IMG/VR virus record: IMGVR_UViG_3300017992_000023
Coordinates: 4,554 to 68,553 of that record
Source of the DNA: a virus
DNA length: 64,000 nucleotides
Direction: 5' to 3' (one strand)
The notes under the pieces are model-generated. The model made no database searches, was not told where the DNA came from, and was given only the letters and a program-made list of their open reading frames with translations. The translations under genes and the position numbers were made by a program. This document shows positions 1 through 64,000 of the stretch, in pieces (positions within the stretch are counted from its first letter, which is position 1; each line of letters starts with the position of its first letter).

Positions 1-120
1 GTCGTAGCGATTGGCCTTGGTGGAGCTCAATACGTTGTAACTACATCAACCATTACCCGAAACGTAGGCCAGAATATCTCGCTTGTTGCGGCTCTGGAAC
101 GTAACTACGTTAACGCATAA
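1..120 (+). CDS. 3' end of a virion/accessory structural protein (partial)
   Basis: Open frame from window start (VVAIGLGGAQYVVTTSTITRNVGQNISLVAALERNYVNA*); its TAA overlaps the ATG at 120. Confidence 0.7.
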   Translation, partial: VVAIGLGGAQYVVTTSTITRNVGQNISLVAALERNYVNA

Positions 121-1400
121 TGGCAGTCTCTATCGACGGATCTAGCCTCTTAATCACTCTCGAATCGGGAGTGACGGAGGTTAATGTTGCTGACATCTAC
201 AGCGATTGGAAGCGGTGGGTGATACAAGGCGATAATGCTAAGTATCTCCCCGCTTTCAGAACTGTGGGTGGTGACCCGTTGACGTCAATTATTGATGCAG
301 GTGCGTATTACTTCTTAAGAAACGATTTAGGCTGGAGAATTAAGCCGCCCGAAGAAGATATCACGATTTACACAGCAGGAAACCTTGCAGCTCAAGATAC
401 GGGTCTTCCTGTATTCGTACCTACCACCGGTGAGTACACCGCGGCTATATTGGGCTTACAACCTGTGACACAGGGCGTTACACCAGTAATGGCGAGTCAG
501 TTAGCTTTCGGTTCGTTTGCAGGTGGCGTTTGGGTTGACCAATCAAGCTCTTTGTCCGGCACGGGTCTGACAGAAACTGGTGAGCCTATTGGAAACGCAG
601 CTAATCCAGTGAACAATTTCTCAGATGCCAGAGCAATCTCTGTAGCTAATGGATTGCCTGAGACTTTCTTTATCAAAGGTAATGCTACATTAGATTCTGG
701 TGATGATGTGTCTGGCTTTAAGTTAATCGGCTCCAATGCGATCAGAACGGTACTGACTGTGAACGACGCGGCAGAGACCAACAACTGCACTATTGAAGAC
801 TGTTATCTGGTTGGTAATTTGGACGGTAACACGTTGGTAGAGCGATGTGTGGTTGATAACGTCAATTACATCAACGGCTTTGTCCATAATAGTATGCTTG
901 CCAATGGTACGATCTATTTGGGCGGTTCTCAAGTTGCTAACTTCTTAGGATGTTACTCCGGGGTTCCCGGTACAAGTACACCAACACTTGATTGTAATGG
1001 GCTTAGTAATGATCAATCGACACCGCTGGCTGTACGTGACTATAATGGTGGTATTAAGCTTGTTGGCTTGGACGGTGGTGCAAGTGTATCAATCGATCTA
1101 GTTGCTGGTCAGGTGGTTATTGATTTGACTACATGCAACAATGGCGATGTTGTTGTACGTGGTAATGGCAAAGTAATCGATACTAGTGGTAATACTCTGA
1201 TGTCAGGTACATATAATACCAATCTGGTAATACGCAATGAATCTAATTTTGGTAAACAGATCCAGGAGCTCTGGCAGCTACAGGGTCTGGATCCCAATAG
1301 TCCAATAACTGTTACACCGACCTCTAGAACGGCTGGAGATATTGATCAGACGATAACTGGAGATGGAGTAACTACTACAACTGTAACAAGAGACCCATAA
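120..1400 (+). CDS. Putative virion accessory/fibre protein with beta-helix-like central region
   Basis: 426 aa, G/T/N/D-rich with beta-strand periodicity; coupled to neighbours in the structural cluster. Confidence 0.6.
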   Translation: MAVSIDGSSLLITLESGVTEVNVADIYSDWKRWVIQGDNAKYLPAFRTVGGDPLTSIIDAGAYYFLRNDLGWRIKPPEEDITIYTAGNLAAQDTGLPVFVPTTGEYTAAILGLQPVTQGVTPVMASQLAFGSFAGGVWVDQSSSLSGTGLTETGEPIGNAANPVNNFSDARAISVANGLPETFFIKGNATLDSGDDVSGFKLIGSNAIRTVLTVNDAAETNNCTIEDCYLVGNLDGNTLVERCVVDNVNYINGFVHNSMLANGTIYLGGSQVANFLGCYSGVPGTSTPTLDCNGLSNDQSTPLAVRDYNGGIKLVGLDGGASVSIDLVAGQVVIDLTTCNNGDVVVRGNGKVIDTSGNTLMSGTYNTNLVIRNESNFGKQIQELWQLQGLDPNSPITVTPTSRTAGDIDQTITGDGVTTTTVTRDP

Positions 1401-1925
1401 ATGGCTGTCAACCCTCTTCATACAGCCACTGAGGGTCTATTAGGTGGAGGAAGCCCCTTAACTATTGCAGCTAGGGGGCTCTTATCCAATTTGGCTGGGG
1501 ACAATGCAATAGTCCCTGTAGTCAATATTGCACTGACGCCTTGGGTCCTCCAGGCAGATGTGCCTCTATTACCAAATGATGTTGATCTGACAGCTTCGAG
1601 CATACCGATCACATCAAACATCCCTCTCGGGATGACTGGTGAGTTAGTTACCCTAGGGGTTGTAGAGATCCCAGTAACAACTCATCCAGGAACATGGGAG
1701 CTTCCTCCGAGTATCTCGGAAATTCCAAGCCTTAATGTTCCTATAGACACTCAAACGCCTCTAGGTCTAGAAGGCGAGATGTCTGTTATAGCGGTCCCTA
1801 ATATCCCTATTAGTGTCAGTATACCTTTTGCATATACGGCACCGTCAGGGTTCCAACCTTGGAAAGAGACCATTAGGTACACCCTGTACTTACAAAGGAA
1901 GACCTGCTATACTCTTAAACGCTAG
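1401..1925 (+). CDS. Hypothetical virion protein with Pro/Ile/Val-rich repeats
   Basis: 174 aa; repeats and basic C-terminus resemble the C-terminal stalk of 2543..9895. Confidence 0.6.
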   Translation: MAVNPLHTATEGLLGGGSPLTIAARGLLSNLAGDNAIVPVVNIALTPWVLQADVPLLPNDVDLTASSIPITSNIPLGMTGELVTLGVVEIPVTTHPGTWELPPSISEIPSLNVPIDTQTPLGLEGEMSVIAVPNIPISVSIPFAYTAPSGFQPWKETIRYTLYLQRKTCYTLKR

Positions 1926-1958
1926 CAAACTTTAGATCTAAAGAATAGGAGAATTTGA

Positions 1959-2411
1959 ATGGCTACCACTACTGGTACTAATAACCTCTATGATCTCGTA
2001 AAAGAGAAATTGATGGATGGCACTATTGATCTGGATAATGACACCTTCCAGGTTCTGTTGACCACCTCTGCATATACCCCCAATCAAGCCACCCATGACT
2101 TCGTTGATGATATCACTAATGAGGTTACTGGTAACGGTTATGCTCGTCAGACCCTGACCTCTGTTCAGTGGGTAACGTCTGGTGGTGCTAATGGTCAGAT
2201 GAAGTTCGATGCTGCTAACCCGGTATGGACTGCATCTGGCGGCTCTATTGTTGCTCGTTACTGGGTTCTGTTCAAGAATACCGGTTCTGATGCCACTTCT
2301 CCTTTGATGGCTTACGGCCTCTTGGATGACACCCCGGCTGATGTGACGACTACTGATGGTAATACCCTTACCCTCAATGTGAATGCTAATGGCTTCTTCA
2401 CCGTAGGTTAA
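1959..2411 (+). CDS. Putative fibre/filament structural subunit
   Basis: 150 aa, AGGAG RBS, capsid-like codon bias, motif NEVTGNGYARQ. Confidence 0.6.
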   Translation: MATTTGTNNLYDLVKEKLMDGTIDLDNDTFQVLLTTSAYTPNQATHDFVDDITNEVTGNGYARQTLTSVQWVTSGGANGQMKFDAANPVWTASGGSIVARYWVLFKNTGSDATSPLMAYGLLDDTPADVTTTDGNTLTLNVNANGFFTVG

Positions 2412-2421
2412 TGCTTAACAC

Positions 2422-2515
2422 GGCCCCTCTTATTGCTTCAGGCTGGTGGATACCAGCTAGCTCAACTACGAGCACGCATCGTCCGTTGACGGTGGGCAAT
2501 ACTGAGGGGTTTTTT
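2422..2515 (+). ncRNA. Four-way-junction structured RNA ending in a U-tract (possible attenuator/terminator or small RNA)
   Basis: Stems 2422-2438/2494-2511, 2441-2447/2452-2458, 2460-2463/2470-2473, 2477-2483/2488-2494, then TTTTTT. Confidence 0.5.
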
Positions 2516-2542
2516 CTTTATCCGCTCTATATGGATCAATAG

Positions 2543-5500
2543 ATGACATTTGAAGAGTATCTTGCAACACTGTCTCCAAGCCCCACTGCTACTTGGCTGT
2601 TAGATGAAACGACTGGGCCGTCGGCAGATGATGCTGTCGGTACAATCGATGGCACATATACCAATGGTGTGTCGCTTAATAATGCCGATAATCCTCCGGG
2701 GATGGCAGGGGTATCTGCGGACTTTACTGCAGCCTCTTCCCACTATGTTGCTATTCCTGGCACTTCAACTGTTGTTAATCAATCTACTTTCTCTATTATT
2801 ATTTGGTTTAAGCCGGATTCGTCATCAGGCGATCTCATAACAAAAGGAGATACAGATCAGTATTCTTGGCGAGTAGGTTGGGACGGATCTGTTACCCAAT
2901 GGACTTCTCTGGGTGCAACCTACCGATCTTTTAGTCCTACATCCGCCAGCAAGCCGGTTACTGTAGGCGAGTGGAACATGCTCGTGGTAGAGTTCTCTAC
3001 TGCTGAGACTAAAGTGTATGTTAATGGAGAGCTTGGAGGATCCTCTACAGACACTAGCGGTACTTGGGCAACTAATACTACTTCTGATATCCAAATCAGC
3101 GGAAGAGCTGATGGGGGCGGAGGCGGCTATTTTGATGGCAAGGTTGCCCGAGTAGATTATATTCCAGGAACCTACACCGCTAGTGAGATTAAAGACCTCT
3201 ATCAAGCTGGAGCGGATGATGGGTCATATTTCTGGTATGCCGAAGATGCAACGAGGCCAGTAGGTTACTGGCGTTTTGGTGAGCCCACTGGTGATGAATT
3301 AATCACTAACGGTACTTTTGACTCTGATATATCTAGCTGGGGGACGATAGGGGGTATTGTCCAGTGGTCTTCGTCGGACGGCGGGACATTACGAATAAAC
3401 CGTAACGGTGCCGGATACAACGAACATGGGGCAAAGCAGGGAATTTCTACAGTTGTCGGAGAACGATACCGTGTATCGGTAGATGTAGTCGCGGCGACAT
3501 TTTACTCCCAAGTTCGTGTCTTGGCGGGAGACCCTGGTACAAATTGGTCTGGGGTCACAAACCTAACATCGGCAGCCTTTACTACTAATGGTCAGACAGG
3601 CACACTGACCGCTACTTTCACGGCTACGGGTACCACAACGTGGATAATCATGATTGTGGCTAACTCCCTGTTCGCAGAGTCCAGATTTGATAATGTTACT
3701 GTTACCCATCTCGCCTCGGATGAGGTAGGTACTTCTCATTTAGACTACAAAGGTAATCCTACCCTTAATGAACCAAGTTTGGTCGCTACGGAAAGTGACA
3801 CTGCTGTAACTTTTAACGGTACTACCCAATACGTAGACGCTGCTCACAAGTTAGGGGCCCTCATTGATGGAGCCTCCGCTGCAACTGTCTGTTTCTGGGC
3901 TAACTTCAATACTCTAGATAGCAGGTTTCAGCAAGTACTCAAAGTTGACGTAGGGAACAAGGATGGTATTGGTATTGTTCTTAGGGATCCGAATGAGGGT
4001 CTCTCATATATTGGCGGAAGATCACAGAATAGCGATGCTTACGATAGCCTAGAGTTTACCCCATCTATAACTGCTGGGAATACTTACTTCTTTGCCTGTG
4101 TATTTGACTACGCCAATGGTGAGGTCATTGTGTATATCGATGGGGCAGAAGCCGGTAGCGATGATACAATGACGTGGGGTAGTACCACATATGTCCATAC
4201 AGATACAGGAACAATAGATACCATCGGAACTACCCTGAGTTTATCTGGTCGGGACATGGACGGAACACTGGATGAGTTCGCGATCTATGACTACGCGTTA
4301 TCTTCTGCCGAGATTTCGGAGATGTATGCGCGGTCAGATGATGGGTCATATTTCTGGAAAGCCAAAAATGATCTAGACCCAGTAGCCTACTGGCGCTTGG
4401 GAGAGTCTACGGGGCCTACTGCCACTGACGAGTTAGGTAACTACGATCTGGCGTACCAGGATAGCCCGACACTTGGGCAAGACAGCCTACTGCCCAGCTC
4501 CGACGATACTTCGGTAGAGTTCAACGGGAGTAGCGAGTTCGCCATGCGTACGGGAACCGACTTCCGCCCATCCGACGCCCAAGGCAGTATTTCCGCGTGG
4601 TTCCGTTACGCTTCACTCGGTGGATCACTGGTCTGTCTAGGTGACAACATCGGGACGTTTTGGAAGCGCCTACAGATCGGTCTCGATAGGACTACCCAGA
4701 TTCCGTACTTGATTGCGGATTGTGACACTGCCGGGTTCACGAACCGCATAGATGGGCCTTCTGCCCCGTCCGCCAATGAGACACATCACATGGTGGTCAC
4801 CAGTAATGGTAGTGACTACCGCATGTACCTGGACGGGCAGGAGCTAACAACCAGTGTCAGCGAAGGGGCGGATGACGGTAAGTGGTTGAGTTCAATCACT
4901 GGTACCAAAGATAGGGTGACATTAGGGGCCGTGTGGGTAAGCTCCAGCGCCGCTGGTCACCTTGACGGTAATCTGGACGAAGTTTCGATATACGACTATG
5001 CACTGTCCCCCACTGATGTCGCTGACCTGTGGGCTCGCGGGGGGATCTCTGAAGAGTCTAATATTCCGGTACAGGCGATAGGTGTCACACCTCAAACCCC
5101 TCAAGCGGATACTTCTGAATCAGATACAGAGACTGCCAACCTCCCCACACAAAGTATAAGTATCACTACTCAGCCACCAGAAGCTGTAGTTACTAACGAT
5201 GCTGATATACCTGCAGAATCCATTAGTATCTCTGCACAAAATCCAGAGATCTCAGTATCAGTCGTAAAGCCGACTCCCCCGGTAATCCTAAGCGATGACG
5301 CTAGGAATGATAATGCTCTTTGGGTTGCACCTTTTGCTGAAGCTAACGTATATGAATCTATTGGCACCTATGAGAATACTTTCTCAGAGTTTAATACGCC
5401 GTCTTCTTTTACCCATCCAGAGGGGAATGCTTGGCATAACGGGTCTTTAGCGGATAACGGATGGTTTGATGTAGCTGACTACACTAACCTCTCCACGGTT

Positions 5501-8500
5501 ATCCGGTTTATCCCTAAGGCTAACAATATCAACGGTTTCCTTATGGGGGCCCGAGCTTCTGGAAATAACCGTTGGTATGCATTTCAGACTGGAACTAATA
5601 ATCTAGTCTTCTCAGCAGGCGGATCTAATGCTTGGGGGACAGCGTCAGCGCCAGTTCTTGTTAATCAAGTCAACACTCTTGTATATGTTAAGAGCGGAAC
5701 TACAGTTACTGCCTATCTTAACGGAGCTCAAGTAGCAACAACGTCCGGTATCAGCTTCTCCACTGGTTCTGGAGATATCCTTGGGATTATGTGTGACTTC
5801 CAGGGGAACGGATCACAAGAGTATAATGGATACATGCTATTTATGGGTATGTATGCCGAGGCCTTTGATCTCACAGATGCCCAAAGCTGGCACGACAATC
5901 CATACTCAACTTTACAGGAATCCTTCAATAATGCGTCAGATGCTCCGGCATCTTCTGTCGCACTAACAGCTGTAGCCGGGACTTTTGAAACTAGCGATAA
6001 CAATCAGGTCACTGGTGATGTAGCTAATATCCCAATGATCACCTCTCTGATGACGGCTACTGCTAGTGAGCCTCCAGAGAAGTCCGTCTACTCTAAATTG
6101 TGGACTAAGATCTTTACGCATAGAAACTATAACCTTCTGGAGCTTGAAGAGCAAGTCCAGTCCTCTGATCTTACATTCAACACATCAAACTGCTGTGATT
6201 GCGTAGCCAAAGCTCCTAGCATAATCCATCAAGACTCAGATGAGTCAGTAGTGTTTACCGGCGATGAGTATTTTATAGACTCTCAGGCAATGTTCATTAA
6301 CACGCAGACGGAACTGTCTGTTAGCCTGTGGTTCCAGCCAGATACTAATGGGGGTACTACTGGAAGCTTTGACACTGATGGAGAAGGCTTGGTCTGTTGT
6401 AATAACAGCTCTGATGTATTTGCTAATTTTGGTATTGTCTGGTTTAATAGCCGCATCCATGTGAGGGTCGCTAACCAAGACTATACTTCGGCTAATACAT
6501 ATACGGTCGGAGAGCCACACCTAGTTAATGTGATTTGGGATGATACTAATGGAACCTTCTACTTGAATGTAGACGGAGTCCAGGACACTCTGACCACTAG
6601 TGTTTTCTATTCATCTTTCTCTGATAATAGCTCTGTTGTTATTGGGCGTAGGACTCCGACTGCTAATGGATTCCGCGGTAAAATACAGCATATCGGCGTG
6701 GCCACTGATTTCACCGAAAGAAACAGTGACGGGTACCATTATCCGCGGCACAATGCATGGCTCTGGGCTAATGGAGCAGATATTGCTACTCCTCTGAATT
6801 ACCACCTAAAGAGCTACTGGAACAGTAACGATACAGACTATCTGAATCCGTTCGTCTATTTCCCAATGAACGATTCTTCTGGTACTCCAGCAGATGCGAC
6901 TGGAAACCATAGTGACTGGTGGACTGTTAATACTGGTTCTTTGACCTGGAATGAGTCTGTAGACATTGAAGGATACTCAGATACCTGTATGTCTATGCCA
7001 AATACCAGCGAGACTAAGATTACGATGTCTCCAAAGATGTTCATCAACTCTAATGTGGGTGATGACTATTTTGGGGATAATTTGTATTCCTCTTTCTCTT
7101 TCTGGTTTAGGATCAATGAAGTTGGAAGAGAGGGTACCGTTGAGATCGAATTCCCTCTAATTGAGTTTTCTCGTTATGGAGAGAATAACAATTTCAATAT
7201 CCAGTTTAGGTTGAATTATGCTAATGATCTGAAATTATTCGCAGAGAACGAATACTATGGGTCTGAACCTCTAGATATCGGGGTTTGGAATCATTTGGAA
7301 TTCCGTACTTGGGATCAACAAATCACCCTTACTGGACTAATGTGGTACCTCAATGGTGAGCTGGCGTTTAATAATTCATTCAGCAATGGGTTCAACTATG
7401 GTGGAGAGATTCTTGATATAATCATCAAGAACAGTAACTTCAATTCTAGTGGAGAGAAGGTTTCGTGTAGCGTAGACTTTATGAACTTTGCTATGGGTTA
7501 CAGGACCTCCAAGTTCCTTAATGATGAGAGCTCCTACCTTCAACGTTTTAGGGAGCTATATCAGTTAGAGGGCATCAACTATGATTATATTAACAATCTA
7601 GATAATACCTTTAACGAAGTAATCTTCGATTGCCAGACAGCTAATGGAACGTTTGTGCCTTATGGCGATTACCTAACGTTTTTCAATGATTATGGCAGCA
7701 TGTCTGTAACGCCTAATAATAGTCCCACGTATAGACAGACTAATGGTCCCATTCCAGGGATGCCTTATACAATCGGCCTGGATACATCTGCTGGTGAAGG
7801 CTTAACTATCGAGAATAACTCAGATACTGTTCCATATCGTCTTAACCTATGGTTTAAAGTGGACTCTTGGGTAGGAACAGATGATTCGCCTATTGTCTCT
7901 ATTATTGATACTGTAAACAGCGGTAGGAATGTTTATGTTGAAAGAGATTCCAGCCAGACTAATCAGATTCGCCTAAGAACCGAACAGGACTCTCAGACTG
8001 GGACGTCATTTGACATTACTCTTGGTCAGTGGAACTTATTGACTGTAGGTCATGATGGAACTGCAGACCCGACGCTCTATTTCAATGGGGTTGACCACTC
8101 CCTTACGCATACGTTCACTCAGACTTGCGGGAGAGAAAAGGTTGTTATCGGAAATGAGTCCTCCGATACTCACGGGTGGGATGGAGATGTAGCTCTTATA
8201 GTCTTGGCCCAGCCATCTCTTGCTGTTCACGATTCAGCCTATATTGAGGCATATGCAACTGACAAACTCCAGAGAGAGTGGGCTAAAACAGGAGTAGTCT
8301 ACGCTGATCCGTTCACTTCGGACTTCACCTTTGAGTTCTATCCAATCATATCTTTTACTGGATATAATGGTAGTTGGAATGGAACCCCTCTCCTTAGGAA
8401 TGAGGCAAGCCCTGTCTATCCGGCTGGGCCTAATATTGTACGTCTTGACTCCGATGGGGATAGCTACACTATCGATCCTATTGCAACTGGGGATGCATTT

Positions 8501-9895
8501 AACCATATTGAGTGCTATATTAAGATCAATTCATGGATCGATGCAGATGCCTACATCATGGGTATGGGAGAGAATGGCGCATCTGCTGATTGGGACATCG
8601 GGATCAAACGAGACGGCTCTACAGGGAATATCCAAGTTTTTTACCACAACATTGGTGGAACCCTCCTAGAAGGAACTTCTGTCGGTATTACGACTGGGGT
8701 CTGGCACCATGTAGCCCTTGTATATGCAGAAGACGCTTCTTTCAATCAGTACCTAGAGCTCTATATTGACGGAGTCCGAGTAGCCGTAGACACAAATCCC
8801 CTCAACCTCTACAGGACTGGTGGAGAGATCCAGGCTTTCTGGGGAAATGAGAGTGGTGCTATTAATATGAGCATGACTCTTGGAGCTGTTGGTCCTGAGA
8901 TCCTCCCGCCATTATCCGGGAGAATTGAGGCGCATTATGATGCATCCCTGGATCCTAGCAATACAAGCTTAGAGGAACCTCTGCAAGTTAATCTGGAAGC
9001 AGCAGAGATCCCATTCTGTAAGCCAGTATCTAACTGGGTCAATCAGCCCCCAGAAGGTGTAATTCTTAGTTCTATTAATCTTCCGATATCCACTCAATCT
9101 GGAGACTGGGTAACTACAGAGAAGCACCAGATTAATATGCTAGCATCCACCATCCCAGTGGAACCTAGGAGCCCTACTTGGGTTGCATCTGAAGTTGAGC
9201 TCTTTGAAGTTCTTATGAGCACTGTGAATATCCCTGTGTCTGTCGCAGATCCCGGGACATTCTATACGGCTAATAGGTGGTCTTCGACCCCTGCTTCTAC
9301 AATCCCAGTAGATACTCAGACTAATACTTGGACCTCCTTAGATTTTTCTCAGGTAGAGCTAAACTCTCTAAATGTGCCTTTGAATTCATTGGCTGTATCC
9401 TGGAGCACTCAGGAGAATAATCGTATTAACCTCCTGCTCAATACTGTTGAGGTAGATGAGAGGATCTTCCATAGAACGTTAGTAACTGAGCATACCTGGG
9501 CTGGTTTAGAGCCCGTCTCTTTGCCTATAGCTAGCAATGCACCTAGCGCAGTCGTGGAGGAGCATGTAGTAGTCTCTATGGATGCTGCAGGAATCCCTAT
9601 TACGGAGCTATCGCAAACTTTTGATGCTACTGAAAAGCACCAGATCTTATTGAATTCTCAAGTAATTCCGATGGTGGCGGCTAAGCAAAAGTGGAATGCA
9701 TCTAGGAACACTGACGATGTTGAGGTATATTCGACCACTCTCCAACTCCAGAGGGCCGAGAGACGCACCTCTTACATTACTAAAAGCGCCAAGTATTCCT
9801 CAGGAATCCATCGAGTTATTCGATATTCTTCCGGAATTGAGCGATTTGAGAGAAAAACTATGCGTATTAGGCGCACATTCAGCCTAAAAGCTTGA
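2543..9895 (+). CDS. Giant multi-LamG (concanavalin A-like) adhesin/fibre protein with CBM-like insert
   Basis: 2450 aa; repeated LamG signatures (YWRLGE/YWRFGE, YVNG/YIDG/YLDG, DGTLDEFAIYDYALS, WHHVALVY); CBM4/9-like ELITNGTFDSD...FDNVTV; repetitive C-terminal stalk. Confidence 0.8.
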   Translation: MTFEEYLATLSPSPTATWLLDETTGPSADDAVGTIDGTYTNGVSLNNADNPPGMAGVSADFTAASSHYVAIPGTSTVVNQSTFSIIIWFKPDSSSGDLITKGDTDQYSWRVGWDGSVTQWTSLGATYRSFSPTSASKPVTVGEWNMLVVEFSTAETKVYVNGELGGSSTDTSGTWATNTTSDIQISGRADGGGGGYFDGKVARVDYIPGTYTASEIKDLYQAGADDGSYFWYAEDATRPVGYWRFGEPTGDELITNGTFDSDISSWGTIGGIVQWSSSDGGTLRINRNGAGYNEHGAKQGISTVVGERYRVSVDVVAATFYSQVRVLAGDPGTNWSGVTNLTSAAFTTNGQTGTLTATFTATGTTTWIIMIVANSLFAESRFDNVTVTHLASDEVGTSHLDYKGNPTLNEPSLVATESDTAVTFNGTTQYVDAAHKLGALIDGASAATVCFWANFNTLDSRFQQVLKVDVGNKDGIGIVLRDPNEGLSYIGGRSQNSDAYDSLEFTPSITAGNTYFFACVFDYANGEVIVYIDGAEAGSDDTMTWGSTTYVHTDTGTIDTIGTTLSLSGRDMDGTLDEFAIYDYALSSAEISEMYARSDDGSYFWKAKNDLDPVAYWRLGESTGPTATDELGNYDLAYQDSPTLGQDSLLPSSDDTSVEFNGSSEFAMRTGTDFRPSDAQGSISAWFRYASLGGSLVCLGDNIGTFWKRLQIGLDRTTQIPYLIADCDTAGFTNRIDGPSAPSANETHHMVVTSNGSDYRMYLDGQELTTSVSEGADDGKWLSSITGTKDRVTLGAVWVSSSAAGHLDGNLDEVSIYDYALSPTDVADLWARGGISEESNIPVQAIGVTPQTPQADTSESDTETANLPTQSISITTQPPEAVVTNDADIPAESISISAQNPEISVSVVKPTPPVILSDDARNDNALWVAPFAEANVYESIGTYENTFSEFNTPSSFTHPEGNAWHNGSLADNGWFDVADYTNLSTVIRFIPKANNINGFLMGARASGNNRWYAFQTGTNNLVFSAGGSNAWGTASAPVLVNQVNTLVYVKSGTTVTAYLNGAQVATTSGISFSTGSGDILGIMCDFQGNGSQEYNGYMLFMGMYAEAFDLTDAQSWHDNPYSTLQESFNNASDAPASSVALTAVAGTFETSDNNQVTGDVANIPMITSLMTATASEPPEKSVYSKLWTKIFTHRNYNLLELEEQVQSSDLTFNTSNCCDCVAKAPSIIHQDSDESVVFTGDEYFIDSQAMFINTQTELSVSLWFQPDTNGGTTGSFDTDGEGLVCCNNSSDVFANFGIVWFNSRIHVRVANQDYTSANTYTVGEPHLVNVIWDDTNGTFYLNVDGVQDTLTTSVFYSSFSDNSSVVIGRRTPTANGFRGKIQHIGVATDFTERNSDGYHYPRHNAWLWANGADIATPLNYHLKSYWNSNDTDYLNPFVYFPMNDSSGTPADATGNHSDWWTVNTGSLTWNESVDIEGYSDTCMSMPNTSETKITMSPKMFINSNVGDDYFGDNLYSSFSFWFRINEVGREGTVEIEFPLIEFSRYGENNNFNIQFRLNYANDLKLFAENEYYGSEPLDIGVWNHLEFRTWDQQITLTGLMWYLNGELAFNNSFSNGFNYGGEILDIIIKNSNFNSSGEKVSCSVDFMNFAMGYRTSKFLNDESSYLQRFRELYQLEGINYDYINNLDNTFNEVIFDCQTANGTFVPYGDYLTFFNDYGSMSVTPNNSPTYRQTNGPIPGMPYTIGLDTSAGEGLTIENNSDTVPYRLNLWFKVDSWVGTDDSPIVSIIDTVNSGRNVYVERDSSQTNQIRLRTEQDSQTGTSFDITLGQWNLLTVGHDGTADPTLYFNGVDHSLTHTFTQTCGREKVVIGNESSDTHGWDGDVALIVLAQPSLAVHDSAYIEAYATDKLQREWAKTGVVYADPFTSDFTFEFYPIISFTGYNGSWNGTPLLRNEASPVYPAGPNIVRLDSDGDSYTIDPIATGDAFNHIECYIKINSWIDADAYIMGMGENGASADWDIGIKRDGSTGNIQVFYHNIGGTLLEGTSVGITTGVWHHVALVYAEDASFNQYLELYIDGVRVAVDTNPLNLYRTGGEIQAFWGNESGAINMSMTLGAVGPEILPPLSGRIEAHYDASLDPSNTSLEEPLQVNLEAAEIPFCKPVSNWVNQPPEGVILSSINLPISTQSGDWVTTEKHQINMLASTIPVEPRSPTWVASEVELFEVLMSTVNIPVSVADPGTFYTANRWSSTPASTIPVDTQTNTWTSLDFSQVELNSLNVPLNSLAVSWSTQENNRINLLLNTVEVDERIFHRTLVTEHTWAGLEPVSLPIASNAPSAVVEEHVVVSMDAAGIPITELSQTFDATEKHQILLNSQVIPMVAAKQKWNASRNTDDVEVYSTTLQLQRAERRTSYITKSAKYSSGIHRVIRYSSGIERFERKTMRIRRTFSLKA

Positions 9896-9920
9896 CTAAT
9901 TAGTATTTTTAGTCTATATT
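9892..9920 (+). promoter_or_regulatory. Sigma70-like promoter overlapped by an inverted repeat
   Basis: TTGACT (9892-9897), 17-nt spacer, TATATT (9915-9920); palindrome ACTAATTAGT at 9895-9904. Confidence 0.6.
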
Positions 9921-9945
9921 CCAACAGATTAGAAACGAGGTTAAT

Positions 9946-10272
9946 ATGGCAACTTGCTCAACAACTTGTGATGCTGAGATCCATGTAGGTGATATTGGCA
10001 CAGCTTTCGAGGTGACCCTGGAAGACTGTGATGGTATCGTAGACCTGACGGGAGTCAGCACCATTGAGTACAGATTTAAAGATCCCAGCGGAACTACTAC
10101 GCTTAAATCGGGTTCAGTACTGACTGATGGTACTGACGGGAAAGTCGTATACAATACCGTTGATGGGGATTTGCCCACTCCTGGCGGCTGGGAGCTCCAA
10201 GTAAGAGTTGTCCTCCCTACTGGTACTTGGCATTCAAATAAAGAAAAATTCAAGGTCTATCCGAATATCTGA
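9946..10272 (+). CDS. BppU N-terminal-like (Ig-fold) fibre attachment/adaptor protein
   Basis: Pattern HVGDIG..FEVTL...DLTG...F.DPSG...GKVVY...GDL...G.WELQV.V. Confidence 0.6.
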   Translation: MATCSTTCDAEIHVGDIGTAFEVTLEDCDGIVDLTGVSTIEYRFKDPSGTTTLKSGSVLTDGTDGKVVYNTVDGDLPTPGGWELQVRVVLPTGTWHSNKEKFKVYPNI

Positions 10273-11600
10273 TGGCTATTACAATCCCATATAACTTCCA
10301 ACCTAGAACTTATCAGCTAGATCTGATGAGAGCTATGGATAGCGGGATTAAGAGAGCTATTACTGTATGGCATCGCCGAGCAGGGAAGGATAAGACTCTT
10401 TTCAATATCCTGATCAAAAAGGCCTTTGAGAGGGTGGGGGTTTACTATTACTTCTTCCCAGAATTCGCTCAAGGCCGACGCGTTATTTGGGACGGTATCG
10501 ATGGTAATGGCTTTGCTTTTAGGGATCATATCCCGAAAGAACTAGTCAAACAGGCCCACGTAACTGATATGAAGATTCAGCTGGTTAACGGCTCAATTAT
10601 TCAGATCATCGGAACTGACAAGTATGATAAAGTCCGCGGATCTAATCCAGTTGGTTGCGTATTCTCTGAGTTTGCTTATCAGAATCCAGCAGCGTGGGAC
10701 GTTGTTCGTCCGATCCTCGGGGAAAATGGTGGATGGGCTGTATTTAACTCGACTCCATTCGGCAAGAACCACTTCTTCGATCTATACGAGCATGCAAAGC
10801 ACAATGAGAAGTGGTATACGGCTCTAGTGACTGTCGAAGACTCTCTCGATGAAGAGGGGAATCGTTACGTCCCGGAACATGTTATCGAAGAGGATAGGCT
10901 CTCTGGGATGGCAGAGGAGATGGTACAACAAGAGTACTACTGCTCCTTTACAGCTAACTCTCAGGGGTTCTATTACCTTGAGTACCTAACGAGAGCAGAG
11001 GAAGAGGATCGTATTGGTACTGTTCCATATTCTCCTGATATCCCTGTAGATACTTGGTGGGATATTGGAGTTGGAGACTCTACAGCTATCTGGTTTACCC
11101 AGACTGTAGGAAAAGAGATCCATGTAATTGACTATTATCAAAATAACAGTACTGGTCTTGAGCACTACGTGAAATACCTGCAGACTCTTCCGTATGTCTA
11201 CAATAGTCATAACTTCCCGCATGATATGGGACATACAGAGTTTGGTACTGGACGGACTCGAATGGAGATGGCTGAGAGCCTCTTCACTAACGTCCGCTTG
11301 AACATCCTCCCAAAAGTTGGACTAGAGGATGGTATTAACGCAGCTAGAATTATTCTCCCACGCTGTCATTTTGATAAAGAGAAGTGCGATCAGGGTCTTA
11401 AAGCCCTCTATAATTATCATAGAGAGTGGGATGATAAGGTCGCTGAGTACAAGAATAAACCGAAGCATGACTGGTCCTCTCATGGGGCAGATGCTTTTAG
11501 ATACTTTGCTGTAGGATTTGTGGCCCCTAAGAAACGCTCACACCGAGATGATATGCTCCGTAAACACCGCCGCGGCAACCGTTCCTGGCAAGCAGCTTAA
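10272..11600 (+). CDS. terL: Terminase large subunit
   Basis: Walker A WHRRAGKD, Walker B CVFSE, coupling motif NSTPFG, nuclease WDIG...D and HGADAFRY. Confidence 0.95.
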   Translation: MAITIPYNFQPRTYQLDLMRAMDSGIKRAITVWHRRAGKDKTLFNILIKKAFERVGVYYYFFPEFAQGRRVIWDGIDGNGFAFRDHIPKELVKQAHVTDMKIQLVNGSIIQIIGTDKYDKVRGSNPVGCVFSEFAYQNPAAWDVVRPILGENGGWAVFNSTPFGKNHFFDLYEHAKHNEKWYTALVTVEDSLDEEGNRYVPEHVIEEDRLSGMAEEMVQQEYYCSFTANSQGFYYLEYLTRAEEEDRIGTVPYSPDIPVDTWWDIGVGDSTAIWFTQTVGKEIHVIDYYQNNSTGLEHYVKYLQTLPYVYNSHNFPHDMGHTEFGTGRTRMEMAESLFTNVRLNILPKVGLEDGINAARIILPRCHFDKEKCDQGLKALYNYHREWDDKVAEYKNKPKHDWSSHGADAFRYFAVGFVAPKKRSHRDDMLRKHRRGNRSWQAA

Positions 11601-11609
11601 GAGATTCAT

Positions 11610-13622
11610 ATGAGTAGACTTACGAGAAAGAAACTAGCTAATGCACAGTGGGATCGCTATACGGCGAGTATGACCCGCGGACATCAGGCCTACCAGAAAC
11701 AAGCCAAACTGAATGAGGCCTTTTACCTAGGTGGTGGCCGACAGTGGGATGATGTGATCAAAGCAGACCTGGAAGGTAAAGGCAAGCCCTGGCTTGAAGA
11801 GAACATTATTTTCTCCACTGTAAACACAGTAATTGGGTATCAGACTCAATCAAGGATGGATATCGCCTATAAGCCAAGGGAGTTGAATGATCAAGAGACC
11901 TCTGATGTTCTTACCCAGGTCGGCATGTATACGGTAGATCGTAACAAGTTCCCTTGGAAAGAGTCTCAAGTTTTCTCTGATGGCATGATTCAGCAGAGAG
12001 GGTATTTCGATATCCGCATAGACTTTGAAGATAACATGAATGGGGATATCAAGATTGATACCCTTGACCCTCTCGATGTTATCCCAGACCCAGATGCTAA
12101 GAGTTACGATCCGGATGATTGGGCTGATGTAATGGTACTGAAATGGGTTCCTCTATCTGATATCAAAGAGACTTATGGACCAGCTAAGTATCGGGCAATT
12201 CTTAAGTCCCTCAATCAGAATGATGAGGCTGACTGGGGAGACGGGTCTGATGGATTCGGTGAGTCTCGTAATAAGTTCGGAGATGATTCTACCTACTTCT
12301 CATATTTCCGTGATGAAGGAGAAGAGGTCCATGTACGGATTATTGAGCGACAGCATTGGAAGATGCATAATCGTCCTTTCTACTATGATATCGATACTGG
12401 AGAACTCTATCCAGCACCAGATAAACTGACTGATGCGGAGTATAAGAAAGAAGCCAAAGCACAGGGCTATGAGTTCATTAAGCGAGTCTCAAAGAGAGTA
12501 CGCTGGACAGTCACCACAAAAGATGTTATACTACACGATGACTGGAGTCCCTACGAGCATTTCACAGTAGTTCCTTTCTTCCCCTATTTCCGTAGAGGTG
12601 TTACTCTAGGAATGGTGGATAATCTTATTAAGAGCCAGGAGATGCTCAATAAGGTCTACAGTCAAATTCTGCATGTAGTAAATACTACGGCCAACTCGGG
12701 TTGGACTGTTGAAGAGAATACTCTGACCAATATGGATACAGAGGATCTTGAAGATCGGGGGGCAGAAACTGGTCTTGTCATAGAACATAAAAGAGGCTCC
12801 GAAGCTCCTAAAAAGATCGAGCCTAACCCAATTCCTGCAGGTCTTAAGGACCTAGTGACAAGCGCAGTCGATCTGATCCGATTGATTAGTGGTGTTTCAG
12901 AGACCTTCCAAGGAGGCAAAGGCCCGGAGGTATCCGGCACTGCAATTCAATCTCGGGTCCAACAGTCAGCTATCCAGCTGGCCACCCCTATTGATAATCT
13001 GTTCAGAACACGTAATATGATTGCTGAGCGGATGCTTAAGCTTATCCAGAGCTTCTATACTGACCAACGAGCTTTCTTGATTGTCGGTGAGGATGAAGAG
13101 GACGCTGAGCCTAAGGAACTCGTTATCAATGAGGCCCTTGAAGAGACTAGTGAGATCTTGAATGATGTAACTAAAGGACGCTACGATGTTGTCATCGCTG
13201 ATGTCCCGACTCAGATCACCTTCCAGAATGCTCAAATGGCGCAAGCTATCGAACTCCGTAAGTATGGAGTAGCTATCCCGGATGATGAGATGGTGCGTAT
13301 GTCCACCCTCACCAGAAAGGATAAAATAGCTGGTAAGATCTCAGGAGAGAAGTCAGAGGAAGCTCAGCAGATTGAAAGAGAGCAACTCGAACTGACCTTG
13401 AAGAATATGGCTGCAGCCATTGAAGATCTCCAGTCTAAGGCTAATAAGGCTAACGTAGAGGCAGCTGCTAAGGCGACTGAGGTAGCCCAAGCTATCGCAG
13501 AGAATCCTTCAATAGCTCCACTGATTGATACCCTGTTGAATACTTACTCCGAGGATCCCGGTGCTGTTGAAGAACCAGCAGAAATGCCTGTCCCGGAGCC
13601 TTCACCCACGCTAGGATTTTAA
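11610..13622 (+). CDS. Portal protein (P22-like)
   Basis: 670 aa directly after terL; FY.GG.QW, VIPDPDA...D..DW, SG.AI..R motifs; coiled-coil C-terminus. Confidence 0.9.
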   Translation: MSRLTRKKLANAQWDRYTASMTRGHQAYQKQAKLNEAFYLGGGRQWDDVIKADLEGKGKPWLEENIIFSTVNTVIGYQTQSRMDIAYKPRELNDQETSDVLTQVGMYTVDRNKFPWKESQVFSDGMIQQRGYFDIRIDFEDNMNGDIKIDTLDPLDVIPDPDAKSYDPDDWADVMVLKWVPLSDIKETYGPAKYRAILKSLNQNDEADWGDGSDGFGESRNKFGDDSTYFSYFRDEGEEVHVRIIERQHWKMHNRPFYYDIDTGELYPAPDKLTDAEYKKEAKAQGYEFIKRVSKRVRWTVTTKDVILHDDWSPYEHFTVVPFFPYFRRGVTLGMVDNLIKSQEMLNKVYSQILHVVNTTANSGWTVEENTLTNMDTEDLEDRGAETGLVIEHKRGSEAPKKIEPNPIPAGLKDLVTSAVDLIRLISGVSETFQGGKGPEVSGTAIQSRVQQSAIQLATPIDNLFRTRNMIAERMLKLIQSFYTDQRAFLIVGEDEEDAEPKELVINEALEETSEILNDVTKGRYDVVIADVPTQITFQNAQMAQAIELRKYGVAIPDDEMVRMSTLTRKDKIAGKISGEKSEEAQQIEREQLELTLKNMAAAIEDLQSKANKANVEAAAKATEVAQAIAENPSIAPLIDTLLNTYSEDPGAVEEPAEMPVPEPSPTLGF

Positions 13623-13623
13623 C

Positions 13624-13752
13624 ATGAAAGATGAAGAGAAACAGAAAAAGACCGTCGGCAAGAAAGCTGCTGACGCCATGAAGAAACGTAAGAAGAAGTC
13701 CCGTCAAAGACTCGGTGATATTATGGGAGCGATTAGAGGCGCTCGTCGCTAA
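13624..13752 (+). CDS. Small, highly basic protein (42 aa; below ORF-track cutoff)
   Basis: MKDEEKQKKTVGKKAADAMKKRKKKSRQRLGDIMGAIRGARR*, AGGA upstream, starts 1 nt after the portal stop. Confidence 0.6.
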   Translation: MKDEEKQKKTVGKKAADAMKKRKKKSRQRLGDIMGAIRGARR

Positions 13753-13842
13753 GCCAAATTCGCCACATAGTGTGGCATTCGTTTGCACTACGTTAAAGTG
13801 CGCAAGTCGTCAACGCAGACGTTAACAGTAAAGGAAAATTTT

Positions 13843-14847
13843 ATGGCTGATGAAAAAGACTACGAGGAAGAGGTTGATCGCGGAGACGTGTTCATTCCGG
13901 ATGATGAAGAAGTCACTGAGCTTGATGAGCTTGAGGATGACGAAGAGCTCGAAGAAGATGATGAAGAGCTAGAGGACGAAGACGATGAGGAAGTGCTCGA
14001 AGAAGACGAAGAAGACGAACCCGAAGAAGACGAAGATGATGACGAGGAGGAAGATGAGGAAGATGAAGGAGACGAGGAAGAAGCTCGGATCCCTCGGTCC
14101 CGCCTGAATCAAGTCATTAACGAGCGTGAAGCTGAACGAGAGCGAAGCGCTTGGTTGGAAGAGCAGAACGAGCGTTTGATTGAACTTCTGACTACATCAC
14201 AAGGAACGGTTCAAGAGGCTCCTCCAGCACCGAAAGAACCTCCGTATGATTTCGATGGTAAAGAAGAAGAGTACGCCGAACTGATTATTGATGGTGAAAC
14301 GGCTAAAGCTGCTAAGCTCCGCAATGAGATCACCGCAGCTCGTGAGAAACAGCTGACTGAGCAAATTAGAGCAGCTAAAGAAGAGGCATCCTCTGATGCT
14401 TATACTAAGGCTGAAGCTGCACGAGAAGAAGATCGTTTCCAAAAGGCTATCCAGTCTTCTATCGAGTCCTATGATTTCTTGGATGACGCTTCTGATGCAT
14501 ACGATGAACGAGCTGTCACTGCAGTTAATGCTATGATGCAGGGTAATATTGCTGGTGGTATGACTAAGTCTAAGGCACTTCAGGAAGCAGTAGCTGAATT
14601 AGGACCTCTTTATGCAAAGAAACTTGGAATTAAAGAAGAGCCTAAAAAAGAATCCCTCGGTAAAAAGAGAACCAAAACCGCTAGGAAGAAAGCGGCAAAA
14701 GCCTCTCAACAACAGCCCCCGGCGACTAAAAGGGCTGCTAAAGGGAAGGCATCTCGTGATCTTGATACTCTTGACCTAGCTAAGATGTCTGAATCCGAGT
14801 ACAACAAATTGACCCTACGTGAGCGTAAAGCTCTCCGCGGCGATTAA
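13843..14847 (+). CDS. Capsid scaffolding protein
   Basis: Likely start ATG 13843 (AAGGA RBS); long D/E tract, RIPRSRLNQV motif, coiled coil, C-terminal MSESEY..L...LRGD; lies between portal and capsid genes. Confidence 0.85.
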   Translation: MADEKDYEEEVDRGDVFIPDDEEVTELDELEDDEELEEDDEELEDEDDEEVLEEDEEDEPEEDEDDDEEEDEEDEGDEEEARIPRSRLNQVINEREAERERSAWLEEQNERLIELLTTSQGTVQEAPPAPKEPPYDFDGKEEEYAELIIDGETAKAAKLRNEITAAREKQLTEQIRAAKEEASSDAYTKAEAAREEDRFQKAIQSSIESYDFLDDASDAYDERAVTAVNAMMQGNIAGGMTKSKALQEAVAELGPLYAKKLGIKEEPKKESLGKKRTKTARKKAAKASQQQPPATKRAAKGKASRDLDTLDLAKMSESEYNKLTLRERKALRGD

Positions 14848-14969
14848 TAAAAGGCCCCTTGAAGCCTTAATTCATGTTTCAGGTATGATTCGACCGTTAA
14901 CGAAATCCGGCGTCGACTCCGAAATGTCTAACTTAACTACTAATTAAATTTGATATAGGAGAAGCAATA

Positions 14970-16085
14970 ATGGCTTTAACTAACTTTGCTGCTTTGACTC
15001 CGGAGCAGAAGATTGTCTGGAGTCGCGATGTATGGCGCGATGCGCGTGATATGTCCTTCATCAACAAGTTCACTGGTACCGACGAGAACAACGTCATCCA
15101 GCGTATCACCGAACTTACTAAGACCGAGAAAGGCGAAAAGGTACTGATGCACCTGTTGGCTGATCTGGTTGATGACGGCGTTATCGGCGACAATGAGCGC
15201 GAAGGTAACGAAGAAGAGATGATGACCTACACCGATGACATCACCATTGATCTCATCTCTCATGGTGTTCGTCAGAAAGGTAAGCTGGCTGACCAGAAGA
15301 CCGTAGTCTCCTTCCGTGAGCATGCTCGCGACGTACTGGCCTACTGGCTGGCTAACCGTATGGACCAACTGGCGTTCCTGACTATGGCTGGTATCGGCTA
15401 TGACAAGAACAACGATGGTTCTGCTCGTGCCTCTGGTGCTTTCGCATCCTTGGCCTTCGCTAGTGATGTAGCCGCTCCGACCGGTAACCGTCACTACATG
15501 GTTAAGAATGATGGTGCTGGTACTGTATCTATTGCCCCTGGTAATACTGCAGGCCTGGAAGCTACCGACACTCTGACCTACGAGCACATCGTAGATCTGA
15601 CCACTCTGGCTAAGACCAACTACATCAAGCCTCTGATGGCTGGTGGTAAAGAGTACTACGTGGCGTTTGTACGTCCCGAGGCTCTGGCTCAGCTGAAGAA
15701 GGATCAGGACTTCCAACGTGCTGTTGTTACTGGTCTGCCGCGTTCTGATAAGAACCCGTTCTTCTCTGGCGGTACTGTAACCGTTGATGGTCTGGTCTTC
15801 CATGAGCATCGTCTGGTTTACAACACCAAAGGCGCTACCTCTGGCGTAGACAAGTGGGGCTCTGGCTCTGATGTTGACGGTTCTCGTATGGTCATCGCTG
15901 GTGCTCAGGGTCTCGGCATGGCCGACCTTGGCGCTCCGGAATGGTCTGAGAAGTTGTTCAACTACGACAGCTCTCCGGGTATCAACGTCGATAAGATGTT
16001 CGGTCTCCTGAAGCCGAAGTACTACACTAACTACTCGAAGTCTATCGAAGACTTTGGTATCATGTGTGTAGACCACGCGGTCTAA
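14970..16085 (+). CDS. Major capsid protein, N4-gp56 family
   Basis: MALTNFAAL, IQRITEL.K..KG, L.ADL..DGV.GDN..EGNEE, LA.W.A.R.DQLAFLT; strong codon bias; AGGAG RBS. Confidence 0.92.
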   Translation: MALTNFAALTPEQKIVWSRDVWRDARDMSFINKFTGTDENNVIQRITELTKTEKGEKVLMHLLADLVDDGVIGDNEREGNEEEMMTYTDDITIDLISHGVRQKGKLADQKTVVSFREHARDVLAYWLANRMDQLAFLTMAGIGYDKNNDGSARASGAFASLAFASDVAAPTGNRHYMVKNDGAGTVSIAPGNTAGLEATDTLTYEHIVDLTTLAKTNYIKPLMAGGKEYYVAFVRPEALAQLKKDQDFQRAVVTGLPRSDKNPFFSGGTVTVDGLVFHEHRLVYNTKGATSGVDKWGSGSDVDGSRMVIAGAQGLGMADLGAPEWSEKLFNYDSSPGINVDKMFGLLKPKYYTNYSKSIEDFGIMCVDHAV

Positions 16086-16096
16086 AGCAACCTAAT

Positions 16097-16146
16097 CTAC
16101 TGGCCTCTTTGATGCTGTGAGGTCAGTAGCATCCGTTAACAGCATC
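16097..16146 (+). promoter_or_regulatory. H-type RNA pseudoknot between the capsid stop and the next RBS
   Basis: S1 16097-16107/16119-16129 (11 bp), S2 16111-16118/16139-16146 (8 bp, all Watson-Crick). Confidence 0.6.
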
Positions 16147-16165
16147 CTATTTAGGAGCTAATATT

Positions 16166-16552
16166 ATGGCTATTGTTAAAAACCCGGGTCGTCAGGAAGT
16201 AATCTGTGCGGTCCAAAAGATTGATGGTGCTACTCTCGGTGCTGCTGCTGCTAACGAAGCAGTAGACCTGCCGGAAGGTGCCATTGTAGTTGGCGGTTAT
16301 CTCAACGTAACCGAAGCGTTTACCGGTGGTGCTGATATCACTCTGGCTGTCTCTGGCGGTGGTGTAACCCTCACTGCTACTGATGCAGATACTGGTACCT
16401 CTTCCAATGGTCTGACCGTTGATGGTTCGGTTGTTGGTGCTGGTGGCGATGTAATCAGCGTGACCAATGCTGGTACTACCCCGACCGGTGGTACTGCGTA
16501 TCTGGTTGTTGAATACGTTGTAGAAGGCCGTGCAGCTTTCTCTGAAGGTTAA
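16166..16552 (+). CDS. Putative capsid decoration/cement protein (paralog 1)
   Basis: 128 aa small beta protein after the capsid gene; NPGRQE motif; capsid-like codon bias. Confidence 0.65.
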   Translation: MAIVKNPGRQEVICAVQKIDGATLGAAAANEAVDLPEGAIVVGGYLNVTEAFTGGADITLAVSGGGVTLTATDADTGTSSNGLTVDGSVVGAGGDVISVTNAGTTPTGGTAYLVVEYVVEGRAAFSEG

Positions 16553-16570
16553 TAAGCCCTCGTAGCTTTT

Positions 16571-16597
16571 CCCGGCCCTTCGGGGCTGGGTTTTTCT
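16571..16597 (+). terminator. Intrinsic terminator
   Basis: CCCGGCCC-TTCG-GGGCTGGG followed by TTTTTCT. Confidence 0.9.
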
Positions 16598-16609
16598 AAG
16601 GAATTATAT

Positions 16610-16999
16610 ATGGCACAAACATTAGAATGTGGCTTAATGAACCCAGGCAGACAGGAGATGATTGTCGCTACTGCTAGTTTTTGGTTTAGCGATGTTAAGT
16701 CTACAGATCCTTTCCCAGCAGTTCAGTTGCCGCCTAAAGCCGCTATCCTTAGAGGAAAGTTTGCTATAGAAGAGGCTTTTGATGTTGCTACATCTCTGAC
16801 CATCTCTGTTAATGGCACAGAAATTTTAACTGACCAAAACTTAAATAACGTAGAGATTGTTGACTTAGCACCTTACTGTGCTGTGAGTCCTAATCCTGAA
16901 ACAGTCAACTTACAACTAAACCAAGTCCCTACACAAGGGTTTGCTAGATTTACTGTCGAGTATATTGTAATTGGTAGAGCTAGCTTTACACAAGATTAA
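16610..16999 (+). CDS. Putative capsid decoration/cement protein (paralog 2)
   Basis: 129 aa; shares NPGRQE, V.LP..A, EAF and VEY.V.GRA.F with 16166..16552. Confidence 0.6.
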   Translation: MAQTLECGLMNPGRQEMIVATASFWFSDVKSTDPFPAVQLPPKAAILRGKFAIEEAFDVATSLTISVNGTEILTDQNLNNVEIVDLAPYCAVSPNPETVNLQLNQVPTQGFARFTVEYIVIGRASFTQD

Positions 17000-17019
17000 A
17001 CTTTTACGAGGAGTTTATT

Positions 17020-17451
17020 ATGAGATTTAGAAGTCAATCAGATGAGGTAGTACGTATCGCTAATACTAGCGGGCATGTAGCAGTCGTAGGTCCTGAATGG
17101 ACCAACGTACATAAGAGCCTAGAAGCCGACGCTTACGCTGCTGGTCTTATCTCTCAGAACATGACTAAAGACCGGGCTATCAAGCAAGTCCCTGATAGCA
17201 TGGTAGAAGGAATGTCCAAAATCGCTCTTGAGAAGGAGCAAGTAAAATCACTCATTAAGAAGTGGTACACTAACCTCTCTGAGTATGAGCATTGCTTCAA
17301 GAAGAATAATGAGCCTGCTATGACTGAGATCACTAAAGCTCTTGGATTTAAGACCCAAGCTGGATATGTAGCTCAAATGGCTCATGAAGTACGACAAGAA
17401 CTAGGTATCCCGAAAGGCCATCTGAAGCCTTTGACTGAAGCTGAGGAATAA
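17020..17451 (+). CDS. Hypothetical protein (head-tail region)
   Basis: 143 aa with GAGGAG RBS. Confidence 0.6.
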   Translation: MRFRSQSDEVVRIANTSGHVAVVGPEWTNVHKSLEADAYAAGLISQNMTKDRAIKQVPDSMVEGMSKIALEKEQVKSLIKKWYTNLSEYEHCFKKNNEPAMTEITKALGFKTQAGYVAQMAHEVRQELGIPKGHLKPLTEAEE

Positions 17452-18159
17452 TTGATGCTCCTGCTAGACCAAATCAAATTTCTGCGTGAATCCATCTTGG
17501 ATGACATCGGTGGTACTGGTGTGGATTGGCAGGACATTAATGAGACTCAAGCGGAGTCCTCCCAGCTTCGCTGGACTAATGAAGAACTAGCCTTCTTCCT
17601 TACTCAGGCTGAACGTGAAGTTGCTAGACGAGCTAAGCTGCTGAAAGATACCACTGGAAACTACGATATCACTACTGTAGCTGACCAGATGGAATACCCA
17701 TTGGACGAGAAAGTTCTCCGTGTAATTCATGCAGAGATTGATGGAAAGCCTCTGGCTGATAAAGAAATAGAAGAGATCTACAAGACCTACCGGTGGAAAG
17801 AGCGAAAGGGGACCCCTCAAGTCATTATCACTGATCATAGCGCTAGATCTGTTAGCCTGTGGCCTATTCCAGATGCAGTCTTCACCGCGGAACTCATTGT
17901 ATACCGTCTTCCGCTAGTGGACCTTGATTGGGATCTTGCAGATTCTCAGAGCCCTGAGATCCCTGAGATGCATCATTTCCCGATGATTAACTACGCAGCT
18001 TACTTGGCGTATATGAAAGATGAGGCTAATGCTCTTGATCCTACTAGGGCTGCTCAGTATAAAGGCCTTTTCGATACCGATTATCCGGATCAAACTTGGT
18101 CTGCAGAAATGCGTAAGATGCGTAATAGGGGCCGAACCGTTAAGTATGGGGGTCTTTGA
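17452..18159 (+). CDS. Head-tail adaptor / tail tubular protein A-like
   Basis: WTNEEL..FL..A.RE, SLWPIPD, PEIP..HH....YAAY.AY.KD motifs typical of podovirus adaptors. Confidence 0.75.
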   Translation: MMLLLDQIKFLRESILDDIGGTGVDWQDINETQAESSQLRWTNEELAFFLTQAEREVARRAKLLKDTTGNYDITTVADQMEYPLDEKVLRVIHAEIDGKPLADKEIEEIYKTYRWKERKGTPQVIITDHSARSVSLWPIPDAVFTAELIVYRLPLVDLDWDLADSQSPEIPEMHHFPMINYAAYLAYMKDEANALDPTRAAQYKGLFDTDYPDQTWSAEMRKMRNRGRTVKYGGL

Positions 18160-19436
18160 TGCCTCAACACCCTAAGACAGTTGGCATAGCTTCATTCAAG
18201 GGACTCAACAATGTCCTGAGACCAGAGCGTACTCCAAAAGAGTACTTGAAGACTGCTGATAATGTTGACATTGATAAGTCAGGTGGGATCCAGAAACGAG
18301 AGGGCTATACCCTAATCGACTCTGGGTCCTACCATTCTGTTTGGGCCGATGGAAACCTTTGCTTCGCTGTGAAAGACGGAGATTTAGTTCAGCTAGATCC
18401 TCAACTTAACCCGACAGTGGTTGTCCCAAATGTCGGCTTAGATCCTATCTCTTACTTCCGTATTGAAAACTCTGTCTACTACAGCTCTCGAAGTGTTAAT
18501 GGGGTCTTAGAGAATGGAACTTCTAGAGACTGGGGAATCTCACGACCGAATCCCTATCCTACACTCAGTCAGGTTACTGGGAGCTTAGAGTCAGGTAAGT
18601 ATCAAGTAGCTATTACTTACGCTAGTATTGATGGTCGCGAGTCTGGAGCTAGAGTCTCGGGGGAGATTGAGGTCTCTACAGGATCTGGCATTCAGCTCTC
18701 TGGTATCCCCGAGTCAGAAGATCCGACTGTTGACATGGTCAATATCTATATGTCTCATGATAATGGACAGGTGCTTTACTATAAGGCCTCTGTATCTAAT
18801 GGGACATCCAGCTATGTACTGGCGGATGATACTGGCCTAAGGCGTCCACTAGACACCTTCAACCAAGTTCCAGCTCCGAAAGGTCACATAGTCGCACAGG
18901 CTCATAGCCGTGCTTGGATTGCTGAAGACAATTATCTATGGCATAGTGATCCATTTCAATATGAGCACTTCTCTCTGGCAGACAGCTATATCCACTTCCC
19001 AGATAGAATACGAGCAGTGATGCCAGTTGAAGGGGGTCTTTGGGTGGCCTCCGATGGTCTATACTATTTAGCAGGAGAAGATCCTGAGAGAATGGATCTA
19101 GATCTCAAAGAGCCTATTAAAGTCGTGGAGGGGTCAGCTGTACGTATCCCAGGAGCTTATGTCTTTATTGAGAATACTCCTATAGGATACAAGTGGATCA
19201 TTTCTTCAAATAGGGGAATCTACGTTCTGTTCAATGACGGGATTGCCCTTAATATGACCTCCCAGAACTATGAGTTCCCTAGTGCCGATGAGGGAGCAGC
19301 GACATTCATGCAAGTAGACGGATTGAACAAATACATCTCCTTACTTAAGCAACCTAAGAGTGATTCAGAGAATGCTACAGTAGGAGATCTAGTAACAGCG
19401 ACTATTATCCGAAATGGAGTAGTTGTTCCTGAGTAA
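18159..19436 (+). CDS. Tail nozzle/tubular protein B-like
   Basis: N-terminal F.G.NN...A.NVDI...G....R.G motif, beta-propeller-like body, follows the adaptor. Confidence 0.65.
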   Translation: MPQHPKTVGIASFKGLNNVLRPERTPKEYLKTADNVDIDKSGGIQKREGYTLIDSGSYHSVWADGNLCFAVKDGDLVQLDPQLNPTVVVPNVGLDPISYFRIENSVYYSSRSVNGVLENGTSRDWGISRPNPYPTLSQVTGSLESGKYQVAITYASIDGRESGARVSGEIEVSTGSGIQLSGIPESEDPTVDMVNIYMSHDNGQVLYYKASVSNGTSSYVLADDTGLRRPLDTFNQVPAPKGHIVAQAHSRAWIAEDNYLWHSDPFQYEHFSLADSYIHFPDRIRAVMPVEGGLWVASDGLYYLAGEDPERMDLDLKEPIKVVEGSAVRIPGAYVFIENTPIGYKWIISSNRGIYVLFNDGIALNMTSQNYEFPSADEGAATFMQVDGLNKYISLLKQPKSDSENATVGDLVTATIIRNGVVVPE

Positions 19437-19451
19437 TCACTGGAGATTGTA

Positions 19452-20024
19452 ATGGATAAGAATATCATGCAAGAAATCCTTCGTGGAAAGTTCGAACAGA
19501 ACGACGAAGGTGGTATGTACCTCCCTGGTGCAAAAGTTAATATCGGCGGTGTGTTCGCTAACTGGCTCAACGATGATGTAGAAGATACCCAGTACTCTGG
19601 GAATATCGTAGTTGACGAAGGTTTGAACCATATCCTGGATGTTGCCCTGTCTAATGCCACCCAAGAGTCTACTTGGTATGTTGGTATTTACAAAAATAAC
19701 TACACCCCGGTAGCAGGTGATACTGCATCTGTTTTTGCTGGTGCAGGTAAGGGGAATGAGATCAATTCAGAGATCGACGAGATTGTCCGTCCGACTTTCG
19801 TTGATGCCGGAGCTTCTGGTAAGATCATTACTAACACCGCTAGTCCTGCAGTCTTCACTGCTAACCAAGCTGTCACCGCTTATGGTGCATTCTTGATCAG
19901 TGACAATGTCTTGGGCGGTTTGACTGGTGTCCTGTGCTCTGCATCCTTGTTTGCTTCTCAGCGTGACATGGTTGATACGGATGTTCTGAACGTCACCTAT
20001 CAGCTGCAGATTGCTGACGCTTAA
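19452..20024 (+). CDS. Virion structural protein (fibre/filament subunit-like)
   Basis: NIVVDEGLNHILD, WYVG, AYGAFL, DVLNVTY; loosely similar to 1959..2411. Confidence 0.6.
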   Translation: MDKNIMQEILRGKFEQNDEGGMYLPGAKVNIGGVFANWLNDDVEDTQYSGNIVVDEGLNHILDVALSNATQESTWYVGIYKNNYTPVAGDTASVFAGAGKGNEINSEIDEIVRPTFVDAGASGKIITNTASPAVFTANQAVTAYGAFLISDNVLGGLTGVLCSASLFASQRDMVDTDVLNVTYQLQIADA

Positions 20025-22417
20025 TGACTAAGAAGCCGATCTTCAAGCGATTTACGGGGGACAAGAAGCTAGCCCAAAGGTATATGCCTAAGGCTAGATC
20101 GATGATCCGCGAGCTTGAAGAGAGGCCGTTTGATGCTGGATTGCCTGTGAGAATTAATCGCAGGCAATTTGGTGCTAAAGAAGAACAGGCTACTCTGACT
20201 ATCTATGAGCACGCTACTCATTTTGTGGCTCATATTGACGCTGTTCAGAAGGAACAAAAAGAAGGTGGCCGCGGAGGTGTATGGTTAATCCCATACGATG
20301 ATGCTAACTCCGCTGGCTATGATGGAGGGGGAAATCCCGTCGCTCCTAAGACCCTCGTAGATGATGAAGGCAAGTCTTACTACAATCCGCTGGGATCTTG
20401 GGCACATCATTCTTTAGAGCCTAAGAAGTCTACAAGAGGTGACTTCGGTCCGCAAGAAGCTGGGATCCAGCCTACTACAGCTGATGAACCAGTAGACCCA
20501 ACCTATGCCTATTACGTTGTATCTGATCATGGAGTTGGAAGAAGAAACACTACGTTCTCTTACCATGAGCCATCTGACTCTTATCTCTCATGGGAACTAG
20601 GGTGGGACAACATAGGTTATATTGGCTTCAGTATTTCTGAGGTCGAAAATAGAGGCATCAATCGAACATACAGCAACCGGTATTTCCATAATCCTGCTGG
20701 GCAATACTTAACGTGGAATGGGCACTCTCTTGGCCAAGTTCCAACTGAAGGAGCCCACAATGATTTCAGAGCAATACTGGGTGCAAACTTGCTAGGAGGC
20801 GATACAGGATCTCTAACGGTCCTTTTGACTACCATCGAATACTCCAGCAATTTAAATTATACTTATGGCGCATGGACTAATGAAGTCCGTACTCCCATAG
20901 TAAAAGTCTGGTCTAGGAGCTTCCCAGGAAACCTAGAACCTAAGTATAAGTTTCCAGACAACTCTATAGCCACCGAGGAAAATCCAGCTGGTTGGAATCT
21001 TATAGGAACTTTAGAGGTCCCAGCTAAATGGGATTTCCATACCAGACAAGAGTATACTACTGGGCACTTTGGTCAGCCTCATAGAAGCTATTATTATGTC
21101 TGGCCGAGGGTTCATGGTGTAGCAGCCTTCAATGAAGAGCCTGTGAGAGATCCAGAGACTAATGAGATTCTCTACTATGAGATCTCTGGACCTTGGCACA
21201 TGAATGCTATACATGAGTGGGACCTCGGGGATCCTGTTGCTAGGCCCCCTGACTACAGTGAAGATCCTGTAGTGACTGAGTACTCCTTCTGCGGGACCCA
21301 GGTTACTGGTGCTTTTTGGCACTTAAAGATCTCTCCAGATCTACTAGGAATAGTAGAACAAGAATGGGAAGCTGTCATTCATGATATTGACGAGACCATC
21401 ACTCCTGCATCTGAGAGCCCTCTTAGTGAGGGGTATCATACAATTCTCAGGGGAATCAACCCAGGAGATGGGTGGGTCAAAGCAGCTATTGACTATCGAG
21501 GCGGAGAGCGAGTATATCTAGAGGGTAGAGGCTTTGTTGATGATGACTACTATACCGGCAGTCAAGAGTTTACAGCAGCCTTTAATTCGGTAAGCCAGAT
21601 AAGATGGAATGGTCACTCATTTACCGGACAGAGGACTGAGTACTTTGATACTCCCTCTAATCCGCTAATCAACTTGGATCAGTTTGATGCTGATTATAAT
21701 CACTTCGTGATTCAAGGAATAGATCTTCGTTATGACAGGGCATGGGTCACCTCTTATTTTGTAGAGAAAAGATGGCACTGGACTGGAACTGAATTTGATT
21801 ATTTAGATGTCTTTACACAGAAGGCCTCTAATTTCCTTATCGTAGGAAAGGACATCTTGAGAGAAGGGCAGACACCAGAGGATCTGGATATCCCTAATAA
21901 CACGATTATCCATATGTGGGATGAGTTCGATGGGGGCCAGCCCCTCCTTACCCCATATAACTTGAATGGTGACGATCCTGGAACTCCTTCGTCTCCAATA
22001 AACACTCTGAGAGATGCCTGTAGCTCATATGAGACAACTCAGTGGTACTTGCAGAACCAGGAACTTATTTGGCCTATGAGTATGGACCTCTGCTGGAATG
22101 GTCATGATGGATCTACTAGAGATAAGAACATCGAGGGCTTCAGCTATCGAGCAGGGTATCAAACAGATGCTGACAAACTTGTCTCGGCCTGCATAGGATT
22201 CTCTTGCACTCATGAGGGGAATGTGATCCTCGGGAAAAAGAGACAACAATTCGGTTTCTCTACTTTTAGAAATCTACAACCCATATACGGGATTCAGTGG
22301 GATATCTCGGGAGAGAAAGCAATCGTATGGGACACCCTGAACTTTGATACTGCTTATGTGGATACCTACAATATGCCTAGTAATGACTCTGACTGTGATT
22401 GGCTTGGAATGATCTAA
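20024..22417 (+). CDS. Putative tail/receptor-binding protein
   Basis: 797 aa, aromatic-rich beta protein, translationally coupled within the tail module. Confidence 0.5.
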   Translation: MTKKPIFKRFTGDKKLAQRYMPKARSMIRELEERPFDAGLPVRINRRQFGAKEEQATLTIYEHATHFVAHIDAVQKEQKEGGRGGVWLIPYDDANSAGYDGGGNPVAPKTLVDDEGKSYYNPLGSWAHHSLEPKKSTRGDFGPQEAGIQPTTADEPVDPTYAYYVVSDHGVGRRNTTFSYHEPSDSYLSWELGWDNIGYIGFSISEVENRGINRTYSNRYFHNPAGQYLTWNGHSLGQVPTEGAHNDFRAILGANLLGGDTGSLTVLLTTIEYSSNLNYTYGAWTNEVRTPIVKVWSRSFPGNLEPKYKFPDNSIATEENPAGWNLIGTLEVPAKWDFHTRQEYTTGHFGQPHRSYYYVWPRVHGVAAFNEEPVRDPETNEILYYEISGPWHMNAIHEWDLGDPVARPPDYSEDPVVTEYSFCGTQVTGAFWHLKISPDLLGIVEQEWEAVIHDIDETITPASESPLSEGYHTILRGINPGDGWVKAAIDYRGGERVYLEGRGFVDDDYYTGSQEFTAAFNSVSQIRWNGHSFTGQRTEYFDTPSNPLINLDQFDADYNHFVIQGIDLRYDRAWVTSYFVEKRWHWTGTEFDYLDVFTQKASNFLIVGKDILREGQTPEDLDIPNNTIIHMWDEFDGGQPLLTPYNLNGDDPGTPSSPINTLRDACSSYETTQWYLQNQELIWPMSMDLCWNGHDGSTRDKNIEGFSYRAGYQTDADKLVSACIGFSCTHEGNVILGKKRQQFGFSTFRNLQPIYGIQWDISGEKAIVWDTLNFDTAYVDTYNMPSNDSDCDWLGMI

Positions 22418-23517
22418 TGGCAACATATAATGATACAATTGATGAGAACCTAAATACCTCTCATAACTTCTTAGTGGGGTTCAGTGCTGCTGTGTCAGAG
22501 AACCTGGAAGTCTCCACTAGCTTTGCATTAGATCTCTACACACATATCCTAGAAGGGATCAACGCTACCAGCTCTCTTATCTCCTCAGGCTCTTTCTCCA
22601 GCTCTCTAGTGGACAAAGTGACTCTTAGGGATACCATATCCGTTCTATTCCCTATTCTCCTCTCAGATATCATTACAGTGGACGACAGCATAACCGAGCT
22701 TAAGCTACGTCTAGCAGATATCATTGAGTCTCTGAGAGTAAATGATACTCCCAGCTCCAGGGCAACTTTTAATACTGCTCTAGCCCTGAGCCTTGTCATG
22801 ACAGATCTGGCTGAAAGAGGTTGGCGAAAAGAGATCCTGGAGCTTGTCGATGTATATGACGAAGTGGTCGACTTATTCGTAAGATCTGCTATACTTATAG
22901 ATCAAATTGAACTAACTATGGTTCAGAGTGAATTCTTTATTCTCGGAGCTCTAGCTCAAGAAGATCTCACGGCGCTGGATGATATAGACCTACAGTCCAT
23001 TCTGAACAGTGAACTAGTAGACCAATTCCAGTTTGTGGGAGCTATGAGAGCTGATGGGTTTTATAATACCTACAGCTTTAATCCGGAAGGATATGCTCTG
23101 TCCACTTATTCTAATTTTAATTTCAATAGCATTGCTGAGTTCCAGGGGCAATACTTGATGGCCAATAGTGAAGGCCTCTATCAATACGGTGGAACTACTG
23201 ACTCTCTCGTTGATATTGTCGCAACTCTTAAGACTACAGCTATTGACTTTAACACCTCCTCTAAGAAGCAGGTGAAGAAGATGTACTTGGGTGTAACTAA
23301 TGATTGCTCCATCATCTTGAAGGTCCTCGTAGATGGGAAGAGTTCCCAATATTACGAACTGGACTCTAAGACGGTAGGGTTAGACACTCAAGCTATTAAA
23401 ATAGGTAAAGGCCTAGTAGGGCGCTACTGGCAATTTGAATTGATTACTAAAAACAACTCTAGCCTCGAACTTGATGAGATCGAGTTTATCCCCGTTGAGT
23501 TCAGGAGAAAGATTTAA
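22417..23517 (+). CDS. Virion structural protein with N-terminal repeats
   Basis: ATG overlapping the upstream stop; periodic D/E-hydrophobic repeats; C-terminal Y.NFNFNS...GKGL.GRYWQF domain. Confidence 0.6.
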   Translation: MATYNDTIDENLNTSHNFLVGFSAAVSENLEVSTSFALDLYTHILEGINATSSLISSGSFSSSLVDKVTLRDTISVLFPILLSDIITVDDSITELKLRLADIIESLRVNDTPSSRATFNTALALSLVMTDLAERGWRKEILELVDVYDEVVDLFVRSAILIDQIELTMVQSEFFILGALAQEDLTALDDIDLQSILNSELVDQFQFVGAMRADGFYNTYSFNPEGYALSTYSNFNFNSIAEFQGQYLMANSEGLYQYGGTTDSLVDIVATLKTTAIDFNTSSKKQVKKMYLGVTNDCSIILKVLVDGKSSQYYELDSKTVGLDTQAIKIGKGLVGRYWQFELITKNNSSLELDEIEFIPVEFRRKI

Positions 23518-25379
23518 TGGGAACTTACAACTACGTACCAATCGTAAATCCTAATATTGACATTACGTCGGCTATCAATAACGCCAATAATGCCTATAGG
23601 ACTGCGATTGATTTCTTAGATGAGCTGGACAACTACATTCCAATGTCTAGCTATGAGATTGCAGAAACTGCTTTCGATGGGGTTACTCCACCTGTAATTG
23701 ATTTTGATCCGGGGGAGACACCTGATGCTCCTGACCGAGATATCCAGTTTGACCCTAATTTTCCGTCAGTACCAAACCTGACTGAAGTAGACAAGTCGGG
23801 CCTTAGTGTAACCGTTCCCACTTTCACAGGCACGGCCCCGGTTCTAGACGACATCGAGAATCCTGGTGCTCTAGACGTGTCTGCTCCAGGAGATGCTCCA
23901 GATGTTGACTTTAATTTCACAGATCCTACCAGTCCTGATTACACTCTTCCTAGTGTTCCGACTTTTCAAGAACTGGACATACCTTCACTCCCTACAATCA
24001 CACAATACGAGTTTACTGCCGACGCGCCGACTGACGAAAACATTCAGATACCAGGAAACACATTTAGCTTCTCGGAATCGGAATATCACTCGAATCTAGT
24101 TGATGCAGTAACAGCAGAGCTTATTGATCGTGTTCAAAACGGTGGAACCGGGCTAAACCCGACCATCGAGAATGCTATCTGGGAAAGAGCCAAAGACCGA
24201 GAAGAAAAAGAGTCGATGAAGACCATTGACACCATTCTATCTAAGAATGCTAGTCGTGGCTTCCAACGTCCTCCTGGCTCCGTCCTTGCAGCTATTGATG
24301 AGGCTACCCAAGAAGTACAAGGCAAGATTGCTGATCTGTCCCGAGAGATTGCTATTAAGCAAGCGGATCTAGAGCAGTCCAATATCAAGCATGCTATCGA
24401 GCAGGCTATTGTTCTAGAGCAAGTCCTGATTAATCTTCATAATGATGTTCAGAATCGAGCCCTAGAAGTCCAAAAGTATATCCAACAGACAGCTATCGCT
24501 ATTTTCGAGGCATCTGTTCAACAGTTTAGTGTTCGTCTTCAGGCTTATAAGACTGCTGCTGATGTTTTTGAAACGCAAGTTAGAGCAGAACTTACTAAAG
24601 CTGAGGTCTATAAAGCACAAATAGAGGGCGTAAAAGCCCAAGTAGACATCAACGATTCTAAGGTTAGGCTCTATGTTTCCCAAATCGAAGGCATTCGCCA
24701 GATTGTGGAGATCTATAAAGCTGAGTGGTCGGCTGTTGAAACTAAGGTTCGAGCTGAAGCTGCTAAGCTGGAAGGTTTCCGATCCCAGGTTGATGCTTAT
24801 ACAGCGCAGGTTGGAGCGTATCAGGCGGAAGTAGGTGCATATGCTGAGCGAGTTAAGGCAGAAGTCGCTAAGGCAGACGTCTTTGACTCTCAAGTAAAGG
24901 CATACGCATCCCAGGTTCAAGCCTATGCGTCCCAGGTAGATGCTGGAAAGGTTATTGCAGATACGGATATTGAAGTCAATAAGCTAACCCTACAACACAC
25001 TCTCGGCAAGATTGAAGCTATTGTGAAGAATACTCAAGCACAAGCAGCTGTCTTTAACGCCGAGGTAGATAAGTTCCGCTCTGAAGTACAAGCGTACTCT
25101 GCAGACATCTCCAAAGAGGAGGTCCGTTCTAGGGTTCTCCAGAATATCTTTGAGTTGCAGCTGCAACAAGCCAAGTACAAGGCAGATGTGGATCTCAAGA
25201 ATACTGATCAAAACATCGCTAATGCTCGTAATGCCGCAGAGCTTCTACTAGAGAAACTGAAATCTGGAGCCTCTATTGGCTCTGGTCTGGTAGCAGCCTC
25301 TATGAGCGGAATCAATATGAGCCTGAGCGAATCTCTGAGTGCAAGCCACGTAGAGACACATACATACCAGGAGAAATAA
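23517..25379 (+). CDS. Putative internal virion/ejection protein (Pro-rich N-terminus, long coiled coil)
   Basis: 620 aa; A.RGF..PPG motif; AYASQV-type repeats. Confidence 0.6.
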   Translation: MGTYNYVPIVNPNIDITSAINNANNAYRTAIDFLDELDNYIPMSSYEIAETAFDGVTPPVIDFDPGETPDAPDRDIQFDPNFPSVPNLTEVDKSGLSVTVPTFTGTAPVLDDIENPGALDVSAPGDAPDVDFNFTDPTSPDYTLPSVPTFQELDIPSLPTITQYEFTADAPTDENIQIPGNTFSFSESEYHSNLVDAVTAELIDRVQNGGTGLNPTIENAIWERAKDREEKESMKTIDTILSKNASRGFQRPPGSVLAAIDEATQEVQGKIADLSREIAIKQADLEQSNIKHAIEQAIVLEQVLINLHNDVQNRALEVQKYIQQTAIAIFEASVQQFSVRLQAYKTAADVFETQVRAELTKAEVYKAQIEGVKAQVDINDSKVRLYVSQIEGIRQIVEIYKAEWSAVETKVRAEAAKLEGFRSQVDAYTAQVGAYQAEVGAYAERVKAEVAKADVFDSQVKAYASQVQAYASQVDAGKVIADTDIEVNKLTLQHTLGKIEAIVKNTQAQAAVFNAEVDKFRSEVQAYSADISKEEVRSRVLQNIFELQLQQAKYKADVDLKNTDQNIANARNAAELLLEKLKSGASIGSGLVAASMSGINMSLSESLSASHVETHTYQEK

Positions 25380-25380
25380 T

Positions 25381-26595
25381 ATGGCTCTATCTGATTATGA
25401 AAAAGAGCTAGGTAAACGAGCTAAACTTGCTAGCCCTACAGTTACTGGACAAGGTAATCCAGATGAGCTGAGAGAGCTCCCTTCTCTTGTTAAGAAAGGC
25501 CTTAAAGCAGCAGACAGAGGGATTTCAGCAGGTGTCGCTGGTCTTATTAGGCGAGCCGTAGGACAAAATAAACCCCCCTCTACCGTATCCCCCTCTCCCG
25601 TAGGCGGGCCTGATGCTCAGCGTACAGCAAACATGAACGAAAAAGCTGGGGGAGCTGGCGGTACTGCTGGAGCTGATGCTTCTGGTACTGGTGTAGGAAC
25701 TGTTGGAGCTTTTGATGTAGCTGCTGCTGCCCGTCCTGCGCAACAACTTATTAAGAATACCCAAGCTCAACGAGAGTTTGATAATCAGCCGATGAAGCGC
25801 TCCCAAGGTGCTTTTCGCACTGATGGAACTGCTCTAGGCCAAACTGGTGCTGGGACCTTTAATACCGTTAGTGGAGTCACCTCAACTGATACTGGGCCTG
25901 CGCTGCAAGCTGCTAAGTTAGCTGCAGTTAGACGTGGAGAATCTCTTGAGCCGACTCGACGTGCTTATGCCCCTGATGCTACTCAACAGATTCGGGAGGA
26001 AGCTAAAGCTCGTCAAGCCTTCTATGATGACATTCTCTCTAAGGCTGGTAGAGGCCCCGGTGGGGAGATTAGCCTTCGAGCTGCTTTGGGGGTAATTGCT
26101 CAGATGGAGGGTCAACGTCTTCAGTCCGAAGCTAAGCTCCGCGGACAGGACATTACCTTCGATACCGCTACTGCTGATAGAGAGCAGCAAGCGGAAATTG
26201 CTTTCAACCGTCAGCGGATCGAAGAGGTTCTTGGTCAGCTTGGCCTCCAGTCTGAAGCTGCTGACCGGGCCTCCCGTGAAGGTCTCGCCTCGGAGGAACT
26301 GGCTCAGCGAGCTGCTCAATTCGAAAAGACTTACGGACTTGAACAAGGAGATCAAGAGCTTCAGAGGACTCGACTCGCCGCGGAGACTGCTGCAGCTGGT
26401 CAGAAGGCAGTGACTGATCTAGCAGAAACTCGTCGCAAAGCAGAGAAAGATCGAATCGACGCTCTAGCGAAGCTTTCTGGGTTTGCCACTGGTAAAGATA
26501 TTGAAGGCATGCCTGTCGCCTCACCCGAAGTCTTTAAACTCTTGGAACAATTCCTCTATCCTAGTGATAAGAAGAAACTTGGTGATGAGAAGTAA
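25381..26595 (+). CDS. Putative internal virion/ejection protein
   Basis: 404 aa, A/G/Q-rich, LRGQDI motif, helical. Confidence 0.55.
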   Translation: MALSDYEKELGKRAKLASPTVTGQGNPDELRELPSLVKKGLKAADRGISAGVAGLIRRAVGQNKPPSTVSPSPVGGPDAQRTANMNEKAGGAGGTAGADASGTGVGTVGAFDVAAAARPAQQLIKNTQAQREFDNQPMKRSQGAFRTDGTALGQTGAGTFNTVSGVTSTDTGPALQAAKLAAVRRGESLEPTRRAYAPDATQQIREEAKARQAFYDDILSKAGRGPGGEISLRAALGVIAQMEGQRLQSEAKLRGQDITFDTATADREQQAEIAFNRQRIEEVLGQLGLQSEAADRASREGLASEELAQRAAQFEKTYGLEQGDQELQRTRLAAETAAAGQKAVTDLAETRRKAEKDRIDALAKLSGFATGKDIEGMPVASPEVFKLLEQFLYPSDKKKLGDEK

Positions 26596-26607
26596 TAGGA
26601 ATAATAT

Positions 26608-29600
26608 ATGGCCCTTACTGAAGCTCAACTTAAAGCTATTGAAGAGTATAATAAGTCTCGGACCTCTTCACCAAAGCTAGGTCAGACTCAAGACACTCGT
26701 TGGGAGTTTACCAAGGGTGTCTCTTCTGGTATTGATCAACTACAGGGCATGGGCTACGGCCTAGCTGCTCTTGCTGGTGATGCTATTGGGTCTGAAGGCT
26801 TACGTGAATTCGGCTTAGAGGGATATGAAAGGAATGTCCAAGAAGCCCAAGAGAATGCTCCTCGTATAGGTCGAGTTGAAGACGTAGAGAGTTTTGGGGA
26901 CTTCACTGATCTGGTCTCTGGTACGCTTGGCCAATTGGTTCCAACTGCAGCTGCTATGGCTACTGGCGGCGGCTTGGCTGGTATGGCTGTTAAGTCTGCA
27001 GCTAGAAATCAAATAACCAAGCTAGCTGGAGAAGCTCTCGCTAAGAGAGTCGCTCTGGCTCAAACTGCTGGTACCTTCGGAGCCTCTATGGGGATGGCAA
27101 CTGGCGGCATCTATGGCGATGTAGCTTCTGAAGGAGCTGAAGGGGCTGGTGCTATTCTGCCAGCTTTGGCTGGTGGTGCTGCGTCTGGCGCTTTAGATGC
27201 TCTCCCTATTCTACGTCTTGGTAAAGCTTTTGGGTTCGGTGGTGAGCTGAAGAAAAAGATTGTCGGGAAGATAGGCGAGCGCATTGCCAAAGAGGGCGGA
27301 AAGCAAGCATTCATCGAGGGTGGGACGGAAGCACTACAGTCTACTATTGAAGAAGCTACTAAAGCCTTTATCATGGAGCGAGGTCTCCCAGATGATATGG
27401 GATCTATTCTGCTTAACTCTGTTGTCGCTGGCGCTATCGGTGGTAGTGTTATGGGTGGCGCTACTGGTGCTATCGCTGGTGAGTCCCCTCCTCCTGGTCC
27501 CATCGAGAAAGCAGCTCAAGGGCTGGAGAAGCAAGTAGAAGAAGGTAAGAACCCAGTATCTGGTGAAGACTTTGGATTCTCTGATATTGCCGCTGCATCC
27601 AATCAACTGCAGAGTATTGACCAGCAAATCAAAGCAAACCCCAATGGCCCTATGGCTTCTAAGCTTCGTGAGAAAGCTGGTGTAGTCTTGGATGAGATCG
27701 CCAATAAATACATCCTGGGCGAGACCGATGCTGAGGGTAAACGAGTAGAGCCGATTAAGGTCGCCAAGATGGAAGCCGAGGATCTCATCAACTTCTACCG
27801 AGATTATGTCGGTGGAGGGGAGATCGAGATCGGCGGAGTAGCTCCCGAGACGAATGAGCAACGTGAAGCTCGACTAGCCGATGAAGAGGCTGCTCGTGTT
27901 GGTAAGGCTGAGCGTGAACAAGGCACTATGGCTGAGGGCCCTCAAAATATTGCTGAGGAAGAGCGTGAGGCTATGAACCAGCAGCTCAATGCAGAAGCTG
28001 CAGCCCAAGTAGAAGAAGAGCAAATCCTCCAGGCCGAGACTGAGAAACTAACTAACGCTATTGAGGAGAGAGCTGAGGAGATTGTTAATCCTACCCCAGA
28101 GCCAGAGGCTACCCCAGAGCCAAAGCCTGTTCCTGAGGTAGAACCGGAAGATCCTATCGAGCCAGAAGAAGTTGCGGAGACTGTTCAGGACACTAGTGAC
28201 GAGGATGTCATTCGTGAACTCCCTGAGTTTATCCCCCAAGAAGAAGCCCCGGAAGTAGCAGCGGAAGCTGAAGCACAAGCTGAGATCGCCACTGAGCGCC
28301 GAGAGCCTGAGATTGAGAAGGCTGAAGCTATTGCTGTAGAGGCTAAGATTGCTGAGCAGACTGAAAAGGACCTCGCAGAAAAAGTAGCTGAAGACAATCA
28401 GAAGCTGGAGGAAAGCCTTCAGGTAGTCAGAAATATGGCCTCCGAAGGAGCTTCTATCGAATCCCTTAACAAAGCTCTTGACCTTATCTCACAGAAGACT
28501 GGTAATCCAGATGCCCGTGGGATGGGCGAGGCTATTATCATCGAAGAGATGAAAAAGCGTCAGGAGAATTACAATAAGTGGGCTGAGTTCTACCGGTTGT
28601 CTGAGAAGCCAGTAGACTCTTTTACAGGTACTCCGCCGGTTGGTTATGTCTTTGGTAGCGATTATGTTCCTAGTAAGTTCTGGAATGCTCGTAGAGTAAT
28701 TAAACCTGATGAGTACATGGATGGTGTCCGTGAAGACATGGAGAAAAACTTCGGCCCCGATCCCTTTAAGAAGGAAGCTAGTAATCTTGCAGACAAAAAA
28801 GCAAAGACAGTTCAAGAACCTGCCCTTAGTGATTCTGAAGCGGCAGAAGGTGGCCAAGTCCAAGAAACGATGGAAGACCGAGACGCAGAGAGAGCGCGAC
28901 GCCTTCCAGAGCTAACAGTCCCGCAGATGCGTCAGCTTCTGAAGGAAGCCAATGTCCCTGGACGCTCTAAGTTCAAGAAGAAACCTGATCTCGTTAATGC
29001 TGTCCTTGAGAACATTAATGGTCTTGAGACGACTATTGATGAAATGCTTTCGTTTAAGAAGGGCGCTAAAAAGCCTACAGCTAAGGCCACCCTAAAGAAG
29101 CAAAAAGAAGCTAGGGATGCACTAGAGGCTAAGCGCGAGCGTGAAGCTGCTCTGGCTGATGACCCTCTAGCACAAGCTGCTATGGAAGAGGGGATCGATA
29201 TCCCCGAGGTTACCAGAGACGGTGAGAATATCGGTAAAGAAGAGCTCCGCAAGATGGAGCAAGAGATGCTTGACCTTGAACGGGGCCAGGATGACCTAGC
29301 TGGAACAGGACTTGAAGATTTCGGATCTTATGATGAGGATCCATTTGAGTTCAGTGTGACTGAAATGGGTAAAGGGATGGAGTTCACCAAAGCAAAAAAT
29401 ATTGCTAAGGGAGAACTAAGACAAGTCCTTGAGTCCTCTGAATACAACGAACATCAGAAAGAAGTCGCTGAGCGGATGATCAGGTACATTGATGAGAAAC
29501 AGATGATCCCTGACTATAAGCTCTATATAGACATGCAGTCTGATGCAGCTCGTGATGCTATGGGGCTAAATGCTCCTAGTGGGAGCCTTCCCCAGCTAGA

Positions 29601-32600
29601 GGGGAGGGAGGTCCTACTTAATGACAATCCGCTTTTCAAGTACAGACTTACGGGACAGTGGAAGAAACGAGCGGGGCGGTATGTTCTCCAGGGTATTGAT
29701 CAGAAGACCTCACAAACTGTTTGGACTACTGCAGGCTCGTTGGGCCTTAACTCTGAGGTGGATGCCCTTATTCGTCGTTCTGAGATGAAGGTTATCAGAG
29801 ATTTCGAGAAGAGTCCCGCTCGTACTGCTGAAAGCTTTTCCCGCTCCATTCTGGAGCAACGTCTACAGTTCGGTGTCCGCGGAAACTATATCCCTGGTGA
29901 CACTGAGTTCGCTAAGAGATACGAAAAGCGCATCAAAGAACTGGAGAAAGATTTCTACAACTGGGTATCCAAGCTGAAGATTCCATCGGGTGAGATTAAG
30001 TTTGTCTTCATCAAAGATATGAGTGATGCCCCAGATAGTCTAGGTCGCAAAGCCACTCTTCCTGTAGAGCTTGGCTACGGTGGAATGCATAGAAGTAAGC
30101 CCGGTGCTCCTACCGAAATCTACATGAACCCACATAACTTTGTTCTGTATCAAGACTACAAGAAAGAATTCTTGGGCACCTTCCTGCATGAACTAGTAGG
30201 TCATCATGGTCTTCGCAGGCTCTTCGATTCTATCGGATTCAATTACGCTAACGGCGGTATCTCTAAGTATGACGATTTTCTTGATCGTATTGCTGACACT
30301 AATAGAGAGATTCTAGAGAAGGCTCTGGATCTCCGTTTCCGTTGGGATAAGATTGACCTGAAAGGTGGTCGACTAAAGGGTCAGAAGGGCTCTGGTATCC
30401 GCCCTTATACAGTAGTGGGTCAGGATGGGAAGACTAAAGAGACTATCTATGTCTCCAATGAAGCACGTCGTCGTCTCCTAGACGAATATATTGCTGAGCG
30501 AGCTAAAGAGTTCAGTGATCCTAAGCTCCGTGAGAAATGGACGAAGGGTGAAGAGAGCCTCATGAAAAGGTTGAGGACCTGGGTTAAACACAGACTTCGC
30601 ACTATCTTTGGAGAGCATAAAATCACCGATGAAGATCTGATGGCTATGGTTGCTCAATCCTATGAGAACCTATATGGCCAGGGCGTTGCTTTGCCTAATG
30701 CAAAGGGCAAGAAGAAGCTGATGGTCAAGCCTCGTCTTGAAACTCTTGCCCAAATGACTGAGCAAGATGTCGGGTATGATCAGTTTTCTCCAGCTGAATC
30801 CTATAATGAAGCAGCAGATAATGGAGATCTTCCTCCGCGCACTAAAGAGGAGGCCTACCAAGAACGTTTGGAAGCTCTAAAGCAAGCAGCTGCAGAGGGT
30901 ATGAGTATTAAAGAGATCACAGCTGCTGATGCTGTAATGAATAGTGGGTACGCTGATGTCACCGAGAATGCTTTCACTTCCTATGGAATCAAGGTATGGC
31001 GTAAGTTCCGTAATGAGTTCACCCCAATGTACTCTTTCTTCAATGCTGAGGGAACCCTTCGTAACCATAAGATGAAGGAGGCAGTAGCCCAGAAAGTCTT
31101 GGGAAATATTGAGCGTACCAATGTTCTGGCTCGTAAAGCCCAGAAGGTCCTGAAAAACCTGTCTCAGCAACAGAAGCGAGTTGTGATGGAGTTTATGCGG
31201 AGTGACCGTATCAATGTTGAGGATATCAATCTAACCCAGAGCCAAAAAGACGCACTAGTATCTTATAAAGAAGAGATCAGTAAGTTCGGTGAGCGTCTGG
31301 TACGGATTGGTAAACTAGATCCTGAGACTTACCTCGCGAACCAAGGAAAGTATCTACCAGCTCGATACATGTTGTATGCATCTCGTGCTATGGGTTCTGG
31401 GCGTAAAGCTTCTCCCTTAACTTACCTGATGAAGAAAGCTCCAGAGCTGACTGCTCGTGATAAAGCTATGCTTGGTGAATTGCAGAACCCAGAGTTCATT
31501 ATTCCCGAGGCTCTCAGCCTGATTGGTCGTGACGTTGCTCTCCTGGAGTATACACACCTAATAGGGAAACTCTCTTCAGAGAAGGATCTCGGATGGGTGC
31601 TTGGAGACAATAAGATCGAACAGTACAATACTGGTAAAAAGATTACTATTGATCGTGCAGAAACACTGGTAGAGAGCTACCGAAAGATTCTGGAAGATGT
31701 ACGCAGAGGTGATCTGACCTATGAACCAGAACATGTAAAAGCGCTAGAAGAGGAGTTGGCACATACTGAGAATGAACTCAAGAAGTACAATGAAGCTCTA
31801 GAGGCCAAGATTAAGTCAGAGGTTGGCCTGCCCCTTGACCAACCATTCCCGGCTGATGAGTTCAAGAAGGCTGTGTCTCATGCCTATCGAAAGATGCCTA
31901 TGGAACGAGGCTATGGAGATCTGGCTGGGCGTTGGGTACGTAAAGAGATCTATGATGAGTTCACAGAGACCACCTTTGCTATCGAGGATATGAATGGTCT
32001 AACTAAAGCCCTGGCTCCTGGCGGTAAGATGGACAGAGCTAACCAGCTTTGGAAACTGTCGAAGGTCGTCTTGAACCCACCTTCTTGGTTCCGTAATGCT
32101 ATCGGTAACTTTGTATTGCTGGATATAGCCTCTCCTACTAATTCTCTGAAACTCATGAAGATGTGGGTCGAAGAGTTAGTCAAGGTCTATAAGGGCAAGC
32201 CCTCTGAGTATTGGGCAGCCGCTCATGAACATGGTCTATTCGGAACTACCTATAGCTCCAGCGAGATCTACCTACTCTCTGAGATGACCAATGCCACTCA
32301 CGCAGCTAAAGTCGCTAGAGAGATGCAGAATCTAGAGGGATCCGTAAAGTCTCAATGGCTTAAAATTCAGGGGATGATGCTAGCCACTGGAGAGGCTGCG
32401 GCTAATTTCTATGGTGGACTAGAAGGTGTTTCCAAGGCTGTAGCCATGAGGGATTACATTGAGCGCTGGACTCGTGAGAACGGTGTAGATAGCCTGAAGA
32501 GTCTTGACCAAGCTCAACGTGATGCTGTTATGAACAGGTCTGTTATCCACGCTAATGAGGCTATCTTTGATTACTCCAATGTGACTGCTTGGTTTAAGGA

Positions 32601-33504
32601 CCTGCGTCGTAATGCTTTCGGTGCTCCATTCATTACATATACAATGAAGGCACTCCCAGCTGTTGTTCGTGGGCTCTCTAGGAACCCTCAGAAGTTTATC
32701 AAATATGCCGCTCTCCCATCTATTATGAGCGCCTATGCTGTCAGTTCTTTAGGAGATCTGACTCCCGAGGAGATAGATGAGATTGAGAAGAACATGCCTA
32801 AGTGGATGCGAGAGAAGTCCTCTGTGTACTTGTGGCCGACTAAAGATGCCAACGGTAAGATCGTACCCGTAGACTTTGGGTACTACTTCCCTTGGGCTCC
32901 TTGGCAAGATGTAGCTACTAAGAGTATCGGTAAGTTCCAGTACGCTGAGACTGGTGAAGACTATGCTTACGGAGCAGTCTCTGCAGCTTGGGATGGAGCT
33001 AATAGTCTTGGCTTACTCGGAGGTCCTATCCCAACCACTATTGTATCTCTTCTGTCCAATAAAGATACCTTTATGGGTAGGGAGATCGTAAGTGCAGGGG
33101 ACTCCGCAGGCACCGCGCTCGCTAAGATCTGGAACTACGGCTACGCTATGATGGCCCCTCCATTCTTGACTAATCACGGTGTAGCTGGTAAACTTATGGA
33201 TCATTATGACATGAGTATCTTAGGGCTTCCCAATAACAATGTTGACATTGAAGGGAACCAAAAAGAGACAATGTCTCAGTCCATACTCCGCGGTCTAGGT
33301 GTAAGCAGCTATGCAACTACAGTCAAACAGACTAAGTATCGTCGCGCTCAAGAGCACAAAGCTGAACTAAGAAAACTACAAACTGCAAGATCTAAGGTTG
33401 TAAAGAACCAGGGACTCTCTAAACAACAGAAAGTTAGAGAAATTCAAGATATCAACAGACGAATGATCCTGCTCAACAGAAAATACAGTGAGACTACGAA
33501 ATGA
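26608..33504 (+). CDS. Large polyvalent internal virion/DNA-ejection protein
   Basis: 2298 aa; G/A-rich hydrophobic N-terminal helices, acidic Pro-rich linker, Rho-N/HeH-like motif (ELTVPQMRQLLKEANVPGRSK), zincin-like HELVGH motif, helical C-terminus. Confidence 0.75.
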   Translation: MALTEAQLKAIEEYNKSRTSSPKLGQTQDTRWEFTKGVSSGIDQLQGMGYGLAALAGDAIGSEGLREFGLEGYERNVQEAQENAPRIGRVEDVESFGDFTDLVSGTLGQLVPTAAAMATGGGLAGMAVKSAARNQITKLAGEALAKRVALAQTAGTFGASMGMATGGIYGDVASEGAEGAGAILPALAGGAASGALDALPILRLGKAFGFGGELKKKIVGKIGERIAKEGGKQAFIEGGTEALQSTIEEATKAFIMERGLPDDMGSILLNSVVAGAIGGSVMGGATGAIAGESPPPGPIEKAAQGLEKQVEEGKNPVSGEDFGFSDIAAASNQLQSIDQQIKANPNGPMASKLREKAGVVLDEIANKYILGETDAEGKRVEPIKVAKMEAEDLINFYRDYVGGGEIEIGGVAPETNEQREARLADEEAARVGKAEREQGTMAEGPQNIAEEEREAMNQQLNAEAAAQVEEEQILQAETEKLTNAIEERAEEIVNPTPEPEATPEPKPVPEVEPEDPIEPEEVAETVQDTSDEDVIRELPEFIPQEEAPEVAAEAEAQAEIATERREPEIEKAEAIAVEAKIAEQTEKDLAEKVAEDNQKLEESLQVVRNMASEGASIESLNKALDLISQKTGNPDARGMGEAIIIEEMKKRQENYNKWAEFYRLSEKPVDSFTGTPPVGYVFGSDYVPSKFWNARRVIKPDEYMDGVREDMEKNFGPDPFKKEASNLADKKAKTVQEPALSDSEAAEGGQVQETMEDRDAERARRLPELTVPQMRQLLKEANVPGRSKFKKKPDLVNAVLENINGLETTIDEMLSFKKGAKKPTAKATLKKQKEARDALEAKREREAALADDPLAQAAMEEGIDIPEVTRDGENIGKEELRKMEQEMLDLERGQDDLAGTGLEDFGSYDEDPFEFSVTEMGKGMEFTKAKNIAKGELRQVLESSEYNEHQKEVAERMIRYIDEKQMIPDYKLYIDMQSDAARDAMGLNAPSGSLPQLEGREVLLNDNPLFKYRLTGQWKKRAGRYVLQGIDQKTSQTVWTTAGSLGLNSEVDALIRRSEMKVIRDFEKSPARTAESFSRSILEQRLQFGVRGNYIPGDTEFAKRYEKRIKELEKDFYNWVSKLKIPSGEIKFVFIKDMSDAPDSLGRKATLPVELGYGGMHRSKPGAPTEIYMNPHNFVLYQDYKKEFLGTFLHELVGHHGLRRLFDSIGFNYANGGISKYDDFLDRIADTNREILEKALDLRFRWDKIDLKGGRLKGQKGSGIRPYTVVGQDGKTKETIYVSNEARRRLLDEYIAERAKEFSDPKLREKWTKGEESLMKRLRTWVKHRLRTIFGEHKITDEDLMAMVAQSYENLYGQGVALPNAKGKKKLMVKPRLETLAQMTEQDVGYDQFSPAESYNEAADNGDLPPRTKEEAYQERLEALKQAAAEGMSIKEITAADAVMNSGYADVTENAFTSYGIKVWRKFRNEFTPMYSFFNAEGTLRNHKMKEAVAQKVLGNIERTNVLARKAQKVLKNLSQQQKRVVMEFMRSDRINVEDINLTQSQKDALVSYKEEISKFGERLVRIGKLDPETYLANQGKYLPARYMLYASRAMGSGRKASPLTYLMKKAPELTARDKAMLGELQNPEFIIPEALSLIGRDVALLEYTHLIGKLSSEKDLGWVLGDNKIEQYNTGKKITIDRAETLVESYRKILEDVRRGDLTYEPEHVKALEEELAHTENELKKYNEALEAKIKSEVGLPLDQPFPADEFKKAVSHAYRKMPMERGYGDLAGRWVRKEIYDEFTETTFAIEDMNGLTKALAPGGKMDRANQLWKLSKVVLNPPSWFRNAIGNFVLLDIASPTNSLKLMKMWVEELVKVYKGKPSEYWAAAHEHGLFGTTYSSSEIYLLSEMTNATHAAKVAREMQNLEGSVKSQWLKIQGMMLATGEAAANFYGGLEGVSKAVAMRDYIERWTRENGVDSLKSLDQAQRDAVMNRSVIHANEAIFDYSNVTAWFKDLRRNAFGAPFITYTMKALPAVVRGLSRNPQKFIKYAALPSIMSAYAVSSLGDLTPEEIDEIEKNMPKWMREKSSVYLWPTKDANGKIVPVDFGYYFPWAPWQDVATKSIGKFQYAETGEDYAYGAVSAAWDGANSLGLLGGPIPTTIVSLLSNKDTFMGREIVSAGDSAGTALAKIWNYGYAMMAPPFLTNHGVAGKLMDHYDMSILGLPNNNVDIEGNQKETMSQSILRGLGVSSYATTVKQTKYRRAQEHKAELRKLQTARSKVVKNQGLSKQQKVREIQDINRRMILLNRKYSETTK

Positions 33505-33830
33505 GAAATGAGAAAACTGAGTATGATGGCGATCAGGACACTCGTCTCTCTCGACTAGAAGCAATCGTGGAGAACCTAGCTCTCGAAGTTAGGGACCTCA
33601 AGGAGATTATGGTTGCTTCCGGAAAGACTAATTGGAATGTTCTGGCATCGTGGGCAGCAGTTATTTTGGCTATCATCTCTATCGGTGCCTCAGGTTATAT
33701 CTCAGACCTATCTAATCTAGAGAAGAAGATGGATGAGATCACTGCTAGGCAGATAGAGATGAGAGTCATTGAGGCTCGCATGGAGGAGCGCCTTCACTGG
33801 ACACTAAAAGAGGCTGATCATCACGAATGA
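33501..33830 (+). CDS. Membrane protein of the lysis region (one TM segment plus coiled coil)
   Basis: TM segment WNVLASWAAVILAIISIGASGYI; directly precedes the endolysin. Confidence 0.55.
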   Translation: MRNEKTEYDGDQDTRLSRLEAIVENLALEVRDLKEIMVASGKTNWNVLASWAAVILAIISIGASGYISDLSNLEKKMDEITARQIEMRVIEARMEERLHWTLKEADHHE

Positions 33831-34183
33831 TTTACTTTAACTATTCAGAATTTGACTCACCAGACCAACCGGGATCTGGAGAAGCCCACATGGACCCTGA
33901 GTTCTTAGAGATGCTTGATAAGGCTAGGATCATCTCAGGAGTTCCCTACAATATCACCTCTGGATTCAGGACTGAAGCCCATAATAGGAGTGTTGGTGGA
34001 AGCCCTACTTCAAGCCATAGGGACGGGTATGCCGCTGATATTGGATATAGCTCTAAGAAAGAGGCCCTTCGAATCATTCAAGGGCTTGTAAGAGCTGGCT
34101 TTAGGCGGATAGGGATGGCCAACACATTTATCCATGTAGATAATGACCCGAATAAACCGGAGGCCTACTGGGGCTATGAGTAA
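33827..34183 (+). CDS. Endolysin, peptidase M15A family
   Basis: ITSGFR...HN..VGG...SSH..GYAADI and FIHVD Zn-peptidase motifs. Confidence 0.9.
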   Translation: MIYFNYSEFDSPDQPGSGEAHMDPEFLEMLDKARIISGVPYNITSGFRTEAHNRSVGGSPTSSHRDGYAADIGYSSKKEALRIIQGLVRAGFRRIGMANTFIHVDNDPNKPEAYWGYE

Positions 34184-34418
34184 CTTCATTTACAAACACG
34201 GCGTACTGAGTGTACTCGTAGCTCTATGGGCTATGGGTCTCGTAGGCTATGCTACATACATGATGTTCTCAGACATCTCATTAATTACCGCGGCTGCTAA
34301 TGCTGCCTATGCATCTCTGCTGGGACTGCCTCCAGCAGCAATAGCACTTTATAAATGGAGAAATTCTAATGTGGGGAACAGTACTAAGCCTCGGTCCAAA
34401 GATTCTGGGGATAGCTAA
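34176..34418 (+). CDS. Putative holin (two TM segments)
   Basis: Likely start ATG 34176 (GGAGG upstream); two hydrophobic segments and a basic tail. Confidence 0.6.
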   Translation: MSNFIYKHGVLSVLVALWAMGLVGYATYMMFSDISLITAAANAAYASLLGLPPAAIALYKWRNSNVGNSTKPRSKDSGDS

Positions 34419-34731
34419 AGGCAACCCTATGATCATAGGGGCTGTGCTAGCCATAGCATTCTCTGGATGGATTGGATATAAGGTAGCTCAGGCTAAATAT
34501 GAGTCTGAGAAAGTTGAAGCTCTTGAAAACCTTATCATACAGCAACAGTTGATCTCTGAAGAAAACATGGAGATTAACGAAGATGTCGTTGAGGTTGTCG
34601 AGGTTATCAGGTGGAAAGAACGGGTAGTTCTTGAACAGGTAGACAATTATGTGGAAGAAAATTCTAGTGCTCTTGATTGCGAGCTTGATGCTGACGGGCT
34701 GCAGCTTTGGAACTCTGCAGGTCAGGAGTGA
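34369..34731 (+). CDS. Inner-membrane spanin (Rz-like)
   Basis: N-terminal TM segment, coiled coil, C-terminal C.LDADGL..WN. Confidence 0.75.
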   Translation: MWGTVLSLGPKILGIAKGNPMIIGAVLAIAFSGWIGYKVAQAKYESEKVEALENLIIQQQLISEENMEINEDVVEVVEVIRWKERVVLEQVDNYVEENSSALDCELDADGLQLWNSAGQE

Positions 34732-34894
34732 ATACCCAGCACAGACGCTGGTGAAGTGTCCTCCTCGCGTGGATGCGACGGACGGTAGGTTTAAAGCGTT
34801 GATTAAGCATCACGTCCGACAGAACGCTCAATACGATGAGTGTGCTGCCAGACATAATGAGTTAGTTGACGTTATTCAGGAGAGATCTCAATGA
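34649..34894 (+). CDS. Outer-membrane lipoprotein spanin (Rz1-like)
   Basis: Lipobox LTGC, overlaps the i-spanin, Y.EC..RH..LV motif. Confidence 0.8.
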   Translation: MWKKILVLLIASLMLTGCSFGTLQVRSEYPAQTLVKCPPRVDATDGRFKALIKHHVRQNAQYDECAARHNELVDVIQERSQ

Positions 34895-35072
34895 ACGTTG
34901 CTTGATACAACTTCAAGTAGCATCGGGCGATCTCTAAGAAGCCCATCTCCTCTTCAGTGATAGTACTCGGGTCTCTCCCATAGAAGTTAGCGACATACTC
35001 TGCAAGATTATCTGCAATCTTACCAAAAGTATCTCTCTCTTCTATGGAGAACCTTTCATTGCCATCAGACAT
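34872..35072 (-). CDS. Hypothetical protein
   Basis: Likely start MSDGNER at 35072 with GGAG RBS. Confidence 0.5.
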   Translation of the reverse strand: MSDGNERFSIEERDTFGKIADNLAEYVANFYGRDPSTITEEEMGFLEIARCYLKLYQATFIEISPE

Positions 35073-35292
35073 CTGACGACTCCCCAATGATTTTATTGAT
35101 CTCTCCAATCGAGTTATCGATTCGATACTGAAGGCCATTCAAAGCCAGTGAGCGTACCTCTGCATCATTCATGATCTTCAATTGCTGTTCAGTCTCAGCA
35201 ATCACTTGGTTCTTCAATCCTTGCAGCTTATTCTTCTGCTGGATAAAACCCTTCATGATACCATCAAATTTCTTATGTACGTCAGTCATCAT
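35065..35292 (-). CDS. Hypothetical coiled-coil protein
   Basis: 75 aa, AGGAG RBS. Confidence 0.55.
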   Translation of the reverse strand: MMTDVHKKFDGIMKGFIQQKNKLQGLKNQVIAETEQQLKIMNDAEVRSLALNGLQYRIDNSIGEINKIIGESSDV

Positions 35293-35302
35293 ATTCTCCT
35301 GA

Positions 35303-36280
35303 TTAATCCCAAAGGCTTCCTGTTAAGGTGCCAGTTTTAGCGTAGTCGGTGGATCGCTTTTCGAAGAAGTTGGTGTGGACTTCTGCGTTGATGATCCAAT
35401 CAAGCCATCCCAGGGGGTTATACTTAACTCCATAGTTAGCTTTGAGCCCCAATTGCAGCAATCGTCTATCTGCGATATAACGGATATACTGTTTGACTTC
35501 TTCAGCCTCAAGACCCTCAATGCCGCCCATCTCAAAAGCAAGGTCGATAAAGTGATCTTCAAGTTCAACCATCTTTCTCGCAATCTCATAGATCTCCCTC
35601 TTGAAGTCATCCGTCCAGATCCATCGATGCTGTTTAATGAACTCCCTGAAAAGCCATAGCATTCCTTCGATGTGTAGAGACTCATCTTTGATGCTCCACT
35701 CTACGATGGTACACATACCCTTCATCTTGTTGAACCGCTGAAAGTTCATCAAGATCGCAAAGCTACTGAAGAGCTGTAAGCCCTCGGTGAAACCTGAGTA
35801 GACAGCTAGGCTTTTAGCCACACTCTCTAAGTACTCATTACTCCCCTCCTCTCCAACGATTTTGAACTGCTCAACATAGTTGTGCTTGTCCGCCATCTCC
35901 TTGAAGCTCGTGAAAGCTTGGTACTCTACCTCATCCATCCCTACCGTATCAAGTAGGAGACTATACGCATGCATATGGACTGACTCCATATTAGCGAAAG
36001 CTCCCATCATCATCCTCAGTTCCGGTAGTTTAAAAACCGGGATATAGTTATCGAAATACCCTTGAGCTACATCGGCGTCTCCCTGTGTGAAGAACCTAAA
36101 GAGCTGTGTCAATAGATTCTTCTCAGGAAGAGTAAGCTTGTTATTCCAATCAGATACATCTGTGTGGAGTGGAACTTCTTCAGGAAGCCATCCCATCTTC
36201 TGTTGCTGATGGTAGAACTCAAATGCAGCTGGATACTGAAAGGGTTTATAGTGTGCCCTTGTGTCCAGGATGCTGCTCAT
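35303..36280 (-). CDS. nrdB: Ribonucleotide reductase class Ia beta subunit
   Basis: WLPEEV, FFTQGD, ESVHMHAY (metal ligands and radical Tyr), TEGLQLFSSF, DESLH, NFFE. Confidence 0.95.
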   Translation of the reverse strand: MSSILDTRAHYKPFQYPAAFEFYHQQQKMGWLPEEVPLHTDVSDWNNKLTLPEKNLLTQLFRFFTQGDADVAQGYFDNYIPVFKLPELRMMMGAFANMESVHMHAYSLLLDTVGMDEVEYQAFTSFKEMADKHNYVEQFKIVGEEGSNEYLESVAKSLAVYSGFTEGLQLFSSFAILMNFQRFNKMKGMCTIVEWSIKDESLHIEGMLWLFREFIKQHRWIWTDDFKREIYEIARKMVELEDHFIDLAFEMGGIEGLEAEEVKQYIRYIADRRLLQLGLKANYGVKYNPLGWLDWIINAEVHTNFFEKRSTDYAKTGTLTGSLWD

Positions 36281-36480
36281 TACTTCACTACCTCCCCATC
36301 CACCTGGATATACATGATCTTGTCGGGGTTGAAGATTGTATACCCCTCATCACTGAAGATCCGTAACCAAGTTCCAGATGCATCAAACCATTTTACGTTG
36401 TTTAGAACAACTACTCGGTCTTCCAAGTACATCCTACGAGTCTTCTCATCCACGTTAACTCTGCTATGTGCAGCCATCAT
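36280..36480 (-). CDS. Hypothetical protein
   Basis: 66 aa, GAGGAG RBS, coupled to nrdB. Confidence 0.6.
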   Translation of the reverse strand: MMAAHSRVNVDEKTRRMYLEDRVVVLNNVKWFDASGTWLRIFSDEGYTIFNPDKIMYIQVDGEVVK

Positions 36481-36619
36481 TATTCTCCTCTAGCCCTTTT
36501 AGGCCTTCAATCAAGTGGTCAAGGACTGCCTGGGCCTCAAGATACTCACCGTCCTTGATTAGTTCCTGGCAAATCTTTAACCACATCTCTGCATGTATTA
36601 CCCTTCGCAATTCAGACAT
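36464..36619 (-). CDS. Small hypothetical protein (51 aa)
   Basis: MSELRRVIHAEMWLKICQELIKDGEYLEAQAVLDHLIEGLKGLEENNDGCT*, fills the gap after nrdA. Confidence 0.45.
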   Translation of the reverse strand: MSELRRVIHAEMWLKICQELIKDGEYLEAQAVLDHLIEGLKGLEENNDGCT

Positions 36620-38442
36620 TCGTCTGCACTCCCGAAAGGATCATCTAGCCGAATTCTCTCTACACTTTCTGAGAGGTTCTCGGCCTTCCTTGCCCCCTCA
36701 GATCGACAGTAATAGAGGGACTTCATTCCCTTAGCCCAAGCTAGTGTGTGGAGCCTGGAGAACTTCTTGATATCATACCCTTGGTAGATGAACAGATTCA
36801 CAGACTGTGACTGACAGAGGTAAATCTGACGATCCCCCGCTAGTCCAATAATGTACTCCTGGTCAATCTCCTTGGCAGTCTTGAAGACCTCTTTCTCCCA
36901 TTCAGTCAAGCAGTCTATCCCTTGGACTGATCCATCGTCAACCAAGATCTGCTTCCAGACCTCATTTAGCCACTCTCGATCTCGTCCAAGCTCTTTCATT
37001 CGCTCATAGAGGATCGCCTCCAGGTGCTTATTCTTGATCTCAACCGTGCCAGTAAGAGTCTGCTGTACGTAAGCATTCGCTTTCCAAGGCTCGATGCTGG
37101 GACTAGTATTAAGAAGAATACTTGTAGAAGCATTAGGAGCAATAGCAAGAAGATGGGCATTACGTAGTCCAGTCCCGACCATATCCTCTGGCTCACCACG
37201 CTCTTTAGCCAAAAGCTTCGAAGCTTCAACTGCCCTCTCCTTAACCAATCTAAAGACCCTGTGGTTGATAGAAGCAGCCATCACATTCTCAAATGGAACA
37301 TTCTTAGACTGTAAGTAGCTATGGAACCCCAAGGCTCCCAGACCCAGAGACCGCTCTGCTGCCGCGGACTTCACTGCTTTCGGGATATGCTGGGCATTCC
37401 TGATAAAGTACTCCAAGACATTATCCAAGTATCTTATAGCAAAGTAGATAAAATCTGGATCCTCTGACCACTCATCAAACTTCTCTACATTCACAGAGGC
37501 TAGACAACAGACCGCTGTTCGTTCATCGTTAGTAGGAAGGGTAATCTCAGAGCATAGATTACTGTGATGAATCTTCAGGCCTTTAGCTTTCTGAGTCTCT
37601 GGAAGATCTCTGTTAGCCGTATCTACAAAGAAGATATATGGCTCACCAGTAGCTGCTCTCAATTGCAAGATCTTCTCATACAACTCACGAACCTTTAGCG
37701 TACCAGTTACTTGTCCACTGTCTGGATCAATTAGATGCCAGTCAGGATCTTCCCCATTCTCAAGGGCATCTCTAACCAGTTCCATGAATACATCCGGGAT
37801 ATTAACTCCTTGATGAAGGTTCAAGTTCTTACGGTTGATATCGCCTCCGGAGGGCTTACGCATCTCCAGGAACTCGATGATCTCTGGATGGTCAAGATCC
37901 ATATAGGCTGCATAAGAGCCCCTACGAGTCTTGCCCTGAGCCCATGCGAGCATTTGGCTATCAACTACGTGAAGAAAAGGTATGCTACCAGTGCTAACAG
38001 ACCCATTGCTAGTAGTAGCTCCATCAGAACGTATATCGCCCCAATAGCCACCAATGCCTCCTCCGAAGGACGATAGCCAAGCATTTTCAGTATAGTGAGC
38101 ATTTAGTCCTATCCGACTGTCAGGCACATAGTTCAAGAAACAACTGATAGGCATCCCACCCTTTGTACTCTTGAAGTGTGTACTATTAAAGCTATCAAGT
38201 GGGTCTCCTTCAGCCCAAGAGATCCTCTCAGGAGCTGTAGATAACTCAGGAGATGCCGCGGATAGCCACTGCATACTCAGGTACTGATAGATCTTCTCAG
38301 CCATCTCAGGATAATCGGAGAAAGCCCGAGCAGTACGCAAATACATCTCTTGTGGGCTCTCTTCTCCTGGAATGAAATACCTATCTTTAAGAGTGAGCTT
38401 TGCGAAGTCCGTCAGCAAATTGTCACGTTCATAATCAATCAC
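36598..38442 (-). CDS. nrdA: Ribonucleotide reductase class Ia alpha subunit (no ATP cone)
   Basis: PISCF, SNLCSEI, AVCCL, AIAPNASTS, QSQSVNL, KSLYY, C-terminal CLNCEG. Confidence 0.95.
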   Translation of the reverse strand: MIDYERDNLLTDFAKLTLKDRYFIPGEESPQEMYLRTARAFSDYPEMAEKIYQYLSMQWLSAASPELSTAPERISWAEGDPLDSFNSTHFKSTKGGMPISCFLNYVPDSRIGLNAHYTENAWLSSFGGGIGGYWGDIRSDGATTSNGSVSTGSIPFLHVVDSQMLAWAQGKTRRGSYAAYMDLDHPEIIEFLEMRKPSGGDINRKNLNLHQGVNIPDVFMELVRDALENGEDPDWHLIDPDSGQVTGTLKVRELYEKILQLRAATGEPYIFFVDTANRDLPETQKAKGLKIHHSNLCSEITLPTNDERTAVCCLASVNVEKFDEWSEDPDFIYFAIRYLDNVLEYFIRNAQHIPKAVKSAAAERSLGLGALGFHSYLQSKNVPFENVMAASINHRVFRLVKERAVEASKLLAKERGEPEDMVGTGLRNAHLLAIAPNASTSILLNTSPSIEPWKANAYVQQTLTGTVEIKNKHLEAILYERMKELGRDREWLNEVWKQILVDDGSVQGIDCLTEWEKEVFKTAKEIDQEYIIGLAGDRQIYLCQSQSVNLFIYQGYDIKKFSRLHTLAWAKGMKSLYYCRSEGARKAENLSESVERIRLDDPFGSADECLNCEG

Positions 38443-38890
38443 TCCCTTCCTCCTTTACTATGCACATGGCTTGGTACAACTGGTCAGCGCGCATTTCGGC
38501 GTCGGCACCCTTTACTATAATCGCCCCTGGTTGATTCCATTCGGCTGGCTCATTCATAAAGAACTGATTCCATGTATCGACAGCCTCCTGATTGCTCTCG
38601 TTGGCCTTGATAGAAAACTCCAAGAGAGCTAACACATTCCAAGCAGCATGAGCTAAGTGAGCCAAGCCAGATTCCTCATCCACTCCATCCTGCATGAGAT
38701 GCCGGAAGAGAGCATCTCGATATCGATCAGGATCTACGGTCTTCCAGCCATTCGGGGTATACTTCTCAGCACCGAACGTCCCAACCTTAGCAACCTCCAT
38801 AAGCGCCTTGTTAAAGCCGCCCAATACCAAGCCAGCTCGTGGCTTACCCGCGTCGTATTTAACACCTGCTTCAGCGCTCATCACCGTCAC
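38435..38890 (-). CDS. dATP/dGTP diphosphohydrolase domain (DUF5664-like) protein
   Basis: G.KYD.GK, FGA.KY...W, A..RHL, D.ESGL.HLAHAAWN. Confidence 0.85.
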   Translation of the reverse strand: MTVMSAEAGVKYDAGKPRAGLVLGGFNKALMEVAKVGTFGAEKYTPNGWKTVDPDRYRDALFRHLMQDGVDEESGLAHLAHAAWNVLALLEFSIKANESNQEAVDTWNQFFMNEPAEWNQPGAIIVKGADAEMRADQLYQAMCIVKEEGSD

Positions 38891-39200
38891 CCTTAATAGT
38901 TCCTGCCTTCAACCGACCCGTCAGTTTATCCCGATTCTCAGCCATAATCTCCTCAGGGCTCCAACCAAAGTGATCGCATAGTCGAACCATAAACCAGAAG
39001 AGATCTCCCATCTCTTTTCGGGCTCGATCCATCGCTTCGTCAAGCCCATAGTCCCCGCGGTCATTCTTTGCGAATGCAGAGAAGAACTCTCCGACCTCTC
39101 CAACAAACCCGTTCATCAGATAGTCGTACTCATGCTCTTTTGGGTACTTGGCTACAGTTCGAGTAAAAGCCATGTAATCATCGATCAAGATCTTACTCAT
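38871..39200 (-). CDS. MazG-like nucleoside triphosphate pyrophosphohydrolase
   Basis: GFVGEVGE, KEMGDLFW, N..KL..R...G.IKGDGD.R. Confidence 0.85.
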   Translation of the reverse strand: MSKILIDDYMAFTRTVAKYPKEHEYDYLMNGFVGEVGEFFSAFAKNDRGDYGLDEAMDRARKEMGDLFWFMVRLCDHFGWSPEEIMAENRDKLTGRLKAGTIKGDGDER

Positions 39201-39209
39201 GTTGTTTCC

Positions 39210-39461
39210 TTAGTGAGTGATTTCATCATCAGATTTCCTTGCTACCAATGGATTCAGTTTGATAAACTTGATGTTATCAGACGGGATGATCAATAGAGGG
39301 ATCTCAGATAGATTATCATTGTAGAAGACTAAAGTATCATTGGCACCCTCAGCATTCCCGAAGGCAGTACAAACTGCTTCCATTGGATCTGAACCATCGC
39401 GCCATACAATGGTGATCTTTGTTTCCTCATGTTTTCCGTCTGGAAAGTTCACAACAGCCAT
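39210..39461 (-). CDS. Hypothetical protein
   Basis: 83 aa, AGGAG RBS. Confidence 0.6.
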   Translation of the reverse strand: MAVVNFPDGKHEETKITIVWRDGSDPMEAVCTAFGNAEGANDTLVFYNDNLSEIPLLIIPSDNIKFIKLNPLVARKSDDEITH

Positions 39462-39849
39462 ATATTTCTCCTTCTTCTGCGAGAAGATCCAAAAGAAACT
39501 CTCGCATCTCGTAGTTATTTTTTATCAAGCTCAGTAGGTGATCCACTTGAACTACAGCCAGTGTTGGCTTGCGGTTCTTTTTCATGATCAATAGAGGCTC
39601 ATAGTCACCTTTATGATCTGTGGCCTGCTGATAAGCCTCATAGACATTCAGCTTTTCTACCCATTTACACTCAATAACGTAGGGCATACGTACTCTAGCA
39701 GCTGGACTAAGTTGGACATCCTCTCCACCCTGGCCCATACCCGTAGATCGTACATCATCTTCTTCCAGATCTTGGAACAAGTCTAATATACGATCTCGGA
39801 CCTCCTGCTGTAGCTTACGCCCTTTCTGTTTAGCGCTCGCTGGTTTCAA
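39427..39849 (-). CDS. Holliday junction resolvase (PD-(D/E)xK)
   Basis: SAKQKGR.LQ, GQGGED, SPAAR, IECK. Confidence 0.8.
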   Translation of the reverse strand: MKPASAKQKGRKLQQEVRDRILDLFQDLEEDDVRSTGMGQGGEDVQLSPAARVRMPYVIECKWVEKLNVYEAYQQATDHKGDYEPLLIMKKNRKPTLAVVQVDHLLSLIKNNYEMREFLLDLLAEEGEIYGCCELSRRKT

Positions 39850-39852
39850 TAG

Positions 39853-40749
39853 CTACCTCTCATCTGGTGGAAGCCAGAGCTCCCCATCGTACTTTTGCAT
39901 CCATAAAAGCCTAGCGATTTCCGTTACCCGCTCACGTAGTGGCATGTCAGGTTTTGGCATACGCTCTCGCTTCTTAGGATCATCAAGTGCATCCTTATAA
40001 CACTCTAAGCAAAACTCCCACAGCTTCTGTTCGTCAGTTGTCTTAAGGGATTCAATCATCTTATCAGCTGTCTTCATCCCAACACGATAGATACCATAGA
40101 TGTTATCCGTCATGTCCCCAACTAGCAGTTGCTTGTAGAAAAACTTGATACCCTCTTCCCAGGAGACTGTGAACAGTTGATTCTTAGGGACGTTAAAGTG
40201 ATCCCCTGGAACCATGTTCAGGTCTTTATCCTGAGTTACAATGCAGCTCTGTCTCCCTTCCTTGCGGTACTTATACTGTGCCTTGGACATACCATCGTCC
40301 GCCTCACAGTTTGTCTCCATTGTTCCGCCGTATTCATCCATGATGAGATCTCTAGTGTACTGCCAATAGTAGGGCCTGCGCTCTACTTCTCGGTTTCCCT
40401 TGTACGGGATGATAGTACCTAGCTTATATCTGAAATTCCCATCATCGTCTGATGTGAGAAAGATCTCATATACAGGACACTTAGTTCGCTCCTTTATAAA
40501 GCGGAGTATACGATCTAAGTGATACCTTACAGCTACTACATTTCGTGGTATAACTAGCTCTTCGATCTCCCAGAAATCATTCTGGTCCTCTTCAAGCCAT
40601 TCAACCAAGTCTTGCTTACAATCGAACGTCCAACGCTCTTTTGTTTCTGTGTTAATCAGGACCTTGAAGCTTTCTTGAGTGAGATGGCCGATCTTATAGA
40701 CCAGCTCATCCCCATCAATCAAAGCAACTCGATCAGTGCTTGTACCCAT
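39853..40749 (-). CDS. 5'-3' exonuclease / RNase H (T7 gp6-like)
   Basis: ALIDGD, NFR, YKGNR, EADD, DKDL, GD.TDNI.G. Confidence 0.9.
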   Translation of the reverse strand: MGTSTDRVALIDGDELVYKIGHLTQESFKVLINTETKERWTFDCKQDLVEWLEEDQNDFWEIEELVIPRNVVAVRYHLDRILRFIKERTKCPVYEIFLTSDDDGNFRYKLGTIIPYKGNREVERRPYYWQYTRDLIMDEYGGTMETNCEADDGMSKAQYKYRKEGRQSCIVTQDKDLNMVPGDHFNVPKNQLFTVSWEEGIKFFYKQLLVGDMTDNIYGIYRVGMKTADKMIESLKTTDEQKLWEFCLECYKDALDDPKKRERMPKPDMPLRERVTEIARLLWMQKYDGELWLPPDER

Positions 40750-41011
40750 CTCGAAGAGAAGCTACGGCAGCCACATTGCCGTCTGCTTCCGCTGCTTCCA
40801 ATTCCTCTGAGTGAATACGAGCATCCCACTCAGCACTCAACTGCTCCAAGTAGTTAAAGGCCTGCGGTGCATAAGTAACCTCCTCCTCAACTACATCAGT
40901 CTCCTTGTTATAGATAATGTATACGTTCCCCTTCATTTCAGGGTCTCGCACACTCTCACCGACGATCAGTCGATAGACACCCATTTCCTTAAGTACGGTG
41001 CCTTTTAGCAT
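40733..41011 (-). CDS. Hypothetical protein
   Basis: 92 aa, translationally coupled. Confidence 0.6.
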   Translation of the reverse strand: MLKGTVLKEMGVYRLIVGESVRDPEMKGNVYIIYNKETDVVEEEVTYAPQAFNYLEQLSAEWDARIHSEELEAAEADGNVAAVASLRDGYKH

Positions 41012-41865
41012 TACAGGTCCTCCTTAGATACCGGCTTAAACTCTGAACCACCACCACCGGCGTATTCGACCAGTTCAATGACTTGAACTCCTTCCAGATC
41101 AGCAGACATACCGCTACCGAAGCTGTTGTTATACTGGTATGGACGGATCTGTACCAATACCAATGAGCCGTTGCCAATCTCTTCATTGAACGGATTAGCA
41201 TCTGCATCTACAACATTCGGCTTTCCTGCCTCTTCGCCAGTCACCTTCAGTACGTTACGCTTAACCTTGAAGACGTTATTATCTCCATCCTTCTTGACTT
41301 TCAGGCCAGCCTCTCGCAGCTCTTGTGCGACATCATCCTCGACAAGTAGAGTAATGCTGTACTTTGCAGGTGGGAAACGGTCGTCTGGTTTCTGAACGTG
41401 TGCCCAATTTGCAATACCTTTTACCAACATAAGTTTATTTCTCCCTAGCTCCTTCGAGCTATCTAGATAACGGATAGCGGACTGCAAGATCGCAGGGTTA
41501 TCTTGTAGCAGTCCAAGTCCAGTGTTACAGTTAGAGCATAAAAGCCCCCTAACTGCCCCTGTTTGATGGTCGTGGTCAACGCAGAGATGACCAGAGATAG
41601 TCTCGTCATCCGATCCACATATCGCGCAGCAACCATGCTGTTCATCGATCATAGTCAGGTAATGTTCCTCAGTGATACCATAACTATGCTTAAGGTGATG
41701 GCTCCTTCGGCCTTCAGTCTTACATGAAATGCAGTACATCGCCCTCCCATCAGGGGAGGATTCTTGTCGATGGAAAGCATCGAATGCCTTCTCTGTACCA
41801 CACTTCGTGCAGACCTTACGACCTCTGGAGATATCATACTCTATCTCCTCTCTCGTTCGTGGCAT
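41011..41865 (-). CDS. Endonuclease VII-type HNH domain fused in frame to a T7 gp2.5-like ssDNA-binding protein
   Basis: N-half: CTKC, CISC, YGIT, CAIC, VDHDH.TG.VRGLLC..CN.GLG. C-half from internal ATG 41430 (AGGGAG RBS): KYSI, IGNGS.V, GVQVIELVEY. Confidence 0.8.
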   Translation of the reverse strand: MPRTREEIEYDISRGRKVCTKCGTEKAFDAFHRQESSPDGRAMYCISCKTEGRRSHHLKHSYGITEEHYLTMIDEQHGCCAICGSDDETISGHLCVDHDHQTGAVRGLLCSNCNTGLGLLQDNPAILQSAIRYLDSSKELGRNKLMLVKGIANWAHVQKPDDRFPPAKYSITLLVEDDVAQELREAGLKVKKDGDNNVFKVKRNVLKVTGEEAGKPNVVDADANPFNEEIGNGSLVLVQIRPYQYNNSFGSGMSADLEGVQVIELVEYAGGGGSEFKPVSKEDL

Positions 41866-41901
41866 ACTATATTAGACAACCTCCTTACCAATAAAGTTCC
41901 A

Positions 41902-43881
41902 TTAGTGAGTCTCAGCCCAGTTATTACCTACCATGTACTCAGCGTCCATAGGGATTCTCATCCCAAGATCGACACCTGCTTGGCGAATACTCTTCACACC
42001 AAGCTCGCCCACTCGACAATAGTGTCGGCTATAGATCCCATCATGTTCATGGATACCTGACCAGATTTGGTCGCCATAAGGCCTAGAGCGCACAGCTTCT
42101 AGGTTGTCCGATTCATAGGACAGTACAAACCTCTTAGGCACACCAGTTTGAAGTTCATCATGAACATTTGCAAGATACTCCCACTGAAGGCGCTCATCTC
42201 TCGCCCAGTGATCAAAGATCTGTGCAGACTTCTTCATGATGATTGAACCGCATGACTGAAATAGAGCGTTGAGAGCAGAGTGGCTAGACCGGATCAGGAT
42301 CTTACGTCCATCGATACCGGGAACATAGCCATACTCTTCTGCCATACGCATGATCTTATCACGCAGTCGCCCTAAGCCTGGGTTGTTATCCCAAAACTCC
42401 TCGAATCGCGACTCAGCGATCTTCCTAGGAATCTTAAGAGTCTCAGCTAACTTAGGGACTTGTGCCCCATAAACGAGAGCATAGAATCCGTTCTTGCTGA
42501 TATTTCGGTAGGGTGTGAACTCTGCATCGGCTTTCGTTAGCCCCTCAGTCTCTTCCGGAAAGAAGATATGAGCGTTATGCGAATGTACGTCACCCTCAAG
42601 TATCAGCTGAGCGAACTCGCCGCCATCAAACTTATAGGTATAATGCGCCATTACCCTAGCTTCTAGTCCAGCCCCATCCCAGCCAACTAAGTAGTCGCTT
42701 TGATGTGGTATGAACAGCTGACGCATCTGTTCCCCAAATAACACTTTTGGATCGGCCTTCGGCACATTAACGACAATTTTATGCTTCATCCTAGCGGTAT
42801 TAGTTCCCGCTGAATCAGCACCGGCTGTCAACCTTCCGTCAGGTCTTAGCTTGTCGATCCAACCTTCGATTTGGGATTTGCGGTGAGCATAGGTATAGTA
42901 CTCAGCGAGCTTTTTACCTATGGGAAGTTCCATCTGACTTAGTGTCTCAACTGGTTTCCCTTTGTCAGTTAGCTTCCATTTCTCACCACTTGGTGTCTTG
43001 AGCGTTGGTTTCCACCCGAGCTTAAGTAGCTGGTCCGCCAAACGCTCTCTTTTTGTTAATGATGGCTCTTCAAACGACACCCTAGTAAAAGGGCCACCAA
43101 CCGAATGGACGTCCTCGCCCATATAGTTAACGACAGCTTGAGAATAGTCTAAGTTCTTCTTAAACGGCTTCTTAAGTTCTGTCCCGGCATACACCTCGTA
43201 GGATAGATAGGATCTGATGTCGCTATACAAGTCCTCTAGAATCGCATCCAACGTCTTGATGTGCTGGTGCGCGAGCTGTATGTCAAATGGGAAACCTGTG
43301 ACCTCTTGTTGGTGTATGATCCAGGCTATGTATTGCTCTAGCTCAAACGCTGGAGCCCACTCCCAATCGCCTGCCTCCTCGATCATCTTGAGGAATGAGA
43401 GATGGTTGATCTCTACGTCCTCAGTACACCTATGAAGCATCTCCTTATCAAATGTTTCCCACTCATAGTAGGGCGGCTTACCGCGGCCCACTCGATAACC
43501 CCAAGTTGCAAGACTATGGGGAGTCATCTTGTCCAGTCTCCCTGTCAAGGGATTCACTACACTTGTAGGGCAGTTAACTGGCAATTGACGATCTGGGTTT
43601 AACACCTTAGAGATTACAAGTGTATCGACTACCTTCTCTAAGGGCCATGAGAAGCCCATAAGCTTCTCTAATACCGGTAGGTCGTATGAAATTATGTTAT
43701 GACCTACAAGAAAGTCCGCGGAGTAAAGCTCATCTGTGGCATACTTCAGCGTATTCTCGTAATACTGGTTGACTGTGCCAGTCTGGAGGTCCTTTATTAC
43801 GATACAATGTACTGTGTCCGGGTCAAACCCATTTGCCTCGATATCGAATACGAGGTACTTCTCACTTTTCAAGTCATACAT
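41902..43881 (-). CDS. polA: DNA polymerase family A (T7-like) with 3'-5' exonuclease
   Basis: FDIE, GHNIISYD, HSL..WG, motif A DGAGLEARVMAHY, motif B KNGFYALVYG, motif C HDE. Confidence 0.95.
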   Translation of the reverse strand: MYDLKSEKYLVFDIEANGFDPDTVHCIVIKDLQTGTVNQYYENTLKYATDELYSADFLVGHNIISYDLPVLEKLMGFSWPLEKVVDTLVISKVLNPDRQLPVNCPTSVVNPLTGRLDKMTPHSLATWGYRVGRGKPPYYEWETFDKEMLHRCTEDVEINHLSFLKMIEEAGDWEWAPAFELEQYIAWIIHQQEVTGFPFDIQLAHQHIKTLDAILEDLYSDIRSYLSYEVYAGTELKKPFKKNLDYSQAVVNYMGEDVHSVGGPFTRVSFEEPSLTKRERLADQLLKLGWKPTLKTPSGEKWKLTDKGKPVETLSQMELPIGKKLAEYYTYAHRKSQIEGWIDKLRPDGRLTAGADSAGTNTARMKHKIVVNVPKADPKVLFGEQMRQLFIPHQSDYLVGWDGAGLEARVMAHYTYKFDGGEFAQLILEGDVHSHNAHIFFPEETEGLTKADAEFTPYRNISKNGFYALVYGAQVPKLAETLKIPRKIAESRFEEFWDNNPGLGRLRDKIMRMAEEYGYVPGIDGRKILIRSSHSALNALFQSCGSIIMKKSAQIFDHWARDERLQWEYLANVHDELQTGVPKRFVLSYESDNLEAVRSRPYGDQIWSGIHEHDGIYSRHYCRVGELGVKSIRQAGVDLGMRIPMDAEYMVGNNWAETH

Positions 43882-43889
43882 TTACTCTC

Positions 43890-44042
43890 CTAAGGTGCAT
43901 AGGGAGGGAGGTCCTCGCCTTCATCATCGAGCTCTATCTCGTTTATGAGATCTGCAAGCTCTTCCTCTGCATCCATTTGATCTCCATTAATCAGAGCTTC
44001 ATGGATATCCGATAGTCGATACATAATATCTGTTTTAGTCAT
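43890..44042 (-). CDS. Small acidic protein (50 aa)
   Basis: MTKTDIMYRLSDIHEALINGDQMDAEEELADLINEIELDDEGEDLPPYAP*; AGGAG RBS and ATGA coupling. Confidence 0.55.
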   Translation of the reverse strand: MTKTDIMYRLSDIHEALINGDQMDAEEELADLINEIELDDEGEDLPPYAP

Positions 44043-44575
44043 TGTCTACTCCTAATCAATAGGTCTTGATATTGGACAACAGGAACTCCATAAAGTTTCA
44101 TGTTCTCCTCTACGCATACATTGAGATATCTTGGATCATCAATAGTATTCTCATGAACATGGCCATGAGCATTCGCATTCCCCCTTAGCTCTTCCGGATG
44201 GATAGGAGCATGAGAGAGCCAAATTCCTTTATACTCACAGAAACCGCGGATCACATTGAAGTATTGTGTATAGGCCTCTATACCCATGTCATCATGGTTG
44301 CCTAGAATGAGGTTCTTGGTTCCATTAATTCTTCCGATCTTACTCAGATGATGCCACCCATCTCCTGGTTTATCCAATGTACCTGGACGACCCCAAGAGA
44401 CGTCTCCTAGCATCCATAGATTGTCTTTAGGATGAACCACGGAGTTGATAGCATCTATAAGCCACTCATCATGTTCATCTACATTGGAGCCCTTCCGATA
44501 CCTATAAGAAAACTTTACAATGTTCTCATGGCCTAGATGTAAATCCGATATAAAATATGTCTTAGGTGATGCCAT
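44039..44575 (-). CDS. Calcineurin-like metallophosphoesterase
   Basis: SDLHLGH, LGD, GNHD, SHAP, HGHVH; likely start 44575. Confidence 0.9.
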   Translation of the reverse strand: MASPKTYFISDLHLGHENIVKFSYRYRKGSNVDEHDEWLIDAINSVVHPKDNLWMLGDVSWGRPGTLDKPGDGWHHLSKIGRINGTKNLILGNHDDMGIEAYTQYFNVIRGFCEYKGIWLSHAPIHPEELRGNANAHGHVHENTIDDPRYLNVCVEENMKLYGVPVVQYQDLLIRSRQ

Positions 44576-45125
44576 TCGGAACCTCCTGCTCTTGGATTTG
44601 GTAGAGTCGCACAAATGACCAATCGCATTGATCTGCTCGTTTAACGCTAAACGAGTCTTCTTTGTCTAGGGCGACAAGAAATGAAGCTATGCCGAGCTCT
44701 TTCACCTTCACCCACCTCGGCAACGGACGCTCACCACCTTTATGTACGATCCAGTCGGATTGTGCGAGTTTGGTGATCGGGTGGTCGATGCAATGAACAA
44801 ATCTACCATTTCCGGAAGTTTTGCTTGAGCTTCCGTAAATAAAGACCATTGGAGTGCTGCCATCTACACCAGCGAAGTGGTGACGAAATGACAAGCCTTT
44901 TCGCCATACCAACGTATCCATCGGTAACCCTACCAGCGGGTGCGGCTTGGGGGCGATGCGGATTTCATATTGGCCTTTTATTGACGCGGCAAGGTCTTCT
45001 AATTCGCGAATCGGGTTCCACTTTGCGCCTTCAACTAACTTAGCACGCCACTCCACTTTTTCTTCCCGCATAAACGCGTCAAGGCAGTCTTGTGCGTGTT
45101 GGATTTCTGATTCTGTGTATTTCAT
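44562..45125 (-). CDS. Hypothetical protein
   Basis: 187 aa, coupled to both neighbours. Confidence 0.55.
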   Translation of the reverse strand: MKYTESEIQHAQDCLDAFMREEKVEWRAKLVEGAKWNPIRELEDLAASIKGQYEIRIAPKPHPLVGLPMDTLVWRKGLSFRHHFAGVDGSTPMVFIYGSSSKTSGNGRFVHCIDHPITKLAQSDWIVHKGGERPLPRWVKVKELGIASFLVALDKEDSFSVKRADQCDWSFVRLYQIQEQEVPNGIT

Positions 45126-46006
45126 AGCGTTTTCCTATATTGAATCCATCCCCTGAAATTGCCCGACCAAAGATCTTGATTTGAGTCTACATGAGTGATT
45201 CCCGCTTCCCACTGTACTGCGGGATTATAAACCTCCAAACAACGGGGATCTTCCATAGGGCTAGCCTGATGCTCGAATGGACTCATATGACCGGCTTCTT
45301 GAAGCATGTCATGCAGCTTAATATCCTTCTCGATGTCAGGATCGCTCTTATCGTGATTCTGGTAGGACACACGAGCACAGCGAGCTGCAGATAGCTTTTG
45401 GTACTGATGCCCGAATGACTGGCCATAGAAACGATCTTTCTCAGTTACGTAAGGAAGATGGCTATCGAAACGGCCCAGCTCTTCAGGCTCACAGTTATCC
45501 ATAGCATCAGCCATGATTCGAGCCAGCTCATAGATCTCTGGTTGTGCATCTGGATGAAGCCGTAGATTAAAGAAGTTCTCCCATTCAGTAGCTGTTACAA
45601 CAACCTTAATAAACTGGAATGGTTCAGTCAGTCGGTTAACGATCTGCTTATGATAGCCAGCATCGCTGAACCCCTTCGCATGGATACGAGACCAATTAGC
45701 TGCTTCGAGCCAAGCCTCTTCCCTAGAGTAATTATGACCTATTCCATAGTCCAATAGGACTTCTGTGTCCTGCTCTTCCGCGGCTTGCATTCCTGGCTTA
45801 TTTTTGCCCCAATGAATGGGCATAGCTGGTTGTTCCCTGATCTGTTCTAGCAGCTTATCCACGGGGATAGCTCTGCTGCTAGAAGCATTCCTAGAGAACA
45901 TCCGATGGGTCATGAACTCAGCATGAATAAACCGTGGATACTGTAACTCAAGAGTAGTAATGCGAATACCATTAGCAATGCTGTCGGCAACCACTTTGGC
46001 ATACAT
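45122..46006 (-). CDS. thyX: Flavin-dependent thymidylate synthase-like protein (phage ThyX-like)
   Basis: YPRFIHAEFMTHRMFSRNASSSRAIP, NRL.EPF, W.NFF.LR, AQPEI, ARCARVSY, H.SPFEH; start 46006 with AGGAGG. Confidence 0.8.
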   Translation of the reverse strand: MYAKVVADSIANGIRITTLELQYPRFIHAEFMTHRMFSRNASSSRAIPVDKLLEQIREQPAMPIHWGKNKPGMQAAEEQDTEVLLDYGIGHNYSREEAWLEAANWSRIHAKGFSDAGYHKQIVNRLTEPFQFIKVVVTATEWENFFNLRLHPDAQPEIYELARIMADAMDNCEPEELGRFDSHLPYVTEKDRFYGQSFGHQYQKLSAARCARVSYQNHDKSDPDIEKDIKLHDMLQEAGHMSPFEHQASPMEDPRCLEVYNPAVQWEAGITHVDSNQDLWSGNFRGWIQYRKTL

Positions 46007-46031
46007 ACCTCCTTTACCAAATGATTCGGAT

Positions 46032-46322
46032 TTATACAACCTTAACCTCCAAGCCCCCTTCGAACCCCTCAAGGATCAATGTGTCTCCATCAATAATATC
46101 AACTTTTAATTCACCAATAGGCGTACTGTCGTAAAGGAACTTTACTAGGATATTACCCTGGGAATAAGATAGCTCTTGCTTGTTCCAGAGTACAAAAGAT
46201 TTACCATTCTCACATTTACGGATATAGGGTTTCCTATTGTGAGACAGAAGGTTACGTTTTACCACCTCTGAAAACATAACTTCCCCCTTAATAGGAGCTG
46301 GTGAGCACATCCAATCAAACAT
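46032..46322 (-). CDS. Hypothetical protein
   Basis: 96 aa in operon. Confidence 0.55.
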   Translation of the reverse strand: MFDWMCSPAPIKGEVMFSEVVKRNLLSHNRKPYIRKCENGKSFVLWNKQELSYSQGNILVKFLYDSTPIGELKVDIIDGDTLILEGFEGGLEVKVV

Positions 46323-46506
46323 GGCCGACAGCCTCCTCAGCCTTCTTCAGCTTCTTCTTGAGCTGGCGAACGGGGTTAACGTATGGTATACCATTATTGA
46401 TATACCGATAGCGTCGGCGATTCTTGGTCGCCAGCTTCTCTTCTTTCAATCTAGCCCTATAGTCCTCATAGGATTCGTCTTCGTATCGTTTGTTAGACAG
46501 TTTCAT
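46315..46506 (-). CDS. Small basic hypothetical protein
   Basis: 63 aa, R...ESYEDYR.R motif. Confidence 0.55.
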   Translation of the reverse strand: MKLSNKRYEDESYEDYRARLKEEKLATKNRRRYRYINNGIPYVNPVRQLKKKLKKAEEAVGHV

Positions 46507-46730
46507 TCTAAATCTCCTGCGGTAAGGCCCCAGTCACCCTCTTGGTTGAGGCGGTAGTCCTTAGTCCACCGTTCTTTTTCTGACATAAAAAATTGTACAC
46601 CAATACCCTCGCCGTGTATGCCATGAGTATCGGATCCCTCTCCCATTAGAATACTCATAGAGGCATTATACTTCTCTAGTAGGTGTTTCAGTTCCGCTCT
46701 GAAACCTGCGAGCTTAATGTTCTCTTCCAT
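46503..46730 (-). CDS. Hypothetical protein
   Basis: 75 aa, coupled. Confidence 0.55.
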   Translation of the reverse strand: MEENIKLAGFRAELKHLLEKYNASMSILMGEGSDTHGIHGEGIGVQFFMSEKERWTKDYRLNQEGDWGLTAGDLE

Positions 46731-46733
46731 TCT

Positions 46734-47000
46734 CTAACTCCTATTCGTCTGGCGCTCATAATCCGCCAGCGCAGTAGTGAGTATCTTTTGCATGGACTTC
46801 AGCCCATTGTAATCTAAAACTATGGTCGCCCTTGGGTCTTGAAGAATCTCGGCTGCATGTTCATGCATACCTTCTACAGTCCAGCGTGACGTTTCGGCCC
46901 CTGGGTCAAATATCATCTGAAGCTGGTAATTCCCTCGGTCAGATTTCCCGTGGTAGAGCTCTATTGAGGTAGGGCCGCAATACTTATTGCCTCTACACAT
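46734..47000 (-). CDS. Hypothetical protein
   Basis: 88 aa, coupled. Confidence 0.55.
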   Translation of the reverse strand: MCRGNKYCGPTSIELYHGKSDRGNYQLQMIFDPGAETSRWTVEGMHEHAAEILQDPRATIVLDYNGLKSMQKILTTALADYERQTNRS

Positions 47001-47218
47001 TACATTTGTACTCCTGGTGGGACATTGGGATTGAGCTTCTCTACAGGTTCATCGATCTGCTGGATGCAGACAGCCTGATAATTAACGATAGGCCTGCCAA
47101 TAGACTCTACGAGAAACTCTCGTTCATCGAAGCACTCATTCATAGAGTCGTACTCAGCATACGCGTCGATGCTGGGCTCTCCGAGTGCTACAGTTAGATA
47201 GACTAAGATCCACTTCAT
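47000..47218 (-). CDS. Small hypothetical protein
   Basis: 72 aa, hydrophobic N-terminus, two Cys. Confidence 0.55.
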   Translation of the reverse strand: MKWILVYLTVALGEPSIDAYAEYDSMNECFDEREFLVESIGRPIVNYQAVCIQQIDEPVEKLNPNVPPGVQM

Positions 47219-47223
47219 AATAA

Positions 47224-47436
47224 TTACTCCACATAACTAAGGGTTTGTACCCTAATCGTATTTACCTTATCACATTTAGGGCATATAAACGATTGCCCAT
47301 TGAGATCTGCTGCAATAGCTGGAGGCATATCGTGGATCCCATATGTCGACAAGGAGCAATCTCCGGCTTTCGACTGTGCCTCAATAATCTCACCACAGTT
47401 AGTACAGTGAAAATTCACTTCATCAAACATGCCCAT
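47224..47436 (-). CDS. Zinc-ribbon protein
   Basis: MGMFD, CTNC, QSK, CPKC; AGGAGG RBS. Confidence 0.65.
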   Translation of the reverse strand: MGMFDEVNFHCTNCGEIIEAQSKAGDCSLSTYGIHDMPPAIAADLNGQSFICPKCDKVNTIRVQTLSYVE

Positions 47437-47559
47437 TCTTAACCTCCTTATGAAGCCGGTTACGTCGGAGCTCGAACCACCAGCACGTTAGTTTTCCGTA
47501 GCCTTCTCTTCCCCACAGGAATCTTTCTACGGTTGAAACAGCGTTCTCTAAAGTAGTGC

Positions 47560-49209
47560 TCATAGCTCCTCTGCCATATCCTCAGGACGTTTCTCAAGCC
47601 ACCTACCAGTATCATGGTGATACTTCAGCTTAAACGTTGTACCGGTCGCTAACCCGGTGTTGCGATCTTTCAATACACGGAATGTTGTTGTGTTCCTCTC
47701 ATCTTCGTCTTCAGCTTGGCTATTACGCTCAAGACCAAATAGAAAATGGCTCCAGAACACGATAGAACCTGACCCTTTAAATTGGTCGGCTGTGACACGT
47801 CCGCCCTCTTCGTGCGGAGTTCCTGCTGGTTTACGCAGGTGTGAGATATAGAAGATTGTGCAACCCAGCTCTTCCGTTAAACTGGCCAATTCTTCCATAA
47901 TACGGTTGAGTGCCTTGTACTCGTTATCCTCTTGAGCAACAAGTGCTGTTAGATGGTCTAGGAAAATATCCTTAATTCCTAGTGCTGTGACCATATACTT
48001 GATCTTAGATCTGATATGGTTCCAGTCTTTTGCTCCGAAGTGGTTGTATAGGTACACCTTACCCTTAAGACTGTTGATCCCGTCCTGCAGTTCATCTACC
48101 GTCCAGTCTTCACCTGGAATATGGAACCTCTTGTTGAACTTCTTACCTGCAAGCACTTTAAGTGTTTTGGCAGCAGGCTCTTCAAGAAACAAGACTCCAA
48201 CAGGAAGATTATGGACACTGATGACGTGGTTAATAATCTCTTTAAAAGCTTCAGTCTTACCTGCACCTGATCCGGCACCAATACCGTAGAGCTCTCCCCT
48301 CCGATAGCCAAACGTAGCTTTAGTAAGAGTAGGCCAAGGGAAAGACAAGCCCCATTCGACAGGCTTCATTGCTTCTTCGGCAATATCTTCGACTGAACAA
48401 ATACCATCAGGCCTAGTAGTCGATGCATTCCAGAGAGAATTAAAGAACTCATCACCCTTATTGGCTTGCAGAAGATCATTAGCATCCTTTTCAGAGAAGT
48501 GCATAACCTTCACCTTGCCTGGAGTCAGAAGTTCTGATACCTCTTTAGCGGCCTTCTGCCCTGGCTCATCCTGATCGAACGCAATTGCGATGGACTCGAA
48601 TGTTTCGAGGTATTCGATATTATCTCGGATCGCTCTTGTATTAGCCCCATTCGGCAGAGACACGACCTTGTAATTCTTCCCACGCTTTTGGAACATCTGC
48701 CATGCGGACATTGCATCAAATTCACCCTCAGTGATTACAAGCAGCTTCCCGCCTTTAGGCGCTGTTTGCTGCCCAAATAGGGTATTAGCCTGTTCAGTTC
48801 TCTGTATGCGAAACTTCTTATCCGCGTCTCTTGTCTTGTATCCTACAAGCCTTCCATCCTCCGAGTAGATAGGATAGTGAACCTCTGCAATCTCTCCGGT
48901 CGATTCGTCCACAGAGCAACGGACCCCGAAATGCTCGCAAGCCTCCTTAGTCAGGCCCCGATTAGGGATGGCGATGATAGTACTCTCCGCCTTAATTTGG
49001 TCAATCATCTGACCTCCAATTGGTTTAAAAGATTGAGGAGGGTCCTTGATTCCCTCCGGATCTACGCCCCTCTGTGGAGTGTTGCAACTAAAGCAATACC
49101 CCGTGATACCTCTCTCTCCTGAGTCGTAGATCGCATAAGCATCCGACGATCCACAATCAGGATTAGGACAAGGCAGGCCAGACTGTATCAGCTTGCCTTC
49201 AGTCTTCAT
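47560..49209 (-). CDS. Primase-helicase (T7 gp4-like)
   Basis: Zn finger CP.PDCGSSD...CFSC, TOPRIM TEGEFDA and FDQD, Walker A AGSGAGKT, IFLDH, ISHL, VLKDR.TG. Confidence 0.95.
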   Translation of the reverse strand: MKTEGKLIQSGLPCPNPDCGSSDAYAIYDSGERGITGYCFSCNTPQRGVDPEGIKDPPQSFKPIGGQMIDQIKAESTIIAIPNRGLTKEACEHFGVRCSVDESTGEIAEVHYPIYSEDGRLVGYKTRDADKKFRIQRTEQANTLFGQQTAPKGGKLLVITEGEFDAMSAWQMFQKRGKNYKVVSLPNGANTRAIRDNIEYLETFESIAIAFDQDEPGQKAAKEVSELLTPGKVKVMHFSEKDANDLLQANKGDEFFNSLWNASTTRPDGICSVEDIAEEAMKPVEWGLSFPWPTLTKATFGYRRGELYGIGAGSGAGKTEAFKEIINHVISVHNLPVGVLFLEEPAAKTLKVLAGKKFNKRFHIPGEDWTVDELQDGINSLKGKVYLYNHFGAKDWNHIRSKIKYMVTALGIKDIFLDHLTALVAQEDNEYKALNRIMEELASLTEELGCTIFYISHLRKPAGTPHEEGGRVTADQFKGSGSIVFWSHFLFGLERNSQAEDEDERNTTTFRVLKDRNTGLATGTTFKLKYHHDTGRWLEKRPEDMAEEL

Positions 49210-49220
49210 ATATTCATCTC

Positions 49221-49547
49221 CTAGGACTTATTTTTTAAGATTAACAGTTGATTCTCTAGATGCCGAATCTGTTGCTCATTTCGAAGACGCGCATCCTTCT
49301 CAGCAGCCTCCTGCTCCTCGGGAGTTAGCGGTCTCATGTACCAGACACGAACAAAAGCATACGTCTCGTCATACTCAGTGTCCCAATCAACTTCGAAATT
49401 CGCTTCATCTCGATATTCGACTGGTACCAAAGACAGAAGTTCCTGAAACTTCTTGATGGCATCTTTAAGGTTGTTATTAATATCCCAAGCTCTGATGTGA
49501 GCTACCTCTACGGTTTTAGATCCGACATGTCCCTTGAAGCGAATCAT
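49221..49547 (-). CDS. Hypothetical protein
   Basis: 108 aa. Confidence 0.55.
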   Translation of the reverse strand: MIRFKGHVGSKTVEVAHIRAWDINNNLKDAIKKFQELLSLVPVEYRDEANFEVDWDTEYDETYAFVRVWYMRPLTPEEQEAAEKDARLRNEQQIRHLENQLLILKNKS

Positions 49548-49550
49548 GAC

Positions 49551-50426
49551 TTAAGCCGCCTTAGCTTGCTTACCAAGCTTGAAGAGCATCCGCTTAGCTG
49601 CTTCCCAGTTTGGTTGGAAGATAGAGGGATCCTCGTAATCACTGTAATCCCAGCATGAACCATCCTCCTCCAGGTGCTCAATGGCCTCATAGTCTCCAGA
49701 CCTATGAGCGAGGATGAGATTACTCAATGACTGAACCCCACCATATTCATGAGCGTATTCAGATTCGCCACTAGCGTTGATAGAATCCTTGAATGGCTGT
49801 AGATCAAGGTCTCCCATGAGATCAATGAATCCTTTAATGCTGCCAAAGGCCCTATTGAGTGGCCGGAGGTATGAAGAGTCGTTGCAAGACTGAGCATCAT
49901 AATCCTTCGAGAGACTGACGAAGTCCCCCTTTGCTGATGCTGTAGTAGCTACACGGAGCAGAAGAGTGTAGAAGGACAGGGATGCTGGGTGATCAGCCCA
50001 CACTGAATCCCCCTCTGCCAAGAAGTATCTGGCATTTAAAAGCGGATCACTTGATTCGATCTCCTCTACCGTAGTGAGTCCCTTTCCAGTCTCCTTAAAG
50101 ACCTTGTTCAATGGCTCGATATTTTCCAGGAGATACTTAGCTTCTCCCTCAGAGGATACTCGCATAATAAGACGAGTCTTGTCCCTATCAATAGGGTTGT
50201 CCTCACCGTCGAACTCAAATCCATAGATCTTCGGGATAGCCTCGTTCCAAGCAGTCGACATGACCGCATCACCGAGGAAGTCGCGGCACTTAACCCATTC
50301 GTGCTGAGCTACAAGCGACCCATCCTCCTTCTTAGACACGAAGGTCCACCGAAGAGTTCCATCCTGACTGATTTCAGAGAGGTCGCTACCATAGATGTCA
50401 TCGAATTCAGTAAACTTTTTCATCAT
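49551..50426 (-). CDS. Hypothetical protein at the end of the amidoligase cluster
   Basis: Likely start 50426 coupled to the upstream stop; CRDFL.D motif. Confidence 0.6.
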   Translation of the reverse strand: MMKKFTEFDDIYGSDLSEISQDGTLRWTFVSKKEDGSLVAQHEWVKCRDFLGDAVMSTAWNEAIPKIYGFEFDGEDNPIDRDKTRLIMRVSSEGEAKYLLENIEPLNKVFKETGKGLTTVEEIESSDPLLNARYFLAEGDSVWADHPASLSFYTLLLRVATTASAKGDFVSLSKDYDAQSCNDSSYLRPLNRAFGSIKGFIDLMGDLDLQPFKDSINASGESEYAHEYGGVQSLSNLILAHRSGDYEAIEHLEEDGSCWDYSDYEDPSIFQPNWEAAKRMLFKLGKQAKAA

Positions 50427-51856
50427 TAAATCCCTCGAAAATCCCAACCATTTTGAGAAAGGCAATGTTTGCAGATAGGGCGTCCAGCAGAATCCCAACC
50501 GGTTTCTTGGTCATCCTCTGGATCAATGTCTCCACCACACATCTCACAACCGTTTTGAATCAGCTCTTCCCAACGCATCTCAGAGACCATCTGGTTCATT
50601 GGACCACAGCGATTCAGCTCAGGGGAGGTGTCTATATCCTCCTCAAGGATTGCAGGAGATTCATCCTCTTCTTCAACCATGAACATCGGATTTTTCCCGA
50701 AAACCGTGTAGTACGGTTCATCACCATAGACTACGCAGCTGCATCCAATAACGTCTACGACAATCGGATCATCCTGCATACTCTCGTAGGTTTTTGCCTC
50801 TAGTCCCGGGACGTGGATCTCTGCCTCTTTACCAGAGGGAGTGCTTACAAAACCGATGAGCTTACCGTGAGTGCTATTCACATCCGTTCCAGAGACTTTA
50901 TAGTACTCAAAGTCGATAGGTTCAAAAGTGACCATATTCCCAAGCTCTAGCCCAAGATTCTTCAGGTGAGCTTTAGCAACGTCTTCTTTAGCTGCTTGCC
51001 CAGAGACTTGATTTGAAGACGAATTGGCAGCGCTCTGGGAGTTACTGCCACCCGCTGGTGTGTGGTGATTGCCTCCTTGATTACCAGTTCCACCGGGTCC
51101 TTGATAGCCGTACTTCTCATACCAAGACTCATAGATCTCGAATTCCTCGACCTCGTATTCCCGAGTATCTTCTGGGTCCATCGAGACATGGACGCCGGGC
51201 TTGAGAGACCATACATCCTCGATGTCAAACCTATTCCTTCCAGCCAACCACTCCAGCATCCCAGCCTCTGACGCTAGCAGCAGAGTATTCTGCTTCTTCT
51301 CATACGCCAGATGTAGTGGTCGCTGTTCGTTACGAGCGAAGTGAATCTTCTCATCACGCATGTCATACCAGATAAGCGCATAAGCCCCATCAAGCTTCTC
51401 TAAGATAGTCTTAGGATCGTCCGTCTGAGAGAGGGCGTAAGCGATTGCTTCGGAATCTACATCAAATTTGGTACTGCCAGGAAGATCATTCCAGTAGTCC
51501 AAGGTCCCATTATGGACCAGGGTCACGTCTCCATGCTGGAATGGATGGGCCGTATCGTGATCGATGCCTCCCATAGTCGCCCAGCGGTTGTGTCCGATAA
51601 GAATCTGAGTCTTCTGAAGCTTAGACAGACTGCTGTCCACATACTTCAAGTCCAGGAAATCATTAGCGTGATAGGCTCGCTTAAGAACCTCGACTGAAGG
51701 GGTGGAGTTAAAGAAATTGCTCTTATCCACCTTGAAGAACCCAGTTGAATGGGGGCCGCGAATTGCATCAGCGATCAGAGCATTCTTAAAGAACTTGCCC
51801 CTATCGATATCATTGGCAGCACCACCAGTACTGATAACACCAACTAGTCCACACAT
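50426..51856 (-). CDS. Class II (Ntn) glutamine amidotransferase with C-terminal Zn-finger extension
   Basis: MCGLVG start at 51856, RGPHSTG, GHNRWAT, AHPF, HNGTL, VDSE; C-terminal CEMC...CKHC. Confidence 0.9.
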   Translation of the reverse strand: MCGLVGVISTGGAANDIDRGKFFKNALIADAIRGPHSTGFFKVDKSNFFNSTPSVEVLKRAYHANDFLDLKYVDSSLSKLQKTQILIGHNRWATMGGIDHDTAHPFQHGDVTLVHNGTLDYWNDLPGSTKFDVDSEAIAYALSQTDDPKTILEKLDGAYALIWYDMRDEKIHFARNEQRPLHLAYEKKQNTLLLASEAGMLEWLAGRNRFDIEDVWSLKPGVHVSMDPEDTREYEVEEFEIYESWYEKYGYQGPGGTGNQGGNHHTPAGGSNSQSAANSSSNQVSGQAAKEDVAKAHLKNLGLELGNMVTFEPIDFEYYKVSGTDVNSTHGKLIGFVSTPSGKEAEIHVPGLEAKTYESMQDDPIVVDVIGCSCVVYGDEPYYTVFGKNPMFMVEEEDESPAILEEDIDTSPELNRCGPMNQMVSEMRWEELIQNGCEMCGGDIDPEDDQETGWDSAGRPICKHCLSQNGWDFRGI

Positions 51857-52821
51857 TAGCAAGATACCTCTAAGAAGTTTTTAAATGATTTGGAATATGC
51901 CGAAGGCTTTCCGGGTAAGTAAGCAGCCCTATTGTGCGCTGCATGTTGCAGAAGGATCGATTGCACATTGCGTGCCCCTCTCAACATAGTACGAGGTTCC
52001 AGGGTTTTCTTGAACCTCTCAGCGATGTCTTCTGGGAAGACTTGATCGAGAATCCTGTCAAATCCCTGACCAGATATTGTCTCTGGGAGCTTCATCAAAT
52101 CAAACGTACCTTTCACAGCTGCCTTACGGATAGACAGAAGAGTATTGATCCATCGCTTGACTGTGCCACCGTCATAGCACCCTGGGAAGACACGAAACTC
52201 AGCAGTCCCAAGAGTCCTGAGAGACTGCAGGTTCAATGCAGAATACTTTGGCCAGTACTGAACAATGGTACGAAGCGCATCTGCTGAGAAATCACTCTTG
52301 ATCAGCGTAGACAGGTTATCCTTCAAGTCAGAAGATTTGCTGATTGGCAGGCAGTAGTTATTGCCCACTCTCTCAGGGGACTCAGAATTCAGGATAGTCT
52401 CCTCAAACATCACGTAATACAAGAGGAAATTTGCCAGCTGCTTAGGAGTCAGATCAGATACATCGACGTGGATGTGGGTGGAGGTTCGCGGGCCTACCGA
52501 AGGAAGCCGCCGCCCCAAGCTCTTCAGCTTAGCGATGGATTGATCTAAAGCCTCTAGCGCTACGCCAACATCGTACCCCTTAATAGGTTTTCCATCGCAG
52601 CTGCTGATCAATTCACAGCAAGTTCCGCGGAGGGAATGATCATGCTCCCATATCCAGTTATTCTCACGAAGGAAAGTCGAGGAATACATGGACAAATCCG
52701 ATACATCTTCGAGCTCAAGCTCAATCCCCACTTGGACATCGGAATCGATGATCGATTCATCTGATTCATGGCTTCGAGTATCCGGATAGATACCGAATAA
52801 AGGACCTACTTGATTCGTCAT
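51856..52821 (-). CDS. Putative amidoligase (COOH-NH2 ligase superfamily)
   Basis: VGIELELE, DHSLR, THIHVD, R..NNYC, KYSALN, GTAEFR. Confidence 0.85.
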   Translation of the reverse strand: MTNQVGPLFGIYPDTRSHESDESIIDSDVQVGIELELEDVSDLSMYSSTFLRENNWIWEHDHSLRGTCCELISSCDGKPIKGYDVGVALEALDQSIAKLKSLGRRLPSVGPRTSTHIHVDVSDLTPKQLANFLLYYVMFEETILNSESPERVGNNYCLPISKSSDLKDNLSTLIKSDFSADALRTIVQYWPKYSALNLQSLRTLGTAEFRVFPGCYDGGTVKRWINTLLSIRKAAVKGTFDLMKLPETISGQGFDRILDQVFPEDIAERFKKTLEPRTMLRGARNVQSILLQHAAHNRAAYLPGKPSAYSKSFKNFLEVSC

Positions 52822-52836
52822 GAATAATTCCTCCAG

Positions 52837-53766
52837 TTAATAAATTTCAGGTTCATCTGTATCCCCTTCAGCTTCAAGCTCATCGAGGAACGCCTCAAAA
52901 TCCAGCTGAGGTGCGGGTGGCTGTCCGTCAGGTGTCTCGACCCAATGAGTAACAGTATTCATTGTTGTCGGGGGATTGTGAGCCATCGCAGCTTTGAGCT
53001 CTTGCCAATAGGCTGCATCATAGGGCTTGGAATCAGGCATCTCGGTTATTTCATCATCAACCTTAAACCCGAGCTCTTCGAGTTCCTCACGATACCTCTT
53101 CAAATCCTCAGAGATCAGCTTAATATCCCCTGAGTCTAGTGAATAATGCCCAATAACACGACCCTCTCGGGCAACTTGAAACTCTTCTCTCTCGTAGGAA
53201 AGATGGATGGAGTAATCGTTGGACAATGCACAGCCTATTCGCTTCCCATTAGCCAGCTCTTCAAGAGCATCCTCTAGAGTCCGATATTCCGGACCGTTCC
53301 AAGCCCGGAACAAAGCTTCGGCGTAAGGTTCCTCAGTGAAGATGGAGGCAGCGAGAGCCTCTGACTTTGCAGGATCCTTGTAGGCTATGGAGTACTTAGA
53401 TGGAGTCTTCCGGTACTTATAGTTCCCCTCCACATCTGCAAGACGCGAGAAGTACACAGCTCTCGGACCGATTTCAAGAACCCCCAGCTCTGGGAAAGAC
53501 AGCTCTAACTCATCTATCTCTGCCCCTATTTCCAGCACGGTATCCCAGCTGTTTTTGTGCGGGTAACTTCCCAGCCTAAACCAAGCTAGGTCAGCAGGGA
53601 TAGACTCATGGTCATCACTCTCGTATTCACATGAATCTTCATGCTCTTCATTAAGACCAATAGAATAGATGAACGCTGGGATAATAGTCTTATTCGGCAA
53701 CTTCACCCCAACGAAAGTGTTGGAATACTTTACATGAAGATCGTGAATGGTCTCTCTGTAAGGCAT
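52837..53766 (-). CDS. Hypothetical protein of the amidoligase cluster
   Basis: 309 aa, GGAGG RBS, within operon. Confidence 0.6.
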   Translation of the reverse strand: MPYRETIHDLHVKYSNTFVGVKLPNKTIIPAFIYSIGLNEEHEDSCEYESDDHESIPADLAWFRLGSYPHKNSWDTVLEIGAEIDELELSFPELGVLEIGPRAVYFSRLADVEGNYKYRKTPSKYSIAYKDPAKSEALAASIFTEEPYAEALFRAWNGPEYRTLEDALEELANGKRIGCALSNDYSIHLSYEREEFQVAREGRVIGHYSLDSGDIKLISEDLKRYREELEELGFKVDDEITEMPDSKPYDAAYWQELKAAMAHNPPTTMNTVTHWVETPDGQPPAPQLDFEAFLDELEAEGDTDEPEIY

Positions 53767-53774
53767 CGGGCCTC

Positions 53775-54602
53775 CTATGCTACTAGCAAATTAAGGTCAG
53801 CGCAGTAGCTTTGGGCTGCTTCCACGTCAGACTCGTTAATGATTCGTTGAATCTCCGCACCATCAAGAGCACCGTCTTCGAGGTAGTACATGAACTCCTC
53901 AGTGCGTTCCAGGCCCATCTTGATTGCTTCGAAAGCCCATCGCAGAGTTTCATCAGAGCGAAGCCAGAAGTTGCTCAGAGTGCGATACTCGATCCCATTG
54001 AATGGATCTTTCGCCCCCATGAACTTCGGACGGTGGCATCCAGCCTTGCCGTAAAGGGATCGACGAGTGCTGTCTGGGTCCATCACAACAGACGGGAGAG
54101 CCGCGGCAATATCGCATGCTTTGACCACATTAGCACGTCGGATAGCTTCTGCACGATTACGTGCGCTGTCCAAGTAGTCCAAACTGATATGAATATGCCC
54201 AGCGCCTGAACGAAGGTTGGTAGCACCCAGATCAGGAGGATTATTAATGCTGAGGCTCCAAGCATTAAAGTCTGGCTCACATCCTGCGGCCTTAGCTTTG
54301 GCGTGGTCGAGCTGGTCATCATCGAAGACCCCGGTAGGTTGAACAGATACGGACAGATCGAGCGGCTTGATGATAGTAGTGATATCGTCCATCACCAGCT
54401 TATGATTCTCGATGAATTCCTCTACAGTCGCAGAGGGTTTGGAGTTAAACTCCAGAAGGACATTGTCCTCTTGGACAGATCCGTGATTGGTAATACGTGG
54501 TTGCTTCTTTGTACCGCCAATCTTTCCGATAGAACTAATGAGCTTACCGCTCTTATCCTTCAGAAAGATCTCTGGGTCAGAGCCTAAAAGAAAACCGTGC
54601 AT
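53775..54602 (-). CDS. phiEco32-like COOH-NH2 ligase type 2
   Basis: LGSDPEIF, IGGTK..P, QEDNV..EFN, GCEPDFNAW, R..AGHIH, RR.LYGKAG, EYRTLSNFW. Confidence 0.92.
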   Translation of the reverse strand: MHGFLLGSDPEIFLKDKSGKLISSIGKIGGTKKQPRITNHGSVQEDNVLLEFNSKPSATVEEFIENHKLVMDDITTIIKPLDLSVSVQPTGVFDDDQLDHAKAKAAGCEPDFNAWSLSINNPPDLGATNLRSGAGHIHISLDYLDSARNRAEAIRRANVVKACDIAAALPSVVMDPDSTRRSLYGKAGCHRPKFMGAKDPFNGIEYRTLSNFWLRSDETLRWAFEAIKMGLERTEEFMYYLEDGALDGAEIQRIINESDVEAAQSYCADLNLLVA

Positions 54603-54617
54603 TAGGTGTTCCTCCGA

Positions 54618-55220
54618 TTACTTAATCTTTGAGTCCAGTACCTTGACAACGCTGTCAATGAACTTGTTGATCTTCTTGATCTTACGAGTGATCGCCTTGC
54701 TTTCGGTCTGGATAGACTGGAGCTTAGCTCGCTCAGCCTCAGCCTTAGCGATAGCATCAATCAGTTCATCTTCTGACATTGTGTTAACATCAGTACCGTT
54801 TACCAGTTGGCGGGTTTCGAATTTAAACATTTCATTTTCCTTTACATTGGATGGCATAGGTATGCATGGCTTGGTGGAGTATGCAATCGCAATACTCCTC
54901 GATACAGGTAGGCCCTCTTTTATCAGTCTCTTGACAAGGTCGTCATAAGTGAAACGCAAGTTATCCTGCAGATGCGACGGAAGGGACTTTTCAATCTTAA
55001 TAGCCCTGACTATCGACTGCAAGACAGATCTCTGGTATGAGCCCCCAGCCTCTATCGCCTCAATAGCGTTCTTATGCCACTTAGGGTCATTACGTATCAG
55101 CAGTGACAAGTGAAAGAGGCTATCCTCAGTTAAGTTTACCTCATCATTCATAGACATCCCTCGTGCTGATGCGTATCCCATTGGCAACGTTGGTTTGGCT
55201 GAAGTTAGCCTCCCTTTCAA
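54618..55220 (-). CDS. Hypothetical protein (start uncertain; possible internal start at MFKFETR)
   Basis: C-terminal coiled coil; upstream start ambiguous. Confidence 0.5.
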   Translation of the reverse strand: MKGRLTSAKPTLPMGYASARGMSMNDEVNLTEDSLFHLSLLIRNDPKWHKNAIEAIEAGGSYQRSVLQSIVRAIKIEKSLPSHLQDNLRFTYDDLVKRLIKEGLPVSRSIAIAYSTKPCIPMPSNVKENEMFKFETRQLVNGTDVNTMSEDELIDAIAKAEAERAKLQSIQTESKAITRKIKKINKFIDSVVKVLDSKIK

Positions 55221-55362
55221 TGCTCTGCGCTAGGTGAGCCGCTGATATAGCCCCTGCAAGCATCTGCCCATCTAAGAGTTCGATGATGTACTCAGCTGCT
55301 TTCAACGGGGTTGAGCAGTACCTAATACCGCCATCTGATGTTACTAAGTAGATCTTGATCAT
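55144..55362 (-). CDS. Hypothetical protein
   Basis: 72 aa, ATGA coupling. Confidence 0.5.
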   Translation of the reverse strand: MIKIYLVTSDGGIRYCSTPLKAAEYIIELLDGQMLAGAISAAHLAQSIEREANFSQTNVANGIRISTRDVYE

Positions 55363-56156
55363 GCTACATCCTCGATGTACTTCTTGATAGCACCAACGTA
55401 GGCATCAACAGTCGTGTCCCCGCTCAGGCCAGGGGCCGTATTAACTTCAAGAACAACAGGAGATCCATCGACATTGATCACATCAACAGCACCGAAGATA
55501 AGACCAAGGGCTTTAACAGCTCGGATAGCCTCTGCTTGGAATCCATTAGGGATAGGGATATCTGATCCATCAGCATTCTTACGAGCAAAGATCCACCCGT
55601 TTGCATGAGATCGGATAGACTTCTCAATCCCGATAGGAGGCTCACCAGTCTTACGGCGCTTCTTTGCATGGTCGATGACCTTACCATTGAAAACATGGAA
55701 GCGGTATTCACCCTTAGACTTGTTGAACTCAGTGAACAGGTGAGCTTTCGGCAGGTATGTCGCCTCGTTAGTCAGGACAATACCTTGCCCAGAGTGACCA
55801 GTCAACTTGGTCCGAGCTGCGAGAACAAGGCCGTCGTTATGCAACCACTCTAAAGCCTGCAAGTAGTCATCAGTGTACCGGGGGATCTTGACCCCATGTT
55901 CAGACAGCAGGTTAAAGGCCAACCTCTTATTGGATGCCGTATGTACGATACTGGGGCTGTTGAGTACACCATCTTCGGCTGCCCATTTAACCGCACGAGA
56001 AGAGCCCCAGTTAACGATGATATCTCCGGGCTTGTAAACGTAGGTGGACCCAGTGGTCTTCAATCGACGATTAGGGACGCCTGCCTCTCTCAGAGCCGTG
56101 CTAAGGGCCTCTGCACTAACCGATCCAGATACATAGGGGTTGATAAAAAGTCGCAT
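55359..56156 (-). CDS. ATP-grasp peptide ligase (RimK/glutathione synthetase-like, phage type)
   Basis: IVNWG, SNK, GHSGQGI, EYRFHVF, FGAVDV, VLEVNTAPG; likely start 56156. Confidence 0.9.
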   Translation of the reverse strand: MRLFINPYVSGSVSAEALSTALREAGVPNRRLKTTGSTYVYKPGDIIVNWGSSRAVKWAAEDGVLNSPSIVHTASNKRLAFNLLSEHGVKIPRYTDDYLQALEWLHNDGLVLAARTKLTGHSGQGIVLTNEATYLPKAHLFTEFNKSKGEYRFHVFNGKVIDHAKKRRKTGEPPIGIEKSIRSHANGWIFARKNADGSDIPIPNGFQAEAIRAVKALGLIFGAVDVINVDGSPVVLEVNTAPGLSGDTTVDAYVGAIKKYIEDVA

Positions 56157-56157
56157 A

Positions 56158-56841
56158 TCAGGACTCCATAAGCTTTTTAACTGTGTAGAAAAAGTACTGG
56201 TAGTACTGTGAGTGTGATGACATCCATTCGGGATGTGGCTGGTGCCCAAGTGTCTTGGTGTTAGGCCAGTAGACCACCTCTGGGTCTATTTGATCTCCAG
56301 CATCGTCCGTAGTACCAAAAGCAAGATGTCCTGGGCATATCTCGACAGGATTCGACTCCCTTGCATAGAGAAGGATCTCCGCATCTGGGGTTGGGACCAT
56401 CATTTGATGATGATCTGAAGACACTAGAAGAATCTTTGCGCCGTCGTCACTGTACGCTGTGTGGTCACCGTGATGCCCCGTCATGTGCTGAACACAAGTG
56501 CCACCATTCAAGTAGCAGAGGAACTGAGCCCCGCGGCAGATGCCAACAATAGGGATCTTCAACGACAAAGCTGTCCTAGCTACATGAAGCTCAAAGGCAT
56601 CCCTACTGGGGCTTGTTGGCCCACATTTTGGATCCTGTATGTACCCGAAAGACAGCGGATTAACATCCTCTCCCCCGGTTAGGCACACCAAGTCTGCTTG
56701 AGATATATAATCATTTATATCTGGGTGATCTGAGAGAAAATCATGTGGGTCGATGTTGTATACGTTCGCCCCCTCAGATTCGAATAGGTCGACATAGTCC
56801 AGATCTCCTAGTACAAGTACCTTTTTGCCTGCAAGTTTCAT
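56158..56841 (-). CDS. Class I glutamine amidotransferase (peptidase C26 / gamma-glutamyl hydrolase-like)
   Basis: TGGEDV.P, RD.FE, GICRGAQ, HHQ, QPHPE. Confidence 0.9.
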   Translation of the reverse strand: MKLAGKKVLVLGDLDYVDLFESEGANVYNIDPHDFLSDHPDINDYISQADLVCLTGGEDVNPLSFGYIQDPKCGPTSPSRDAFELHVARTALSLKIPIVGICRGAQFLCYLNGGTCVQHMTGHHGDHTAYSDDGAKILLVSSDHHQMMVPTPDAEILLYARESNPVEICPGHLAFGTTDDAGDQIDPEVVYWPNTKTLGHQPHPEWMSSHSQYYQYFFYTVKKLMES

Positions 56842-57479
56842 TTACGCTCCTCTATAAACTGTTCGAAGAAATTATCAATAGCTGTCTTATCCCAACTGCT
56901 AGACCCAACAATCCTAAGTGGGTGAAGACTAGCTTCTTTGATGAGATCGCTGAAGTTATCCACCACGATCTCCAGGAGGTCTTCAGGTAGCGCACTCGTT
57001 CTCTCAGCTATGTTCTGATGCCCGGGCTGTGCCAGACAGAATTGAGACCATTCGTTAAACGTATCAGTGAACCTCTTAACGATGTGGCCTGAACCAGCCA
57101 GGATACTCCTAATAAAGTCATCACCCTCCTCTCCAGGAGACCGGATAAAGGACAACAGAAACAAGGTAGAGATCTTTCCAGATCCCTTATGGAACTTGAG
57201 GGATAGGTCATCCTCCAACCATTCACCCAAGTCCCTTTTAAGCAACTCTTGGTACCCCAATCGCTCAGTGCGCGTGAGTGATGAGAAATCTGGCCTGATT
57301 ACGAAATGGTCAACCTCTTCATACGCTGGAGAGATCATACCATCGTATTTAAGCTCGGCTTCAAATTCCTCTTCATCAATCAGGTGCCTAATGCAGATAG
57401 TTTCGTGTTCCAATACCTCCCCGGACTTCAGATGATACTCGATCACGTGCATAGATACCCTCCTCTGCTTCTTGAACAT
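56838..57479 (-). CDS. Hypothetical protein
   Basis: 213 aa within the cluster. Confidence 0.55.
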   Translation of the reverse strand: MFKKQRRVSMHVIEYHLKSGEVLEHETICIRHLIDEEEFEAELKYDGMISPAYEEVDHFVIRPDFSSLTRTERLGYQELLKRDLGEWLEDDLSLKFHKGSGKISTLFLLSFIRSPGEEGDDFIRSILAGSGHIVKRFTDTFNEWSQFCLAQPGHQNIAERTSALPEDLLEIVVDNFSDLIKEASLHPLRIVGSSSWDKTAIDNFFEQFIEERK

Positions 57480-57840
57480 GCGTCATCCAGTTTCCAGATG
57501 GGACTGGTTGAGCACCGCTGGGGACGTTGGCTGTTTCCATGAAATACAGGTAAGCCTCACCCCAAGGAGTGGGGATTCGTTTCCTGTCATATAGGTCTGG
57601 ATAGCCCTCCAGTGTATCCAGTACATGCAGGTCCTCTACCTCGTACACTTCCAGATAAACAGAGTGTTCACCTTCAAGTGTAATTGCAGGATACCATGTC
57701 AGATCCCACATAGTAAAGGACGGTGGGGTCCAGAAGCCACCCATCGGCTTCCCTCCAGCATCCTTCATGATCGCATGGTTCCCCATGTCCTTCCTGAGAG
57801 TACCGTATACAGCTACACGTGCGACGGTCTTTTCAGCCAT
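57388..57840 (-). CDS. Gamma-glutamylcyclotransferase (AIG2-like)
   Basis: VAVYGTLR, N(H), YPA, EVYEV, LD.LEGYP..Y.R; likely start 57840. Confidence 0.9.
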   Translation of the reverse strand: MAEKTVARVAVYGTLRKDMGNHAIMKDAGGKPMGGFWTPPSFTMWDLTWYPAITLEGEHSVYLEVYEVEDLHVLDTLEGYPDLYDRKRIPTPWGEAYLYFMETANVPSGAQPVPSGNWMTHVQEAEEGIYARDRVSSEVRGGIGTRNYLH

Positions 57841-57841
57841 C

Positions 57842-58093
57842 TTAGCGCCCCCAAGGAGCATACAGTGGGTCCTGAGTGCAAGAGGTGCAGGTATACAGAT
57901 TTGCGCTCAGAAGCTCAGCGATCCTCTCACAGTGGTCGTATGTCCCAGAGACATAGATGCTGACAGGTGGCTTCACGTTGCCGTTAGGGTCAGTAAAGCC
58001 CTCAGCATTGAACCAGAAGCCTCGTGGCTCCTCTGAGGCATTGGCTCCAAGAGAGGCCAGCGCGATGATGATAGTAATCAAAAGCTTCTTCAT
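57842..58093 (-). CDS. Small exported protein with signal peptide
   Basis: Start 58093 MKKLLITIIIALASLGANA-S (Sec signal, A-x-A). Confidence 0.6.
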   Translation of the reverse strand: MKKLLITIIIALASLGANASEEPRGFWFNAEGFTDPNGNVKPPVSIYVSGTYDHCERIAELLSANLYTCTSCTQDPLYAPWGR

Positions 58094-58362
58094 TAGCTGA
58101 GATCCTTTTTGATCAAACAGTATTGAGCAGTCACATCGACCCAAGCCTTTGCGGATGTGCCGAACGTATTGGAACTTGACCATACCTCTCCATGAGAAAG
58201 GGAGTAGAGGGTATGATTGCCATTCGGTCTCTTGACGCAAAGATAAAGCTTGTTGTTGAAAGTGGAGCCCTCACCAATAACACATCGGTATATGTGCCCT
58301 GGGATTGCCTCTGGGTAATCAGATGGGAGATGTTGAACTTTCGGTTTCTCACAGATTTCCAT
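58093..58362 (-). CDS. Hypothetical protein
   Basis: 89 aa, GAGG RBS, coupled. Confidence 0.55.
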   Translation of the reverse strand: MEICEKPKVQHLPSDYPEAIPGHIYRCVIGEGSTFNNKLYLCVKRPNGNHTLYSLSHGEVWSSSNTFGTSAKAWVDVTAQYCLIKKDLS

Positions 58363-58377
58363 GATTGAACTTTCCTC

Positions 58378-58466
58378 AATCCTATATGTCTAATAGTCTA
58401 TTAGACTGGTTAGATGATAAGTAGAGAAGGATGATAAGTCCTATAGGACTATTAGACTATTAGTCT
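58378..58466. repeat. Dispersed palindromic element, copy A
   Basis: GTCTAATAG-T-CTATTAGAC (58388-58406), AGTCCTATAGGACT (58437-58450), AGACTA-T-TAGTCT (58454-58466); aligns to 62478-62557. Confidence 0.8.
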
Positions 58467-58651
58467 GATACGACTACCTTCTTAGCTACAAAGATATGAC
58501 TAGCAGATCCAGCAGCCCGTTGGACAGCCTCTTCCTTAGTCGGATAGAATCGGATAGATCCGTATATGGTCATGTTACAGTAGGTCTCCCCTCCCTGTTT
58601 CAGCAATGGTTTCAGATTGCTTTCGATGTTGTCAGCCTCGACAGGTGTCAT
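58460..58651 (-). CDS. Hypothetical protein
   Basis: 63 aa, ATGA coupling. Confidence 0.5.
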   Translation of the reverse strand: MTPVEADNIESNLKPLLKQGGETYCNMTIYGSIRFYPTKEEAVQRAAGSASHIFVAKKVVVSD

Positions 58652-58941
58652 CCTCGGGCCACCTGCATACCATTGTGCAGCCTACCCTCACGCTTGAATC
58701 GGCTCCATCGGGAGAGCTGGCTCTCACTGATGCCCAGCAGCTTGACAAAGTGGTTGTACTGTACATCAGCAGGACGTGACTCCAGCAGGTTAACAGCCAA
58801 AGCGGGGATGTCAGTGCCTGCAAAGATCCTACCTCGACGGGTCACATCGCACTGGTTTGCTCGCTCTCGAAGCATTACCACTTCTCGAATGAACGAGTCA
58901 TGTTCGTCCTCTTCAGGGTGCAACTGGATTACGTTACTCAC
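58648..58941 (-). CDS. Putative helix-turn-helix DNA-binding protein
   Basis: YNHFVKLLGISESQLSRW HTH-like pattern; AGGAG RBS with GTG start. Confidence 0.6.
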   Translation of the reverse strand: MSNVIQLHPEEDEHDSFIREVVMLRERANQCDVTRRGRIFAGTDIPALAVNLLESRPADVQYNHFVKLLGISESQLSRWSRFKREGRLHNGMQVARG

Positions 58942-58944
58942 TGA

Positions 58945-59210
58945 TATTCTCCTGATAAGATAAATTTATGGAGGCTCTCAGCCCCCGAGATGGGACATAA
59001 GTAAACCTTATGGCTTACTTTACTGTTGAATAGGCACCATCTGTCAGCCCTCCTACTGGGAGTCGATGGGCATGCTCTGCTCAAGGCATGATTTGTAGTG
59101 CTGAATCACCTAGCACATTGTTAAAGATGCACTGAGTACTCGGCTCCATGCGCTACCCAGATGAAGGATCCTCACGCAGTTTCCTTGCGGCAAGCTTTCA
59201 GTGCTTTTCA
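58945..59210 (-). ncRNA. Candidate structured non-coding RNA / processing region
   Basis: About 265 nt with no sizeable - strand ORF; GCACTGA/TCAGTGC stem (59129-59135/59198-59204) plus several hairpins. Confidence 0.35.
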
Positions 59211-59211
59211 A

Positions 59212-59637
59212 TTACTCAGATTCAGCCTCCTCAGCCTCCTTGAGGTATTTGTCCATTGCTTGCTCAAGGACCTCCAGGGATTTCCCACCAAGCTCTTGTA
59301 CCCGCTCATTCTGAGCAAGCTCAGTGACACCATAGGCAGCCAGCATCTTGTATGCAGTGTCCTTCTCGGGGATGATGGCATTCAAGGTCCCGCCGATAAT
59401 CCAGATGCTGAAGACTACAACCCAAGCCCAGCGCAAAGGTCTTGACCCGCTGATGCCTGCCCAGAAGTTTTCCCAATCCTCTGAATCACTGGTACCCGTG
59501 TCTTTACTAGCAGCTAAGACGCCCGTGATCAACGAGAACACAAGGGCAAAGAACCCCAGAATAAACGCAGTCCCAGCTGCCGGGAAAGGGTTCCCAGCGA
59601 AACCATCAATGAAGTAGATGATCCACATTAAATCCAT
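59212..59637 (-). CDS. Membrane protein (two TM segments)
   Basis: Likely start MDLMW 59637; two hydrophobic segments; IIP.KDT.YKMLAAYG motif. Confidence 0.65.
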   Translation of the reverse strand: MDLMWIIYFIDGFAGNPFPAAGTAFILGFFALVFSLITGVLAASKDTGTSDSEDWENFWAGISGSRPLRWAWVVVFSIWIIGGTLNAIIPEKDTAYKMLAAYGVTELAQNERVQELGGKSLEVLEQAMDKYLKEAEEAESE

Positions 59638-59639
59638 GA

Positions 59640-59852
59640 CTAGCCCCTCATAAGGTTGTTTGTGATGTTGGACATGAGACGTTGACGCAACATCTCCCAA
59701 TTCTGCTCTTCCTTGGCCAAGACCTCGGTAAGCTCATCAGGGCTGTAGTCAGACATCTTCGCCATGATACGGCGGAAGGCCCTTGACTGGTCAAACGTGT
59801 ACTTTGAAACCCGCTCAAGGGCCTCGGCTCTCTTCTGCTTCTTAGACTTCAT
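59640..59852 (-). CDS. Hypothetical protein
   Basis: 70 aa, GAGGAGG RBS. Confidence 0.6.
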   Translation of the reverse strand: MKSKKQKRAEALERVSKYTFDQSRAFRRIMAKMSDYSPDELTEVLAKEEQNWEMLRQRLMSNITNNLMRG

Positions 59853-59859
59853 AAAGCCT

Positions 59860-60116
59860 CCTCAGAATGATGAAAAATAAGATGGAGAGTAAACCCAAGC
59901 AAACCTCTCCTGGAGCTAGCGCCCAAGACGTGATATCATTGCTAGCTTTCCCAATGGCTCCGGGCGATGATAGTAGTCAGCAGTTCGCCGCCCCATTCAC
60001 GACTACAAGGACGAGGGCACCGAAGAATATGACAGCGTTACTGACCAACGCTGTGAAATCAGCAACCCGGTTTCAGTTTACGGGATTATGCGACAAATGT
60101 GTCCGTTAATCCCTAG
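59860..60116 (-). ncRNA. Candidate structured non-coding RNA
   Basis: About 255 nt with serial stems (60082-88/60107-13, 60032-39/60047-54, 59914-20/59941-47, 59884-89/59905-10 followed by a U-rich tract). Confidence 0.35.
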
Positions 60117-60425
60117 TTATGTTGCTTTGTTGAAATCTTCCAAAATCGTGCTGATGGAATCCCATGCTTCCTTAGAACATTCTCTCTCGTCGATCCTGCC
60201 TAAAAGATCAAGTGCATCTCGCAAGATAATTTCATCGCTGTAATCAGTAAGAATATCCGCATAAGCATCAATGGCGTCCCAGATGCGCTCTAGTTCTCCA
60301 TCATCAAGAACATTAAACGCCGGGTAATTCTTCCGCACAAACTTAACACATTCGTACATATTGGAATTGTTGTCGTATGCGTATGCCATCGCATAATTAA
60401 TATCGCTAACTTTCGGTATTCCCAT
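60117..60425 (-). CDS. Hypothetical protein
   Basis: Likely start MGIPKV 60425 with GGAG. Confidence 0.55.
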   Translation of the reverse strand: MGIPKVSDINYAMAYAYDNNSNMYECVKFVRKNYPAFNVLDDGELERIWDAIDAYADILTDYSDEIILRDALDLLGRIDERECSKEAWDSISTILEDFNKAT

Positions 60426-60427
60426 CT

Positions 60428-60502
60428 TTATAGCTCCAGCCCCCAGATAGCCGCGGTAGCAGCCCAATCCACCTTGTTGTTGGTGAGTTTACGGATAACC
60501 AT
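60428..60502 (-). CDS. 24-aa peptide
   Basis: MVIRKLTNNKVDWAATAAIWGLEL*, AGGAGG RBS. Confidence 0.45.
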   Translation of the reverse strand: MVIRKLTNNKVDWAATAAIWGLEL

Positions 60503-60511
60503 GCTTGCCTC

Positions 60512-60607
60512 CTACGTGAAAAGGATGATGATAAAGGGCAAGACCATGAGGGCCGCAACAGCAACCCAACAGGCAATGAGAAGGTGGTAGGTATTAAGAA
60601 GCCCCAC
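60512..60607 (-). CDS. 31-aa single-TM membrane peptide
   Basis: GTG start, GGAGG RBS; MGLLNTYHLLIACWVAVAALMVLPFIIILFT*. Confidence 0.55.
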   Translation of the reverse strand: MGLLNTYHLLIACWVAVAALMVLPFIIILFT

Positions 60608-60734
60608 TTGTTGCCTCCAGGATTTTCAGGTAGATCTCAACCGAAAGGCCTACAACCCCAATGGCACAGAGAAAGATGAAGAGCCACCCCAAGATGCTGA
60701 AGAACATCTCTTCTGTTAGCAAGAAAATCTTCAT
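60594..60734 (-). CDS. 46-aa single-TM membrane peptide
   Basis: GAGGAGG RBS, ATGA coupling; MKIFLLTEEMFFSILGWLFIFLCAIGVVGLSVEIYLKILEATSGAS*. Confidence 0.55.
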   Translation of the reverse strand: MKIFLLTEEMFFSILGWLFIFLCAIGVVGLSVEIYLKILEATSGAS

Positions 60735-60919
60735 GATACCTCCTCGGCTGCATTAGCCTTAGTCTCAGGCCACGTGACCGGAAGCCTGCTGATGTTCTCA
60801 GCATAATCCTTTGGGTCATGCTTGAGGAAGAAGTTGCGGACAGCCTTAGCGATACCCTTCTTGCCTGCCTTGTGGCGACGATGTTGGATCTCGATGGCTT
60901 GTTGAACGGTGCGAATCAT
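60731..60919 (-). CDS. Small basic hypothetical protein
   Basis: 62 aa, AGGAG RBS. Confidence 0.55.
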   Translation of the reverse strand: MIRTVQQAIEIQHRRHKAGKKGIAKAVRNFFLKHDPKDYAENISRLPVTWPETKANAAEEVS

Positions 60920-60954
60920 GTCTTTATCTCCTGTTAGGTACAGACAATATTGAA

Positions 60955-61025
60955 CTAGACCTATAAGAGCTATAGGACTATGGAATTAGTGCTAGTCTTT
61001 CCTAGCAGTCAGGCCAGTCCTATTA
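60955..61025. repeat. Degenerate third copy of the palindromic element
   Basis: CCTATA-AGAGC-TATAGG (60960-60976) followed by GACTA; AGTCCTATTA at 61016-61025. Confidence 0.5.
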
Positions 61026-61091
61026 TGCCGCTACTCATTAGCATGAGCAGCTCGGCACCCCAAGTAGTTGACCAGACATACAAGGGATGGG

Positions 61092-61256
61092 TTACTTCTT
61101 GTCGTCGGGGAACCGACGGTTCTTCTGGTAGGGGATATGCCCACGAGCCTTGTCCTGAGCGGTCTTCCCAGGGCGTGCGACACCAGTCTGGTCGATGCAG
61201 TTCTGGTGGGTGCGAGGGCCTTCTACCGGACGGTATTTGTTACGTTCTAAAGCCAT
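61092..61256 (-). CDS. Small basic protein (54 aa)
   Basis: MALERNKYRPVEGPRTHQNCIDQTGVARPGKTAQDKARGHIPYQKNRRFPDDKK*, AGGAG RBS. Confidence 0.55.
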   Translation of the reverse strand: MALERNKYRPVEGPRTHQNCIDQTGVARPGKTAQDKARGHIPYQKNRRFPDDKK

Positions 61257-61326
61257 AGCAGTAGTCTCCTGTAGGTAATGCTATTGGTGGTGGTTGGTGA
61301 TGGGGGGAGCGCCGGCAATGATAGTA

Positions 61327-61536
61327 TCAGGCTACTCCTCCCTCAGTGATTTGCTCAACGATACCCTTGACAGCTACATTGATAGCAGACAATGGGCTGT
61401 TCTTGTCAAGAGCTATCTTCTCAAGGGATTGGATGGCCTGAACACGTGGGTCATTACATGCATTGATGTATGCAGCCAGTGCCCTGTCACCCATACCCAT
61501 CTCAAGGAAGGAAACGATCTGTTCTTCAAGGGTCAT
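61327..61536 (-). CDS. Hypothetical protein
   Basis: 69 aa, GGAGG RBS. Confidence 0.55.
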   Translation of the reverse strand: MTLEEQIVSFLEMGMGDRALAAYINACNDPRVQAIQSLEKIALDKNSPLSAINVAVKGIVEQITEGGVA

Positions 61537-61771
61537 TAGATCCTCCCAGGTAGTTGACGATCAGGCCAGTAACCCGATCATACCTCAGCGGGTAGCGGTG
61601 GTTGGTGACTGTGGTCTGCCTAGTCATATGAAGCAGCCCCTCTTTACGCCGCCAATCATAGGCAGCAAGGTCCCCATCACATATCATGATGGGATCATCC
61701 GAACCATACATGTAGATGTATGATGTGCTCTCAGGGTAGAGAGCATGCTTGAACTGTTGCATAGCAGTCAC
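61526..61771 (-). CDS. Hypothetical protein
   Basis: 81 aa in early operon. Confidence 0.5.
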   Translation of the reverse strand: MTAMQQFKHALYPESTSYIYMYGSDDPIMICDGDLAAYDWRRKEGLLHMTRQTTVTNHRYPLRYDRVTGLIVNYLGGSNDP

Positions 61772-61866
61772 CCTATCAACTGAGCAAGAAACCAGATGGT
61801 TCCTGACACAAAGAAGCTAACACTGGAAACCCAGTGAACGAAGTCGAAGAAGCTGTCATCATACAT
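61768..61866 (-). CDS. 32-aa membrane peptide
   Basis: AGGAGG RBS; MYDDSFFDFVHWVSSVSFFVSGTIWFLAQLIG*. Confidence 0.5.
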   Translation of the reverse strand: MYDDSFFDFVHWVSSVSFFVSGTIWFLAQLIG

Positions 61867-61868
61867 GA

Positions 61869-62093
61869 TCAGTCCTCCTTGTGTGGTGAGACAGGAGCCT
61901 CAAGGTCAGGCAACCAAGAGTAGTCATCCGGATGCTTGCAGTACGCATAGTAATGCGACCGCAGCTCTATCTCGGTTATCTCATGGCCCTCGCTGAGCAA
62001 TTGCACAGCATAACGACCAGCAAAGGAATAGAAGTCGAGGAGACTATTCGGCATAAGCATCTCCTTCATTAGCAGCAAGACCATGATCCCCAT
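61869..62093 (-). CDS. Hypothetical protein (true start probably downstream, at MLMPNS)
   Basis: ORF in early operon with internal AAGGAG RBS. Confidence 0.5.
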   Translation of the reverse strand: MGIMVLLLMKEMLMPNSLLDFYSFAGRYAVQLLSEGHEITEIELRSHYYAYCKHPDDYSWLPDLEAPVSPHKED

Positions 62094-62241
62094 AGATCAT
62101 AGCCACCTCGCTAGGCAGCATGGACTCAGGGAACATCAACTGCTCATCAGCCATGAGCATCATATGCAGTTGATTCTGATGGTGCTCCCAATTAGCACGC
62201 ATCAACTCACGACGAGGAACGAAGAGGCTTTCAACGCACAT
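62044..62241 (-). CDS. Hypothetical protein
   Basis: 65 aa, GAGG RBS. Confidence 0.5.
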   Translation of the reverse strand: MCVESLFVPRRELMRANWEHHQNQLHMMLMADEQLMFPESMLPSEVAMIYGDHGLAANEGDAYAE

Positions 62242-62443
62242 GAACAGTCACCTCGATAACAAGGACAGACCCATCATGGAGCTTGAACTCATGGGTGCCA
62301 ATGGATTGATGGGCCTTGACCCAGAACTCAGCAGCAGCACGGCTATCTACCGAGTAGAGGGACAGCTCACGGAATGCCTCACTCACTGGCATGGTTGACC
62401 CATACTTCCAGCGATAGGAAGCCTTGCGCTTTTCTTCGGACAT
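62231..62443 (-). CDS. Hypothetical protein
   Basis: 70 aa, AGGAG RBS. Confidence 0.55.
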   Translation of the reverse strand: MSEEKRKASYRWKYGSTMPVSEAFRELSLYSVDSRAAAEFWVKAHQSIGTHEFKLHDGSVLVIEVTVHVR

Positions 62444-62477
62444 AGAAACTCCTGCCTGTAGGCGTGGAACTAAAGAG

Positions 62478-62576
62478 AATCCTATAGGTCTAAGAGACTA
62501 TAGGTAGGGGAAAGAATGATTGATAAAGACCTATAGGACTAATAGAATCCTATAGGCCTGAGTCAATCAGACTCAG
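62478..62576. repeat. Dispersed palindromic element, copy B, plus adjacent hairpin
   Basis: CCTATAGG at 62481, 62530 and 62549; CTGAGTC-AATCA-GACTCAG at 62558-62576; aligns to 58378-58466. Confidence 0.8.
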
Positions 62577-62845
62577 TAATTGGCAATCTCCTGCCATACA
62601 TCGTGTCCAATCTTACGGACGGCTACCTTGCCTGCCATACCGTACACTTTACCATCGTGCTTGCTGGTATGGATCTTGGACACTCTGGACAGGTAATGCA
62701 CCCGCTGGGAGCTGGGCGCATAGATCACTTGGTCGTCACGCCTCAGCGTACCAACACGGTGCTTAGAACGCTCCGACCAATCCTTGAACGCAGCCCCGCG
62801 GTTACTAGAGGGACGGATCATGTAGTTAGTAGTCAGACGGCTCAT
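62573..62845 (-). CDS. Basic hypothetical early protein
   Basis: 90 aa, AGGA RBS. Confidence 0.55.
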   Translation of the reverse strand: MSRLTTNYMIRPSSNRGAAFKDWSERSKHRVGTLRRDDQVIYAPSSQRVHYLSRVSKIHTSKHDGKVYGMAGKVAVRKIGHDVWQEIANY

Positions 62846-62856
62846 GTCCTACCCCC

Positions 62857-63438
62857 TTATGCAGCCAAGGCTACGAGATCGCCCTGCTCGTCCAGCTTGC
62901 TCATGCGCTGGGCAACCCTAGCTTGCAGCTTGTCGTCACCCTTGAGGGCGAGGATCTCAGCCACAATGCGAGGGCCAAACACTTCTTGCAGCATGGACTC
63001 GGTTACGTCACCCATCAAGAAACCTTCGGCATACTTGCGCTTCATGGATTCCAGCGGATCAGCCCAAGGCTTTGCCACCTGCATCGAGCGAGCAACCTTG
63101 TACCACGGGGTATCCTTGCAGCCAGCCAGCCAAGCGGTATCATAGCTGGTTTTCTTGACCGTCTTGACGTTGCACTTGTTGCTGTCGTCATTCAGGATAA
63201 CACGCAGTGAGCACACATCCTCCAACCACTTGACAATGGCATGGAAGCGAGCCGATTCGGGATTCCGGGCATGCATGAAGCGAACAGCCCATGCAATACC
63301 AGTCGTGTTAAAGTCGGACTTAACAAAGTCAATCAGACCGACGATAAGCGCCTTTTGGATAGCGTAATCAGACCGCTCCCCCGCAATGAATGCTTTGGAG
63401 AATTTCTTGGCAAAGACTGTTTCAGGCATAATAGACAT
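62857..63438 (-). CDS. Early hypothetical protein (first gene downstream of the hammerhead)
   Basis: 193 aa; no obvious Shine-Dalgarno upstream. Confidence 0.6.
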   Translation of the reverse strand: MSIMPETVFAKKFSKAFIAGERSDYAIQKALIVGLIDFVKSDFNTTGIAWAVRFMHARNPESARFHAIVKWLEDVCSLRVILNDDSNKCNVKTVKKTSYDTAWLAGCKDTPWYKVARSMQVAKPWADPLESMKRKYAEGFLMGDVTESMLQEVFGPRIVAEILALKGDDKLQARVAQRMSKLDEQGDLVALAA

Positions 63439-63488
63439 ACGAAAAGACCACAGGCTTATTAGGCGAATGGCACCTCAATGGAAGAATT

Positions 63489-63541
63489 AGCTGTTTCGCC
63501 CTTTTGGGCTCATCAGTACCAACACACATTGGTAAACAGCT
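63489..63541 (-). ncRNA. Type III hammerhead ribozyme
   Basis: - strand AGCUG-UU^UACCAA-UGUGUG-UUGGUA-CUGAUGA-GCCC-AAAA-GGGC-GAAA-CAGCU: full core, three perfectly paired stems, GUU cleavage triplet. Confidence 0.9.
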
Positions 63542-63543
63542 TA

Positions 63544-63655
63544 GGGACTATATTGCCGCCCCGTACCGGCTCGCGGAAACCAACCATCGTCTCGCTGTGT
63601 TAGTGGGTTCAATCACTAATGATGGACGGCGATCAATACGCCTGACTTTAATCCC
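63544..63655 (-). ncRNA. Multibranch structured RNA immediately 5' of the hammerhead
   Basis: GGGAUUA/UAGUCCC closing stem, UAUUG(A)UCGCC/GGCGGCAAUA, CCAUC/GAUGG, UUAGUG/CACUAA. Confidence 0.45.
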
Positions 63656-63962
63656 AAGAATCTTACAGTTCTATGTTGCTTTATGTAGCCTTAGTGCCTA
63701 TTGTGAGAGACGCATAGCATGACCATCCTACCTACTTACACCCTAGGAGGTATGGCGCTTATGTAGACGAACTGGCTAAATGTTCCAACATCAACAGCTT
63801 GCACCTGTCTAGCTGGTAGCCTAGCGCGCCTGTTTTCCATATCACAGACATTGCTACAGCAAAGGAAATAAAGGGTTTCCTGACCATTATTTGTAACGTG
63901 GGGCTGGACTCCGAATTGCACGACCTAACTTTCGTATAGATAACGGTTCTATAGCGTTGGAC

Positions 63963-63971
63963 AATATAGCA
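63963..63971 (-). promoter_or_regulatory. Possible extended -10 promoter for the early leader
   Basis: TGC-TATATT on the - strand; no clear -35. Confidence 0.3.
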
Positions 63972-64000
63972 GGCATACCCGTAGATATACACTGCTCGCC

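What the first reader, a model, noticed from the sequence alone, without database searches (positions are those of the whole stretch)
63489..63541. Consensus type III hammerhead ribozyme in the leader of the early transcript
Seen on the - strand: stem III AGCUG/CAGCU, GUU triplet, stem I UACCAA/UUGGUA (loop UGUGUG), CUGAUGA, stem II GCCC/GGGC (loop AAAA), GAAA. Predicted cleavage is between 63535 and 63534, 96 nt before the ATG at 63438. A loop I starting with U and a loop II ending in A fit the known tertiary contact of fast natural hammerheads. Known: hammerheads occur in phage genomes but their roles are largely unknown. Inference: cleavage gives the early mRNA a 5'-OH end, a poor substrate for 5'-end-dependent RNase E decay, and releases an upstream RNA with a 2',3'-cyclic phosphate.
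Basis: partly seen in the sequence, partly recalled or inferred. Interest (0 to 1): 0.85.

Follow-up and report, generated by a model that had tools for sequence, protein, structure and literature searches.

The report
Phage type III hammerhead ribozyme
A textbook self-cutting hammerhead RNA motif sits just upstream of the first gene of one gene arm of an uncultured 68.5-kb phage; it is real and belongs to a common phage subclass, so it is a new example of a known thing, not a new kind.

Summary
On the - strand, 63541..63489 form a complete type III hammerhead. All core positions are consensus, the three stems (6, 6 and 4 pairs) are all Watson-Crick, and the cut is predicted after U63535, 96 nt before the ATG at 63438.

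It is not chance. 0 of 2000 dinucleotide shuffles of the record give an equal motif. A covariance model built only from 30 hammerheads of other viral contigs hits this site alone, at 66.4 bits and E 1.6e-17.

Rfam RF00008 scores it 21.9 bits against a cut-off of 48.5. That cut-off also misses 0 of 17 same-subclass sites tested.

The same loop pair (UGUGUG / AAAA) occurs 70 times on 69 viral contigs, with fully covarying stems.

The ribozyme is sporadic. It is absent from five related phages and from two contigs carrying the same downstream gene.

The most likely role is co-transcriptional cutting of the leader, which gives the message a 5'-OH end buried in a hairpin. Expression and cleavage are untested.

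This scan has noted phage hammerheads many times before. Verdict: new member of a known kind, modest interest.

The parts
63489..63541 (-). Complete type III hammerhead ribozyme motif (53 nt)
   Evidence: Sequence. Scanner. Model R1: 66.4 bits, E 1.6e-17, full length. MFE fold.
63536..63541 (-). Stem III 5' strand, AGCUGU (U16.1 = 63536)
   Evidence: Pairs with 63494-63489. All 6 pairs are Watson-Crick.
63535..63535 (-). Cleavage-site nucleotide U17. The predicted cut is on its 3' side, between 63535 and 63534.
   Evidence: Position follows from the hammerhead numbering. U at this position is rare: 1 of 43 unique subclass members and 0 of 49 in the first set.
63517..63534 (-). Stem I hairpin: 6 bp UACCAA/UUGGUA with loop UGUGUG
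   Evidence: It becomes the 5'-terminal hairpin of the cleaved RNA in the fold.
63510..63516 (-). Core strand CUGAUGA (C3-A9)
   Evidence: Matches the consensus core quoted from PMC3088659.
63498..63509 (-). Stem II hairpin: 4 bp GCCC/GGGC with loop AAAA
63489..63497 (-). Core GAA (G12-A14), then stem III 3' strand ACAGCU (A15.1 = 63494)
63549..63576 (-). Block conserved with the leaders of two contigs that carry the same first gene. It holds GGTAC-N6-GCAATATA and ends 8 nt before the hammerhead. Function unknown; possibly a promoter or binding site.
   Evidence: The exact pattern is present once in the window and once each in L130 and L131, upstream of the homologous gene. Local alignment to L131 scores 26, reached by 4 of 300 shuffles. 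To L130 it scores 22, reached by 51 of 300.
63457..63486 (-). Leader block downstream of the hammerhead, shared with L131
   Evidence: Local alignment score 29, reached by 0 of 300 shuffles. Not significant against L130.
62857..63438 (-). First ORF of the leftward arm (193 aa, no known family), 50 nt after the hammerhead's 3' end
   Evidence: ORF list. 8 homologues of 190-195 aa at 56-70% identity. No PHROG match. No Pfam match above cut-off. No Shine-Dalgarno-like run within 20 nt of the ATG.

Best explanation
This is a genuine cis-acting type III hammerhead ribozyme of a common phage subclass. The subclass has a 6-bp stem I closed by loop UGUGUG and a 4-bp stem II closed by loop AAAA.

Proposed mechanism:
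1. The hammerhead lies in the untranslated leader of the leftward gene arm (small unknown genes, then a peptide-ligase cluster, then replication genes). It is most likely transcribed with that arm.
2. As the RNA emerges it folds. The loop I and loop II contact locks the active form, and the chain cuts itself after U63535.
3. The upstream piece leaves with a 2',3'-cyclic phosphate.
4. The message keeps a 5'-OH end whose first base is already paired in the stem I hairpin, followed by a 96-nt leader.

The likely benefit is a fixed, promoter-independent and protected 5' end for the first message, that is, leader processing or insulation.

Shown: the motif, its statistical reality, its subclass membership, its position and its orientation.

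Inferred: transcription, cleavage in vivo, and the stabilising effect.

The ribozyme was gained or lost sporadically. It is not a conserved part of this phage group.
For: Motif and statistics:
- Full consensus core and all-Watson-Crick stems.
- The only hit of the independent model R1 in the window and in the whole record: 66.4 bits, E 1.6e-17.
- 0 of 2000 shuffles hold an equal motif.
- The hammerhead fold is the MFE both alone and in a 241-nt context.

Subclass:
- A pattern fixing only the two loops, the core and the spacing finds 70 sites on 69 viral contigs, 43 of them unique.
- Of the 43 unique sites, 43 have a 6-bp stem I, 43 have U16.1, 43 have a non-G at position 17, and 42 have a 4-bp stem II.
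- With our sequence added (44 rows), 98.8% of cells pair against 67.6% in shuffles. 12 of 15 pairs show changes on both sides, and stem I pairs in 100% of cells.

Context of that subclass:
- 57 of 70 sites lie outside same-strand ORFs.
- The next same-strand ORF starts a median of 21.5 nt downstream; 47 of 62 start within 50 nt, against 12% of control positions.
- The first, broader set of 62 sites behaves likewise.

Our site: co-oriented with every gene from 63438 down to 35303 and 50 nt before a real gene.

After the cut, the new 5' end is paired in a hairpin.

Precedent: in haloviruses HF1/HF2 a hammerhead lies 13 nt before the first early gene, and the mapped 5' end lies within 3 nt of the cut site (PMC3088659, passages read).
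Against: - No expression or cleavage data: no RNA run holds the stretch.
- No sigma-70-like promoter was found in 62800-64000, so the start of transcription relative to the ribozyme is unknown.
- Rfam RF00008 is below its cut-off: 21.9 against 48.5 bits.
- The ribozyme is absent from 5 of 5 related phage genomes (capsid identity 38-68%). It is also absent from 2 of 2 contigs with the same first gene. It is therefore dispensable for this gene arrangement.
- The cleavage-site base U17 is the rarest allowed choice: 1 of 43 and 0 of 49.
- Our site is atypical for its subclass. It has a 50-nt rather than roughly 21-nt spacer to the start codon, and no gene ends just upstream.
- The protective effect of a 5'-OH end is recalled from E. 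coli literature. The host here is unknown.
Confidence: 0.6

Rival explanations
1. An active or once-active hammerhead that arrived by recombination as a passenger, a sporadically spreading small RNA module. It is neutral or nearly so for this phage and has no selected role in early expression.
For: - Absent from 5 of 5 related phages.
- Absent from 2 of 2 contigs with the same first gene, whose leader blocks flank the site. In our phage 62 nt, including the 53-nt ribozyme, stand where L131 has 22 nt.
- The same loop pair occurs in phages that share no detectable protein with ours. Only 1 weak tblastn hit was found among 69 loci. 0 of 5 records matched the portal protein.
Against: - The motif is flawless: no mispair in 16 pairs and no core change. 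That argues for recent gain or ongoing selection.
- Across the subclass the stems covary and the position before start codons is strongly non-random. The module is therefore selected for function wherever it sits.
Confidence: 0.22
2. The ribozyme's main job is to make the 3' end (2',3'-cyclic phosphate) of an upstream non-coding RNA or small-gene message encoded in 63542-64000. It may act as one half of a ribozyme-flanked cassette.
For: - About 460 nt without a convincing gene lie upstream on the same strand.
- L130 and L131 share conserved non-coding sequence upstream of the motif.
- Phage hammerheads often come in pairs or triplets that flank short units (PMC3088659; L009, L071, L015).
Against: - Only one hammerhead exists in the whole record.
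- No Rfam family, twister-sister included, matches 63540-64000 at E up to 10.
- The 465-nt upstream RNA folds no better than its shuffles (z 0.14, 51 of 100 as stable).
- The upstream ORFs (61-77 aa) have no family match and no tblastn match in L130 or L131.
Confidence: 0.12
3. After cutting itself, the single leader hammerhead acts in trans on matching sites before other early genes, as two earlier reports of this scan proposed for other phages.
For: Near-matches to the 13-nt substrate strand (up to 2 mismatches) number 11 against 4.2 +/- 1.95 expected, and 0 of 100 shuffles reach 11.
Against: - Stem I is closed by its own loop (type III), so no free arm exists to bind a substrate on that side.
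- The 10 other near-matches are scattered over both arms.
- 7 of the 10 lie antisense to the local genes, and none sits directly before an early gene start.
Confidence: 0.02
4. A chance look-alike with no ribozyme activity.
For: Rfam's curated threshold is not reached.
Against: - 0 of 2000 shuffles hold an equal motif.
- E 1.6e-17 with an independent model.
- Both loops are identical to a covarying 43-member subclass.
Confidence: 0.02

Closest known systems
Type III hammerhead ribozyme (Rfam RF00008, clan CL00010)
   Same: Same core, same three-stem junction, same topology (stems I and II closed, stem III open), and the NUH cleavage triplet.
   Different: Scores 21.9 bits against the curated 48.5, because the Rfam model misaligns stems I and III. 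The whole UGUGUG/AAAA phage subclass behaves this way: 0 of 17 sites reach the cut-off.
Hammerheads of phages and prophages between or before genes (Perreault et al. 2011, PMC3088659; passages read)
   Same: Intergenic, co-oriented with neighbouring genes, consensus core, function unproven. The paper proposes processing of long phage transcripts.
   Different: Those are often clustered, with 2-3 flanking single genes. Here there is one ribozyme in the whole record, at the head of a gene arm rather than between genes.
HHphage of haloviruses HF1/HF2 (described in PMC3088659; passage read)
   Same: A hammerhead in the leader of the first gene of an early polycistronic transcript. There the mapped 5' end lies within three nucleotides of the cut site.
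   Different: HHphage is a structural variant that needs high Mg2+ and lies 13 nt from the start codon, in an archaeal virus. Ours is a canonical compact type III, 50 nt from the start codon, in a phage whose relatives infect Proteobacteria.
RiboJ-type synthetic ribozyme insulators (recalled from memory: Lou et al. 2012; seen here only as the search listing, text not read)
   Same: A type III hammerhead placed in a 5' leader, so that self-cleavage removes promoter-derived sequence and leaves a defined 5'-OH end that begins in a hairpin.
   Different: RiboJ is engineered from a plant satellite RNA ribozyme with an added hairpin. The resemblance is functional only, and no sequence comparison was made.

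Membership tests
Hammerhead ribozyme | Consensus core: C3 U4 G5 A6 N7 G8 A9, G12 A13 A14, A15.1-U16.1, H17 (criteria quoted from PMC3088659) | tested here: met
   CUGAUGA at 63516-63510, GAA at 63497-63495, A63494 paired with U63536, and U63535 as H17.
Hammerhead ribozyme | No mispair next to the core (10.1-11.1, 1.1-2.1, 15.1-16.1) and no multiple mispairs in short stems (same source) | tested here: met
   G-C, U-A and A-U next to the core. All 16 pairs are Watson-Crick.
Hammerhead ribozyme, type III | Stems I and II closed by loops, with the chain ends in stem III | tested here: met
   Order on the - strand: III-5', site, hairpin I, core, hairpin II, GAA, III-3'.
Rfam RF00008 Hammerhead_3 | Score at or above the curated gathering threshold (48.5 bits) | tested here: not met
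   21.9 bits, E 0.036 in a 501-nt search. No hit in the whole window at gathering thresholds. The threshold also misses 0 of 17 same-subclass sites and finds 1 hit in 12 loci with at least 14 scanner hammerheads. The failure therefore reflects the model.
Phage type III hammerheads (own model R1, built from 30 sequences of other viral contigs, ours excluded) | Full-length significant match to sequence and structure | tested here: met
   66.4 bits, E 1.6e-17, model positions 1-51 of 51, the single hit in the window and the record. The E-value is rough because calibration was shortened.
UGUGUG / AAAA loop subclass of phage type III hammerheads | 6-bp stem I with purines at the last two 5' positions, 6-nt loop UGUGUG, 4-bp stem II, 4-nt loop AAAA, and covarying stems | tested here: met
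   Our sequence fits every column. 44 rows give 98.8% paired cells and 12 of 15 pairs with compensatory change. Pairs 11-20 and 12-19 are only G-C or A-U.
Hammerhead ribozyme | Loop I and loop II tertiary contact needed for fast cleavage at physiological Mg2+ | tested here: inconclusive
   U at the first loop-I base and A at the last loop-II base are at least 90% conserved in 30 other phage hammerheads, and both are present here. No 3-D model or assay was made. The figure that defines the contact classes in PMC3088659 is a supplement I could not see.
Hammerhead ribozyme | Site-specific self-cleavage giving 2',3'-cyclic phosphate and 5'-OH ends | not testable with these tools
   Needs a transcription or cleavage assay. 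No RNA reads are available.

The most novel reading that the evidence does not exclude
The conserved block that ends 8 nt before the ribozyme (GGTAC-N6-GCAATATA) is the promoter of the leftward arm. The hammerhead would then be the very first thing transcribed.

Self-cleavage would clip off only about the first 14 nucleotides together with the 5'-triphosphate. Every primary transcript of the arm would become a 5'-OH RNA capped by a hairpin.

That would be a ribozyme-made 5' end that escapes 5'-end-dependent decay, or any host system that reads 5'-triphosphate or 5'-monophosphate ends. This phage would have acquired it as a plug-in module that its relatives lack.
Probability: 0.15. Interest if true: 0.6.

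Novelty: new member of a known kind. Interest (0 to 1): 0.3.

Why it matters
The biological role of the thousands of phage hammerheads is still unproven.

This site offers a clean natural comparison. There is one flawless ribozyme at the head of a gene arm, set between leader blocks that one contig (L131) shares on both sides and a second (L130) shares upstream only; both contigs carry the same first gene and lack the ribozyme.

A knock-out of the core (G5A or G12A), or a transplant of the ribozyme into a ribozyme-free leader, would directly measure what a 5' leader hammerhead does to message level and stability.

There is also a practical point. The curated Rfam threshold misses this whole subclass of compact phage hammerheads, so standard annotation under-counts them.

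Tried and rejected
- **RNA evidence.** No RNA holder was listed among the public runs.
- **Laying contigs.** Contigs of the three DNA runs showed no sequence differences and no joints. Only 2 of 3 runs cover the ribozyme, X2 only its first few bases. This gives no information on variation or on circularity.
- **Close relatives of the downstream gene in viral contigs.** The single protein found none and the alignment A2 found none.
- **Relatives through two other arm genes.** None found.
- **Genome contigs with A2.** None found.
- **DNA search of the end region against phage records.** No match.
- **Terminal repeats or end overlap of the record.** None found with k = 15 or larger.
- **L009, L071 and L079.** These share the stem III sequence and looked like homologues. 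However, 0 of 5 records tried match our portal protein, and no ORF of ours matches their loci. They are treated as unrelated carriers.
- **Second ribozyme or structured RNA upstream.** No Rfam match at E up to 10, and the fold has z 0.14.
- **Another ribozyme at the same spot in L130 or L131.** None at E up to 1, and no R1 hit.
- **Phage single-subunit RNA polymerase (PF00940).** No match, but the control genomes were silent too, so this says nothing.
- **Trans-cleavage sites.** Rejected (and the type III topology).
- **Literature on function.** Searches gave listings only and nothing on the function of leader hammerheads in phages. I did not read those papers.
- **Unseen supplements.** Figures S4-S6 of PMC3088659 may already show this loop subclass.

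Full report
**What the window is.**
The window is the last 64,000 bases of a 68,553-base IMG/VR virus record. The record is classed as linear with a CheckV completeness of 100. I found no terminal repeat or end overlap.

Structural genes lie on the + strand from the left: terminase, portal, major head protein and two giant virion proteins. The - strand from 63438 down to 35303 carries, in order:
- small unknown ORFs;
- a gamma-glutamyl cyclotransferase / amidotransferase / ATP-grasp / amidoligase cluster;
- primase-helicase, DNA polymerase, an SSB fusion and an exonuclease;
- thymidylate synthase and ribonucleotide reductase.

By major head protein, the nearest named relatives are:
- Acidovorax phage AP1, 63%;
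- an uncultured podovirus, MW202615.1, 68% over 80% of the protein;
- Pseudomonas phages KPP25 and phiR18, 48%;
- Aeromonas phage phiA008, 38%.

MW202615.1 has the same two-arm layout.

**The observation.**
Read on the - strand, 63541..63489 are, base for base:
- stem III 5' strand;
- U17;
- hairpin I (6 bp, loop UGUGUG);
- CUGAUGA;
- hairpin II (4 bp, loop AAAA);
- GAA;
- stem III 3' strand.

Every position that Perreault et al. require is met: the core, the pairs next to the core, and the absence of multiple mispairs (criteria read in PMC3088659). The cut would fall between 63535 and 63534, 96 nt before the ATG at 63438.

**Is it more than chance?**
- My scanner finds no other type III or type I hammerhead of comparable quality on either strand of the record.
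- 0 of 2000 dinucleotide-preserving shuffles of the record contain a type III motif with stems of at least 6/4/6 pairs. 2 of 2000 contain one of at least 5/4/5.
- With very lenient limits, 45 of 400 shuffles had some hit. The quality of the motif is what counts, not its mere presence.
- The 61-nt fold is the hammerhead fold (z -3.6). It persists in a 241-nt context.

**Family membership.**
Rfam finds nothing in the window at gathering thresholds. In a local search RF00008 gives 21.9 bits against a cut-off of 48.5, with stems I and III misaligned.

I calibrated this failure in two ways:
- In 12 viral loci holding at least 14 scanner-defined consensus type III hammerheads, the threshold recovered one.
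- In 17 loci each holding a hammerhead with our exact loops, it recovered none.

I therefore built a model (R1) from 30 type III hammerheads of other viral contigs, leaving ours out. It hits the window once, at 63540..63490 on the - strand, full length, with 66.4 bits and E 1.6e-17. That is also the only hit in the whole record. The 30 training sequences had been chosen by a scanner that demands pairing, so their own covariation count is circular, and I do not lean on it.

**An unbiased subclass test.**
I used a pattern that fixes only loop I (UGUGUG), the core, loop II (AAAA) and the spacing. It leaves stems I and III and the inner three pairs of stem II free. It finds 70 sites on 69 viral contigs.

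Of the 43 unique sequences:
- 43 have a complete 6-bp stem I;
- 43 have U16.1;
- 43 have a non-G at position 17 (C 39, A 3, U 1);
- 42 have a 4-bp stem II;
- 41 have at least 4 of 5 stem III pairs.

Aligned with ours (44 rows, no gaps), the results are:
- 98.8% of cells pair, against 67.6% in shuffles and 32-47% when partners are slid;
- 12 of 15 pairs show changes on both sides;
- stem I pairs in all cells, with all six pairs covarying.

Our sequence fits a further regularity: the last two stem I pairs always carry a purine on the 5' side.

Our ribozyme is therefore a plain member of a widespread, strongly constrained phage subclass. Its one unusual trait is U at the cleavage site, seen in 1 of 43 here and 0 of 49 in the first set.

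**Context in other phages.**
For the 70 subclass sites:
- 57 lie outside same-strand ORFs of 50 aa or more, whereas 62% of control positions lie inside one;
- the previous same-strand ORF ends a median of 28 nt upstream;
- the next starts a median of 21.5 nt downstream, with 47 of 62 within 50 nt against 12% of controls.

The broader first set of 62 sites behaves the same way.

The usual setting is thus a short spacer between two co-oriented genes, with the ribozyme body left at the 5' end of the downstream message. Some phages carry two or three in a row (L009, L071, L079, L015). This matches what Perreault et al. describe for prophages.

**Context here.**
Our site differs from that usual setting:
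- It is the only hammerhead in the genome.
- No gene ends just upstream. The nearest - strand ORFs, of 61-77 aa, end about 195 nt or more before it. They have no family match.
- The spacer to the start codon is 50 nt, with no Shine-Dalgarno-like run.

The downstream ORF is a real gene, with eight homologues of 190-195 aa at 56-70% identity. It has no known family.

Two metagenome contigs carry this gene (L130, L131). Neither has a hammerhead or any other Rfam ribozyme.

Both do share an exact motif, GGTAC-N6-GCAATATA. In our phage it ends 8 nt before the ribozyme, and it occurs nowhere else in the window. L131 also shares a block just downstream of the ribozyme (score 29, reached by 0 of 300 shuffles). 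The upstream block scores 26, reached by 4 of 300 shuffles. For L130 these local scores are not significant on their own.

Between the two blocks L131 has 22 nt where we have 62, of which 53 are the ribozyme.

None of five related phage genomes has a match to R1 at E up to 1, other than an 11-bit fragment.

My reading is that the ribozyme is a lineage-specific insertion into, or a loss from the others of, a partly conserved leader.

**How it most likely works.**
- **Shown:** a perfect cis hammerhead, co-oriented with the arm, in its leader.
- **Inferred:** it is transcribed with the arm and cuts itself. The upstream RNA leaves with a cyclic phosphate. The message starts with a 5'-OH whose first base is already paired in the stem I hairpin.

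From recalled E. coli work (Mackie 1998; Celesnik et al. 2007; Emory et al. 1992; not read here), both a 5'-OH and a 5'-terminal hairpin slow 5'-end-dependent RNase E attack. The relatives' hosts are Proteobacteria, which use RNase E. In Firmicutes a 5'-OH end can instead invite RNase J1 (recalled: Collins et al. 2007), so the direction of the effect depends on an unknown host.

The closest natural precedent is the HF1/HF2 halovirus hammerhead before the first early gene, where the mapped 5' end lies within three nucleotides of the cut site. The closest engineered analogue is the RiboJ insulator (recalled).

**What speaks against the reading.**
- There is no evidence of transcription or cleavage.
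- No promoter-like site was found.
- Relatives do without the ribozyme.
- U17 is the rarest permitted base.
- A passenger origin cannot be excluded.

The idea that the ribozyme matures an upstream RNA, or forms a cassette with a second ribozyme, finds no support. There is no Rfam match at E up to 10 in 63540-64000, and the fold is no better than shuffles. Trans-cleavage is excluded by the closed stem I. The excess of near-matches to the substrate strand (11 against 4.2) shows no relation to gene starts.

**Novelty and score.**
Hammerheads in phages are in print (PMC3088659). This scan has noted them very often: 1396 findings in at least 930 genomes hold the search words.

This is a new member of a known kind. 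It has three modest points of interest:
- its position at the head of a gene arm;
- its insertion between shared leader blocks;
- the fact that the curated Rfam threshold misses its whole subclass.

Interest: 0.3.

Noticed in passing
window 63549-63576 (- strand); L130:2650-2668; L131:398-416: A single-copy motif, GGTAC-N6-GCAATATA, is conserved just upstream of the same first gene in three otherwise very different phage contigs. Its end (..ATATAG) recalls, from memory only, the 3' end of T7-type promoters. No single-subunit RNA polymerase was detected, but that search was uninformative.
   Followed up: partly
L009:2155-4139, L071:1664-3311, L079:4034-5462: Three complete 60-65 kb viral records with terminal repeats each carry two or three type III hammerheads within about 2 kb. 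These share our stem III sequence and similar loops (UGAGUG / AAAA or AAGA). They show no match to our portal protein.
   Followed up: partly
alignment A4, columns 11-12 with 19-20: In the UGUGUG/AAAA subclass the two stem I pairs next to the loop are only G-C or A-U, with the purine always on the 5' side (44 of 44 rows). This suggests that the constrained loop-contact region extends into the stem.
   Followed up: no
17 loci and 12 loci: Rfam RF00008 at its gathering score recovers 0 of 17 and 1 of at least 14 clear consensus type III hammerheads in viral contigs. Standard annotation badly under-counts compact phage hammerheads.
   Followed up: yes
window 63967: Contigs of two different public DNA runs (X1, X2) both stop at 63967, 33 bases before the record's end. 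This could mark a genome end, a repeat boundary or an assembly branch.
   Followed up: no
window 63439-63460 (- strand) vs L131:470-494: The first gene of the arm has no Shine-Dalgarno-like run before its ATG, whereas its homologue in L131 has AGGAG 9 nt before the start.
   Followed up: no
window, 11 sites listed: Near-matches (up to 2 mismatches) to the 13-nt hammerhead substrate strand are more frequent than in shuffles: 11 against 4.2 +/- 1.95. They show no positional logic. Unexplained, possibly oligonucleotide bias.
   Followed up: partly
window 2543-9895 and 26608-33504 (+ strand): Two giant virion-arm proteins. The 2450-aa protein has seven Laminin_G_3 stretches. The 2298-aa protein has no Pfam family and only a weak tail-fibre PHROG match.
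   Followed up: no
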